From Octopus sinensis (Eukaryota): a DNA stretch of 64,000 nt. Position 1 is the first letter of the stretch, and each line of letters opens with the position of its first letter. The notes beneath the pieces were generated by a model. It worked only from the letters and a program-made list of their open reading frames with translations. It did no database searches and had not been told where the DNA came from. Both the position numbers and the translations under genes were made by a program. This document shows positions 1 through 64,000 of the stretch, one piece after another. The stretch is from the NCBI RefSeq assembly GCF_006345805.1, contig NC_042999.1, positions 168,950,001 through 169,014,000 of the forward strand, read 5' to 3'.

Positions 1-3000
1 GTCTTCTCAGTCACAGCATATCGCCAGAGGTCCTGGTCTTTTGTCATTGCCTCTGTGAGACCCAAAGTTCGAAAGTCATGCTTGACTACCTCATCCTATA
101 TCTTCCTGGGTCAACCTCTATCCCGGATTCCTTCAACTGTTTGGGAGTGGCACTTCTTCACACATCTCTCCTCATCCATCCGCAGTACATGACCATACCA
201 GCACAAACATCTCTCTTGCACACCACATCTGATGCTTCTTATGTCCAACATTTCTCTCAGGGCGCTTACACTCTGTCGTGTATGCACACTGACATTACAC
301 ATCCAGCGGATCATGCTAGCTTCATTTCTTTCAAGCCTACACATGTCCTCTGCAGTCACAGCCCATATTTCACTGCCATGAAGCATGGCAGTTCCCACAC
401 ATGTCGTACAATCTACCTTTCACTCTGAGTGAGAGACCCTTTGCCACCAGTAGGGGTAGGAGTTTTCTAAACTTTACCCAGGCTATTCTTATTCTAGTGG
501 TGACACTCTCTGAGCATCCACCTCCACTACTAACTTGGTCACCTAGGTAGCGGAAGCTATCAACTAATTCTAGTTTCTCACCCTGGAGTGTAATGAAATC
601 TGTTTTCTGAGCATCTGTGGTGTTTATTGCCCCTGTGCATCTCAGTTAATCTTCCTTTGATGTTGCTGCACCTCTTATGTGCCCATAGCTTACACTGGGT
701 ACATCTTATGGAGTTTCAACCTACACATTTTCGACAGATTGAGCAGGGCCACCTACCTGTGTGTTGAGTTCGCCTTCTTACTTATAACTTTGGTCTTTGC
801 TACATTGACTCTAAGGCCTTTTGATTCTAAACCTTGCTTCCACACCTGGAATTTCTTTTCTAGTTCCAGTAGTGAATTCTGCTATGAAGGTCAGGTCATC
901 AGCATAGAGGAGTTCCCAGGGGCAACCCGTCTTGAATTCCTCTGTTAATGCCTGGAGGACTAGGATGAATAAAAGGGGACTGAGGCCTGAACCTTGGTGG
1001 ATCCCTACTTCTACCCGGAATTCTTCACTATACTCGTTGCCAATCCTAACGGCCTCTCTGTTTAGGGCCTATACAGCCCTTATTAACCATTCATCAAACT
1101 CCAGTTTCTGCATCGCCCACCAGATAAGGGATCGGAAGACCTTGTCAAAGGTTTTCTCCAAGTCCACAAAATGCTAAGTATAGGGGTTTATCTTTAGCTA
1201 GGCATTTCTCCTGCAGTTGTCAACCAGGAATATGGCATCAGTGGTGCTTTTACCCGGAACAAAACCAAACTGCATCTCATCTAAGCAGACTCTCTCCCTA
1301 ATGAGATGGGCTATGACCTTCAACTGACCCAGCAGTTTGATACCCCTGTAGTTATTTCTATCTAGAGCATCACCTTTACCCTTGTAGCAGTTGACTATGG
1401 TACTGCTATGCCAGTCTTTGGATATGACCCCATCATGAACTACCTGGTTTGCAATACGGGTGACTAGGCCATAGCCCACACCACCAAATAATGTTTTAAG
1501 CATCTCAGCAGTGATTCCTGGTGAGCCGGGGGCTTTTCCTGGCTTCATATCCTTAATTGCTTTAACTACTAGGGAGCTGTCTATTGGGATAGCTGGTCCC
1601 TCTACTGGATCAACATTTGGCAGGCTCTCCTCCCATTCATTCTCCATGTTCAGCAGTCTTTCATAATGGCTTCTCCAAGCCTCTTTCTTTTCAGAATCAC
1701 TAAAAGCAAGTGCCCCATCATCCATTCGAACACATTTTTCTCCTGTGACATCACAATTTTCTCTCACACACTGTCTAGCAATCCGAAATACCTCAGTTCT
1801 TTGGCCCTTACATCACTAAACATTGGTAAACTTCTTTTCTGCTTTGCCCTTGGCTTTGTATACCTGCCGCCCAGCCTTGCTTTTGGCTACCTTGTACAGC
1901 TCCCTGCTACCATCATCCTTCCAGGCTTTCCAGGCCTGTTTCTTTGCCCTAACGGCTTTGTCTACCATACTATTCCACCACCATGTAACTCTGAGTCTGG
2001 AAGGGACTTTGCACAATCCACGGACTTGGTCTGTGGCACTCAGCAAGCTGTCACGTAGGAATTTCCAGCTACCTTCTATGTCTGATGTCTGTAGCTCCTC
2101 CTCCCTCTCATCAAATTTCTTGACGAGGATGTCCCTAAATCTCTGACCGTGTGAAGGGTTCTTTAGCTTCCAAATCCTTCTCTTTTGGATTGGTCTGCTT
2201 CTTGGTATCCTTCTGGCCTTGAGCCTAAAGTCACTAATGACTAGCCTATGCTGGGGAGTACATTCTTCACCTGGGAGGGTCTTTGTATTTAAGAGCAACC
2301 CTGCGTCCCACTGTATGGTGAGGATGAAATCAATCTGGCTAGCAGAGTCCCCTGATTGATAGGTTATAAGGTGGCTGTCTGGCTTCCTGATGTTAGTGTT
2401 GCAGATTAAAAGGTTACATGCATCACAGAATTCCAGTAGCCTAGTCCCCTCATCATTTCAGGTGCCAATACCATGACCACCGTGTACCTCAGTGAAGATA
2501 CCAGATTCCCACCCAACATGCCCATTAAAATCTCCAGCAACAAAGATGAGGTCATTGCCACTCGTCTTTGAGGTAGCCTGCAGAAGGGTATCATAAAAGT
2601 GATCCTTCTGATCATTTGGTAGCCCCGCATGTGGGGCATAGGCGGAGATAATTGTAGCTGTGCTGTTGTAGCCTGAGCTTAAGCACCCTATCACATCCTG
2701 ACAACCTCTGTGACCTTATCCACCCATTTTTCCACAAGGAGTATGCCTACACCCCCTACATCATCCAACATACCTTGCCAGAAGAATTTGTACCTATGTG
2801 CCTTGCCTGTGAGGACCCTAGCTGAAGCTCCTCTCCAGCATACATCAACCCATCTCCTTTCAAGCATCTCTACAATCTCACTAGACCTACATTTCAGTGT
2901 GCCCACATTGAGAGTGCCAACTCTGAAAACTGGGAAGGTAATGTGGGTGAGGTTTGGGGAGGAGGTATGTTATTCAGCGCCTGAAAAGAAGAGGGAGGTT

Positions 3001-3025
3001 GTTTTGGTGTTCGTTTTTTAGGCAT
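1..3025 (-). mobile_element. RTE-clade LINE, near full length, frameshifted
   Basis: APE motifs (GTLNV, SAYAP, GDFNGHVG, QHRLV) at 2230-2930; RT motifs (KAPG, NYRGIKL, QFGF, WYGHV) at 100-1770. Confidence 0.92.
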
Positions 3026-3149
3026 GCTTCATCTACACACATATATATAAATGTATGCATACATATTTCAATTTGTTTACAGTTTGTCATATCCTTGTAG
3101 ATGACTGCAGTCATCTAAAAGTTTTTGTTCGTCATGATGCTGACATAAG

Positions 3150-3248
3150 TTCCTTGTCTTTTCTGATGAGAAGGCGGCATAATGCACCCCTTATTCCTTC
3201 GGAATTAGGAATATGCAGTCTTCGAAACGTATGTCAAGAATAAAGGAA
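3150..3248 (+). ncRNA. Type I hammerhead ribozyme, intact core
   Basis: CTGATGA 3163-3169; stem II GAAGGC/GTCTTC; GAAA 3224-3227; stem III AC-GTAT-GT; GUC site ending 3235; stem I TTTT/AAGA plus TTCCTT/AAGGAA. Confidence 0.8.
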
Positions 3249-3914
3249 TTTTGTTAAATCATCGTTCAACTCCATTCTTTCATTTATTTATAGTAAAAAA
3301 AACACACAAATTTCCACACGAAAGCACGTTATCTCTGCCCTTGGCATGTAGCTTCAACCGTGTTTTCTGACGTGAATTTGCTACCCGGGTATCAGTTAAC
3401 CGAATTATCCATACTAGGATAATTCATTCAACTACTTATATATATATATATATATTACAAATTCCTTCTCTTGTACTTCTTCTAGCCTCATATACTGCAT
3501 TAACTGCAACCTCTGTGGGAAAAAATATGTAGGTCAGATGGGTCACCGACTGGCCGACCGGTTCACAAAACATCTAAGGGATGTTCGGCTATGTTTGAAC
3601 ACTCCCATCACCCGTCACTTCCGCTTGGCCAACCATTTCCCCTCTAACATCTGTCTTTGGCTTCACACTACACCATGGATCCACCTACTTAACTCCACCT
3701 GGAATAGCAAAATATCTTTAATTTACAACTATCCCCCATGAACTAAACACAACCCCCTCCTCCTAGTGACTGCCTCTACACCTCCTGCAACAAGCAACTT
3801 AATTTCTTTTCTCATTTTTACTTGTAACTGCGCCATTTATATTGCATTAACTTCCTTATCTTCTTCCAACTTTAATCTTTATATTCTATTGTTTTTATAA
3901 ATTATTTTTATTTC

Positions 3915-4740
3915 TATATACACGCACACATACACCTCCCACACATACATGCACATATACACACACCCACACACACCAACGCACACACATATGTACGCAC
4001 AGGAATGCACAGATACCTATCCCACACAACTCCACACACACACAACCACATACTCAAGGACATGTGCATACATGCAACAAAATGCACACAACCTGACACG
4101 TTCATACACACATATACCTCCAACACAATACACATACAGATACACACAATTATACATACATGGGCAGAAACACACACGCATGCACTCAAGCACACATATA
4201 CACCTACACAAACCCCACACATACAACTCGCACACACACATACACACCCATACATATAGACACACACAATATATGCATACATGCACACACACATACACAT
4301 ATAGACAGACACACATACCTAAGACTCACAACCCCAAGCATACACACAACTACACATGTACACACACACACACGTGCAAAAAATGGCACCTATACTCCCT
4401 ACACAACCCCTCGTTTACACACACATTCACATGAACCCACATATACCTCCCATACACATACAGCACACACTCATACATACATGTACACACACATAACAAA
4501 GTAAAGTACAGTTACTCCCCACACACACAACCCCCTACGCATACACACACACATACTTCAAACTACCAGTACCTTCCACTGACCATTCTCCTACGCACAT
4601 GTGTAGGTAGACACACAACAGCAGCCACTCCTACTATAAATTCTTCCTATGACCTTAAATGATTCTAAGCCCAACCACACACACAGATAAAGTCACAACC
4701 AAACACACACACACAAAGACCTGCGTGCACGCACATACCC
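3915..4740. repeat. Degenerate (CA)n/(TACA)n microsatellite
   Basis: Directly visible. Confidence 0.9.
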
Positions 4741-4880
4741 ACTTCTCTTGCACTCTCCTGTCTCTGAAAGAACTTTTTCTTCACCCATTCCTTTCCGGTC
4801 ACTCAATATGTGACCGTGTGTGCATCGTTGGCGATTTTCTTTCTCCCGTCTTCCCTTCATTGGACCTTTCCTTTTTCTAT

Positions 4881-4915
4881 GTTTCTGATGAAGAGCTCCG
4901 CTCGAAATGTTAAAT
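4881..4915 (+). ncRNA. Minimal Penelope-type hammerhead motif
   Basis: CTGATGA-A-GAGC-tcc-GCTC-GAAA-tgt-TA. Confidence 0.6.
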
Positions 4916-5029
4916 CCTCCTTCTTTCTTTCCTTTCCTGAGCGTCCAATAACACTATACTTGTTCCACGTCCTCGCATTGTTGTATTTTCTCTTTGTTCA
5001 CGTTTCGATTAACTATATATATATAGATA

Positions 5030-5560
5030 TATTATTTATATTATTATCTGATTGAACGCCACGCCTCCATTTCCAAATAAGTTTATCTTAATATTTTTGA
5101 TGCAACTCTACCATATACTGTTCTCTTCCCCTATCATTTTCTCTCTCATCCTTTTTTTCTCACCTTCACCATTTTCTATCTGTCTCTCTCTCGTTGCTCA
5201 CACGTGATCATCTTTCTTTTCCTTCAGAGTTGTTGTAAAGACTGCATGTATCCTATCTATCTCTTCTATCTTTTCTCTTATCAAAGAAAATATTTCTCCA
5301 GTGTTCGCTATTTTACTTTCATCTGGTCTAATAACCCTCCGTAAATCCCAAATTTTATTTTGGCCTTTGTGGGAGCAACTGCCTTCGAAGACTCGTATTG
5401 TCATTCAATGCATGAAATGAGGAGCAAATGGACAGCTGACAACTGATGAAGGGTCGTTCTTTATGTTACTTGTCCAGTTTTCCATTTGTTTCTATTGTTT
5501 GCATATTCAACTCATTCGTTTTCGTATTTCATGTTGGTTACAGTTTGTAATGTCCTGTAC
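5030..5560 (+). repeat. Interspersed repeat, copy 1 (copy 2 at ~15800-16410)
   Basis: Colinear similarity, e.g. AAGTTTATCTTAA..TTTTGATGCAACTCTAC and GACAGCTGACAACTGATGAAGGGTCGTTCTTT. Confidence 0.75.
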
Positions 5561-5562
5561 CC

Positions 5563-5596
<34 letters not shown>

Positions 5597-5949
5597 CGTA
5601 TGTATATATATATATATCATTTATATGTATATATATATGTGTATATGTGTGTGTATGCATGTTTATATGTGAGGTAATAGTTTCAGTATTAATATTGAAA
5701 GTATTAAAACTGAAAGTATCTCACATTACAATAGAGATGTTATTGTTTCACTTTTGACACATACTACTGAAATAGTATAAGAAATAAAAGATTGCTCCGA
5801 GCTCGCATTAAGCAAGAAGTTGAAAATTTTTTTGGCCCATGACACTTGCATGGACCTAAGGCATGTGAAAAATTTGAATGAAATTGGTTGGGTAGTTCTT
5901 GAGTTTTAGTGATGCACACATACAGACACACATTATCACCATCTTTAAC

Positions 5950-7596
5950 ACAGCATCATAAGCTCATCATTCAACTTCATTCAATGAATCTCCAAACATC
6001 TGATGCATCAATTTGCAAGTATCTGGGCCAACAAACATACCTCTAATATTTGCTTCACTTAATAAAGGAAAGATAACTCAAGTGGCTACCCCTCAGGGTC
6101 CAGTGACTTTACAAAATTTTTGTGAACTTTCCAAGTTTAATATGTAGTGATGGTAACAATTAGCTGAGGGGAAACTAGTCGTACATATTGACTGCTTTTA
6201 TTCCCTGGTCTCCATTCATGATGGCCAATCCTACCAACTGTAGTGCAGATTTTGACCCTGGCTGTTCCACAGACACAAAAAGCAGCAAAACTCCACGTAG
6301 CACTTTCTATTTAAAAAAAACCCCATGATCTTTCCACTTGAAATCATCAAACCTGATTGAGTAAAGTAACATCTAGATAGTGTTGTATGACGACTCTTTT
6401 GCCTTCCTTGAATAACCCACTGGAATCCCTGGGTTGTCATTCCCTCAGGTAAAAGGATGACCCTTTCAGTTGGAAACGCTGCCATCAATGAATAACGAGT
6501 AAGCTGTTCTGACTTCACAGGAAATTCTCAAAGCCATCATCAAACCGGAAATGTTCTTGCAATAAACCAAACCCAGTTCATTATGTATGCCAAAAAGGTT
6601 AACAAATTTCTTCTCTCAGTGCCTGTACACTGTTGTTTTGGTTCCTTGGACTAAGACATCAAATTCTTTGGACATTGTTCCAGCCGGGTAAGTATCATCT
6701 TGGAAAGTCCCAACTTTTGAACAAATGATCCACTTGTTCTGTACATATTTTAGGGCATGAATGAGGACTTACAAAATCCTTGTCATCCATTTGGTCTTCA
6801 CATCCAGAATCATCATCTGACTCATCCAATTGTTGAGTGTTTGGAACAAGAAGATATACTTGATATACTTTGCTGTTTTCTAATTGAATCCCTCAACATT
6901 AGTAATACAAAAGTAGTGACCAGTAGAATGGTTGCTTTGTTCTTGTTATGCCATTGGAATGGCAAATGGCATTTGCTTCAGCCTGCCACAGGACTACAGA
7001 GAAAGCTGATCACTGCAACCTTTGCTTACAATATGTGGAGCAAAAGATTTATCTTGGTCTTCAGGTTTCATTTTGAAGTAATCCTTGTATCTTGCTTGTA
7101 TGAGTGGTGTGAGGTTTCTTCTACAGTTTTCGAATGCATATTCTCCACAGATGTAGCAAAAGTGATTTGGGTCATTACAACCATGCAAATTGAAATGGAG
7201 AAATAAAAAAAGCAGTCCACAGTGAACGGAGCAATTACCAATTTGATGCAACAAGTCACAATAACATCTAAAACATGCATTTAAATCAAAGTGTTTTAAA
7301 AATAGACATGACCTAATATGCATTATATCTACTTTTACAGCTCTCTCATTAAAGGTTATCACAAAAAGCACAATTAAAAGCATTCTTGAAAGACAAGTTG
7401 GAATACTTGATGTACTGCATATGCTACATTACATTTCTGTAAATTTAGTATACAGGGGTATCTTGTAGATCAAAATCTAAATGTGATAGAGCAAAACTAA
7501 TTTCATATTCAGAAAGAGCACTCTAAAATTAGCTAAATATCACCCTCAACATCTATCTCTTGCTGAAGAAGCAACTTTTCATTCTATCATGCAGTG
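5950..7596 (-). mobile_element. Degraded CMC/Chapaev3-like DNA transposon
   Basis: N-terminal zinc finger CNDPNHFCYICGEY...DQDKSFAPHIV; CACTG terminus at 7596. Confidence 0.6.
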
Positions 7597-7716
7597 AAAC
7601 CTTCAAGGTTGTGCCCCAGGATAGATACAGTCTAATGACTGGAACAAGTAAAAAATAAAAATGAAACAAAACATGAAATTAAAAAACGAAAACAAATAGT
7701 GAAAAAATGGTTTATA

Positions 7717-7875
7717 TCATTTTTTGCCTTCAATCATTATCACATGGTAACCAAACTTAGTTTTTACAGGAGGATCTGTATAAACAGGAGAATTTACAGA
7801 ACTAGGTGTGAGAGCAAAAGCTGCCTCCTGGAATGGTCCAACCATGCTTCCACGAGTCATCCAACCAAGGTCACC
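7717..7875 (-). CDS. PIN4: PIN4 exon 3 ([22 protein letters not shown]...[20 protein letters not shown])
   Basis: Parvulin signature GDLGW...GYH; TTCCAG acceptor; TGA at 7717-7719. Confidence 0.96.
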
Positions 7876-8626
7876 CTGGAATCAGAAAAAGAAGAAATCT
7901 ATGAAACTCACAAAACATAGAATAATTGAACGGAGAGGGTGTTCAACTCAATCAACAAAACAAATTGTCCCTACTATAGAAATCAACTTTATACTTAGTC
8001 AAAAGAAATTAATACTATTTTATATACCTATGATAAATTTCATCAATTGCTCATTTTACAATAATAGTTTTATAGAAATCTCTGTTAACAGATAAGTAGC
8101 TTTAGCAACTTCAGCAATGAAAAAATTAGCGGTGTGAGCAGCATGCTTTTCCCAAAGGGATTGCAAACAGAAATGAAGTAAAACAGATACAACCTGGAAT
8201 CACAATCATGTTTCAGACACAACTAAACTAAAGTGTACTTCCTACTCGACACAGCAGGTAAATAAAGCTGTATCAAACAAAAAATATCTTATGCCACCAG
8301 AATTCAGGCTTGTATAATATTTAAGAAGATAACTGGATGACTGAGACAGTTTCATTGTTCAGTCTTTCAAGTATAGGGTAAGAGAGATGTTTACAGAGAA
8401 ATGAATGAAGTCCATACAGTAGCTGCCATAATATAAGGGTCAGTAAGGACAAGTGTATTGAAATATTTATTATAGAAGATTAACAAAACATTGAGACTAA
8501 ATATTTTACACATATTTAGATATATCTAATATCTTTTGTGAGAATTTCAAGTGAATGGAATAAATATTTTGTAAGTTATGAGGAAATAAACAAATAATCT
8601 TCCAAACTGCAACAGCCAAAAGTTAA

Positions 8627-8847
8627 CCCTTTCGTTACTGAATTTATTTTGAGGGGTTCTGTGTTTCTTTCAATTACATTAAATATAACAAAGAATTTCA
8701 TGAAATAACTTAGTTATCATTCATCTAGTGTTAGGAACATAAATTATGACTAACGTTTGGTGGAAGATTTTAATTCAAAACTTATGAAAACAAGGCATTT
8801 GTACTACAGAGCCAAAGCCGGTTTCAGCCGGGTTGGTAACGAAAGGG
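8627..8847. mobile_element. piggyBac-derived MITE inside the Tc1 TIR
   Basis: TTAA|CCCTTTCGTTAC...GTAACGAAAGGG|TTAA. Confidence 0.9.
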
Positions 8848-9028
8848 TTAAGGGTCACTTAGAAAAACAATGAAAAATGAACAAGAACAAAAAAGAAACC
8901 TTTACTATTAATATTTTGTGAACATCCCTTTACTATCATTGACCTCCTGACATCTGTTACCACAGGACTGAATTCATTTCTTGCAAAATGATGGAGTAAT
9001 ATTGTTCCATTTCTTTTATTTCTTTCTT

Positions 9029-9410
9029 TTACTTGTTTCAGTCATTTGACTGTGGCCATGCTGGAACACTGCCTTTAGTCAAGCAAATTGACCCCAGGAC
9101 TTATTCTTTGTAAGCCTAGTACTTATTCTATTGGTATCTTTTGCCAAATCTCTAAGTTACGGGGACATAAACACACCAGCATCAGTTGACAAGAAATGTT
9201 GGGGGGACAAACACACAAACATATATCTATATATATACACACACACACATATACGACAGGCTTCTTTCAGTTCCCGTCTACCAAATCCACTCACAAGGCT
9301 TTGGTCATCCCGAGGCTATAGTAGAAGACACTTGCCCAAGGTGTCACACAGTAGAACTGTACCTGGAACCATGTGGTTGGTAAGCAAGCTACTTAGCACA
9401 CAGCCACTCC
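9029..9410 (-). mobile_element. tRNA-derived SINE family A
   Basis: A/B-box-like head (GTGGCTGTGTGG / GGTTCAGTCC in the best copies), internal TA/CA tract, AAAAGAGT-type tail; multiple copies in window. Confidence 0.85.
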
Positions 9411-10704
9411 ATTCATTTTTCAATAATTCCCAGAGATCATCTTGGTTCTTTGGATTTCTCCTTCATGTTCTATCTCCAATAATCTTCCAAACGTTTCCTA
9501 TAGGGTTGAGATCAGGACTTTAAAGTAGCCAGTCCAAGTATCAATCCCTTCATCACTCAAAAAATCTTTGACTCTCTTTGCAGTGTGACAGGGAGATTTG
9601 TCCTGCATGATGATAGGAGGTTGAACTATTGAGTATCGGAGATGTAGAAGGGCATGCTGTCTAAGAATTTGCTTGTAGATTTCAGCATTGACAGTCCCTT
9701 GTAGGTGAATAAGTGAACCAGGAGCAACAGTAGAGATCACACCCCATACCATTACGCTGCCTCCTCCATATTTTTCTATCTTCTTCACACATGTACGAGG
9801 TAACCTTTTGCTACTTTTTCGTTGGACATACATTCCAGCATCAGAACCAATAACATTAAACTTCAATTCATTGCTAAAATGAACCTGCGACCACTGTTCT
9901 TCTGCCCAAACGACATGTTTGTGAGTGAAATGAAAACAGGTTCTTTGATTCTTGTTGGAAATCAGAGGTTTCGTTGCCGGTGCCCAAGCAAGCAACCCAG
10001 AACCTTGTAACCTTTGAGAAACTGTTTTGCGCGATACGTTGATATCAGAAGTGGAGCTAAACTCATGGGATATCTCAGCAGCACTCTTTGTTGCACAACC
10101 CTTCTAGACCTTACAGTAGTTGCTATCACAGAATCTGACTTGCCCTCTTGAAGACACACAATCCTTTGTTTTTTATCACAGGACACCAGTCGTCATTCAC
10201 AAGCCGCCATGTTGACAGTTGAATGTTCCAATAATGTAAGATCATAAGAAGTAACTGTTAGCCCATTAACAGTCTTCTAAACAACATTTTTTCTAAGTAA
10301 CCCTTAACTTTTGGCTGCTGCAATTTAGAAGACTGTTTATTTCCTTGTAACTTATGAAATATTAATTCCATTCATTCAAAATTTTCATGAAAGATAGATA
10401 TTAGATACATCTAAATATGTGTAAAATATCTAGTCTCAATGCTTTGTTAATCTTCTATAATAAATATTTCAATACACTTGTTCTTACTCACCCTGATATC
10501 ATGGCCACTACTGTATAACCAGCACAGTATATAAATGAACTGACTCAATAGTTCACTTGCCCTCATACACTAAATGAAGTTTAGTAGTTGTAATTACAAA
10601 TTGGTTGTTAATTAGGATAAAAACAAACTTTCTATGGTACTAAAAAGGTCCCAGGAACAAAGTGTCTGATGTGGAATAATTTAGCACTGAATCATCATCA
10701 TCGT

Positions 10705-10837
10705 TTAACGTCTGCTTTCCATGCTAGCATGGGTTGGACGGTTCAACTGGGGTCTGGGAAGCCCGAAGGCTGCACCAGGCCTTCCCAGACCCCAGTTGAA
10801 CCTTCCAACCCATGCTAGCATGGAAAGCGGACGTTAA
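10705..10837. repeat. 57-bp-arm palindrome made of two inverted SINE D 3' ends
   Basis: Arms 10705-10761 and 10781-10837, two substitutions, 19-nt loop. Confidence 0.9.
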
Positions 10838-11099
10838 TCAGCAATGCAAAATAAGCAGAGCCAAAACATTCCATACACTCTTCTCCATTACTCACCATTG
10901 GGCTACTGCCTTGGTAAAAGTTAAACTTTCAACAATACCTGGCAAGTAAACCTCCTAAAGAAATTTCCTAATTACGGATCTTACTCATCTCTCGGATTGG
11001 TACAAGATAATCCAAACAATATATTGGCTGTCATGATTACGTTAAGCCATGCGCACCCACACACAAGACCACCACAAAAAAAAATAGTCTCAGGGTGTG

Positions 11100-11683
11100 C
11101 ACTATTGCTGCCAAGCCAAATATCTCACCAGTTCTACTGATAAATACCAGAGGCCTCTTACAAGGCAACTGCAAAAGCAAAATTGTGTACCTGGGGATCT
11201 TTCTGCATGCAATAAAGCCGTATGCATTGCATTTCCAAAAACACATCTTTCTACACACATTATCAATGCCAATATATGCTGTGTTCTATACAGACAAAAG
11301 AGAACTCACAGTGGAGCAGCGGTGTTCAACCATGAACCTTGTCACATTCAAATGCAAATGCACATTAAATCATCCACAAAATGACTCAAAACATGATGGT
11401 AAATTTGATGATAGCCTCAGATGCATAGAAGTGGTACTGACCAACCTGGTCCAATGCATCAATATACTCCACCTGGATAATATTAACCTCCTGAACATTA
11501 AATGGCCTGAAAGCTACATCATTTCTGGGATGATAGAGCCTGAACAAAAGCAAGAAGAATCATTACTTTGATTTTCTAATTTGCTGTTCGTGGAACCTGA
11601 TACTTCAGCCAACAAGGGGAAGCAAAACCTGATATCTTGGACCACAGCAAAACTTGCCCACTAATTTGTCTATGCTAGACACC
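11100..11683 (+). mobile_element. Degraded LINE endonuclease fragment (CR1/L2-like)
   Basis: LINTRGL...KIVYL and LDNINLLNIKWP resemble APE motifs. Confidence 0.5.
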
Positions 11684-11687
11684 TTAA

Positions 11688-12760
11688 CCCTTTCATTACC
11701 AAACCGCCCAAAGCCGCCCGAAAAAAATTTTGGTTTATGAAACCAAACCGCCCAAAGCCACCCGAATTTACCTATTCATATTTAAATGAGAATATCAGAG
11801 CAAATCTCTTCAGTACATTCGTGAAAACACGTATTATACTTCGTAAAGAGTTCAACTACAGTTTTGTACAATAATCGAAGTGTAATTTTAATTCCGTGAA
11901 TTTGGGAGATTTTTTTCCGAAATTTGTTCCTATTGTGTTTTCAAAATTTGTAATTCTGACAAAAAATGGATACGAATTTCATTATATCAAGCAGCGAGTC
12001 AGAATTCGAAGGATTTTCTACTGAAGACCTTCATAAATCTAACTCTATGACTGAAAAAAAAAGCACATGGTATTGATAATGAATTTCATGTTTCATTTTC
12101 CGAAAGTGAAAACAGTGAATCTGAGATCTCCGATAGCGATAAAGAAAACGAATTGGCACCTGAATGGAGTGAAAATTTAAAAACTGTTTCTTTCGGTGAT
12201 TTTTCTGCAGAAACTGGACCAAGCCACAGACTTTCCCAGAAGGGTAAAGCCTTAGGCTATTTCTATTTACTTTTTCGAATGAGCCTATTTGAAATCATTA
12301 CGGAGGAAACGAACCGTTACGCTAAACGTAAACAAAACGAAAGAAAGGATAGTTTGTTATTTCCCACAACCTTAAATGAAATTAAGGCCTATTTTGACAT
12401 AAATATATTATGGGTATCAGAAAGTTACCCAGAATAACAAATTCTATCGTAAAATTTTGTTGTATACCCAATTGAATATTAGCTAATATTTTCTATAGCG
12501 ATGTTTGAACAAAATTTTAATAATTTATATTTTGTGGAATTTACCTGTATTACCTGCAAATAGAGTCACTTTGTGACAAAAATTATAGTATAGAATTTGT
12601 GAGAATATTTCATTAAATTTCTTCCAAAATCAGATTAATATATCGATAAATAAAAAAGTTATAGTTGTTTAATGAAACCAGACTAAATTTATGATTACGT
12701 TAGAAATTAATTGAAACACATAAGGGGTGTAATTTGGTCAGAAATATAGTAACGAAAGGG
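11688..12760 (+). mobile_element. Internally deleted piggyBac element
   Basis: TTAA TSDs; CCCTTTC..TAC TIRs; transposase N-terminal remnant YFYLLF...IITEETNRYA. Confidence 0.9.
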
Positions 12761-12909
12761 TTAAAACTCAGCCAGTTTATGTCAATAATGTAAGCATTAT
12801 GAGATGCACAACAAAGGCCTCAAACCAGCTGAATAGGCAACCAAAGGATGGTGAAAGGTATATATATAAATAACTATATATAGAATATTTATATATATAT
12901 ATATATGTG

Positions 12910-13093
12910 ATCGCTAGCTTCTGCACGCATTTTTTTCTCTTCTTGTTTCTCTCCGTGTTTCTTTTCTGTGTAGCTTTCTGTTGAAGAGCGTAGGCTCGAA
13001 ACGTAAAAGACTTGTTTTATTTATATTCCTGAGCGGCATACTAATACAATTGTTTGTTTATGCTCCGACTGCCTTCGTCTTTTGTTTATTTTC

Positions 13094-13100
<7 letters not shown>
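12910..13100 (+). mobile_element. Solo Penelope 3' terminus with degenerate minimal HHR (12974-13010)
   Basis: Reverse complement of 17195-17390; CTGTTGA-A-GAGC-gtag-GCTC-GAAACGTA. Confidence 0.65.
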
Positions 13101-13159
<59 letters not shown>

Positions 13160-13842
13160 CGTGTATATATATATATATATATATATATTGTGTATATATA
13201 TATATATATAGTATATATTGTATACTCGTTTTTCAATTCACATTCATTCTTATCCCCATAAAACTTCGCTTCCTTAATTCTTCCCATCCTTAGTTCCATA
13301 TCTCATCTCGCTCGCTCGCTCGTGGACTGTGCCACCTCATTACCATTTTTGTTTCTGTCCCCGTCCCTAAACTCGCTTCCGGTTGAAGCCATCTATTTAA
13401 AAACCCTCGATTTCATGTGGTTCCTTACATATTCATTCCTCTGCCAAACGATGTCTAAAAGCCAAGATTTTTTCTCTCATTTTTCTTTCGTCCCTTTGCA
13501 CTTCATTCACCACGAATACCTAAAATGTGTTATTCACTAACAGCGAGTGTTTTTTTCATTGAAAATGTCCCCTCAAATATAATTTCAATTTTAGCCCAAT
13601 TTTGTAATTCTGTTAAGATAATTATTTGCTTCTATTCGTTTCTCCTCCTTTTTCAATTCACATTCATTCTTTTCCCCATAAAACTTCGCTTCCTTAATTC
13701 TTCTCATTCCAAGTTCCATATTTCGTCTCGCTTGCTCGCAGTGTGCCCGCCCTTTCCCACCCCCACCCCCACCAATACCGGATGCCTCTATCTTCACACC
13801 ATCTGCACTGGATATCCCTTCTCCCACCACCATTACATTTCT

Positions 13843-14240
13843 CTTTACTTGTTTCAGTCATTTGACTGCAGCCATGCTGGAGCACCGCCTTTAGTCGAGC
13901 AAATCGACCCCGGGACTTATTCTTTGTAAGCCCAGTACTTATTCTATCGGTCTCTTTTGCCGAACCGCTAAGTGACGGGGATGTAAACACACCAGCATCG
14001 GTTGTCAAGCAATGCTAGGGGGACAAATACAGAAACACAAACACACACATACATATATATATATATACATATATACGACGGGCTTCTTTCAGTTTCCGTC
14101 TACCAAATCCACTCACAAGGCATTGGTCGGCCCGGGGCTATAGCAGAAGACACTTGCCTAAGATGCCACGCAGTGGGACTGAACCCGCAACCATGTGGTT
14201 GGTTAGCAAGCTACTTACCACACAGCCACTCTTGCGCCTA
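13843..14240 (-). mobile_element. SINE family A
   Basis: Near identical to 28565, 47525 and 54261 copies. Confidence 0.88.
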
Positions 14241-14997
14241 CCTGTGTCTATTCTTGCAACCACTTCTACTCCATATATTACCTGCACTTCTCTCTCTCCT
14301 AGGACGAATGCAGCCAGCGCAGCAGCTCATCAACCCACCCACTTAATACAGTTACCTTACGTTTCATTCTGTTTAGAAATCTGTCCCTACCCCTACCACT
14401 TCCCCCTCCTCACTGGTGCCATCTTAAGTTTCTTTCTGTCTAGAAATTTGTCATCACTCCTACCAGTCATACTTTCTCCCAACTCCCTCTCCTCACTGGT
14501 GCTGTCCCCTATATTACCTGCACTATCTCTTTCTCCCTCTCTCTCTACCTGTCCCCCCCTCTCTCCTCCTATGACAAGTGCAACCAGGTTCGGCGGTACT
14601 TCGTTTCATTTTTGTTGCCTAGAAATATGCCAACAACGACCCATTTCCTTGGCCCTGGGAAGTAAATGTAAAAGCTATTCAGCTGTCCTTGCATGCTTGT
14701 TCCTGTGTGTGTTTGCGCTTGTTTCCTCTCTCCCTGTCTGAACCTTTCCCCGCTGGTGGTACCCTCCATATACCTACAATACCCCCTCTACTTGGACAAA
14801 CGTGACCAGCTTTCAGCTGACCCCCTCCCCCTGGAATATCCATATTTCTGCTACACCGCTAAAATTTACTTTATTCAATAACCATAATACTTATGCTTAC
14901 AAAACTGCAAACACTGGCTCCTACACCCAGTAGGAGCGGCAATTTAACATGCTTGAAAACTTGAATGTTGCCAGGTTGGAAGAGAGATCAACGAAAA

Positions 14998-15565
14998 ATG
15001 CCTAAAAAACGAACACAACAACCCTCTTCTTTTCAGGTGCTAAATAACATACCTCCTCCCCAAACCTCACCCACATTACCTTCCCAGTTTTCAGAGTTGG
15101 CACTCTCAATGTGGGCACACTGAAATGTTGGTCTAGTGAGATTGTAGAGATGCTTGAAAGGAGACGGGTTGATGTATGCTGCATACAAGAGATAAGCTGG
15201 AGAGGAGCTTCAGCTAGGGTCCTCACAGGCAAGGCACATAGGTATAAAGTCTTCTGGCAAGGTAACATGGATGCTGTAGGGGGTGTTGGCATACTCCTTG
15301 TGGAGAAATGGGTGGATAAGGTCACAGAGGTTGTCAGGGTATGTGATAGGGTGCTTAAGCTCAGGCTACAACAGCACAGCTACAATTATCTCCGCCTATG
15401 CCCCACATGCGGGGCTACCAAATGATCAGAAGGATCACTTTTATGATACCCTTCTGTAAGCTACCTCAAAGACGAGTGGCAATGACCTCATCTTTGTTGC
15501 TGGAGATTTTAATGGGCATGTTGGGTGGGAATCTGGTATCTTCACTGAGGTACACGATGGTCATG
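14998..15565 (+). mobile_element. RTE LINE 5' fragment (APE domain)
   Basis: Near-identical reverse complement of ~2470-3025. Confidence 0.9.
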
Positions 15566-16414
15566 TGTGTAAAAAAATTAGAAAAAAAACACTTTTTATC
15601 AATTCAAAGTGAACAATTAAATTACACCATCTAATTTTTAATATATATATTATATTGTGTGAAATTTGATTTAGTACTTCTAAATTGAATTTTTTTTCCT
15701 TGTAAGTTTTGGATTTTATTCCCTCAAATATTAATTATATATATATATATATATACACACATACATACATATACACAGATATATATATTATTTATATTAT
15801 TATTTTATTGAACATCACACATCCATTCCCAAGTAAGTTTATCTTAACCTTTTTGATGCAACTCTACTCTATACTCTTTCCCACCCCCATCCTTTACTAA
15901 TACCCTTTTTCCCCTTCTCTGTTTTCTATCTGTGTCTCTTCCCCTCTTTCTCGTTGCTCTCACGTGACCATCGTCCAGTTTTCTTTTCCTCACGTGACCA
16001 TCTGCCTTTTCCTCCAGGACGTTCTAAGGACTGGACATCTATCTCTCTCTTCTATCGTTTCTCTTTTCAAAGAAAGTATTTCTCCAGCATTCGCTATTTT
16101 ACCCTCATTCTGGTCTAACTACTCTCCATGTTTGTTTTCATTCGTTTTCCTTCTATGTCTCCACTGTCCTGTCTTTGTTCCCAACTTTGACCTTCCATAA
16201 ATCCCAAATTTTATTGTGGTATTTATAAGAGCAACTGTCTTTGAAGACTCATATTGTCATATGGGGAGTAGATAGACAGCTGACAACTGATGAAGGGTCG
16301 TTCTTTGTATTACTTGTTCTGTTTTTGATTTTTTCTCTTGTTATTTGCATATTTAACTCATTTGTTTTCATATTTCATGTTGTTTACTGTTTGTGACGTC
16401 CTGTACCTATATAT

Positions 16415-16797
16415 GTCGGTGGCTCGTAAAAGCACCATCCGTTCGTGTTCATTGCCAGCCTCGGCTGGCCCCTGTGCCGGTGACATGTAAAAGCACCGTC
16501 TGTTCGTGGCCGTTTGCCAGCTCTGTCTGGGCCCGTGTCGGTGGCACGTAAAAGCACCATCCGTTCGTGGCCGTTTGCCAGCTCTGTCTGGCACCTGTGC
16601 AGGTGGCACGTAAAAAACACCCACTACACTCGCAGAGTGGTTGGCGTTAGGAAGGGCATCCAGCCGTAGAAACACACTGCCAGATTTGACTGGGCCTGAC
16701 GAAGCCTTCCAGCTTCACAGACCCCAGTTGACCCGCCCAACCCATGCTAGCATGGAAAGCGGACGCTAAATGATGATGATGATGATGATGATGATGA
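16415..16797 (+). mobile_element. SINE family D with internal ~60-bp tandem units and (TGA)n tail
   Basis: GGTGGCACGTAAAAGCACC units; related copies at 24183, 26033, 40471 and 48475. Confidence 0.8.
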
Positions 16798-16799
16798 TT

Positions 16800-17116
16800 G
16801 TATATATATATATATATCTGCTGCTTAAAATAAAGTATATATATATATTATTATATATAATATATATATATATAAATATATGCATATATATATATTATAT
16901 ATATATAAAATATGCATATATATATATATATATATAAATATATGCATATATATATATGCATATATATATACTATATATATATATATGCATAGATATATGC
17001 ATATATATATACATATATATAATATATGCATATATATACATATATATATATATGCATATATATATACATATATATATAATGCATATATATATGCATATGC
17101 TATATATATATGTATA

Positions 17117-17159
<43 letters not shown>

Positions 17160-17190
17160 ATATATATATATATCTATATATATATATATA
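16800..17190. repeat. (TA)n/(TATATGCA) microsatellite
   Basis: Directly visible. Confidence 0.95.
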
Positions 17191-17239
17191 ACGGGAAGCT
17201 TTATGAAAATAGACAAAAGACGAAGGCAGGTGGAAAACA

Positions 17240-20150
17240 AACGAACAATTGTATTAGTATGGCGCTCAGGAAATATAAATAAAACAAGTCTTTAACGTTT
17301 CGAGCCTACGCTCTTCAACAAAGAAGATAACAGAGAGAAAAAAAACACAGAAAGAAGGAGAGAAAAAAATGCGTGCAGTAGCTAACGAATCAACATGGCG
17401 ATCTGATTTCGGCCAGAGGTCAAAGATCAAACATGAGACGCGAGAGCGAAATAAGGGGAGATAATAGGGTTGATAATATGGTTGAAGGACCAGCTAATAG
17501 TGCGTAGGATTGATAATATGGTTGAAGGACCAGCTAATAGTGCGTAGGAGGGGTCTGGACGTGTGTATGTATAGGGTTGGTGTATGTATTAGTATGTATA
17601 AGGGTGTGTGTGTGTGTGTGTGTGTATGAGAGAGTATTAGTGCATAGGATTGGTGTGGACGTGCGTATGTATGGGGTTGGTGTATGTATTAGTATGTATT
17701 AGTACGTATTAGTATGTATAAGTGTGTGTGTGTGTGTGTATGAGAGAGTATAAGTGCGTATGAGGGGTCTGGACGTGTGTATGTATAGGGTTGGTGTATG
17801 TATTAGTATGTACTAGTATGTATTAGTACGTATTAGTATGTATTAGTTGGTGTATGTATTAGTATGGCACATCATATATGATGTGATGTGTGAAGTCGTG
17901 TGGTGTAGTGAGAAGAGGGGAGGGGGAGGGGGGGAGGGGGGGAAGGGGGGAGAAGGAAGGGGAGGAGGGGGAGGAAGGAGGAAAGGAAAGAGGGAGAGGG
18001 GAGAGAGGGAGTGAGGGAGCAGAGAGAGAAGGGGAAGAGGGAAGGAGAGAAAAGGGAAGAAGGGAAGGGGAGTAGGGGTGAAAGGATGAAGGACTGAAGA
18101 AGTGGGGGTCGGGGGGAAGGATAGGTGAGTAGGGGGGAGAGGGGGGTTAGATGAGGAGGGGGGGAGAGTTGAGACCAAATGGCGTATAAGAGCGAAGAGA
18201 GAAGATAATTCCTGTTCACGGCGCAAACGGGAATCCGGATGGCCTCTGTGTAAGGACAAACCGAACACATAGTAGGTGTTGCAAGGAGTGACCGGTGGAG
18301 CGGAAATGGCGTGAGACCGGTGTGTCGTTCGCAAGGTGGATGTCACGAAGGTGTTCCGCGAACCGGTCAGCCAAGCGGCGTCCCGTTTGTCCGATGTACA
18401 AGGAATTGCAGAGAGAGCAAGAGATGCAATAGATAATATTGCTGGAGGTGCAGGTGAAGGAGTGGATGATGGGATAGGGTCGATGGTGGGTGCTAGTGAG
18501 GCGGGTGGTGTTGGAGAGGTAAGGGCAAGTGCGGCAACGGCAACGTGGGCGGGAGCAGGGGAACGAGCCGGGTTGGGAGGTAGGGTCAGGGAAGGAGCTA
18601 TGGACCAAAAGGTCTCGAAGGTGTGGGCTCGTTTGAAAGAGGGGAGGGGTCGGTTAGGGAAGAGGTGTGAAGTGGACGGGTCGGAATGGAGATGACGGAA
18701 AGCTCGAAGAATGGTGCGTTGGAGACGTAGGGTCGTGGGGTGGTAAGTGAGGGGAAAAGGGGAGGGGCGGGAGACTACAGGGCGGGTTCGGGGAGAGAGA
18801 GCAGATACACGGTCCACGGACCGTGCTCTGGCAAGGGCGGTGTGGATAGTGGTGAGGGGGTATCCACGTAGGGTGAAGTGGTGAGCCATATGTTGAGACT
18901 GAGTCTCAAAGTCATGGTCGTCACTACAGAGCCTACGTAGACGAGGAGGAATTGGGAATAGGGGATGGAAAGCTTGGTGTGTTCTGGGTGGGAGGAAGAG
19001 AAGTTGAGGTATGAGTGTGAGTCTGTGTGTTTGTAGTGAATGGAGGTGGTAATAGTGGAGTGAAGAATGCTAACCGAAATGTCGAGGAAGGAGACAGAGG
19101 TGTTGGAGATAGTGGAAGTGAAGTGGAGGGCTGGATGGAAAGATTGGACGAAAGAGAGGAAGGAATCTAGATGTTCGCGGGAGAGTGAGGTGGCACCAAT
19201 AATGTCTTCGATGTAACGACCATATAGTTCAGGAGTGGGACCAGTGAAATTAGAGAATATTTGGGCCTCAACATAGCCAACGAACAGGTTCGCATAGTTG
19301 GGGCCCATTTGCGTTCCCATGGCCACTCCCGAGACCTGATGGTAGAACTCGCCCGCGAACGAGAAGCAGTTCAGAGTAAGGACAAGTTCGGCCAGACGAA
19401 TGAGTGTGGAGGTGTCAGGTACAGGGTTAGAGCGGAGGTCAAGAAAGTGTCGAAGGGCCTGCAGTCCTTCGTGGTGAGGGATAACAGTATAGAGGCTTTG
19501 GATGTCCATAGTAAAAAGGATTTTGGAGGAGCCGGGAGGAAAGGAGAAAGAGTTGAAAAGCCGGAGAGCATGGTTGGTATCGTGGATGTGGGAGGGAAGA
19601 GATGCCACTAGGGGGGCAAGGACACGGTTGAGGTATTTAGAGATGAGCTCCGTGGGGCAGTTACAGGCGGAGACGATGGGGCAGCCAGGGTTGTTGGGTT
19701 TGTGGATTTTGGGGAGGAAGTAAATGGTGGGGGTACGTGGGGTTCGCACAATTAGGTTGGATGCGGTGCGGGGGAGACGGGAGAGCCAAGAGCTCAGCCG
19801 GGGAGATGTTGAGGCGGCGTTGGCGCCTGGAGAAGTTGAACCGCTCCAATGCACGCTGACAAGCGCCCACGAAAAGATCCACTGCTAGGATCTGGCCAGG
19901 GGCAGGCGTCCACGGGGATGGTCGGCGGCCCAGGCCAGTGAAGCAGTCCTCTTCGTTGGGTGTGGGTGGCGAGTCGTGGTAATGCGCACCCAACCGGACA
20001 TGGCGCACAAGGCTGTGGACATCAACTCGCGTCTGGAATTCCTTACAGGATGGAGTGAGGGGGATGAAACGCAGACCCCTACAAAGGGACGGAGCGTTCA
20101 GCCGCAGAGAGGGGAAGATCGGGGGGAATGGTAACAACAGACGGAAGTGG
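17240..20150 (-). mobile_element. Penelope-like retroelement (Neptune-type), frameshifted and internally deleted
   Basis: LCRGLRFIP; YFLPKIHK; TMDIQSLYT; GVAMG; RYIEDI; linker CSRPRCRCRTC; GIY-YIG NIIYCISC..YIGQTGRRL..RF.EH; HHR-like motif at ~17290-17325. Confidence 0.93.
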
Positions 20151-20654
20151 AGAAGGGGTGGGTGGAATAGAAGTAGGAGGGGTATGCATGTATATATCTT
20201 CTTTATATTACTTAATTGAATGCCACACATCCATTTCCAAGTAAATTTATATGTGTATGCATGTATGTATCATTTATGTGTGTGTGTATTTGTCTGTTTC
20301 TCCCCTACCACCATTGCTTTACAACCGACGTTGGTGTGTTTGCATCCCTGTAACTTACCTATTCAGCAGATGAGACTGATAGAATAAGCATCAGGCTTAC
20401 AGGGATAAGTCCAGGGGTCAATTTCTTTGACTAAAGGGTAGTGCGGCAGCATATCCACTGTCAAATAACTAAACGATTAATATAGTAAAAAACATTCTGT
20501 ACCACTAAACCAAGAGAGTTCTCTGAACATGTACCATGTATTTTATGGCTAAATAATAATTCTATTCACATTTGCGTAACATATTTTGGTTGGATTATAT
20601 AGTTATCAGTTTTACATTTCTTTCTATATTCTGTAACTGTTGCAATATATATAT

Positions 20655-21348
20655 TTTTCTACTATAGGCAAAGTTCTGAAATTTTGTTGGGGAAGGGGGC
20701 CAGTTGATTAGATGGACCCAGTGCGCTACTGGTACTTAATTTATTGATTCTGAAAGGATGAAAGACAAAGTCTACCTCGGCAGAATTTGAACTCAGAATA
20801 TAAAGACAAACAAAACACCATTAAGCATTTCACATGGCATGCTAATGATTCTGCTAATGATTCTGCTAATGATTCTGCTAATGATTCTGCTAATGATTCT
20901 GCTAATGATTCTGCTAATGATTCTGCTAATGATTCTGCTAATGATTCTGCTAATGATTCTGCTAATGATTCTGCTAATGATTCTGCTAATGATTCTGCTA
21001 ATGATTCTGCTAATGATTCTGCTAATGATTCTGCTAATGATTCTGCTAATGATTCTGCTAATGTTTGCTAATGATTCTGCTAATGATTCTGCTAATGATT
21101 CTGCTAATGATTCTGCTAATGATTCTGCTAATGATTCTGCTAATGATTCTGCTAATGATTCTGCTAATGATTCTGCTAATGATTCTGCTAATGATTCTGC
21201 TAATGATTCTGCTAATGATTCTGCTAATGATTCTGCTAATGATTCTGCTAATGATTCTGCTAATGATTCTGCTAATGATTCTGCTAATGATTCTGCTAAT
21301 GATTCTGCTAATGATTCTGCTAATGATTCTGCTAGCTCGCCGCCTTTA
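20655..21348 (-). mobile_element. SINE family C containing a tandem expansion
   Basis: AAGGCGGCGAGCT head; GAGTTCAAATTC B-box; same family as 52539. Confidence 0.8.
20841..21330. repeat. 12-bp minisatellite (GCTAATGATTCT) x41
   Basis: 18 perfect units, one 10-bp variant (21057-21066), then 22 perfect units. Confidence 0.97.
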
Positions 21349-21808
21349 ACTGTCACAATATAGAAACATTTCTCAAGGCACCAGCACACAATTTACAGAT
21401 GCTCACATTTTTTATGTTTTCCGTGAATTTTTCACAGGTCCACCTAGTTAATATTATTATTACTAATACAATATTTATACACATGTACACATTAAACGAT
21501 ATATGGCACACACACACACACATATATATCCATGCATGTGTGTGTGTCTGTATATATTAAAAACTAGTGTTTTTTTTTATCCAGTCACTTAGTTGTTTAA
21601 TAATTCCAAATCAATAAAATGATTACACTAGGGTCAATATGATGAACTAAACAATCTTTGAAGTTGGTGTCTTAGCATAGCTGCAGTACAGAGTCAAACC
21701 AGTAAAAGAATGTGATATACTGGATACAATCAACTAAAGAAAGATATCCTACTAAGCTTAATGAAAATAGAGAAATTATGTGAAGAGGAATTCTCTTGTA
21801 ATACTAAC

Positions 21809-21928
21809 CCCGTTCCGAGCTTTGTCTTCACTGTATTGGGTAGCTACTTCATTAAACTTCATGCCACTTTTTAATTTCTCAATGGCTTCTAAAGCCTTTG
21901 ATTGTTTTTCACACAGAATATGTCGCAC
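21809..21928 (-). CDS. PIN4: PIN4 exon 2 ([40 protein letters not shown])
   Basis: Hand translation matches the parvulin PPIase domain; TTTCAG acceptor, GTTAGT donor, phase 0/0; absent from the ORF track. Confidence 0.96.
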
Positions 21929-22336
21929 CTGAAATGACAAAAAGTAAAAACCCATAATTTTTTTTTTATATTTAGTGATATGATTTATATATTTAATTTT
22001 AATTAATGGCGAGGAATTTCACATCTTGGTAAAAGCGAATAGCCACCATTTGTAATAACAGTGGCCATGTATAAAATTGTCTTTTGAATACTAAAGTTGA
22101 TATTTGAGCTGTATGAAATAATTGTTCGTATTACAACATTACAACAAAATATTTGGCAAAAACAGTTATTTTCACTAATTCAATAAGAATTCCTGAATAT
22201 GTCTTTCCACAATGGAATATAACAATAACAGCAATACCAAAAACAAACAAAAATTCTTTTTGGCCACATTTCTTTGATGGCACTTCATAACAATAACTCA
22301 GACAGTAAGCATTATTTATTAATGTAATCTGGGGGG

Positions 22337-22620
22337 GGGGGATCAGCCTCTCCCATTAACCCTTTCCTTACAAACCTGCTCAAAAATGCTCAAGATTTTT
22401 TGGTTTACATTACCAACCTGCCCAGAAATGCCCAAGATAACCTCATATTTAAATGGGAATCTCAGCACAAATCTCATTAGTACATTAGTGAAATCATGTG
22501 ATTTCACTACATAAGCAATTGAATTACAGTGTCTGACATTACTTGATGTGATATCTGAATTTTTTGAGATTTTTTTTCCGTATTTTTTCTACATTAATTT
22601 TCTGAAATTTTTTTACCATG
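22337..22620 (+). mobile_element. piggyBac left-end remnant
   Basis: TTAACCCTTTC start; similar to 11688-11960. Confidence 0.55.
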
Positions 22621-22963
22621 TAAGAAAAAAGAACACAGTGTATACACACATTCACACTTATACATAGAGAAACAGGCAATATAAAACAAAATGAAAATAT
22701 TATAAACATTTTGAGTATCCGCCCCCTCTCTCTCCATATGTGGTTTTGGCATATATGCACACACAAAACAGATGTCTGGTGAACTGTGTCTATATTGGTT
22801 GTAGAAGGGAGAAGGTAAAATGAAGTGACAGATACAGTTAACCAGACATCCAGGAGTGTGCATTTGTGCATATACACACACGTGATTGCATGTGTGTATA
22901 TTTCAAACATGTGAAATTATTCCACATATTATTGTGTGTGTACATGTGTGTATATATATTATC

Positions 22964-23349
22964 AGTGGACGCGCAATGGCCCAGTGGTTAGGGCAGCGGA
23001 CTCGCGGTCATAGGATCGCAGTTTCGATTCCCAGACCGGGCGTTGTGAGTGTTTATTGAGCGAAAACACCTAAAGCACCACGAGGCTCCGGCAGGGGATG
23101 GTGGTGATCCCTGCTGTACTCTTTCACTACAACTTTCTCTCACTCTTACTTCCTGTTTCTGTTGTACCTGTATTTCAAAGGGCCGGCCTTGTCACTCTCT
23201 GTGTCATGCTGAATATCCCCGAGAACTACGTTAAGGGTACACGTGTCTGTGGAGTGCTCAGCCACTTACACGTTAATTTCACGAGCAGGCTGTTCCGTTG
23301 ATTCGGATCAACCGGAACCCTCATCGTCGTAACCGACGGAGTGCTTCCA
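22964..23349 (+). mobile_element. Young tRNA-derived SINE family B with TSD
   Basis: A box TGGCCCAGTGG; B box GTTTCGATTCC; flanking direct repeat TATATATTATC; near-identical copy at 53521. Confidence 0.9.
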
Positions 23350-23364
23350 TATATATTATCTATC

Positions 23365-24182
23365 CAACAGACCATATGGGCTTCATTTCTTTCAACCCTT
23401 CACATATCCTCAGTAGTCACAGCCTATGTCTCACTGCCATGTAGCATAGCTGCCTTTCACTCTGAGGGAGAGGCCCTTCATTACTAACCAAGTAGTAGCT
23501 CTCTGAACTTCACCTCACCTATTCTGATTCTAGCAGCAATGCTTTCAGAACAACCTCCCCTGCAACTAAATTGGTTACTTAAGAAACAGAAACTCTCTCT
23601 CTCTTTTACTCTTTTACTTGTTTCAGTCATTTAACTGCGGCCATGCTGGAGCACCGCCTTTAGTCAAGCAACTCGACCCCGGGACTTATTCTTTTTGTAA
23701 GCCCAGTACTTATTCTATCGGTCTCTTTTTGCCGAACCGCTAAGTGACGGGTACGTAAACACACCAGCATCGGTTGTCAAGCAATGCTAGGGGGACAAGC
23801 ACACACACATACATATATATATATACATATATACAACTGTCTACTATTTCTAAGGATTCCTCCCCACATTTGAGGGAGGCTATTTTTTGTACATTCCTGG
23901 TGCTTAATGTACATGCACATCTGCCATATGTAAAGACTACTTTTTCTGTTAGTCTTCCAGTGAAACTGCTGCATCTCTTATGTGTCCATAGCTTGTACTG
24001 AGTACTCTGTATGGAGCTTCTCACAACATCTTTTGTACATATGAAGCTGGGCCATCACCCTGAAGGGATCTGTAATTTGTCTGTTTTCCTATTTATCAAG
24101 ACTTTGGTCTTTGCTAAATTAATTCTAAGATCCTTTAATTCCAGTCCATGCTTTCATACATGAAATATCTTCTCTAGTTCTA
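23365..24182 (-). mobile_element. RTE RT fragment interrupted by a SINE A 3' part (23601-23835)
   Basis: Similar to 350-870 (LEIVDS, GLELKDLRINLAKTKV). Confidence 0.7.
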
Positions 24183-24324
24183 GCCGTTTGCCAGCTCTGT
24201 CTGGCATGTGCAGGTGGCACGTAAAAAACACCCACTACACTCGTGGAGGGTTGGCGTTAGGAAGGGCATCCAGCCATGTAGAAACACTGCCAGATCTGAC
24301 TGGGCCTGACGAAGCCTTCCAGCT

Positions 24325-24424
24325 NNNNNNNNNNNNNNNNNNNNNNNNNNNNNNNNNNNNNNNNNNNNNNNNNNNNNNNNNNNNNNNNNNNNNNNNNNNN
24401 NNNNNNNNNNNNNNNNNNNNNNNN
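24325..24424. other. Assembly gap (100 N)
   Basis: Run of N. Confidence 1.
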
Positions 24425-25810
24425 GTAGAGCAGATGCTAAAAACTATAGGCCTATCTCTCTGACTTCACACATCAGCAAAGTCATGGAAAGGATAGTCAG
24501 AAAGAAACTAATCGCATTCCTTGAGGAAAATAACTTGCTGAGTAATACCCAGCATGGTTTTCGACCAGGTAGAAGCTGCCTGACCCAGCTCTTACAGCAT
24601 TATGACTGGGTGTTGAGGCAGTTACTCAACAAATCAAATGTGGATGTAATCTACCTTGATTTTGCAAAAGCTTTTGACAAGGTGGATCATGGTATGATAT
24701 GCCACAAACTGCATGATCTCGGCATAGCTGGAAAACTTGGAGTGTGGTTGCATGACTTCCTGAAAGATAGGAGTCAGGCAGTAGTGGTTAATGGAGCCAC
24801 CTCTATGAACACACAAATAGTGAGCGGTGTTCCACAGGGCACTGTCTTGGGACCACTGCTTTTTATAGTGGCCCTCTCAGATATGCCCTCAAATGCTCGG
24901 ATAGCCACTATGGCCAGCTATGCAGGCGATACGAAAGTCTCGCAGAAAATACAGAACCCCAGCGATGTTGCACACCAGCAGCAGGAGTTGGACTCAATCT
25001 ATAGATGGGCTGAGGATAATAATATGCAGTTTAATGCTGAAAAATTCCAGGCCCTGCGCTACCAGCATCCAAAACTGAATATTAAACTTACAGGATACAC
25101 CGGTCCACAGGGAATTTCAATCCCAGAGCCTAAGTCTGTGAGGGACCTGGGTATCGACATGAGTGATGATACCTCTTTCCAAGTGCACATTACCAGGATG
25201 GCGACAAAGTGCAGACGACTGGCTGGGTAGATCCTAAGAACATTCAGAACCAGAGATAAGGAAACCATGATGGTCCTCTGGCGGACATTCGTCCTCAGTT
25301 GCCTGGATTACTGCTCACAGCTATGGTCACCCACCAGTGTAAAATTAACAGCGGACCTTAAAGCAATCCAGAGAAGATTCACAAAGAAGATCGTCTCTTT
25401 GCAACAGCTCAGCTACTGGGAAAGGTTGAAACAGCTAAGACTCTACTCCCTGGAGAGAAGACAGGAGAGGTGTGCAGTAATATATGTCTGGAAGGAATTG
25501 TGCCAAATTTTGGCATTGTAAGCTACACCAATGCTAGAACGGGATGACACTGCATAGTGCCAAAGATCCCAGCAATGCCATCACACTTCAGGACCAGCTT
25601 CTGTAACAGCCTGGGTTTCAAGGCCCACAGCTTTTTAATATTCTCCCAAAGAGTCTGAGGAACTTGCACAAAGTAGATGTAGCGGTTTTTAAATCAAAGC
25701 TGGACATCTTCCTGTCAAGAGTCCCAGATGAACCTACCTCACGGCAAGAGGTGCAAATCAGAGTAGCTATATCAAACTCCATTCTTCACCAAGTGCCACA
25801 TATTAGACGG
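24425..25810 (+). mobile_element. CR1/L2-group LINE RT and 3' region
   Basis: NYRPISLTS, QHGFR.GRSC, YLDFAKAFDKV, GVPQGTVLGP, YAGDTK (mutated YADD), LDYCSQLW. Confidence 0.9.
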
Positions 25811-26032
25811 TTAGTAAGGAGAGACACAAATAAGAAAGAAGAAAGCAAAGGACCACTGATGCGGTCACAGGAGTGTGACGAAAAAACTCTGGCCGAAATA
25901 AGATTAAGATTAATGTAAAAAATAAATAACACTGAAGCAAAGTAACACCAAATATATATTGCGTGTGTTTTTATTGGCTAAACTGGCAAAATGACCATTC
26001 CGAAATACAACAATATACATACATATATACAT

Positions 26033-26232
26033 ATCATCATCATCATCATCATTTAACGTCCGCTTTCCATGCTAGCATGGGTTGGACGGTTCAACTGGGG
26101 TCTGGGGAGCCCGAAAGCTGCACCAGTCCAGTCAGATCTGGCAGTGTTTCTACAGCTGGATGCCCTTCCTAACGCCAACCACTCCTAGAGTGTAGTGGGT
26201 GATTTTATGTGCCACCGACACAGGTGCCAGAC
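26033..26232 (-). mobile_element. SINE family D 3' part
   Basis: (TCA)n followed by TTTAACGTCCGCTTTCCATGCTAGCATGG. Confidence 0.8.
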
Positions 26233-26233
26233 G

Positions 26234-26269
<36 letters not shown>

Positions 26270-26350
26270 CATGCATATATATATATATATATAATACATA
26301 TATATACATATATATATATACATGCATATATATATAATATATATACATGC

Positions 26351-26383
<33 letters not shown>

Positions 26384-26403
26384 CATATATATATATATAT
26401 ACA

Positions 26404-26443
<40 letters not shown>

Positions 26444-26511
26444 CATATATATATATACACATGCATATATATATATACATATATATATACATACATATAT
26501 ATATACATACA

Positions 26512-26591
<80 letters not shown>

Positions 26592-26604
26592 CATACACAT
26601 ACAC

Positions 26605-26641
<37 letters not shown>

Positions 26642-26799
26642 CATACACATATATATACATACACATATATATACATACACACATATATATATATACACCC
26701 ATATATATATATACACCCATATATATATATACACCCATATATATATATATATATATATACAACACACATATATATACACACACACACACATATATATAT

Positions 26800-26830
<31 letters not shown>

Positions 26831-26902
26831 CACAGACACACATATATACACACACACACATATATACACACACACACACACATACACACACACATACATA
26901 TA
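26233..26902. repeat. Compound TA/TACA/CA microsatellite
   Basis: Directly visible. Confidence 0.95.
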
Positions 26903-27198
26903 CGGTCCACGCCTTTACCTCCGTCGAAATTTCTTCGTAATCGTAATTTTTGCCATTTGAACGATATTTCTATAAACTTTCGTCAATATTTATCCATTTT
27001 CCTGAAAGTTGATGGAAAAATCGGATCTTGTGAATTTTCCGAAATTCCTCTCCGCATCCCCCACGTTCGTTTGCATACATTTCTTTCATATTCGTTTTGT
27101 AGACACCTTTTTACACTTCGTAGACTGGGTTTCATTTTGCTTTCGTAAATTTGGTCTTAAACTTTATACGGACCACTCGGTTTTGTACCTCATTTATA

Positions 27199-27642
27199 TC
27201 TATATATATAAAACTGTAGTTGTGTGAGTGTCTGTCCCCTTCGATTTAGATTCCTAACTACTCCCACATTTTGCGGTGCAGTTTAACCAAATTCGGTATC
27301 TTATAGTCGTGATTCATATCGAGCCCGTCTGGGTATTAGCGCGCGTCTACGATGAGTCTACAATTTTAAAAATAATTTACCATAATTTTTTTCCATTTTA
27401 ACGCATATTTTTTTTCCCTCCCTCGTGAAGCTGTGGGGAAGGGAGTGTAAGGAAATCAACGTCGTAAAGCGTTGTCAAGGAGACCAGCGTTCTTTTAGAA
27501 CAACGACTTCATGGCTTGAAGACACCAAAACAGAAATGGCTAAGAAAGCCCGAATTGGCATCTATAAGGGAAGTAACTCTCTAAAAATGCTTATATAGTT
27601 ATTTCCCTTACAAACCCGAGCAACGCCGGGCGATACTGCTAG
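27199..27642 (+). mobile_element. Non-autonomous Helitron
   Basis: A|TC start; subterminal hairpin CCCGAGCAACGCCGGG; CTAG|T end. Confidence 0.8.
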
Positions 27643-27714
27643 TTTATATATAAAATACAACAATTAGCCATCATAATTGACGCAAGGTGTCAGCTCTATG
27701 TAAACTCTACTTAC

Positions 27715-27819
27715 TTTTATAGAAGTACCTCCTTTGATATCCTTTTTCTTCCCTTCATCTTTAGGCTTTTCGCTGTTATCTTTACCCTTGCCTCCTTTCG
27801 TGCTTTTATTTTTCGGCAT
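27715..27819 (-). CDS. PIN4: PIN4/parvulin-14 exon 1 (MPKNKSTKGGKGK...GGTSIK)
   Basis: Basic Lys/Gly-rich N-terminus typical of Par14; ATG at 27819; GTAAGT donor at 27714, phase 0. Confidence 0.92.
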
Positions 27820-27995
27820 AACTACACAAGTCGTGATGCCATGTGTTTTGAATCGCAACCCGAACTGAAGAGTGTTACAGACAAGCGATATGATTGGCCA
27901 ACATACGAACTTATAACCAACCAATCGCAAGCCTCATTACAAACTATTCTTGTATAAAGCGCTGTTCCCGAATCCGTTCAACACTTACGTATCCA
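27820..27995. promoter_or_regulatory. Bidirectional promoter shared by PIN4 and GPALPP1
   Basis: 176 bp between divergent ATGs; opposed CCAAT boxes (ATTGG 27893-27897, CCAAT 27921-27925); TATAAA 27953-27958. Confidence 0.7.
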
Positions 27996-28029
27996 ATGTC
28001 TGGGCAGTACGGACCCGTTCTACCTCCAG
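27996..28029 (+). CDS. GPALPP1: GPALPP1 exon 1 (MSGQYGPVLPPG)
   Basis: GPxLPP motif; GT donor at 28030 in phase 1 joins exon 2 to give GPVLPPGFK, like vertebrate GPALPPGFK. Confidence 0.85.
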
Positions 28030-28333
28030 GTAAAAATAAACACATATGAGTCATTCCTTTCTCATTTAGTATTCATTATGAAACATGTTTTAACTGTCAA
28101 TAAATAAGGTCGATAACAAGTTTATTGTAAATATAACACCAAGTCCGTTTGTCATTTTGGAATACTTTCACTTTAATTTTTGATGTGCTACTCATGTGTC
28201 CAATTCCTCACATGTGCTTTTATACTGAAAGTGTGAAACAAAATATCTGCATGTTAATGCTTATTTATTTACTAGCATACCCGTGTTTTATTAATGATAG
28301 AAAATGGCACATCAACACACAGGAAAAAACTAA

Positions 28334-29079
28334 GGATCTTTTCGGTTTGAACGGCAGTTTTTAACATAGTTTCTAGCTAACTAAAAAATTTTAAACTTCG
28401 TATACTGGTAGAATATGTTTATAAAACATCTTTTTCTCTTGGCTATAGTTTGTAAGTTATTTGTTGTTTTATTTCTGCAATTTCAACCAATCAATTACGT
28501 CTATTGAGGTAAACAACATTCTGTGCAGTATGAATATGTCCCTCGTTTAAGAAACAGATTGGGTTTACTCTTTTACTTGTTTCAGTCATTTGACTGCGGC
28601 CATGCTGGAGCACCGCCTTTAGTCGAGCAGATCGACCCCAGGACTTATTCTTTGTAAGCTCAGTACTTACTCTATCGGTTCTCTTTTGCCGAACCGCTAA
28701 TTGACGGCGACGTAAACACACCAGCATCGGTTGTCGAGCAATGCTAGGGGGACAAACACACATATATATATACATATATACGACGGGCTTCTTTCAGTTT
28801 CCGTCTACCAAATCCACTCACAAGGCTTTGGTCGGCTCGAGGCTATAGTAGAAGACTCTTGCCCAAGATGCCACGCAGTGGGACTGAACCCAGAACCATG
28901 TGGTTGGTTAGCAAGCTACTTACCACACAGCCACTCCTGCGAAGAAAAATAGATACCCTTCCCCCACCCCTAACCACAAAACATTGAAATGCAATAGATT
29001 GATACTAGGGTCATAATTATGGGTGACAATTTCATATGACACCGCTAGAAAAAAACTGCCGTTCAAACCGAAAAGATCC
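28334..29079. mobile_element. TIR element (Merlin-like) with nested SINE A (28565-28940)
   Basis: Perfect TIR GGATCTTTTCGGTTTGAACGGCAGTTTTT at both ends. Confidence 0.8.
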
Positions 29080-29141
29080 AGAACTATTAACAATTGTCAG
29101 CAATCTAGTCTGTACATACACAGAATTGAAGCTGTAACTAT

Positions 29142-29350
29142 TTCTTTATTGCCCACAGGGGAATAAACATAGGGGGGACAAACAAGGACAGACAAAGGGA
29201 TTAAGTCTTGCGTAACTGGTACTTATTTAATCGACCCCGAAAGGATGAAAGGCAAAGTCGACCTCGGCGGAATTTGAACTCAGAACGTAACGGCAGACAA
29301 AATACGGCTACACATTTCGCCCGGCGTGCTAACGAGTCTGCCAGCAACTT
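29142..29350 (-). mobile_element. SINE family C
   Basis: Reverse complement of the 52539 copy. Confidence 0.8.
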
Positions 29351-29677
29351 TCGCCCACATAATGTTTGTTTGTGTATACATATAAGCATACATATGAACA
29401 TAAATAATAAGGACGGCTTGTTCGCAATTTTACAACCGAAAGGCAGAAATATATACTTTAGTAAGTGACTGAGGGCACTAGTCAGCAACAGTATTGCTAG
29501 AAATAAGTGTTAAAACAATTCATAGCCATAAGAAGCACCGGCACTGTCATGCTTTTAGCTGTCAGAAGTGAAAGTCGTCAACTTCGTTAATTTACGCCGT
29601 TTATTTACGTACCACCACGCTGTTAGGTTTATAAAACAATTGAAGTTCAGTTTAAAGTTTATAAATAAATACATTTG

Positions 29678-30104
29678 GGCGATCTTTTGTCCCTAGTAGA
29701 CCTTTCCGTCGATTTCCGTAAAAAAATTTTTTTTTTTACTTATGGGCTTGCGGGAACTTTTGAAGTAATATACATACATATACACATACACCGAGTAAAA
29801 AATTTCAGTTATCTCTTTCTTTCACACATTACTCTCTCTGTCTCTTCACACACACTAACAGAAGCACTTCACTTACACAACATACTGTCTGTCTCCCACA
29901 CCCCACCAAACACACACACACACACACATGTACATCAATGCTTCACATGCACGGTAACTTCAAAAGAATTTCTCTCGTCATACAATCGATTTCTCTTAGT
30001 CTCTTTCGCTCTCATTACTTCAAAAGTTCCCGCAAGCCCATATGTAAAAAAAAAATTTTTTTACGGAAATCGACGGAAAGGTCTACTAGAGACGAAAGAT
30101 TGCC
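29678..30104. mobile_element. MITE with ~90-bp TIRs and 8-bp TSD (Merlin-like)
   Basis: TSD TACATTTG at 29670-29677 and 30105-30112; GG termini. Confidence 0.85.
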
Positions 30105-30112
30105 TACATTTG

Positions 30113-31100
30113 TTGTCTTCTATACCATATGAAGCTATATCCCCTTCTATTTCGTCAAAGGCTCCGAGTAATATATCTCTAAATCTCTGTCCGTTTGCAG
30201 GATCTTTAAGTCTCCAGACCCATCTTCTCCTTGCGGGTTGTCTTCTGGGCATCCATTTAACCCTGATCCTGAAGTCACTAACTACCAGTGTTGTGGGGTA
30301 CATTCTTCGCCTGGGAAGGTTTTGGCATTTATAAGCAGCCCTCTTTCCCTTTTTCTGGCGAGGATATAGTCAATTTGGCTGGTGTGTCTGCCAGATCATT
30401 AGGTGACTAGGTGACGGGCGGGTTTCCTGAAGTTAGTATTGCAAACCATAAGATCATTTGCATTGCAGAACTCCAGCAGTCTGGTTCCCTCCTCATTGCA
30501 GGAACCAAAACCATAGCTTCCATGTATTCCATGGAAGCCCCCCTGCACGTTGTCCAACATGTCCATTGAAATCACCAGCCACAAAAAGAAGGTCTCTGTC
30601 ATTCGTCGACAAAGTAATCTGCAATAGGATGTCATAGAATCGGTCTTTCTGCCCCTCCAGTAGCCCCAGATGAGGGGGCATAGGCCGAGTTAATGGTAGC
30701 TGACCTATGGTGAAGCACTAATCTAATCTTAAGTACTCTGTCACATACTCTGACTACCTCGATTACCTTATCAACCCATTTCTCTGCAAGAAGTATACCC
30801 ACGCCCCCGACCCCATCAGTGTTCCCTGCCCAGAAAATCTTGTACCTGTGTTCTTTGCCTGTGAGGAACCTCCTCTCCACCTTACTTCTTGGATGCAGCA
30901 CAAATCTACACGTCTCCGCTCAAGCATCTCAACAATCTCACCAGACTTACCTTTCAGTGTGCCAACGTTAAGTGTACCAACTCTGAAGGTGTGGGCCTGT
31001 GAGACCCTGGGATGAGGGACAGCAGTGTCATGTACCTGAAAAGAAAGCTCGCTTTTGGCAGAATTCATAAGAAACACTAGACTACAACCTATGGACAATA
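30113..31100 (-). mobile_element. RTE LINE 5' part, APE domain (different subfamily)
   Basis: FRVGTLNVGTL, CCIQEVRWRG, SAYAP, GDFNGHVG. Confidence 0.9.
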
Positions 31101-32649
31101 CACCATTTTCATGCGCTATATGATCAAATAGACCCTACATAGGGGTGGGGGGACATTTGGCCCTTAGAAGTGTTCGCGGGAGGAAAACGAGGAAGATATA
31201 GGTTAGGGACTTCCGGTTAATATGGAGGGGGGGCGGAGGGTGTACTGCGAACCAGCAAGTTTAGACTAAAGCATCGTCTTCTGCCCTTGTATACTATGGT
31301 TAGAGAGAATGAATGAACGAAATGATAACCTTGGTTAGGAAGGATAAATAAGTGAAACATTGCGATTAACAGATATGCATGATCTTAAGACAAACAGGAA
31401 GACGAAGCTATCGCTACTATGTTTACATGATAAAGAAATAGATAGATTATATAATAATAATAATAGAGAACGAATGGGGGTGGTGCATTAGGGTTACGAT
31501 CTACGCATTAAACATGGAGAACAGGAACGAGGTTGAGGAGTCCAAATTTTCCTTATCTCGGCATCTTCTGAGATCCGTGTTCTATCGGCAGAGGAATTGA
31601 AAAATCGAGTTGGGGAAAATACAAGGCTTGCACTAGTTTATATAGTTAGGTTTAAGGGGGGAAGTGTTGGTGTAACAGGTGGTAAATCAAAACGAGAGAG
31701 AGCAGCCTTACTACAGATTTCAGTACCCCTCATACAGACCAAGCCACAAATAATCATATTCTATTTACTATATAAAATTAATTAGTTCATACATGAGCAG
31801 TGTCCCTTTAATATCACGCAAAAATTTATAAAAATTTGAGAATTAAAATTAAGTATCTTTTTTTCTTACGGATAAAATTTTACAAAACCTTTACCAATAT
31901 TTGCCTTTAACATTCTTCATTCGTATTAATATAATTTCTGTACTGTACAGAGACAATGTTACAAATGAATATATTTAAAGAATTTTTTAAATAATTTTTA
32001 AAAAAATGAGGATACAAATTTAATAAAATGACTTTATTTTAGATAAATTAAATAAAGTTAATATTGAATCATATTATGATTCTGCTTGTTCCTTCCTTAG
32101 TTAGTTCATCTGTTACACTCTTCATATAATATATAAGAGAAGGAACAGAGAGGTAGTGAGAGAGAAAGAGACAGAGAGAGAGAGTGGTGATGGTGTGTGA
32201 ATGCGTGACATTCTGTGTGCTTATAGATAAATAGACACATGTCTATACGGAACACAAGTAGATAGATGAATATATCAACAGATTGTTAAATCAAAGAGAA
32301 ATAACCACAGTAAATTTTTGATGTTACTTTTACATTTCGATACAGAAGAGAGACAAAGAGGTAGTGAGAGAGAAAGAGTGAGAGGGAGAGGGAAAGAGTG
32401 GTGATAGAAAGTGTGTGTGTGAACGTGTGACATTCTGTGTATGCATTTATACATACATGTATAGATATGTGTAAACTGTAAATCGGGGATGGGATTTTTA
32501 TCCATATATCTAATGAAACAAACTTTGAAATTGAAATCAAATGTAATCTGCCTCAGACAAATATGTCTATCTAATAAAATAATTAAATAAACCAAATTTT
32601 GAAATTGAAATAAAATGTTACTCAAAATGTGGAGGTTTTTTTTTTTTTT

Positions 32650-33142
32650 TCGTGGGTGCGCAGTGGATGATCTCTTCAACAATACATGAGAAGAAGCAGA
32701 GTAATTCTTTCGCCAAAGAACTCGGACTGCCTCCTGATCAATGAAGAAGTTTTCAGACAACTTCCAGGTGACTGCCGCACCTATTATAGTACAGATAAAG
32801 TTTTGACAGATGGTCCTGCTGAGGCTGAGCGCTATCCACTGAATTTCTAAACTCTTTGACACCATCAGGAATGCCTCCTCATAAATTGAGTTTGAAACCT
32901 GGGTCAGTAGTACAAGACTGGAAGTGGTAGCCATGGATCAACATGCAATCGAGGCTTCCTTGATTAGCAGCTCACTAGTTGGTAAACGTGTCCTTGTCCC
33001 CGGAATAAAGCTGGTTCCAAGCAACCTTAACTTTGGAGAGAACCCAGTTTTCTGTCCGTTTGTCATATGCCGTGACTATTAACAAGTCACAGGGGCAGAC
33101 ATTTGAGAAGATGGGATAGTTCTTACCTCAGCCAGTCTTCAT
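32650..33142 (+). mobile_element. Helitron PIF1-type helicase remnant
   Basis: ILSPKNSDCLLINEEV and QFSVRLSYAVTINKSQGQTF...PQPVF from hand translation; contains stops and frameshifts. Confidence 0.8.
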
Positions 33143-33914
33143 AAAATTTTATGAAACCTTTACATTTCTTTAACATTTCTCTTTCATATTAATGTCAATA
33201 TAATAATTCTTAATCAAGAATGTTGTAGATTCAAAGTGTCGATGTCGGGTGTTTCTACCCATCAGTTTTGTCTATACTTTTTCGTCTCTTAACTTTTGTT
33301 CTACTGCACCAGATTTTAAGTATTTTATGTCTAAACGTAGCTTATGACGAGTCAAACATAATTCAGAAAACTAAATTTGATTTCAATTAAAACTGAATTA
33401 ATGAGACTGCTTGGAAGACACCGACTGCGACAAAAAAGCTACATTAAGAATATTATTCAACCACTACTGTATTTGAATGATAAAATAAATGATTTATGAG
33501 TGTTTTGTTGTTCATGTGTTGTTTCTATCAGACTCTCAAAATAATGAAACCAAATCACACATGACCTATAGATGTGAGATGCCCAAGTGGATAAAGTATT
33601 GAACTATCAATTCATAGGCGATGAGTTCAAATCTAATGCTGAAATTGTGCAGTTTCTCAACATGATCCTTAACTTTGCATTCACATACTGTTAACCTAGC
33701 TGTTTGAAGTATGTACCAAATCAGATTTATTTCCCATACCATGTAACTGAAGAACGAACCAACCCTTTAAAGTTCTTTGAAGTCTAGGAAACATTTACAT
33801 TACATTTTACATACTATATGCACCTGGAGCTTTTACTGTCTACCATTCTACTACATTTAAACTTGAGATATGGGTACTTTTTATCATTAAGTGTTTTCTT
33901 CTCTAATTAAACAG

Positions 33915-34606
33915 GTTTTAAACGGAGTCATGTTAATGACAATATCCTAACATCATCTGAGGGAAATGTTTCATCTGAAGATAATTTACCTACCTGTTCC
34001 AATAACACATCAAACTCTGGAGAATCTGACTTCATAGATAGTGAGAAGATGGCTCATCTTCCAAAAAAAGATACTAAAGTGTCAAGTTCTTGGCAGCAGA
34101 TTTCGTCAGGTGATTACAGAAGTGCCTGTCAAAAGACACCGGTATCCTCTCTGTCACAGAAAGAAGATAATATCGTGGTCGGACCCATAGTTCGAAGCTC
34201 ACAAAAGAGTAAATTGTCAACATATAATGTTGAAGAAAGTTCATCAACGCCTCTTAAAGAGCACAAAATAATTGGCCCACAGCTTTCTAATATGAACACT
34301 ATTGAAACGAAAGCTTCTACATGCTCCTCACCTGACACTTTCAACAATGAACCTTTTCCTGATGCAAACCAAAGCAGGTGTGCCAGTTCATATGATGTTT
34401 TTGGACCAGCATTACCCCCTGATTTAATCAAGGACAAAGCAAAAGATAATTGTTCAGTAAGTGAGAAACCATCAACTTTAATCGAAGATTTTTCCTTAAT
34501 TGGCCCTCTTCCTTCTGAAATGTTCCAACAAGGAATGAAAGATGAATCGATATCAGATGATATTGAAAAAAGATCTTTGGACATGAAAGACAAACTCACA
34601 AAGAAG
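33915..34606 (+). CDS. GPALPP1: GPALPP1 exon 2 (low complexity, FGPALPP and IGPLP motifs)
   Basis: CAG acceptor ends 33914; frame open throughout; GTACAG donor at 34607. Confidence 0.9.
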
Positions 34607-35106
34607 GTACAGATCTTTTTTCTTTCTACTTTCATTATACTCTATCCTTTGCTTTGGCATGGTATCATGTTTTGTTTTTACCTCCTGTTTTTTTATCTCA
34701 GTTATTATTGTTTTTTTTTTGTCTCTAGCTCCAGTTATTTTTGTACAAACAATTTGGAATGGCTTTTGCATACAAAACCTGTTCTAGCAATAGGCTTTCT
34801 GGTGACTTAAGATTTGGTACTAAAAACAAACATATATTCAAATATTGACTTTGTATATCTGCATTTGAATATAGATATGTGTATGTTTCTATATTGTAAT
34901 ATTCTAATATATTGTTTTGAACAACTGTAACCTTGAATATAGAACATATGTATGTATATTGCTGTATATTATTATTATATATATGTATAGGAGTATGGGT
35001 ATATGCACTCATATGTATGTGTATATTATATATTATGGGTATGTACCCACTCTTGTATGGGTGTACCTCCTCTGATTTTCATATTTAATTTAGTTTGTTC
35101 TTCATA

Positions 35107-35233
35107 ATCTCTGAAGAGGCCTTGGGATATTTTTGTAAGTGTCTCATTTATAACTACATATTAACCTATCACACATGGCTAATATGAGCATAATGAGATA
35201 CCCATATCTGCATGGCCGAAACAGCTGTAAGAT
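35107..35233 (+). ncRNA. Type I hammerhead ribozyme with long stem II, in GPALPP1 intron 2
   Basis: ATCT-CTGAAGA-GGCC-(92 nt)-GGCC-GAAA-C-AGCT-G-TA-AGAT; predicted cleavage after A35229. Confidence 0.78.
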
Positions 35234-35442
35234 GTAGTTTATATTTATATTTGTATTTATTTATATTCACTTATACATACTGTACTTATTGTATCTTATT
35301 ACTCATTGATGTACATTGTTTTGTTCTATATTATTACGTTTGACCTTAATGTTCATATGTAGTGGTTTAATAAATTATGTGATTGGGTATTATCTGGTAG
35401 TTGATTATTGATTAAGATGTATTTCTCCATTTCCTTATTTTG

Positions 35443-35486
<44 letters not shown>

Positions 35487-35504
35487 TATATACGACCACA
35501 CACA

Positions 35505-35670
35505 AATATACGACAGGCTTCTTTCAGTTTCCGTCTACCAAATTTACTCACAAGGCTTTGGTCGGCCCGAGGCTATAGCAGAAGACACTTGCCCAAGGTG
35601 CCACGCAGTGGGACTGAACCCGGAACCATGTGGTTCGTAAGCAAGCTACTTACCACACAGCCACTCCTAC
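35505..35670 (-). mobile_element. SINE family A head fragment
   Basis: Matches the 5' half of other copies. Confidence 0.8.
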
Positions 35671-36099
35671 GCTTAAAAACAGGCAACTTCATGTGGGTTT
35701 GAATTCAGCGACACTGGAAAAAGCCTACGAGAAGATTTGTTCCTGTACCGACACCCTACCACTTCTGTCAGACCACCCTCCTCCTTTATTTTATTATAAA
35801 TGTAAAACAACAGCATGAAAGAATCAACGTAAGCTTAAATAGTAAACCGCAATAGGGGAATTGCGATATGGTGAGGGTTCACTGTATATATATATATATA
35901 TCTGTACACATGAATGTGTATATGCACGCGTGAATATATCTATAAATATATTGTCATTATAAAGATGAAATTGTCTATAAACATATTATATAAATATATT
36001 ATTATTATAAGATGAGGTGCTCAGAAAAAGGAGAATATACTAAAAAATAATAATTTTGTTGGCTGAAAAAGGAAAAAGTACTTACCTTCAGTTCGTAAC

Positions 36100-36728
36100 A
36101 GGAAAGAAAAATAGATAAAACAATTCAAACCTCTGATCTACATAGTTTCATCAATCAATAATGGTCCAAGCATAATGAACCAGCACAAACCACATCAAAA
36201 GCTGAATGGAATCAAAAAATGGTCATGCTGTCAATTTGGTGGGATTACAGAGGTGTTGTGTATTTTGAGCTGCTTTTAAGGAACCAAACGATCAATTCAG
36301 ATGTTTGCTGTCAACAACTAATGAAAGTGGAAGAAGCAATCATAAAAAATGGCCAGAATTGGCAAATTATAAAGGAATTGCATTACATCATGACAATGCT
36401 AGACCACACATGCCTTTGCTAACTTGTGAAAAATTATTGAAGCTTGGTTGGGAAGTGATGTCATATCCACCATCAAATTACCATTTATTTAGAAGTTTGC
36501 AAAATTTTTCTATGATGATGACCTGAAATCACACTTGCTTCAGTTTTTGGCTGATAAAGACCAGACGTTCTATGAGCACGGATTCATGAAGTTACCAGAA
36601 AGATAGCAAAAGGTCGTCAAACAAAATGGAAAACATATAATTAAATGAAGTTCATTCTTTGTATGAAAAAAAACAATGACTTTTAATTCACACTAAAAAA
36701 TTGAAATTACTTTCTTGCCAACCCAATA
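36100..36728 (+). mobile_element. Mariner transposase remnant with right TIR
   Basis: [17 protein letters not shown]; LHHDNARPH; TIR ...TTACTTTCTTGCCAACCCAATA. Confidence 0.85.
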
Positions 36729-37789
36729 TATATATATGTGTGTGTATGGGGAAAGTAGGGAGAAAAAGCGCGAAAATGCACATTGAATATTAAAAAAATA
36801 AAGGCTTTTTTATGAAAAGTAGTGATAAATAAATACAATTAGATGAACTGAGGTAGAATTAAGAGGAATTAAATTCATTATTTTGAATTGTTAAAGAGAT
36901 TCAAAGTCAAACTGGTATCGTCATTGCTGTTCACTGGCTTTGAATGCACACTGATTATCAAATGGTGTCGGGTCTACTAGTCCCTGAGTAAAAAGATTGT
37001 GTAAGGGAGGTAAGTAGTTCTGGATGTGGTGCAATTAGGATCAATATAATACTGTAATATGAATGGTATAAGGAATTTATGGATGTTAGTGGCATTATTG
37101 GTAAGGTTAGTAGTGTTCTGTGGTATGTAGTGTTCATGTTGTGGATGATATTTATTGATGAAAGTTGCTTCTTTATTCATTCTTTGCTGTACTGAGGTGT
37201 TCTGTGAATATTGATAGAAGAGGAAAATTAGGAAATTCGGATTAAGATTCCTAGCACACCTATCTATGTGTTCACTGACCTGTATCTGTCTATTGTGGGT
37301 GGCGGATTTGCACCATCCTCTTATCTATACACCTCCTACCTCATCATAACCCAATTTGTCTCTTGCCTTGTTTTTTATCTCTTCTCCAGTGGGTCACAGT
37401 ATTTTACTGACCTTCTTTCTGTGTGCTTTCTGATAGCTCTAACCCCTTCCCTACACCAATGCTTTCTCTTTTGTCATTACTTAAACTACTTACTTAATCC
37501 ATGTCCTTGTCACTGTCCACCCAATACATTCCATCACATCCTTCCTACTCCCATTGGTTAACATATTTCTCAGGTATTTATAAATGCTACTTCCTGAGGG
37601 TTCTTCATATTTCTACATTCCATCTGAAGATGAACGTTTCATTTTCAGACAAATTCTTTTATTGCTTTTTTTAATAGTATTTTTAATGCTGATTATGGAA
37701 ATAAATTTTGTTCTTATCTATTTCCAATATTTTACTTGAAATTTTATTTTGAAGATACCATTTTCAGCAAAAACAAGATAACTCGTCTC

Positions 37790-38005
37790 TCTCTTTTACC
37801 CTTTTATTTGTTTTAGTCATTTGACTGCGGCCATGCTGGAGCACTGCCTTTAGTCAAACAAATCAACCCCAGAACTTATTCTTTGTAAGTCTAGTACTTA
37901 TTCTATCGGTCTCTTTTGCTGAACCGCTAAGTTATGGGGACATAAACTCCAGCATCAGTTATCAACTGATGGTGGGGGGACAAACTCAGACACAAACATA
38001 CACGC

Positions 38006-38092
<87 letters not shown>

Positions 38093-38100
38093 GTTTCTTT
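37790..38100 (-). mobile_element. SINE family A, head missing
   Basis: Similarity to other copies. Confidence 0.75.
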
Positions 38101-38104
38101 CAAT

Positions 38105-39125
38105 TTTGCCCTTTTCAGCTCTTCAGGCACTTTCTTTCTATTCAAACAGAGTGCTATAAATATCAGTGTCGTGACTAACCAGAGTATCAGCTAATTGCAG
38201 ACTAGTGTAAAAGTTATGCACAGTAACACAATAACCTTTACCAAGTAAAGGCTTCATCAAAGACAACACAACATGAGAACTCTTGGGATATTCACTATAT
38301 TCTGAATCAAACTGTGTTCCTTTGCCAACATAAATGATTACTCTATAGACATATCCAGTCTTTGCTTCACACAAAAAAAAATTCTTCACTCCAAACCTCC
38401 TACCTTTTAGAGGTATGCACTGAATCCATCCTAACCATCCCTTGAACAGCATAAGGCTTTCGTCTATTGATAAATCTTGGTTAGGGGTATAATACTTCAT
38501 AAAGTTCTCACTAAACATCATAAACTTTATACAGTTTTAGGTTGGGATGTGTTTCTGCATCAAAAGTTTCACTGTTCACAAAATGAAGAAGACACTGTTT
38601 TATCTTATTATCGTGTTTCAAACTGATCAGCTTCCAAAAAATTGGTCTTTCAAGCAGTTCATCTTTCGACCAGTTCATTTCTTGATCTGGCATTTTCACA
38701 ATACCCCCAAGCATTTCCAAGGTGAAAAACACACAAATTTCTGCCTTTGTTACAGGGTACTACATGCAATCTCTTTCTCCAGTTCAGCAAAGCAGTTAGT
38801 TTCGTCCACAACTCAATCAGTAATTCTGTTGTCACAAAAAAAGACTAAAAAAATCCAAAGGAGTCATATCAGCTGTGTCTTGATCAATTGATACTCTAGG
38901 ATTTCCAGTGAATGGGAAGTGTAGTGGTGGAGGGAGCATGCATTCTTCTGACATCACATGTCAGCACCAAATTCGTCCATCTTCCTCCTCCTCCTCCTCC
39001 TCCTCCTCACTTAAGAGAGAATAGCCATTATCAGACAAGCTTGCACTCTCATCTGATGTACCCAAGCTTCTAATAGAAGGTTCATACTCATTGTCATCTT
39101 CTGAGCTCAACATCCAGGCATAATT
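38105..39125 (-). mobile_element. piggyBac (PGBD4-like) transposase remnant
   Basis: YTPNQDLSIDESLMLFKG...PLK..RFGVK; NFYTS. Confidence 0.85.
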
Positions 39126-40195
39126 TGTAAAAAAAAAAACAGAAAAAACAAGAAATGCTGAGAATTGACTGAGAATTAGATGAATTCATTGAGGCTTATT
39201 TTCTACAGTCAGATGCCCTTCCTGTCACCAATCCTCACCTGTTTCCAAATGAGGAATTGTTTCCCTATGGCTAGACAGACATTTTTCACAGAAGTCTGAA
39301 AGCAAAGGACAGTGCTGCTCATCAATAACTATTACATGATGTCGAGTCAAGAAAGCTCAAATACAGTCATGCGCGTGCGTGTGCACACACATACATGGTG
39401 GCCTTTTTCCACTTTTCATCTTCCATATCCATTCACAAGTCTTTTTTCAGCTTGTGTCTAAAGTAGAAGACATTCGCTGAAGGTACCATGCAATGGAAAA
39501 TGAACTGCCCCACCACCCAACCTGAAAGTAATACAAAATTAAGCATAGCTTTTTTTATTGTTGCACAATTCAACTGTGGATCCGAGATTTGTGTTCAACA
39601 GTGGCTCATACACGTTGCAGTATTACTATATCAAGTAGTCCTTTTTTGAATGAAGGAAGTCTGCCTGTGCAGATTAAATGACCTCAGTCAATAAAAGTGT
39701 TACTCTCACTTTTACCTTCAGTAGAAATTTCGCATACGTGTGTGTAGAAGTGAGTGAACAAAAGAAAGTAGAACTGAATACACTTGGTTGGAGTTATATG
39801 TAATTAATAATAATTTGACTCAGCTCCACAAGACTTAAAGATGGGTGTTTAGGACATATCTGTCTCAACAGATGTTTGAAAGTAAAGTTTGCATTCATGA
39901 AAGTTCAAGTCATGAAACATATATATAGATTATAAATTTCCATGAGAAGATGTATCAAAATGTTTTACAACAAACAATTACATGTAACTTAGAAACCCAA
40001 TACTGAAATTATGTGATTAATGTAAAATGCTTTTCTACTTTCTAGTTAACCGTTTTAAAAAATCCATTGAGTAATATAACATTTAATATTTAAAAGGATT
40101 TTTTCAAATAACTGTTGTGTACACACACGCATATTAACAAAGAGAATGGAATTTATTTATACATATATAATATATATCCATCCTGTCACTTTTAG

Positions 40196-40366
40196 GTAGA
40201 TGGCGAAGTTTTAAGCCGAGAAACATGGATGTTGGAGCTGCCTCCAGAGATAGGCCCTGGTCTTGGCCTTGTTGCAAGAACATTTAGGCCATCAAAGAGT
40301 ATATGCCAGTCTAAGGACAGTTCTGTGTGGACTGATACTCCTACTGACCAAGCCAAGAAGCAAAAG
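40196..40366 (+). CDS. GPALPP1: GPALPP1 exon 3 (RETWMLELPP...RTF...SVWTDTP)
   Basis: Conserved WM.ELPP and WTDTP motifs; TTTTAG acceptor, GTATTT donor. Confidence 0.93.
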
Positions 40367-40470
40367 GTATTTCACTATTCTCATTATATTAAGCAAAATA
40401 CTTATAACACAGTTAATTCATTCAGCTTTGATTTTTATTTTCAGCCCTATTATATCACTGATCTTTGGAT

Positions 40471-40760
40471 TCATCATCATCATCATCATCATCATTTAGC
40501 ATCCGCTTTCCATGCTGGCATGGGTTGGACGGGTCAACTGGGGTCTGTGAAGCCGGAAGGCTTCATCAGGCCCAGTCAGATCTGGCAGTGTTTCTACGGC
40601 TGGATGCCCTTCCTAACGCCAATCACTCCGCGAGTGTAGTGGGTGTTTTTCACGTGCCACCTGCACAGGTGCCAGACAGAGCTGGCAAACGGCCACGAAC
40701 AGATGGTGCTTTTACGTGTCACCGGCACGGGGGCCAACCGAGGCTGGCAACGGACACGAT
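40471..40760 (-). mobile_element. SINE family D
   Basis: Reverse complement of 16450-16797. Confidence 0.8.
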
Positions 40761-41409
40761 TCAGTTGTGCAATATTTTTTACAATAAAATCTGATTATTT
40801 ATTTCCTTTAGCTCTAGTTAGGCTTTGTGCTAATTGAATCACCGTATTTACCTGTTTAGTTTTTACTCTTTTTGTTGACCTACCAATCTCATTAAATTGT
40901 ACAGCTCATATGGCTATCTGGTTGATGACAAATATCTCAAATTTGCCATGTTTCAACCACAGGAATGGTAAATATATCTGTCTTCTTTTTATAATGCATT
41001 TGACTTCTTGTATGTTCTTGCTTCCAAACTCAGGCTTATTGGGCATGGTATCATTTTCAAATCCATCTATTGTTGCAGGAGCCAGCCTGTGCTTGTAGAA
41101 TGCAGCTGCACTTGTTACAGAATTCAGTTGCTTTTGCTGTAGAAGCCAACTGCACTCATACAATCTAACTGGAGTTATAGAAACCAAATGTGGAAACAAC
41201 CTAATGGAGTCGTCCATACCAAATGTTATAGATCTCATCAATATCATTCGCAGTTTCTCCATACAAGACTCAAATTTCTGCAGCAAAAAAGATAATTCAA
41301 CTCCTCACAGAATTATGCCTGATTTTCCTTAAAATGTTTTGATATAGAAATTTCTCAAAAGATCTCTCTCTAGAAGCTTTACAATTACTTCAAACTACCT
41401 TACTACAAT

Positions 41410-42005
41410 TATTATTATTGTTGTTATTTAATTTTAATCTGCATGTGTTACAATCACTTGCCAACTCACACCCAGTGCCCTAGGGTGAGTGAAGAATAAG
41501 CAATGTTACAGTATGACTGAAAACTTGGGGAGGGGGAAGTGGTAGGAGCGTTAGCAAAATATCTTCATGTAATACAACACAGATATTTAAATTGATAGGG
41601 TTTTTTTAAGGATGTGGGCAGTACTTAGCACAATCTTTTGGATTTCTCTCAGTCATGGGATGTTGTCTAGATGTTTCTGACATCCCTTTTTTATCATACC
41701 CAGGACACCTATAATAACAGGAACAGTTCCTGCTTTAAGATGTCACATCTTTTGTATTTCAATTTCCTTTACAGATATATTTTTATCAATGACAACACTC
41801 ACATCTATTAGTCTGCAATTATTTTCTTCCTTGTCTTTAATAATTATGTCTGGCTGATTAGCTGGGATCACTCTGTTGGTGTTGACTAGAAAATCCCAGA
41901 GGATAATGACATTTTTGCATTCAATGACTGACTCAGGATCATGTTCATACCAGTAAGCAGGAATGCCTATTTTGTAGTTTTTACATGTTTTCCAATGTAA
42001 ATACT

Positions 42006-42007
<2 letters not shown>
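41410..42007 (-). mobile_element. R4/Dong-clade LINE 3' end (restriction-like endonuclease)
   Basis: LHWKTC..Y, WYEHDPESV, ILWDF, NQPDII, LIDVSV, PVIIGVLG, IQKIVL.TAHIL; both ends abut TAA-type repeats. Confidence 0.8.
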
Positions 42008-42041
<34 letters not shown>

Positions 42042-42227
42042 TATTATTATTATTATTATTATTGATGATAATAATAATAATTAATTAAACCAACAATATT
42101 TTGAAATGTATTTGGCCAGGCATGTATAAAACATTTGGTATATTCAAAACAAAGCCGGACAAAATGCTCTATAGTGTCTGGAATAGTACTTCATAGTTTT
42201 TATTGGTATTTTATGTATAATTTCCAG

Positions 42228-42329
42228 GAAGGTCAAGAAAAACATGGTGGGAAGAGAAGTTCCACAGAAACTGACCAGATCATAAGTGAAAGAGATCAAC
42301 GGTGCTCAATAATTGTGGATGAATACAAT
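42228..42329 (+). CDS. GPALPP1: GPALPP1 exon 4 (EGQEKH...ERDQRCSIIVDEYN)
   Basis: TTCCAG acceptor, GTAAAT donor, phase 0; RD...YN motif. Confidence 0.85.
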
Positions 42330-42428
42330 GTAAATGTGTTACTATTATTTTTTTCTTGAGATGTAATTGTTTTAGTGTGTATTATTGATCTTGTATGTTA
42401 AATTTGTTTCTGTTGCCTTTATTCAATA

Positions 42429-43598
42429 TCTATAAAGCTGAATTGCGAAAAAGTTGTTTGTCCCATTTTGGGATGGGAACGGTTTAAGAGGCGGTAGATG
42501 GGGTCGGAATGGCGCCAAAATTTACAGGGACATGTAAAAAGAGGCGAGGAAGTGACTGGACTAGGTTAGAAGCCCCTAGACTTTGACAAGTGTTTGTCAC
42601 TTCTCTCTTTCAGATATCACCGTCTTCCTTGATCTTTCTCTTTCCTTCCTTCCCTCTACTTTCTCTCTATAACGACGTTTGGCACCTTCCACTCTCATTC
42701 CCTCTCCGCCTTCACCGTCTTTCTGTCGCTCTTTCTCCCACCACCTTTCTCACTGTACGTCTGTCTGTATCTGTAGAGAGAAAGCGTTGATAGCTGCAAA
42801 AGTTTAAATATTCCCGCCACAGGTCTTTTAGAACGATGAATTATTTTTGCCCACCACCACCGCACAATCATAACAGATATTATTAATCAGATATATTGTT
42901 TTAATTTATGTATCTATGTGTGTATATAAATATATATATATAATGTGTGTATATAAATATATATATATAATGTGTATACATATATATATATGTATATATA
43001 TAATCATCAGTATCTATAAAGTTGAAATGCGAAAAAGTTGTTTGATTTCTTGGTTATTTGTCTCATTTTGGGATGGGAACGGTTTAAGGGGGCGGTAGAT
43101 GGGGTCGGATTGGCGCCAAAATTTACACTGGGGGGTAAAATGGGAAGGGCTAGAGGCAGTTATCTTTAATTGTGGATATAAAAATTTGGGCGATTTTGGA
43201 AAGGGGGGTAAAATTTTTCAACTTTTAAAACGAGTACATTTTTGCCCTATTTTTAGATTTAACTTTTTTCTGCTTGCATTATTTGGTTGACATGGGTAAA
43301 AATGGCGTTGTGTTAAAGGCCAAAATTTCAGCTTTCATTTGCATCATGAACCGTCAAAATATACCAGAAAAATGTATCAAATTTCACAAAATTTTAAGTA
43401 ATTGTGAATTATTTTGTGATTTTACGTGCACGCGTAAGAGAAAGCGAGGGAGAGTCCGAGAGAAAGGGAGAGTAAGAGAGTGGGAAAGTGAAAGAGAAAG
43501 GATAGAGAAACAAAGAGGGAGATAAGAAACAGAAAGGAAGCAACAGAAAGTAACAACCACACCCTCACCCACACGTAGAGCGGGTCACCTTAAGCTAG
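42429..43598 (+). mobile_element. Two related non-autonomous Helitrons in tandem (5' ends at 42429 and 43013)
   Basis: Shared TCTATAAAG.TGAA.TGCGAAAAAGTTG start; hairpin and CTAG|T at 43595-43599. Confidence 0.7.
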
Positions 43599-44377
43599 TC
43601 TTTAATATAATCTTTGCAAGCTGAAAAATATTTTTATAAACTATCAAAAGAACATCTGTGTGACTGATGTAAGTTGGTATAAATTCTTAGTAGTTGAGTT
43701 TGTGATGCAGATTTGGTTGATCCACTTCACTTATTAAGAATTTCCAGTCTGGTAAAAGTTAGAATCTGACAAGTGGACAAGCAGATTTGCCTTTGATGCA
43801 TAAACAGCAGCATCAAGACACACTTCACAAATTAAGAAATATGTATGACACACATAATGAAGCCCTCAAAGTTACAACAAATGCTAAGCCTCTCTCTTTT
43901 GAAGATTCATTGTGATGACCTCCATCCCAAAGATTAAGCTTCCTCTTCAGGGCAAGAAACTATTTTTGCCCTAATTGGTTGCTTAATCATTACAAAACTT
44001 AACTGTAACCCACATTAGAGTACTACTCTATCCTGTATTGCATTCACAAAAGACCAACTGGCTATTTAGCAAAGTCTTGTTCACAGATGTCACTGCTTGA
44101 TTCAATTTACCAGTGTATATTGTATAACTAACGCTGAGTAATGTTTAGATTGAAAAAAAAGTTGTAGCATGTTAACTTTGTACAAATACAGCTAAATAAC
44201 CTTTGATATATGTAGATTTAAAACAAAGTTTACAGTTAATGCTGTTCAAACTTCCATCAAAAATTGAATCCTCACCTAATATTGTAAGAAAAATATTTCT
44301 TTATTCAAAACTGTCATTAGTTAACTGTAATATTTGTAATATTTTTCTTTTTTTTTTTTTGTCCATTTCCACTCTAG

Positions 44378-44437
44378 AAAAACAGAAGATCTGAGTCTCT
44401 TCTCAACATGCATACAAAACAAAGGAAAATTGCCAAG
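44378..44437 (+). CDS. GPALPP1: GPALPP1 exon 5 (KNRRSESLLNMHTKQRKIAK)
   Basis: RSESL..H motif; polypyrimidine tract plus TAG acceptor; GTAAAG donor. Confidence 0.87.
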
Positions 44438-44614
44438 GTAAAGTACTCAAGTCTAATTTTGTCAATGTAGTGTAACTGTGAGGTTAGGTAATGAACTAGT
44501 AACAGCAGACTCAATAAATAACAGGTATACTAGTACAGGTTTAAGACTGATTTTTAAACGTAACAAAGACCACAAAGTCCTTGGAATGTATTTTGATTTA
44601 GTTTTATTTTATAA

Positions 44615-45610
44615 CCACTAAGATGCTTAAAATATCAGGTGGAGTGGGATATGACCTTGTCATCTGTGCAGTTTAAGTTGTTCAGGAAAACATCATGCCC
44701 AACAACTGGTGTAACAGCATTACAGTTAACTGTTGCAAGGTTAAAGGTGATTCCTTAGACAGAAGTTATTACAGGAGTATCAAATTACTGGACCAGGTCA
44801 TGGAAGTTACAGAAAGGTGTATAGCTCACTTAATTAGGAAGAGAGTTAGCCTAGATGATATACAGTTCAGTTTTGTACCAGCACTTCTGATGCTCTCTGT
44901 CTACCAAGACGTGCAACCAAAAGAATACCCTCCATCAGGCATTTGCCATATCCTGAACGCCTTACTTCCCTGGGCATGGACACATTGAAACTCCGACGTC
45001 TGGCAGCTGACTTGGCAGACACCCATAAAATTATCAACCATCGCACAAACAATAACACTGAGCACCTCTTCAAACTCCACCCATCTAACACCCGTGGACA
45101 TATTTACAAAGTAAGAAAACAGCACAGCTCCCATGACTTCAGGAAACATTTTTTCACGCTGAGAGTTGCTGAAGCGTGGAACAAACTGCCGGCATCGGTT
45201 GTTAGTTGTCGGAGCACTGCATCCTTCAAGACTTCCATGCTTCCTGAGATTCGCCAACACTACACTTGATTTCCTCCCCTCCATACACACACAAGCATGT
45301 TCACTTTCCAGACATTTCTACATTACTGCATGTACTTTATATGCACTTTCTGACAAGTTGTGGTGCACCTGAGCACTGTATACAATAATTTCATTATTAT
45401 TATTATTATTATTGCAGGATCCAAAAATAAACTGCTGTACTTGGCATTTATTCACCTGAAGAAAGACTTTGATAGGCTCCCTTGCTCCCTGATCTAAATA
45501 GATGCTGTAGAACTTAGAGATAGATTAAATGGCTTGTAAGAGCCATCCAAACTGTGTACAGGTCTGCTGTCAATAAAGTGAGAGTTAGCAATGAATACAA
45601 CAATAAGGAT
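44615..45610 (+). mobile_element. RTE RT fragment interrupted by a CR1-like 3' end (44895-45412, ATT tail)
   Basis: YRSIKLLDQVM; PYPERL...TRGH...FFTLRV..AWNKLP. Confidence 0.75.
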
Positions 45611-45623
45611 AATTCTTTCATCC

Positions 45624-45655
<32 letters not shown>

Positions 45656-46936
45656 AAGAGAAGTTGATAAGGGATATTAATCCAGGTGAAATATTTCTTC
45701 AGCTCTCTGTAGATAAAAATATACCAGACTAACAAAAAAATGTTGTGATTGCTATTGTACCTCAGGTAATCCAAAGTCAAAAGCCAAAGTTGAAGTCCAT
45801 CACCAGTCAAATTTGTAAATTCAGGGCTGCACGACCCAGTTAAAACAGAATGTTTTTACAAAGTGATATATAAAATAGACAGAAATAATGGGTTATATAC
45901 ATTTATTTATTTATTATAGGCTTACAGCTGTTTCAGGTATGCATTAGGGTGCTTTTATGGTTCAATTTTATCAATTGCTCGATTGATAAAACTGAACCAT
46001 GAATGCATCCAAATATATATATGAAACAGCTTCACAGATCCTTTTTTTGTGTCACCAGCACAGGGGCCTTTTTCATGTCACTGACACTGGCCACACCTAC
46101 GATTTCACTTGGCTTCCTAGGTCTACCAATTCCACAGGTCCCTTTCACAGGTAGAGATCGGCACTTCTTTACACAGCTGTCCTTGTCCCTATGCATCACA
46201 TGACCGTACCAGTGCAGTCTTCTCATCAGATGTCTCTTATGCCCAATTTTTCTCTCAAGATACTTACATTTTGTTGTATGATAAAAAATATATATTTATA
46301 TGGTTCAAATGTACAGAAAACAAATGACAAAGACTGGTGAGGGAACAACAGGCAGGTAACATTCAGAAAGAATGGGAAAGTCTTTGATGTTACGAGCCTA
46401 TGCTTTTTGAAAGAGATGAGAGGAAAAAATGGAGGGAGAAAAAATGAGTTGGGGTTAACAGTTTAACATGATGAAATGACTACACACACACACAAACAAA
46501 CAAGGTGGTATTAATTCAAAAGCAATGTCATTAAGGCTTGTTTTCATTTCATTCTATTGTTTTTTTTATTTTATCTAGTTTCAGCTCACGAGCTGTGGCC
46601 ATGCTGGGGCACTGCCATTTTTTTCACAACTAATTTAAGTATATTCTTCTCTTAGTTATTATCAAGCAGGTAGGCTGTGACAAATGTGCTACTGAAGTGG
46701 TTAGCTGTAGGAATAACATCTAACTTTAAAAATACTTGCTCTGCTGATAAGTAATTGTTTAAATTCATATCAAAGGGTAAAATGAAATTGGCCTGTATGG
46801 TGATGGTATTTTGATATTTTGAGTTCATAATTCCCAGTCTTTGAAATACAGTAGATTCAATACCTTGCTTTATTTTAGGCATAAATCTATATATATAAAT
46901 GAAGCCATTGACTGATTGATCTTTCTTTTTCTTCAG

Positions 46937-47089
46937 AGAGACAGTGACGAACCTGTTGAACGACAGCCTTTTAGCCGAGAGCATGATTTGGAAGCTGTTC
47001 ATCTGAACAGTACTCAACGGAAATCAATCATTGAAAAATCTCAGTCTCTGGGTTCAAGATTTGGAAGTGGGACATCTCGATTCCTTTGA
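46937..47089 (+). CDS. GPALPP1: GPALPP1 exon 6, terminal (ERQPFSREHDL...LGSRFGSGTSRFL*)
   Basis: PF.R..DL motif and C-terminal RF..G...FL* as in GPALPP1; TTCAG acceptor; TGA 47087-47089. Confidence 0.92.
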   Translation, partial: RDSDEPVERQPFSREHDLEAVHLNSTQRKSIIEKSQSLGSRFGSGTSRFL

Positions 47090-47524
47090 TTAATTAGTTA
47101 AAGGTTGAGATCACATACTCACACATTGGGAAGATGATAAATATTAAAGTGAAAGTTAAGTTACTGAGTTGTTAGACATCTATCTACAATGATGTAAGCC
47201 GTCACAGAACTAGAAAAAATATGTAGGTATACTTTATCCCAAAATACAAAATAGTTAAGTTTCTATAGTATAAGGAGAACATCTGGCTATTCACTACTTT
47301 TCTATCAGATTATTTTGTTTGTTATTTGGCATAAAATCTCAATAGATTTTTTTTAACATTTTTTTTAATATAAAATCTCAACTAGGGATCTATATTTGTG
47401 TATACAGTTGATACACAGATATGCTATTCTCAACCCTAACTTGTTCTTATTAAAATACCTTGATTCAGTTGGATCCTGCAAATAACTATTAATCATATAT
47501 ATATATGTATGTACATACACACAT

Positions 47525-47741
47525 ACTCTTTTACTCTACTCTTTTACTTGTTTCAGTCATTTGACTGCGGCCATGCTGGAGCACCGCCTTTTAGTCGAGC
47601 AACTCGACCCTGGGTCTTATTTTTTGTAAGCCCAGTACTCATTCTATCGGTCTCTTTTTGCTGAACCGCTAAGTGACGGGGACATAAACACACCAGCATC
47701 GGTTGTCAAGCAATGCTAGGGGGACAAACACAGACACACAA

Positions 47742-47786
<45 letters not shown>

Positions 47787-47937
47787 ACGGGCTTCTTTCA
47801 GTTTCCATCTACCAAATCCGCTCACAAGGCTTTGGTCGGCCCGAGGCTATAGTAGAAGACACTTGCCCAAGGTGCCACGCAGTGAGACTGAACCCGAAAC
47901 CATGTGGTTGGTTAGCAAGCTACTTACCACACAGCCA
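47525..47937 (-). mobile_element. SINE family A
   Basis: Similarity to other copies. Confidence 0.88.
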
Positions 47938-47938
47938 T

Positions 47939-48045
<107 letters not shown>

Positions 48046-48333
48046 ACCCAGTAGTACTCATAAAAATAGCTCCCTGATGTATCATTCTGCAAAACATAGA
48101 ATATATAGCATGATACAGAGAAAACAATAAGACTTTGTTTCACCTGAAGATGTAGCTTAAATTCTGCATTATTTTGAAGGATTTATTTTGCATTTATGCA
48201 AACATGTAAGTAATTTATTTATTATTAAATATAATAATATGAATTATAATATATATATACACCATATATTATGCAAATAGGTAATCAATTTATGCTATGC
48301 AAATAACATATGCAAGCATTATAAATATATGTA

Positions 48334-48867
48334 CAGGTGGACCAAAAGTCACATACCAAAACATTTGATATTTTATTTATATTACATTGTTATCATTATT
48401 ATCCATTTTGTTCATCATGTACAAGTACATGTGTATTCCTCATTATTTTATTTCTTTTATTCGATCAATCAATGGAAATTGTAGCTGTGATACCAGTGCC
48501 GGTGGCACATAAGAGAACCATCCGAACGTGGCCATTGCCAGCACCGCCCTGACTGCCCTCCATGCCGGTGGCACGTAAAAAGCACCATCCGATCATGGCC
48601 GTTTGCCAGCCTCGTCTGGCACGTAAAAAGCACCCACTACACTCACGGAGTGGTTGGTGTTAGGAAGGGCATCCAGCCATAGAAACATTGCCAGATCAGA
48701 CTGGGCCCGGTGCAGCCTTCTGGCTTCCCAGACCCCAGTTGAACCGTCCAACCCATGCTAGCATGGAAAGCGGACACTAAACGATGATGATGATGATGAT
48801 GAAGCATGTCTTTGACAATTCCAGAGCATATTGAACTTATTTTGTGCATGACTTTTGGTCCACCCTG
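48334..48867. mobile_element. Tc1/mariner MITE with nested SINE D (48475-48802)
   Basis: TA|CAGGTGGACCAAAAGTCA...TGACTTTTGGTCCACCCTG|TA. Confidence 0.8.
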
Positions 48868-51800
48868 TATAATAGTGAAAAGATTCTTGATTAACAATTA
48901 AGGAAGCTGAATTTACTTTCCATGCCACCTACCCTTCACTACCCTCTCAGCAAATTTTGACAATGTGTACCTGCATACTTGAACAGTAAAGCAATAACAG
49001 ATTTCACTTTGTAGTTCTAGCATAAGAATTAAGAAGCAAAAAAAAAGTGATTAAAAGAAACAAAACCAAAATTCCAGTTAAAATTGTTTAAATAATGGTC
49101 TTTGAAATTGCCAATGTATAACAGTATATTTGTTTTAATCACCTCATTTTGAAAATCTTGAAAGCAATTTGATAATAAATATTACTTTTTAAATATATTT
49201 TTTGTTGCTTTTGATAATACTCTTATAAACAAAGGTGGTAGCAATACTTTATATTCTATATCTTATTACAAGAATTCTAGCAGTTTCTCTAGAAATTAAC
49301 CCTATCTTATCTGAAAATGCAAAAGAAATATTGCTACATTTAAAAGTTTTGTTTCCCCATGCATGTTATGTCCATAATGTAAGTTGTTAATGTTTTCTTT
49401 CTTTTATCCTACCTAACATGTCAGAAATTTCAGTTTCTCAATAAAAACCATCTTCTAGAGTTAAAACATCCAATCTACTTGTGATCAGATTAATTTGATA
49501 CCCTAAGAGATTGTAGAAGAGTTGTGCTGGTGGCGGCAGCAGTGATGGCTGCAATATCGTTTAACACAGAATAATTACCCAAAAGAGGAAAACTTCTGAG
49601 GGCTGTTAATGGATACTCCACAAAATCATGGTTGCCCTCTACATGTTCATGATTATGCAACTGTAGACGATGTGGAGAAAGCGATCATTTACTCAGACCA
49701 TTACTGCCACATTCACCCACATTTCAGCAAAATCACTAGAGAGCAGCACTTCCCTCTCCACTATCACATTCTTTATCAAGTGAAGCTTAAAAAAGTTGAT
49801 GAGGGCTTTGCCAAAGAGGAAAGTATCTATCTTTATCCATTTCAATCTGGTCAACCACACAACCTCTTTCTCTATGGCTACCAGACAAAGAAACATTGCT
49901 CTTCCCAGATGGAGAAAAGAGGCAGGATGATCTTCACAAATCTATTGTACCGGGGACAACAGGTGTTTGGCATAAACCCAGAAGTCAGAAATGCTCAGCT
50001 ACTGGACAAGAGCATGCAGAACAGTTTTGTTGCTCTGCACACTTCTTGGGCAACCAGGCTAACAGCACTTCCATGCATGTATAGTTTAACCCAAACTGGT
50101 AACATTACCTGGTAGCACTGCCAGACCAAGAATTTCTGGAAATGTTCCATGGTCTCCAGCTTGAAAGTCTTCCAGAACAAACCAGCTAGTTGATTCTTGT
50201 GGATGCCCAGATTCTCCTTGAGAATGTCATTCCACTTGCCTGCTACTAAACCTGTATAGAATACCAATGTGGAACTTCCACTGACCACATTGTCTGACTG
50301 GCAGAGAACTGTAAGTGCCTAATGATTTTCTAGGTGCCAGGCACCCAGCCTCAACCTACAATTGATCCAGGACTGCAGCTCAATCAAAGAGACAAGCTGC
50401 AGAAAAGCAGGTCTGACAAATGGTGGCCACACCTGCTCACCATCAAAGAAGCACTGGAGATTTCATAGCTCCAGCACTTGTCTGCGCATCATCAGCCACG
50501 AAATGCCCAGTCCTCCATTCAGTGGGTGTTGACAACAAATGGAGCACCCAACCAGTGAAATTTGCCCCTTCCACAGAAAGTGGAGGAGTATGCACTCCCA
50601 TTTGCTCAGATGTTAACTGGATCAAAAGATGACAGTCAGGCAATAATATATAATGGAGGTGGTGTGTGCATTCATCACCTCTTCACTACCTTTTAGAGAC
50701 AGCTTTCTCTCAGCCCATTTTTGAGTGTGATTAGCCACCCTGCTTGTCACCTCATCCCAGTTCTCCATCTGGAGATCCAGACCAAGCCAGACTCCAAGAA
50801 GTTTAACTGCTCCCTCAGTCCAGCATCCCACATCATTGAACTGCATGGACCTGCCTCTCCAGGTACCGAACTCTGGCCCACTGACTTTTCTTGATTAATT
50901 TTTGCTCCTGTTACCTCCACATATTTTTTTAGAGCAGTGCCTGGTGTTGGGCACTATGACAGTAATGTCATCTGCGCATGCCAACATGGTTCTCCCATGT
51001 CGTTAGTTCATGCAGGATGCTTCTCAATGCCTTTAATTTCCACAGTAGTGGCTCTGGAATCAGTACATACAGAAGAGACAGGCACTGAAGCCCACCCATT
51101 GTTCTGGTCTGCTATTCATGCCAAACTATTGGATGGAGTGCTGCTGAAATGCCATGCAAATCACATTGCTCAGGCTCAAGTACAATGCCATCATTTTAAT
51201 TCACCAAAGACTTTATTGTGGCTTTGTTACTATGTTACACGTCTTCCACTTGAATACATCAAGCAGTTTTTGTTCCCTCATGTCTTAGAGCATATCCTTA
51301 GCTTTGACAATGCATCATTTGTGCTTAGTGTTGAAGAATTGGTCTAGGGGCAATCATGCCTTGAGCACATCAGTTGCAATGCCTTTTTTAAGTGCCTCTA
51401 AATTTCCTTCTATTTTATTTCTTTTTATTGCTAATGCCTTATTAAACCTAATCAATTCTATTCAAATTTCCATTTTCATGGCAAACTACTATTTTCTTGT
51501 TCATGATTGATCCAGTTAATACCCACTTAACTAATTCACTAATGTAGTCTCTATAAGTTTGGCTGGGAGTGACACATTCAGGTTCCACGAACTGGGTCTT
51601 TGCCAGTGAAGTAAACTTTGGTTGACTGTTCAGATCCCAAATTTGTGGTCTGTGATTTTAAGAAGTGGACAACATGCTATCCTTATCTGTTGACCTACAG
51701 AATACTCTATCTAGATAGATGACCAGATGCTGTTCTTCCACACTGGTACATTTAGGAAATCCAGTCATGACCCATCAGACAATTGAAAACAGCTGAGCAG

Positions 51801-52538
51801 ATTTGCAAGGCTTTTGCACCTCTCTCTTTTATCAGCTAGTCCCATACAATTTGAATGTGCATCCAAGCTGGAGTCACCCATTTGCATTAAAAGTCAAGAC
51901 GTTCCCATGAAAACCTTCAAACATCTGGAAAAATCTGGTGGTTCTGTCCCTCTGGAGCATAAACAGAGACCAGTCTGAAGGCACCTTCGTCACTACTGTT
52001 CACATCCAGGACCACTAACTTACCATCTGGGTCCAGGAAGATGGTCCTTGTCTTGATATGTACACCGCATTCCCAGTTGACATGTAAATCTCATATCCAC
52101 TGAAAATGGTCATGAAAGCTTGTCGGTCAGAAACTCTGGTCTCACTGATAACCACAACATCTATATGTAGTGACCTGAGGTCGTTGAGTAGGTGGCCCTG
52201 TATCCAGAGTGACCCCCAGGCCACGTGCATTTATACTGCCTATTCTTAGCACAGCCATGTTAGACAATGAAATAGAAGAAGAGGAAAGATATATGTAGAG
52301 TGATTTTGTAGGGTGATGGGGTTAAATGTTCCACCCCTCTGGCTACAGGTGGGTGTTTCTATGAACAGTTCTTTTGTTAATGTTTCTCCTGAAAGCTCCT
52401 ACTCCCTCAGAATATTTGTTTTTTTATGTTGTTATATGTGTTTTGTGTTGTTTGGATGATTTTTATGCATTAGTGTGATGAAATTGCTCTGGGTAATGTT
52501 TGTGTGGTTGTGTATACATTTCATTGTGTATATATTTT

Positions 52539-52772
52539 AAGGCGGCGAGCTGGCAGAAACGTTAGGACGCTGGGCGAAATGCTAAGCCGTATTTCGTCCA
52601 TCCTTACGTTCTGAGTTCAAATTCCGCCGAGGTCGACTTTGCCTTTCATTCTTTCGGGGTCGATAAATTAAGTACCAGTTACGCACTGGGGTCGATCTAA
52701 TTGACTTAATACCTATGTCTATCCTTGTTTGTCCCCTCTGTGTTTAGCCCCTTGTGGGTAATAAAGAAATAG
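52539..52772 (+). mobile_element. SINE family C, full length
   Basis: AAGGCGGCGAGCTGGCAG head; GAGTTCAAATTCC B-box. Confidence 0.85.
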
Positions 52773-52825
52773 GTTGTGTATATATTTCATTAATGCTTTG
52801 TCTGTCATGTTTATGGCTGTGTAGT

Positions 52826-53112
52826 TGGTGGTGGTGGTGGTGGTGGTGGTGTGGTGGTGGTGGTGGTGGTGGTGGTGGTGGTGGTGGTGGTGGTTATGGT
52901 GGTGGTGGTGGTGGTTGTGATGGTGGTTGTGGTGGTGGTGGTGGTAGTGGTAGTGGTTTTTGTGATGATGGTTGTGGTGGTGGTGGTGGTGGTGGTGGTG
53001 GTTATGGTGGTGGTGGTGGTGGTTGTGATGGTGGTTGTGGTGGTGGTGGTGGTAGTGGTTTTTGTGATGATGGTGGTGGTGGTTGTGGTGGTGGTAGTGG
53101 TGGTGATGATGT
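52826..53112. repeat. (GGT)n tract with a duplicated higher-order block
   Basis: Directly visible. Confidence 0.92.
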
Positions 53113-53520
53113 TGACGATATTGGGGTAGCTATTGGTGGGGGTAGAGTTGGAGCATTGTTGCTCAAAGGCATCTCCCCGTTTGTTCGTATCTGCTAGTTT
53201 TTTCAGTTGCTGATGTGTTTCCATTCGTTTCTCTTTTCTTGGCTTTGCTCACCATTTGACCCTTTCACCTCCTCCCAACTTCCTTCATCACAGGACATGT
53301 CTCAATGGTCAGAACAGGAGACGGGGGATGTCTTGAGGAAGGTTTTGCTGCTGTTTCATTGAAATAGTTTGGGAATGGTTCTGATGCTGTTTCACGTGCT
53401 AGCCTTTCATGTTGCTCTGTTTTCTGTTGTATTAGCTTCCACTGTTGTTGTTGTTATTGTTGTTGCTGTTTTTGAGATGTTACTTTCATTCCTGTCATTA
53501 GTGATGTTATGGTTAACTGA

Positions 53521-53896
53521 GTGGAGGCGCAATGGCCCAGTGGTTAGGGCAGCAGACTCGCGGTTTCGATTCCCAGACCGGGCGTTCTGAGTGTTTATCG
53601 AGCGAAAACACCTAAAAAGTTCCACGAGGCCCCGGCAGGGGATGGTGGTGATCCCTGCTGTACTCTTTCACCACAACTTTCTCTCGCTCTTACTTCCTGT
53701 TTCTGTTGTACCTGTATTTCAAAGGGCCGGCCTTGTCACTCTCTGTGTCACGCTGAATATCCCCGAGAACTACGTTAAGGGTACACGTGTCTGTGGAGTG
53801 CTCAGCCACTTACACGTTAATTTCACGAGCAGGCTGTTCCGTTGATTCGGATCAACCGGAACCCTCGTCGTCATAACCGACGGAGTGCTTCCATCC
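53521..53896 (+). mobile_element. SINE family B
   Basis: Near identical to 22964-23349. Confidence 0.9.
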
Positions 53897-54260
53897 ATCT
53901 AGGGACAGATTACCTTTGTTGGTGCTGCAGCTGCTGTTTTTGGTAGTGATGGGATCAGCAAGTGTATTCATTTCCTGTCTTTCCTTTGCTGTGGACAAAG
54001 GGCCTTTAGGTTATTTTGTCACTGCACAAGTAACACCTCAGCCTTCTGCCCTCAACAGCCATATGAAGCTTTGTGCCACAAGATAGGGTTGTTAAGTCTG
54101 GGATTGCTTTGATGCTTTGCTGATCTGCCTCTATTAATAAATCAGTTCCCTCTCCCAACCAGTTCTGCTTCTGCAATCTCTGTGTCTGTGGAATAATGGT
54201 TTTCTGTTCTATGTTGAAGAGAACTGTTGCCAACAACCAGTGATGTTGATTTCTGGAGGC

Positions 54261-54642
54261 ATACTCTTTTACTTGTTTCAGTCATTTGACTGCGGCCATG
54301 CTGGAGCACCACCTTTAGTCGAGCAAATCGACCCCGGGACTTATTCTTTGTAAGCCCAGTACTTATTCTATCGGTCTCTTTTGCCGAACCGCTAAGTGAC
54401 GGAGACGTAAACACACAAGCATCGGTTGTCAAGCAATGCTAGGGGGACAAACACACACACACATATATATATACATATATACGACAGGCTTCTTTCAGTT
54501 TCCATCTACCAAATCCACTCACAAGGCATTGGTCGGCCCGGGGCTATAGCAGAAGACACTTGCCCAAGATGCCACGCAGTGGGACTGAACCCGGAACCAT
54601 GTGGTTGGTTAGCAAGCTACTTACCACACAGTCACTCCTGCG
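54261..54642 (-). mobile_element. SINE family A
   Basis: Similarity to other copies. Confidence 0.88.
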
Positions 54643-55089
54643 CATGTTTATTTTTATTTTAAAGACCCTTCGACCAAGGTAAATGGGGACGAGAAACAGT
54701 TCATTATTTGTTAGGGTGTCTGTCAAGTGCCTTTTGGCCTCATTCTCTGAGACAAACCTCACTTCTACAGTTCTGTATTTTTTCCCTTAACTATGTACGT
54801 TTTGGTGTTCCAAGTTGGTCGAAAACATTTCTCTATCTGCCGGTGTGTTGCTTGCTCCTATAGTTTTGTATAGAACTGTCAGCAAATTGGTTTATTGCTG
54901 GACAGATCTAGGTATGTTCACATTTTGCCCACATTTCTCCAAAACTAGATTTTGCTCTTTTTAATCTGTTTAAATGTAAAAAAAATTCTGCCATTTACCA
55001 CATTGCACCAGTGAAACTGCTAGCAGCAAATTTGCATGTCTTATTTTTGTTGGGTCTTTTTTATGCCCTATAAATCTACAAACAAAGCA

Positions 55090-55462
55090 GTTTATAATCT
55101 ATAAATGAAGCAGACAAAGAGAATAGAAAGTGCCAAGTGATAAGAAAGTCCGAAATGATGAGAAAGTCAATATGAGAGGTATAAAGAAAATAGGAAAATA
55201 CCAAGTGAGTAACAGAGGCTGTGGAAAGTGCAGGTAAAATGTATCCCTGCAGTTATTGGGAACTATCTCTAAAGATTTGAACAGATGGATAGAGGGAAAA
55301 GGCATAAAATCTAGTTTAGTGCAGCTCCAGAAAACAATATTATTAGGGACAGTTAGGATACTTAGGAAGGTTTTTGGCTTCTAAGGTTACTTGTTGTAGT
55401 CTAATGTTAGGAATTTTTCCCAATAGTCTTCTCTGTAGTACATAAATGAAATAACAATAATA
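55090..55462 (+). mobile_element. R4/Dong-like LINE extreme 3' end
   Basis: LQKTILLGTVRILRKV* then short UTR and AATAAC/AATAAT tail. Confidence 0.7.
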
Positions 55463-58400
55463 TTTTCAAAGGAGGGACATAACTCTTCACAAATAGAGCA
55501 CGATATGATTGTAATAGATGTTTTATTAGTTGAATGATATTTCAACAGCTAACCTGTTCAGAATGGAAAGTGATACATAGAAATTCAAATTCAAAATTTG
55601 AACAGGGCAACCAGTGTTCCCATCAGTTTTCAATTTTCAAGTTTACAACTGGCAAAAAGAAAAAAAAGAAAAAAGAAAAGGAAAAAGAATATTTAATCAA
55701 ACAATTTTGTGTAAATACAATGAAATTCTCCTGTCATTTCATTCATCCCTCCAGGGTGTAATGTTAATAACTCACAAACATATTTCTCCTCATGCATTTT
55801 GAGGACAAAATGCGTTGCAGATTCAAAATATTTTCTGAGAATATGCACTTTCAAGTCTTCTTCATAATTGCAGCTGTTTGATGTAAAATGTTCAGCAAGT
55901 TCTTTAGAACTACTGTCATTGTACCTCACATCATATTTGTGTCCATTGAATCTTTTGTTTAATTGTTCTGTTGTACATAAAACAAGTTGTGTTTGGTGCT
56001 TTCTGCTGCATACACCAAATGGGAATCTCTACATGTCCCACTTTCCATGTAAATCATAACATTTCTGTTATGATTCCTGATGGAATCAACTTGACTCATG
56101 TTGCACAATGAACAGGGCTTACTTCTCTTGTGGCTGTTTTTCAAGGTACAGCATGCCAAAACTCCAATTTAGTTTTCTTGGAGTCAGAAGTAGAGGTTAA
56201 TAGTTCTCTTACATTTTTATTCTGTGTAAAGGCTACAATAGGTGGCTGAAGAAATATTTGCTTGAAATGAGGATATTTTTCCACATGCTGGTAACTTCCA
56301 TGTAGCACTTTTGAAATGCCAGCAAAATTTCGGTGCCAGTTAATTACTAAAGGAATTCTGTCAGATTGTAGGTGCTATTGTAACTATGGACAAAAGTGAG
56401 TACATTTCAGCTTGTGAATAAGTTTTAAGTGACAAAATTTCGTATGAAGAATTACCTGTCAATTCAAACCCCAATTACAGTGAGGAACTTGATAAAATAA
56501 TTCTGGAAATGGAGGAAAACAATTTCATTAATAAGGCCAAATATAGGACTTTACAGTCAGAAAGAACACTTGTATTTTATGGTCTCCCCAAAATACACAA
56601 AAAGTTTGAAAGATTTGCTCCAATGTGTTCAATTTGCAGCTGATATGAATGTTGTACAACCAAAATTTCTGAGTGACTGGGTGGCTTTCTATTCTCTGTC
56701 ACAAAAATATCAAATTCTTATATTCAGGATACTTATAATTTTGTGTTTAAAATCAACAACTTTTTTAAGCGCTGAAGCCATGTTTTTTGATAATCGTGGA
56801 TGTTTCTTCTTTATATCCCAATATTGACCATGATGAAGGGCTAGAAGCATGCATGAATGCCTTCGGAAAATGGTCAAGCAAAAGTATTCCATCTAATTTT
56901 CTCTGTAGGCTATTGAGGTTTGTGTTACAAAGTAACACAATGAAGTTTGGACAAAAATTTTACCACCCGGCAAGGGGTTGCACCATGGTTAATTTCGCTT
57001 ATGTCTTCATGACAAAATTTGTGACACAGTTACTGAAGACATTCAAATCCATACATGGTCATGAACCAATATTCTGTTTATAGTTCATTGATGATGTCTT
57101 TTTTGTCTGGGAAGGATCACAGGATAGTTTAATTGACTTCTTGAATTTCTGTGACTGTTATGCTAAAATCTATGGCTTTAAGTCCAACATGTAGTATGTG
57201 GTCTCCAAGCTAAAATAGAAAGTTTTATAGAGTAATCTTCCTTTAATAAGTTTCTCAAAACATCTACGTCATGAGAAGTAATTCTTAATTATTCAAGAAG
57301 CTTCGCATTTCTCTTGGAAGTTTCTAGAATGTCTAGCATTCCATTAATAAAAACAGCTTGCTTGCTCTGCTCTTTGCTTCTTAGTCGAATAGACTCTGAG
57401 CCATTCATGTCGTTACTATGCCTGTCTATTTCTCTATGCCACATGACTGAAAACCACCTCTTAGCTATTATTTCTATATCTCTGAACTTTCTTGCATAGA
57501 TTACTTCATTCTACTAGATTCTGCATTTTGATTATGTTTCATTGACAACCAATGAATAAGATATATTTTTATGTAGTAAATATATAGTTCTTAAATTTAT
57601 TCTTCTTCTCTGTAAGAATTCTTCTAATAATTTACACACAGCCATTTCATTACTTGATATTAAACATATATCATCACTGCAAACATAAAAATTTATGTCT
57701 AGTTTTCAAAAAGTAATGTTGAATTTTTGAACACAAAAGTTAAGTTTTCTCAAGGCAAAATAGTGACAAAGCTATTTTGCAAGCCCACATCATCCCACGT
57801 TTACCTCCACTGCCGCTCCGATCATCAACATCATATAATTCAATCAAATTCGAAATCCCAATTTTTGAGGACAAAACAGATTTGTACTGATATAGGGGAT
57901 TACTGGAAACATGCAAATGCTTTTGTATACCATTATGTCAAATGCAGTTACAGTGAATCACAGTTAAAGGAAATTGTGAATGACATAGGTAAGATTAGCA
58001 AGGAAAGTCAAACTTTCATGCATAATTTTAGCAAACGAACAATATGTGATAGAATTCCTTTAGTGGCACCGAAATTTTGCTGGCATTTCAAAAGTGTTGC
58101 ATGAAAGTTCCTAGCATGTTGCAGAAAAATGTCCTCGTTTCAAACATATTTCCTCAGCCACCTACTGTAGTCTTTACACGGAATAAAAAATATAAGAGAA
58201 CTTTGACCTCTAGTTCTATCTCCAAGAAAACTAACATTGGAGTTTTGGCATGCTGTACCTTGAAAAACAGCCACAAGAGAAGTAAGCCCTGTTCATTGTG
58301 CAACAACATAAGTCAAGTCAATTCTATTAGGAATCATAACAGAAATGTTATGATTTACATGGAAAGTGGGACATGTAGAGATTCCCATTTGGTGTATGCA

Positions 58401-59022
58401 GCAGAAAGCACCAAACACAACTTGTTTTATGTACAACAGAACAATTAAACAAAAGATTCAATGGACACAAATATGATGTGAGGTACAATGACAGTAGTTC
58501 TAAAGAACTTGCTGAACATTTTACATCAAACAGCTGCAATTATGAAGAAGACTTGAAAGTGCATATTCTCAGAAAATATTTTGAATCTGCAATGCATTTT
58601 GTCCTCAAAATGCATGAGGAGAAATATGTTTGTGAGTTATTAACATTACACCCTGGAGGGATGAATGAAATGACAGGAGAATTTCATTGTATTTACACAA
58701 AATTGTTTGATTAAATATTCTTTTTCCTTTTCTTTTTCTTTTTTTCTTTTTGCCAGTTGTAAACTTGAAAATTGAAAACTGATGGGAACACTGGTTGCCC
58801 TGTTCAAATTTTGAATTTGAATTTCTATGTATCACTTTCCATTCTGAACAGGTTAGCTGTTGAAATATCATTCAACTAATAAAACATCTATTACAATCAT
58901 ATCGTGCTCTATTTGTGAGGAGTTATGTCCCTCCTTTGAAAATATTATTATTATTTCATTTATGTACTACAGAGAAGACTATTAGGAAAAATTCCTAACA
59001 TTAGACTACAACAAGTAACCTT
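55383..59022 (+). mobile_element. Degraded Penelope-like element with ~1 kb inverted terminal arms
   Basis: FYGLPKIHK, DVSSLYPNI, FIDDVF, KPTSSH.YL, SQFLR, GIY-YIG remnant; 55383-~56363 is the reverse complement of ~58048-59022. Confidence 0.88.
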
Positions 59023-59119
59023 GTCTGCTGCCTTTCATCCAGTTGAGTTCTGGGGTCAATGCAATCAACTTACCTCGCCCCAAAAATTGCTGGCCTTGTG
59101 CCAAAATTTGAAATAATAA

Positions 59120-59640
59120 TCCTTTCTACTAGAGGTAAAAGGTCTGAAATTTGAGGGGAGGGGGTTAGTTAATTACACTGACCCCAGTATTCAACTGGTA
59201 CTTATTTTATCAACCCCAAAAGGATGAAAGGCAAAGTCAACCTCGGTGGAATTTAAACTCAAAATGTAAAGACAGACAAGCATTTTGCCTGACATACTAA
59301 CAATTCTGCCAGCTTGCCGCTTTAATAATAATAATAATAATAATAATAATGATCTTTTCTACTATGGGCACAAGGCCTGAAATTTGGAGGAGGTGGCTAG
59401 TTGATTATATCAACCTCAGTACTCTACTGGTACTTCTTTCATTGACCCAGAAAGGATGAAAGGCAAATTGAACATTGGTGGAATTTCAACTCAGAATTTA
59501 AAGACATGAAATGCTGCTAAGCATTTTGCCTGGCATACTAACTATTCCGCCTTAATAATAATAATAATAATAATAATCCTGTCTACTAAAGGCAGAAGGC
59601 CTGAATGTGGGAGGGTGCTAGTTGATTCCAACTTTGTACT
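59120..59640 (-). mobile_element. Tandem SINE family C copies separated by (TAA)n
   Basis: Copies at 59120-59323 and 59352-59553; fragment from 59578. Confidence 0.75.
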
Positions 59641-61179
59641 CTCCAAAAGTGGAAATGTTTTGCATATGCAATGGAATTTTTCAGTCTGAAGAGATTCAGT
59701 TTAGAAAATTCCATTGTATTCATGTCAAAGAAAGTAGACCTGAATATTAGTTGAATGGGGTATCAATTCAAATTATTTATGGGTGTGACATATATCAAAA
59801 CTTCTCAGTTTTCACATAAAAGTACTTAATTATCTCTGCCAAAATGTCTGGAAATTGTAAGTAAAGTATCAACAAAGAATTTGACAAAAATTCAACAATT
59901 CTTAATATTTTCAACACTAATTATATGCAGCAAAAATTTAGCATTTTTCAAGTTTTGCAGAAAACAAGAAATTTTACATTTCACAATCACCAAACATGGA
60001 AATATTTTTTATGTAATATGTGCAGACTAACATTGTCAGGAATATCAGAATGCTACTTTTGTTCCAACAGAATCTTTTTATCTAAAATGATTATGTGTAT
60101 CATTAATAAAATTTCAGATTTTAATATTTGTGAATTTACTAGAAATTATTTTTTTCAAAAGAATCATATCATATGTTATCTACACTAATGAATATCAGTA
60201 TTTTTAACAATAATCAGTGCTGAATAATTTTTTAGAATGTTAGTATCAATTCGTGTTGAACTGAATCTTTCAATATGAAGAAATTTCACATGAATATCAA
60301 TGGAATGATGTAACATTGACTAGATTTTTCTGTAACCTCCTTTCTATTGTTCTTGGCATTAGCACTTAGAAATTTATGAGAACTAACTGTCATACTGAGA
60401 TAACTCTTATTGTTTTCCTAAAAATCTTAAGTTAATTTCAGTTCATTAGAGATAAACTCATTCACTTTCTTTTGTTCTCTGACCTACATTCAATTTTTTA
60501 CATGTGTAAATACAGAAGACTAAAAAGAATTTTTCTACTTTCATTAAGCAACTTTGCCAAGGGAACGTCTTCCTCTTTCATCTCTCTCTTTTGTTCAGCA
60601 TCTTCATTGAATGCACATCCCCTTTTTCACACAGTGCTTTGCTGGAGAAGCATGCTCTCTCCAAATGTTTTAGGACAGTTTGTTTTCGCTTCTAGACACA
60701 GCATGTCTTTCTGCTTCTAACATGCCTATCTCTCATTTCTACCTGATACTTGGCTGGAGGTGCATAGCTGCTGTTATTATCATTCTCTTACTACTATATA
60801 ACAGTCGACTCCTAACTACAGCATCTGTACACTGTCTCCAACAAGACAAATCAATGTAGTGCATGTTTTTGTTACATATGTAATGTAATGTGTGTGTTAT
60901 TAATTATTTGTGGGATTTGTTTGTATGAAGATATTTTGATAACAACACCAAGTTGGGACTGAGATTAATGTATCCGTGTATATATCATATACAGTCACTC
61001 ATGCATATACGGACATTTTCCTAACATTTATATATACATACACATACAAGTATACATGAATATGAAATTATACACATACATGCCAGCCTGTAGTTTCACG
61101 ATCCACTGTGAGTTCCAGATTCAACATAAGGAAGTTCCAGTTGTGGTGATTACATAAAGAAAGAACACAAATGGGTTGA

Positions 61180-61264
61180 AATTCACTACAGCTGTCTCAG
61201 GTGTGTTTTTTATTGAATAAACTGATTGCATCATGAAAAAAAAAACCTTTTCTTCAAGTGAATT
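61180..61264 (-). ncRNA. Degenerate type I hammerhead motif
   Basis: AATTCAC-TTGAAGA...AGGT/ACCT-GAGAC-AGCT-GTA-GTGAATT; two core substitutions. Confidence 0.5.
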
Positions 61265-61333
61265 AAAACTTAAAATTCAATTTATGATGAAAGTAAACAA
61301 AGTTTGCTTTAGAAGCATTGAGACGTATTAAAT

Positions 61334-61523
61334 GATACGAAAATAATTTATTCTCAAATGCATGATAATGCTAATACAATAGTATGAATAGGATAAACTT
61401 TCCATATATTGCAGAAAGATTCATGGCTGGTAACAAATTTTTCTGCAATATATGAATAGTTTATCCTGTTCATGATATTGTATTAGCATTATGATGCATT
61501 TGAGAATAAATTATTTCTGTATC
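61334..61523. repeat. Long imperfect inverted repeat (~85-bp arms)
   Basis: AAATAATTTATTCTCAAATGCAT...ATATATTGCAGAAA / TTTCTGCAATATAT...ATGCATTTGAGAATAAATTATTT. Confidence 0.9.
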
Positions 61524-61873
61524 TTTAAAACTTAAAATTTAATATTTGGTTCAGAAAAAATATCAAGATATGGAATGAAGAGAGTGAATCTGTACTAAAG
61601 CATAGTTGGATATAATATGGGGTGAGGGTCATAAACCTGTCAACAGATAAAGCTACACTAAATTATTTGTATTAAATAGATGGTGAGAGATAAAGTTAAG
61701 GGGATGACAGAAAGAAAAAAATTATAGGGTTGAGGTGGGAGACTATCAGTCTAGAATATTAGAGACAAATTTACTAGCTTCAAACTGCTAGACCATGAGA
61801 ACAGGATCAGTTATGATAACAAAAACTAACATACACACAAACACAAGCAAACATATGTATATATATATATATA

Positions 61874-62426
61874 CAGGGTCAGGCAAAATGATCTGACACA
61901 TTTGTAGGTTAAATAAAAGGCAAATGAAGTAAAGAAACAAAAAAGTTTTTACTTTTGAAAAGTACATATAATGCCATTTTGTTTCATTATGTTTTAAAAA
62001 TTAAATCAGTCAAATGGGATCCATTATTGTCCACACACTGTCGAAGGCGTTCACGAAAGTTGTCAATAACTCGGTGGGTCATTTCATGTGGAATGGCAGT
62101 AATTTCTTGACGAATTGCATCTTTAAGTTCTGGCGGTGCGAGGTCGGCCGGTTGATTTTCGTTTCAATGCAGATCCAGTAGCTCTGAAGTTGGTAACCCA
62201 TAACAAGATCGTGTTTCAAGCTGGTACGGGATCATGTCTACCAAGATTGAAGTGCAAATGGAACGCTCTTTGTGTTGCAGTTACAGAATCGTTTGTTTTG
62301 ATAAACGTTTACACAATAAAAGCGTGATGCTCACCAGTCCAATTCATGGCAGCAACTGAAAAAGAAACGAAAAACAATGCCTTTTATTTAACCTACAAAT
62401 GTGTCAGATCATTTTGCCTGACCCTG
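61874..62426 (-). mobile_element. Internally deleted Tc1/mariner-superfamily element (DUF4817-type HTH)
   Basis: ~39-bp perfect TIR CAGGGTCAGGCAAAATGATCTGACACATTTGTAGGTTAA; TA TSD; SVTATQRAF remnant. Confidence 0.85.
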
Positions 62427-62430
62427 TATA

Positions 62431-63893
62431 TCAGGTCATTAAGAATGAAATGTCGAATTTTAAACTGAAAGTTATTTTACTTTATCTGAACAAAAGCAAT
62501 GCATTTAATCAAAGTATGCACCAAAATTATCAACACAATTTTGCCATTTTATTTTTTTTCTACTGTAGGCACAAGGCCCAAAATTTATGGGGAAGGGGCC
62601 AGTTAATTAGATCGACCCCAGTACACAACTGGTACTTAATTTATCAGCCCCAAAAGGATGAAAGCAAAGTCAACCTCAGCGGAATTTGAACTCCAAATGT
62701 AAAGACAGACAAAATATCGTTACGCATTTCACCCTAACATTTCTGCCAGCTTGGCACCTTCAATTTTGCCATTTTATTGATAGCTTATTTATGCTAGCAG
62801 CAAAAAATTCTGGAGAGCAAGAGGTGATGAAATCATGAAAGGCTGCTTTTGCACCTTCTTCGGATTTGAAGTTTTTTCCTTGCAAAAAGTTGTCTAATGC
62901 CCGGAAAACATGATACTCAGTTGGTGCAGGGTCTGGTGAATATAGTGGATGACAGAGTACTTCCAAGTTCAGTTCCTATAATTTGAGTAGTGTTCTTTGT
63001 GCACCATGCGGTCAAGCATTGTCTTGCAAGAGAACTGGTCTGTTTCTATTGACCAATCATGATTGTTTAATTTCAAATTTACTCATTTCAGCCAATTGGC
63101 TGATGTATATATCCACTGTAATTGACTTACCAGATCTCATGAAGCTGTAGTGGATGGCACCAGTGCTGGACCACTAAACAGACACCATTAGCTTCTTTTG
63201 GATTGTGTTTAGCACTTCATTTCTATCCAACCACCCTGCAGAACTCTTGCTATTGTTGAAAAGAATCCATTTTTCATCACACGTTACAATAAGATGCAAA
63301 AATGGTTCACTTTTATGCTGTAACAGCAAAGAACAGTAAGTTTCAAGACAACATGTCATTTGATGCTCATTCAGTTCATGTGGTACCCACTTGTCTAGAT
63401 TCTTTACCTTGCCGATTTGTTTCAGATGGAATCAAAACATCAAACCTTGCTGCTAACTCATGTGTAGTTTGAGATGTATCCGCTTCCACTACAGTTTCCA
63501 GCTCATCATTATCCACCTTGGTCTCAGGTCTACCATGGGGTTGATTTTCAAGAGTAAAGTCACCAGACCGGAACTTCTCAAACCATGAACGTACAGTACG
63601 TTCATTTGCCACATTTTCACCAAACATCCCACTGATGCTTCAAGCTCTCTCGGATGCACTGGTTCTACAACAGAACTCATGTTCATAAACAACAGGAATT
63701 TTTCCATCAGTTCATAAAAATTGATTTAGAAGAGAAAACTCACAATGTAATCAGATACTGTGAATTGCATTTCGAAAAGTGATGTAACTCTTCAATGTTG
63801 TAAAACAAATAATTGTCAGAATAAATCATTAGAGTTAACTATTGTCAAACTTGGTGCATAAGAAAATTGGTCAGTTCATTCTTAATGACCTGA
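62431..63893 (-). mobile_element. Mariner element, decayed, with SINE C insert (62558-62760)
   Basis: TIR TCAGGTCATTAAGAATGAA; WFEKFRSG, IVTCDEKWI, HPLYSPDPAPTEYH. Confidence 0.9.
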
Positions 63894-63905
63894 TATATAC
63901 ATATA

Positions 63906-64000
63906 CTAGCAGTATAACCCAGCCTTGCCCGGGATTAAGTTACAATTATTAAGCTAATCAAGTTCTTTATTTCAAACCAAACTAGGTAATATCAACTCTC
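63906..64000 (-). mobile_element. Helitron 3' end
   Basis: CCCGGGCAAGGCTGGG hairpin then CTAG|T on the minus strand. Confidence 0.6.

What the first reader, a model, noticed from the sequence alone, without database searches (positions are those of the whole stretch)
35107..35233. Sense-strand hammerhead in GPALPP1 intron 2, 500 nt after the donor
Intact core CTGAAGA/GAAA/GUA, palindromic stem III ACAGCTGT, and an unusually long structured stem II insert (GTGTCTCATT pairs with AATGAGATAC). It is transcribed as part of the pre-mRNA, so it could cleave it or be silent unless paired with a second copy in trans. Function is inferred only.
Basis: partly seen in the sequence, partly recalled or inferred. 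Interest (0 to 1): 0.7.

Follow-up and report, generated by a model that had tools for sequence, protein, structure and literature searches.

The report
Penelope retroelement tail with long-stem hammerhead
The self-cutting-RNA (hammerhead) motif is really there, but it is the tail of a truncated jumping gene with at least 1,455 look-alike motifs in this genome, likely silent in the host intron; its one unusual trait is a long hairpin arm that the family has kept.

Summary
The motif is real: a type I hammerhead core at 35107-35233, sense strand, 500 nt into a spliced intron of a GPALPP1-like gene. It is not a feature of that gene. It lies in a 603-bp, 5'-truncated terminal-repeat (pLTR) fragment (34843-35445) of a Penelope-like retroelement that ends in (TA)n. 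The genome holds 1,455 core-intact motifs of this family. Longer copies link it to an RT + GIY-YIG ORF with the Hydra-clade motifs. This copy most likely does not cleave: 2-bp stem III, 4-bp stem I, a 6-bp hairpin over the core, no partner in the gene; 0 of 16 young ORF-bearing copies start at the cut site. What differs from published Hydra hammerheads (loop 2 of 3-10 nt) is an 85-105 nt stem II rod kept across subfamilies with compensatory changes, in a family with a very young subfamily that has an intact ORF. This scan noted intronic Penelope hammerhead relics before in other genomes, not this sequence. Cleavage and insertion polymorphism are untested. Verdict: new variant of a known kind, interest 0.3.

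The parts
27996..28029 (+). First coding exon of the GPALPP1-like host gene (MSGQYGPVLPP, phase-1 donor)
   Evidence: inferred from sequence and frame; the spliced contigs carry 25-58 nt upstream of exon 2 that were not mapped
33915..34606 (+). Coding exon 2 of the host gene
   Evidence: covered by spliced contigs in 4 of 4 runs; open frame
34607..40195 (+). Host intron 2 (GT..AG, 5,589 nt) that holds the insertion
   Evidence: joint in 3 of 4 runs
34843..35445 (+). 5'-truncated 3'-terminal (pLTR) fragment of a Hydra-clade Penelope-like element, ending at the shorter of the family's two 3' ends
   Evidence: 92% identical to the end of ORF-bearing copy L082
34833..34843 (.). 11-bp inverted copy of 34863-34873 at the 5' junction; possibly a tiny fold-back, possibly chance in AT-rich DNA
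   Evidence: sequence shown; not tested further
35099..35104 (+). TCTTCA, predicted to pair with TGAAGA 35112-35117 and mask the catalytic core
   Evidence: minimum-energy fold in three flank lengths; shorter form
35107..35233 (+). Type I hammerhead motif: stem I ATCT/AGAT, CUGAAGA, stem II, GAAA, palindromic stem III, GUA triplet (predicted cut after 35229)
35118..35217 (+). 100-nt stem II rod (GGCC/GGCC base plus 92-nt interrupted hairpin), conserved in structure across subfamilies
35221..35228 (+). ACAGCTGT palindrome: 2 bp plus tetraloop as monomer (+2.4 kcal/mol), 8-bp duplex as dimer (-11.1 kcal/mol)
35443..35486 (.). (TA)n then (CA)n microsatellite; the (TA)n is the likely insertion target
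   Evidence: family copies end in TA-rich runs
40196..40367 (+). Coding exon 3 of the host gene (start of DUF3752)

Best explanation
This is the hammerhead motif in the terminal repeat of a 5'-truncated copy of a Hydra-clade Penelope-like retrotransposon lying in intron 2 of a GPALPP1-like gene, and it is likely an inert passenger of the pre-mRNA. Shown: the repeat family, its truncated and inverted copies, its two 3' ends at (TA)n, and its link to an RT + GIY-YIG ORF. Inferred mechanism: the element's endonuclease nicked the (TA)n run, reverse transcription started about 215 nt downstream of the hammerhead on an uncleaved RNA, and it stopped after about 600 nt. The motif and its long stem II were under selection in the source elements, not at this locus. 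In the element the ribozyme most likely cleaves only conditionally (as a dimer through ACAGCUGU in tandem transcripts, or with help from the element's protein). In the host pre-mRNA it would rarely fold into the active form and would leave with the spliced intron.
For: Repeat: 40 of 40 scored full-length matches at 95-98% identity besides itself counted in; 169 motifs of the long U4 form and 1,455 of all forms, reversed-pattern control 0. Anatomy: ragged 5' ends; an inverted piece at 12 of 26 distinct sites; of 30 copies 17 end at the short 3' end, 11 run on to a second end about 170 nt further, 2 were not parsed, and the 12 long copies printed all end in TA-rich runs. ORF link within single copies: L051 and L082 carry RT and GIY-YIG pieces about 2.2 kb upstream of the same motif. 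L078 and L079 are pLTR-ORF-pLTR with a 960-codon open frame and the motif in both repeats. P0001 has RWR, DKT, YRDD, CxCx5C, VY..YIG, CxxC..E, N..CxH and no CX2-5CxxC, matching the Hydra description. Silence: active monomer fold has computed probability 1e-6 to 1e-8 here against 1e-4 to 2e-5 in two sister subfamilies; no second copy of this family in the window, which spans the gene; 0 of 16 young ORF-bearing copies begin at the cut site; single PLE hammerheads did not cleave in vitro (PMC4209133); the Anolis PLE hammerhead needs the element's protein and insertion uses uncleaved RNA (PMC11167929). Youth: 1 private substitution in about 390 aligned positions. Copies decay: 4 of 37 motifs in loci fetched by ORF or UTR have a broken core (counted by eye).
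Against: No cleavage assay and no raw RNA reads; the runs laid are contigs and only guessed to be RNA. The folding model ignores tertiary contacts and proteins and I had no known-active control, so only the relative values mean much. This copy has the canonical core (U4, G10.1-C11.1), while 19 of its 29 nearest copies have G-U at 10.1-11.1. Private changes are lower in the core (1 in 360 cells) than elsewhere (0.67-0.92%); about 2.5 were expected, so this is weak either way, and those copies were picked by similarity. Whether the individuals with spliced contigs carry the insertion is unknown. No tree with reference PLE clades was built; the clade call rests on motifs. Pfam finds no RT or GIY-YIG family in P0001 and only sub-threshold GIY-YIG hits in two fragments.
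Confidence: 0.85

Rival explanations
1. Same origin, but this copy cleaves the pre-mRNA at a real rate, by pairing in trans with another family transcript or when the element's protein binds it, and lowers or alters host mRNA output as a side effect.
For: Canonical core; identical palindrome in most subfamilies; 8-bp dimer duplex of -11.1 kcal/mol; family sequence is present in contigs of runs guessed to be RNA; a young subfamily with an intact ORF exists; protein-assisted cleavage is shown for another PLE.
Against: 4-bp A-U-rich stem I with pairing probability 0.004 or less; core masked by a 6-bp hairpin; no partner in cis; even dimers cleaved poorly in vitro; intron spliced in 3 of 4 runs.
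Confidence: 0.1
2. A domesticated intronic ribozyme regulating GPALPP1, like the conserved amniote intronic hammerheads (RECK, C10orf118).
For: Sense orientation in an intron and an intact core; such cases exist in amniotes.
Against: Young copy of a family with 1,455 motifs; the whole 603-bp fragment, not just the ribozyme, matches other copies at 88-96%; no stable stem III; the amniote motifs are conserved across species and cleave as monomers.
Confidence: 0.03
3. A non-autonomous retrozyme or satellite unit that spreads through small circular RNAs.
For: Type I motif with palindromic stem III in a short non-coding repeat; animal retrozymes are reported to derive from PLE pLTRs.
Against: Not a tandem array of 150-400-bp units; copies are nested 3' fragments of a 5.6-kb ORF-bearing element; the one same-strand pair seen (L089) is a 2.4-kb local duplication that includes flank.
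Confidence: 0.02

Closest known systems
Hydra-clade Penelope-like elements and their hammerheads (Craig et al. 2021, PMC8557442; includes Hydra-1_Obim from Octopus bimaculoides)
   Same: Single ORF with RT and C-terminal GIY-YIG; RW(K/R), DKT, CxCx5C, CxxC and CxH motifs; (TA)n targets; sense type I hammerhead near the 3' end with palindromic stem III (acag..ctgt in 4 listed families) and often an A at the cut site.
   Different: All 26 Hydra rows of their File S2 have loop 2 of 3-10 nt and stem II of 3-7 bp; here stem II plus loop is 85-105 nt. Their elements are mostly under 3 kb; this one has a 5.6-kb period, a 947-aa ORF with an Asn-rich middle and a 3' UTR over 2 kb. Hydra-1_Obim has a different hammerhead and, by eye, a homologous but different protein, so this is another family. 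16 of 36 aligned copies carry U4C.
[quoted passage not shown]
   Same: Short helix I, G10.1-C11.1, palindromic 15.2-16.2 region, mostly lone motifs in truncated copies, pairs on opposite strands 100-700 bp apart, expected dimer cleavage.
   Different: Their helix II is 6-8 bp with a bulged base at its start; here there is no bulge and the helix is a 25-30-bp interrupted rod.
Poseidon element of Anolis carolinensis (Frangieh et al. 2024, PMC11167929)
   Same: Two reverse-transcription start sites giving an optional tail, AT-rich targets, insertion from uncleaved RNA.
   Different: Its tail is 30-40 bp and lies inside the ORF start; here the tail is about 170 nt and both ends lie upstream of the ATG. 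Different clade.
Conserved amniote intronic hammerheads (RECK, C10orf118/CTCL, DTNB)
   Same: Type I motif in an intron.
   Different: Those are single-copy, conserved across species and self-cleave in vitro; this is a young copy of a repeat.

Membership tests
Type I hammerhead ribozyme | Conserved core CUGANGA / GAAA / UH around three helices, open helix I | tested here: met
Type I hammerhead ribozyme | Match to an Rfam hammerhead model | tested here: not met
   no hammerhead family at gathering score or E up to 10; the long stem II is the likely reason (inference)
Type I hammerhead ribozyme | Helices supported by covariation | tested here: inconclusive
   stem II rod supported; stem I has only 2 invariant pairs and its outer 2 pairs are broken in 11 of 36 rows; stem III does not vary
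Type I hammerhead ribozyme | Site-specific self-cleavage | not testable with these tools
   no assay; only contigs, no raw reads
Penelope-like element (EN+) | pLTR-ORF-pLTR partial tandem with hammerhead in the pLTRs | tested here: met
   L078, L079, L088; for sister subfamilies, 66% identical to this fragment's 3' half
Penelope-like element (EN+) | Single ORF with RT and C-terminal GIY-YIG endonuclease | tested here: met
   motifs in P0001; 79 homologs at E 1e-20 or better, many with PF26215; own-subfamily copy L082 80% identical in RT; Pfam support weak
Penelope-like element (EN+) | 5' truncation, inverted 5' pieces, optional 3' tail | tested here: met
Hydra clade of PLEs | RWK-like motif, DKT for DKG, CxCX5C linker, CxxC and CxH around conserved E and N | tested here: met
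   RWR 37, DKT 138, CNCRNKNKC 809, CSLCINE 907, CIH near the end of P0001 against the description
Hydra clade of PLEs | CCHH motif absent from the endonuclease | tested here: inconclusive
   by eye no two-cysteine pair inside the VY..YIG core; no alignment to reference ENs
Hydra clade of PLEs | Insertion into (TA)n | tested here: met
Hydra clade of PLEs | Short element (generally under 3 kb) | tested here: not met
   5.6-kb period; a general trait in the paper, not a strict criterion
Hydra clade of PLEs | Groups with Hydra RTs in a tree | not tested
   reference proteins were seen only in a paper's supplement
Neptune clade of PLEs | DKG motif and CX2-5CxxC linker | tested here: not met
   my first reading, dropped
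Non-LTR retrozyme | Short tandem non-coding units each with a hammerhead | tested here: not met
Domesticated intronic hammerhead | Fixed and conserved at the orthologous site across species | not tested
   no read or genome comparison of this site was obtained

The most novel reading that the evidence does not exclude
The family carries an unreported hammerhead architecture in which an 85-105 nt stem II rod is a selected domain that binds the element's own RT-endonuclease protein and makes cleavage conditional on it. Sense-strand intronic copies such as this one would then be latent cut sites in host pre-mRNAs that fire when the young, ORF-intact subfamily is expressed. The first half alone (a selected, unreported long-rod variant that standard descriptors and Rfam miss) I put near 0.6; the probability given is for the whole claim.
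Probability: 0.12. Interest if true: 0.65.

Novelty: new variant of a known kind. Interest (0 to 1): 0.3.

Why it matters
For the host gene it probably does not matter. For retroelement biology there are two points. First, hammerheads with a stem II of about 100 nt are missed by Rfam here and fall outside the short-loop descriptors used for PLEs (spacer 7-17 nt for the core search in PMC8557442), so some PLEs reported as lacking a hammerhead may carry this form; a second repeat family in the same window has a 54-nt stem II. Second, what the PLE hammerhead is for remains open. A family with a very young subfamily, an intact ORF, and natural variants of the core (U4/C4, GUA/GUC, G-C/G-U at 10.1-11.1) offers a ready comparison set.

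Tried and rejected
Rfam: no hammerhead match; the miRNA-family hits are microsatellite hairpins far under gathering score. Neptune clade: rejected on DKT and CxCx5C. Pfam and PDB searches with P0001 gave nothing useful. Cleavage footprint in insertions: looked for 5' ends at the cut site; 0 of 16 young copies (the 14 older ones of the 30 fetched could not be placed reliably). Constraint on the core after insertion: too few changes to decide. RNA evidence: no holder on record as RNA was listed, and contigs cannot show RNA ends, so no coverage-drop test. A constrained dimer fold crashed; only the 8-bp duplex energy was computed. Core conservation in alignment A1 is partly by construction, since 20 of its 36 rows came from a pattern or motif-containing search. 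Lunse et al. 2017 is not held.

Full report
Observation. A strict descriptor, written after seeing the motif, finds it once in the window and in 0 of 200 shuffles. Rfam does not recognise it. Spliced contigs join 34606 to 40196 in 3 of 4 runs laid (contigs, RNA status guessed), so the donor is at 34607, 500 nt upstream. Three exons read in one frame and the third hits DUF3752 weakly. The GPALPP1 name rests on the GPALPP-type motifs and on my recall that DUF3752 marks that gene.

It is a repeat. A 261-bp query gave 40 full or near-full matches among the 40 candidates scored, at 95-98% identity apart from itself. The shared stretch is about 34843-35445, followed by (TA)n. An exact pattern for the long U4 form counts 169 motifs and a wider one 1,455 (734 forward, 721 reverse), with 0 for the reversed control. 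Copies have ragged 5' ends, and 12 of 26 distinct sites carry an inverted piece. There are two 3' ends: of 30 copies 17 stop where this one does, 11 run about 170 nt further, 2 were not parsed; the 12 long copies printed all end in TA-rich runs.

What the repeat is. Walking upstream reached about 2.2 kb of AT-rich UTR and then a GIY-YIG endonuclease and RT pieces in the same copy (L051). Copy L082 holds most of the ORF in pieces (80% identical to P0001 in the RT part) and ends in a unit 92% identical to the window fragment. A protein search found sister copies L078 and L079 with a 960-codon open frame between two pLTRs, each with the motif. That subfamily is very young: 31 of 40 scored matches, the query's own place among them, are identical over all 201 bp. 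Its 947-aa protein has RWR, DKT, YRDD, CxCx5C, VY..YIG, CxxC..E and N..CxH, and lacks CX2-5CxxC. These are the features given for the Hydra clade, with (TA)n targeting. Of 79 homologs 71 have DKT/DKS and 5 DKG. Pfam and PDB gave no above-threshold hit, and no tree with reference clades was built.

The long stem II. In 36 copies chosen to span subfamilies, the named structure has 91% of cells paired and 11 of 30 pairs with a change on both sides; 0 of 500 shuffles reach this, and slid controls fall to 27-46% paired. RNAalifold finds the same rod unprompted, with 7 of 18 pairs changed on both sides. On a tree these reduce to about 6-7 independent switches once the poorly aligned outlier L124 is set aside; G-U cells outnumber A-C cells 52 to 18, which favours the sense RNA. 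The rod folds at z -1.8 to -7.9 in 8 of 8 copies tested, but the antisense strand folds about as well in 4 of them. Stem I is weak: only two pairs are invariant. The core varies by subfamily: U4C in 16 of 36 rows, GUC in 17 of 36, G-U at 10.1-11.1 in 7 of 36. U4C is reported to lower activity in vitro yet allow viroid infectivity (PMC3088659). In loci fetched by ORF or UTR, 33 of 37 full motifs keep the core (U4C allowed) and 4 are broken (counted by eye; two of these loci had also come up in the motif-containing search). This fits selection in source elements and decay in copies.

Would this copy cut? Probably not. As a monomer stem III is 2 bp with a tetraloop (+2.4 kcal/mol); as a dimer it is an 8-bp duplex (-11.1). 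A 6-bp hairpin (35099-35104 with 35112-35117) covers the core in the best fold at three flank lengths. The active fold has probability 1e-6 to 1e-8, against 1e-4 to 2e-5 for two sister subfamilies. The model lacks tertiary contacts and I had no active control, so this is relative evidence only. No second copy of the family lies in the window. Among 16 young ORF-bearing copies, 7 extend upstream past the cut site, 9 start 170-360 nt downstream of it and none starts at it, and this copy keeps 215 nt downstream of its intact site. So insertions were made from uncleaved (or religated) RNA. Published tests agree: a single PLE minimal hammerhead showed no cleavage and dimers little (PMC4209133); the Anolis one cleaves only with the element's protein and is not needed for insertion (PMC11167929). 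Against this reading: the copy has the fully canonical core, and private changes are somewhat rarer in the core than outside it (1 in 360 cells against 0.67-0.92%), though not decisively. The copy has one private substitution in about 390 positions compared, so it is young. Whether the site is polymorphic or shared with other species is untested.

Comparison and novelty. Hammerheads in PLE pLTRs, lone motifs in truncated copies and a Hydra family in Octopus are all published. This family is not Hydra-1_Obim (different motif; protein homologous by eye). All 26 Hydra rows in the published table have loop 2 of 3-10 nt; the longest in that table is 35 nt, in a spike-moss element flagged as deviant. 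I found no report of an 85-105 nt stem II in a PLE hammerhead in seven searches. That is limited: Lunse et al. 2017 is not held, the supplementary figures of PMC4209133 were not opened, bioRxiv supplements are closed, and repeat libraries could not be searched; the O. vulgaris annotation lists 31 recently active Penelope-like families without mentioning ribozymes. Earlier notes of this scan describe similar intronic Penelope hammerhead relics in other genomes; I read them after reaching this view and did not check them.

What I saw of each paper. PMC4209133 and PMC11167929: parts 1-2 of 4 of the text. bioRxiv 2021.04.23.441226: passages and section 11. PMC8557442: passages, supplement part 2 of 59 and search hits. 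bioRxiv 10.64898/2026.07.22.740005: part 1 of 5. PMC7229834, PMC6765202, PMC6155905, PMC3088659, PMC13725137, PMC13282606: passages. Lunse et al. 2017: nothing, only as cited in PMC6765202.

Verdict. Observation confirmed, interpretation partly supported. A young, truncated Hydra-clade Penelope-like insertion whose hammerhead is likely inert in the host intron (0.85). New variant of a known kind on account of the conserved long stem II. Interest 0.3.

Noticed in passing
window 3159-3239 (+): A second type I hammerhead-like motif (CTGATGA, 6-bp stem II base with a 42-nt hairpin insert, GAAA, near-palindrome ACGTATGT, GUC) in a different repeat family: 40 scored matches at 95-97%, many with inverted partners, a (TA)n run downstream. 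Likely another PLE family with a lengthened stem II; no ORF was sought.
   Followed up: partly
L078 (G000:C26) and L079 (G000:C4): Full pLTR-ORF-pLTR copies with a 960-codon open frame; 31 scored matches identical over 201 bp, so the subfamily spread very recently.
   Followed up: yes
L172, L180, L183, L186, L191, L192: Copies in which the 5' UTR and ORF start appear joined directly to the last 100 nt of the pLTR: short internally deleted forms lacking most of the ORF and the hammerhead at that junction.
   Followed up: no
L042-L050, L084, L090-L092, L144-L159: Whole subfamilies carry U4C (CCGAAGA) in the catalytic core; the state changes at least twice on the tree.
   Followed up: partly
window 34985-35060: A strong hairpin just upstream of the hammerhead inside the pLTR fragment; conservation not examined.
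   Followed up: no
L089 (G000:C10): Two same-strand motifs 2,393 bp apart from a local duplication that includes flank: a natural cis-dimer candidate.
   Followed up: no
P0001 residues 500-810: Asn-rich (21%) region between RT and endonuclease, longer than in most homologs of about 700 aa.
   Followed up: no
window 35500-35672, 37800-37950, 40500-40650: Very abundant short repeats (extreme contig depth), probably SINE-like.
   Followed up: no
window 38138-38536 (-): Open frame that looks like a piggyBac-type transposase fragment (recalled resemblance).
   Followed up: no
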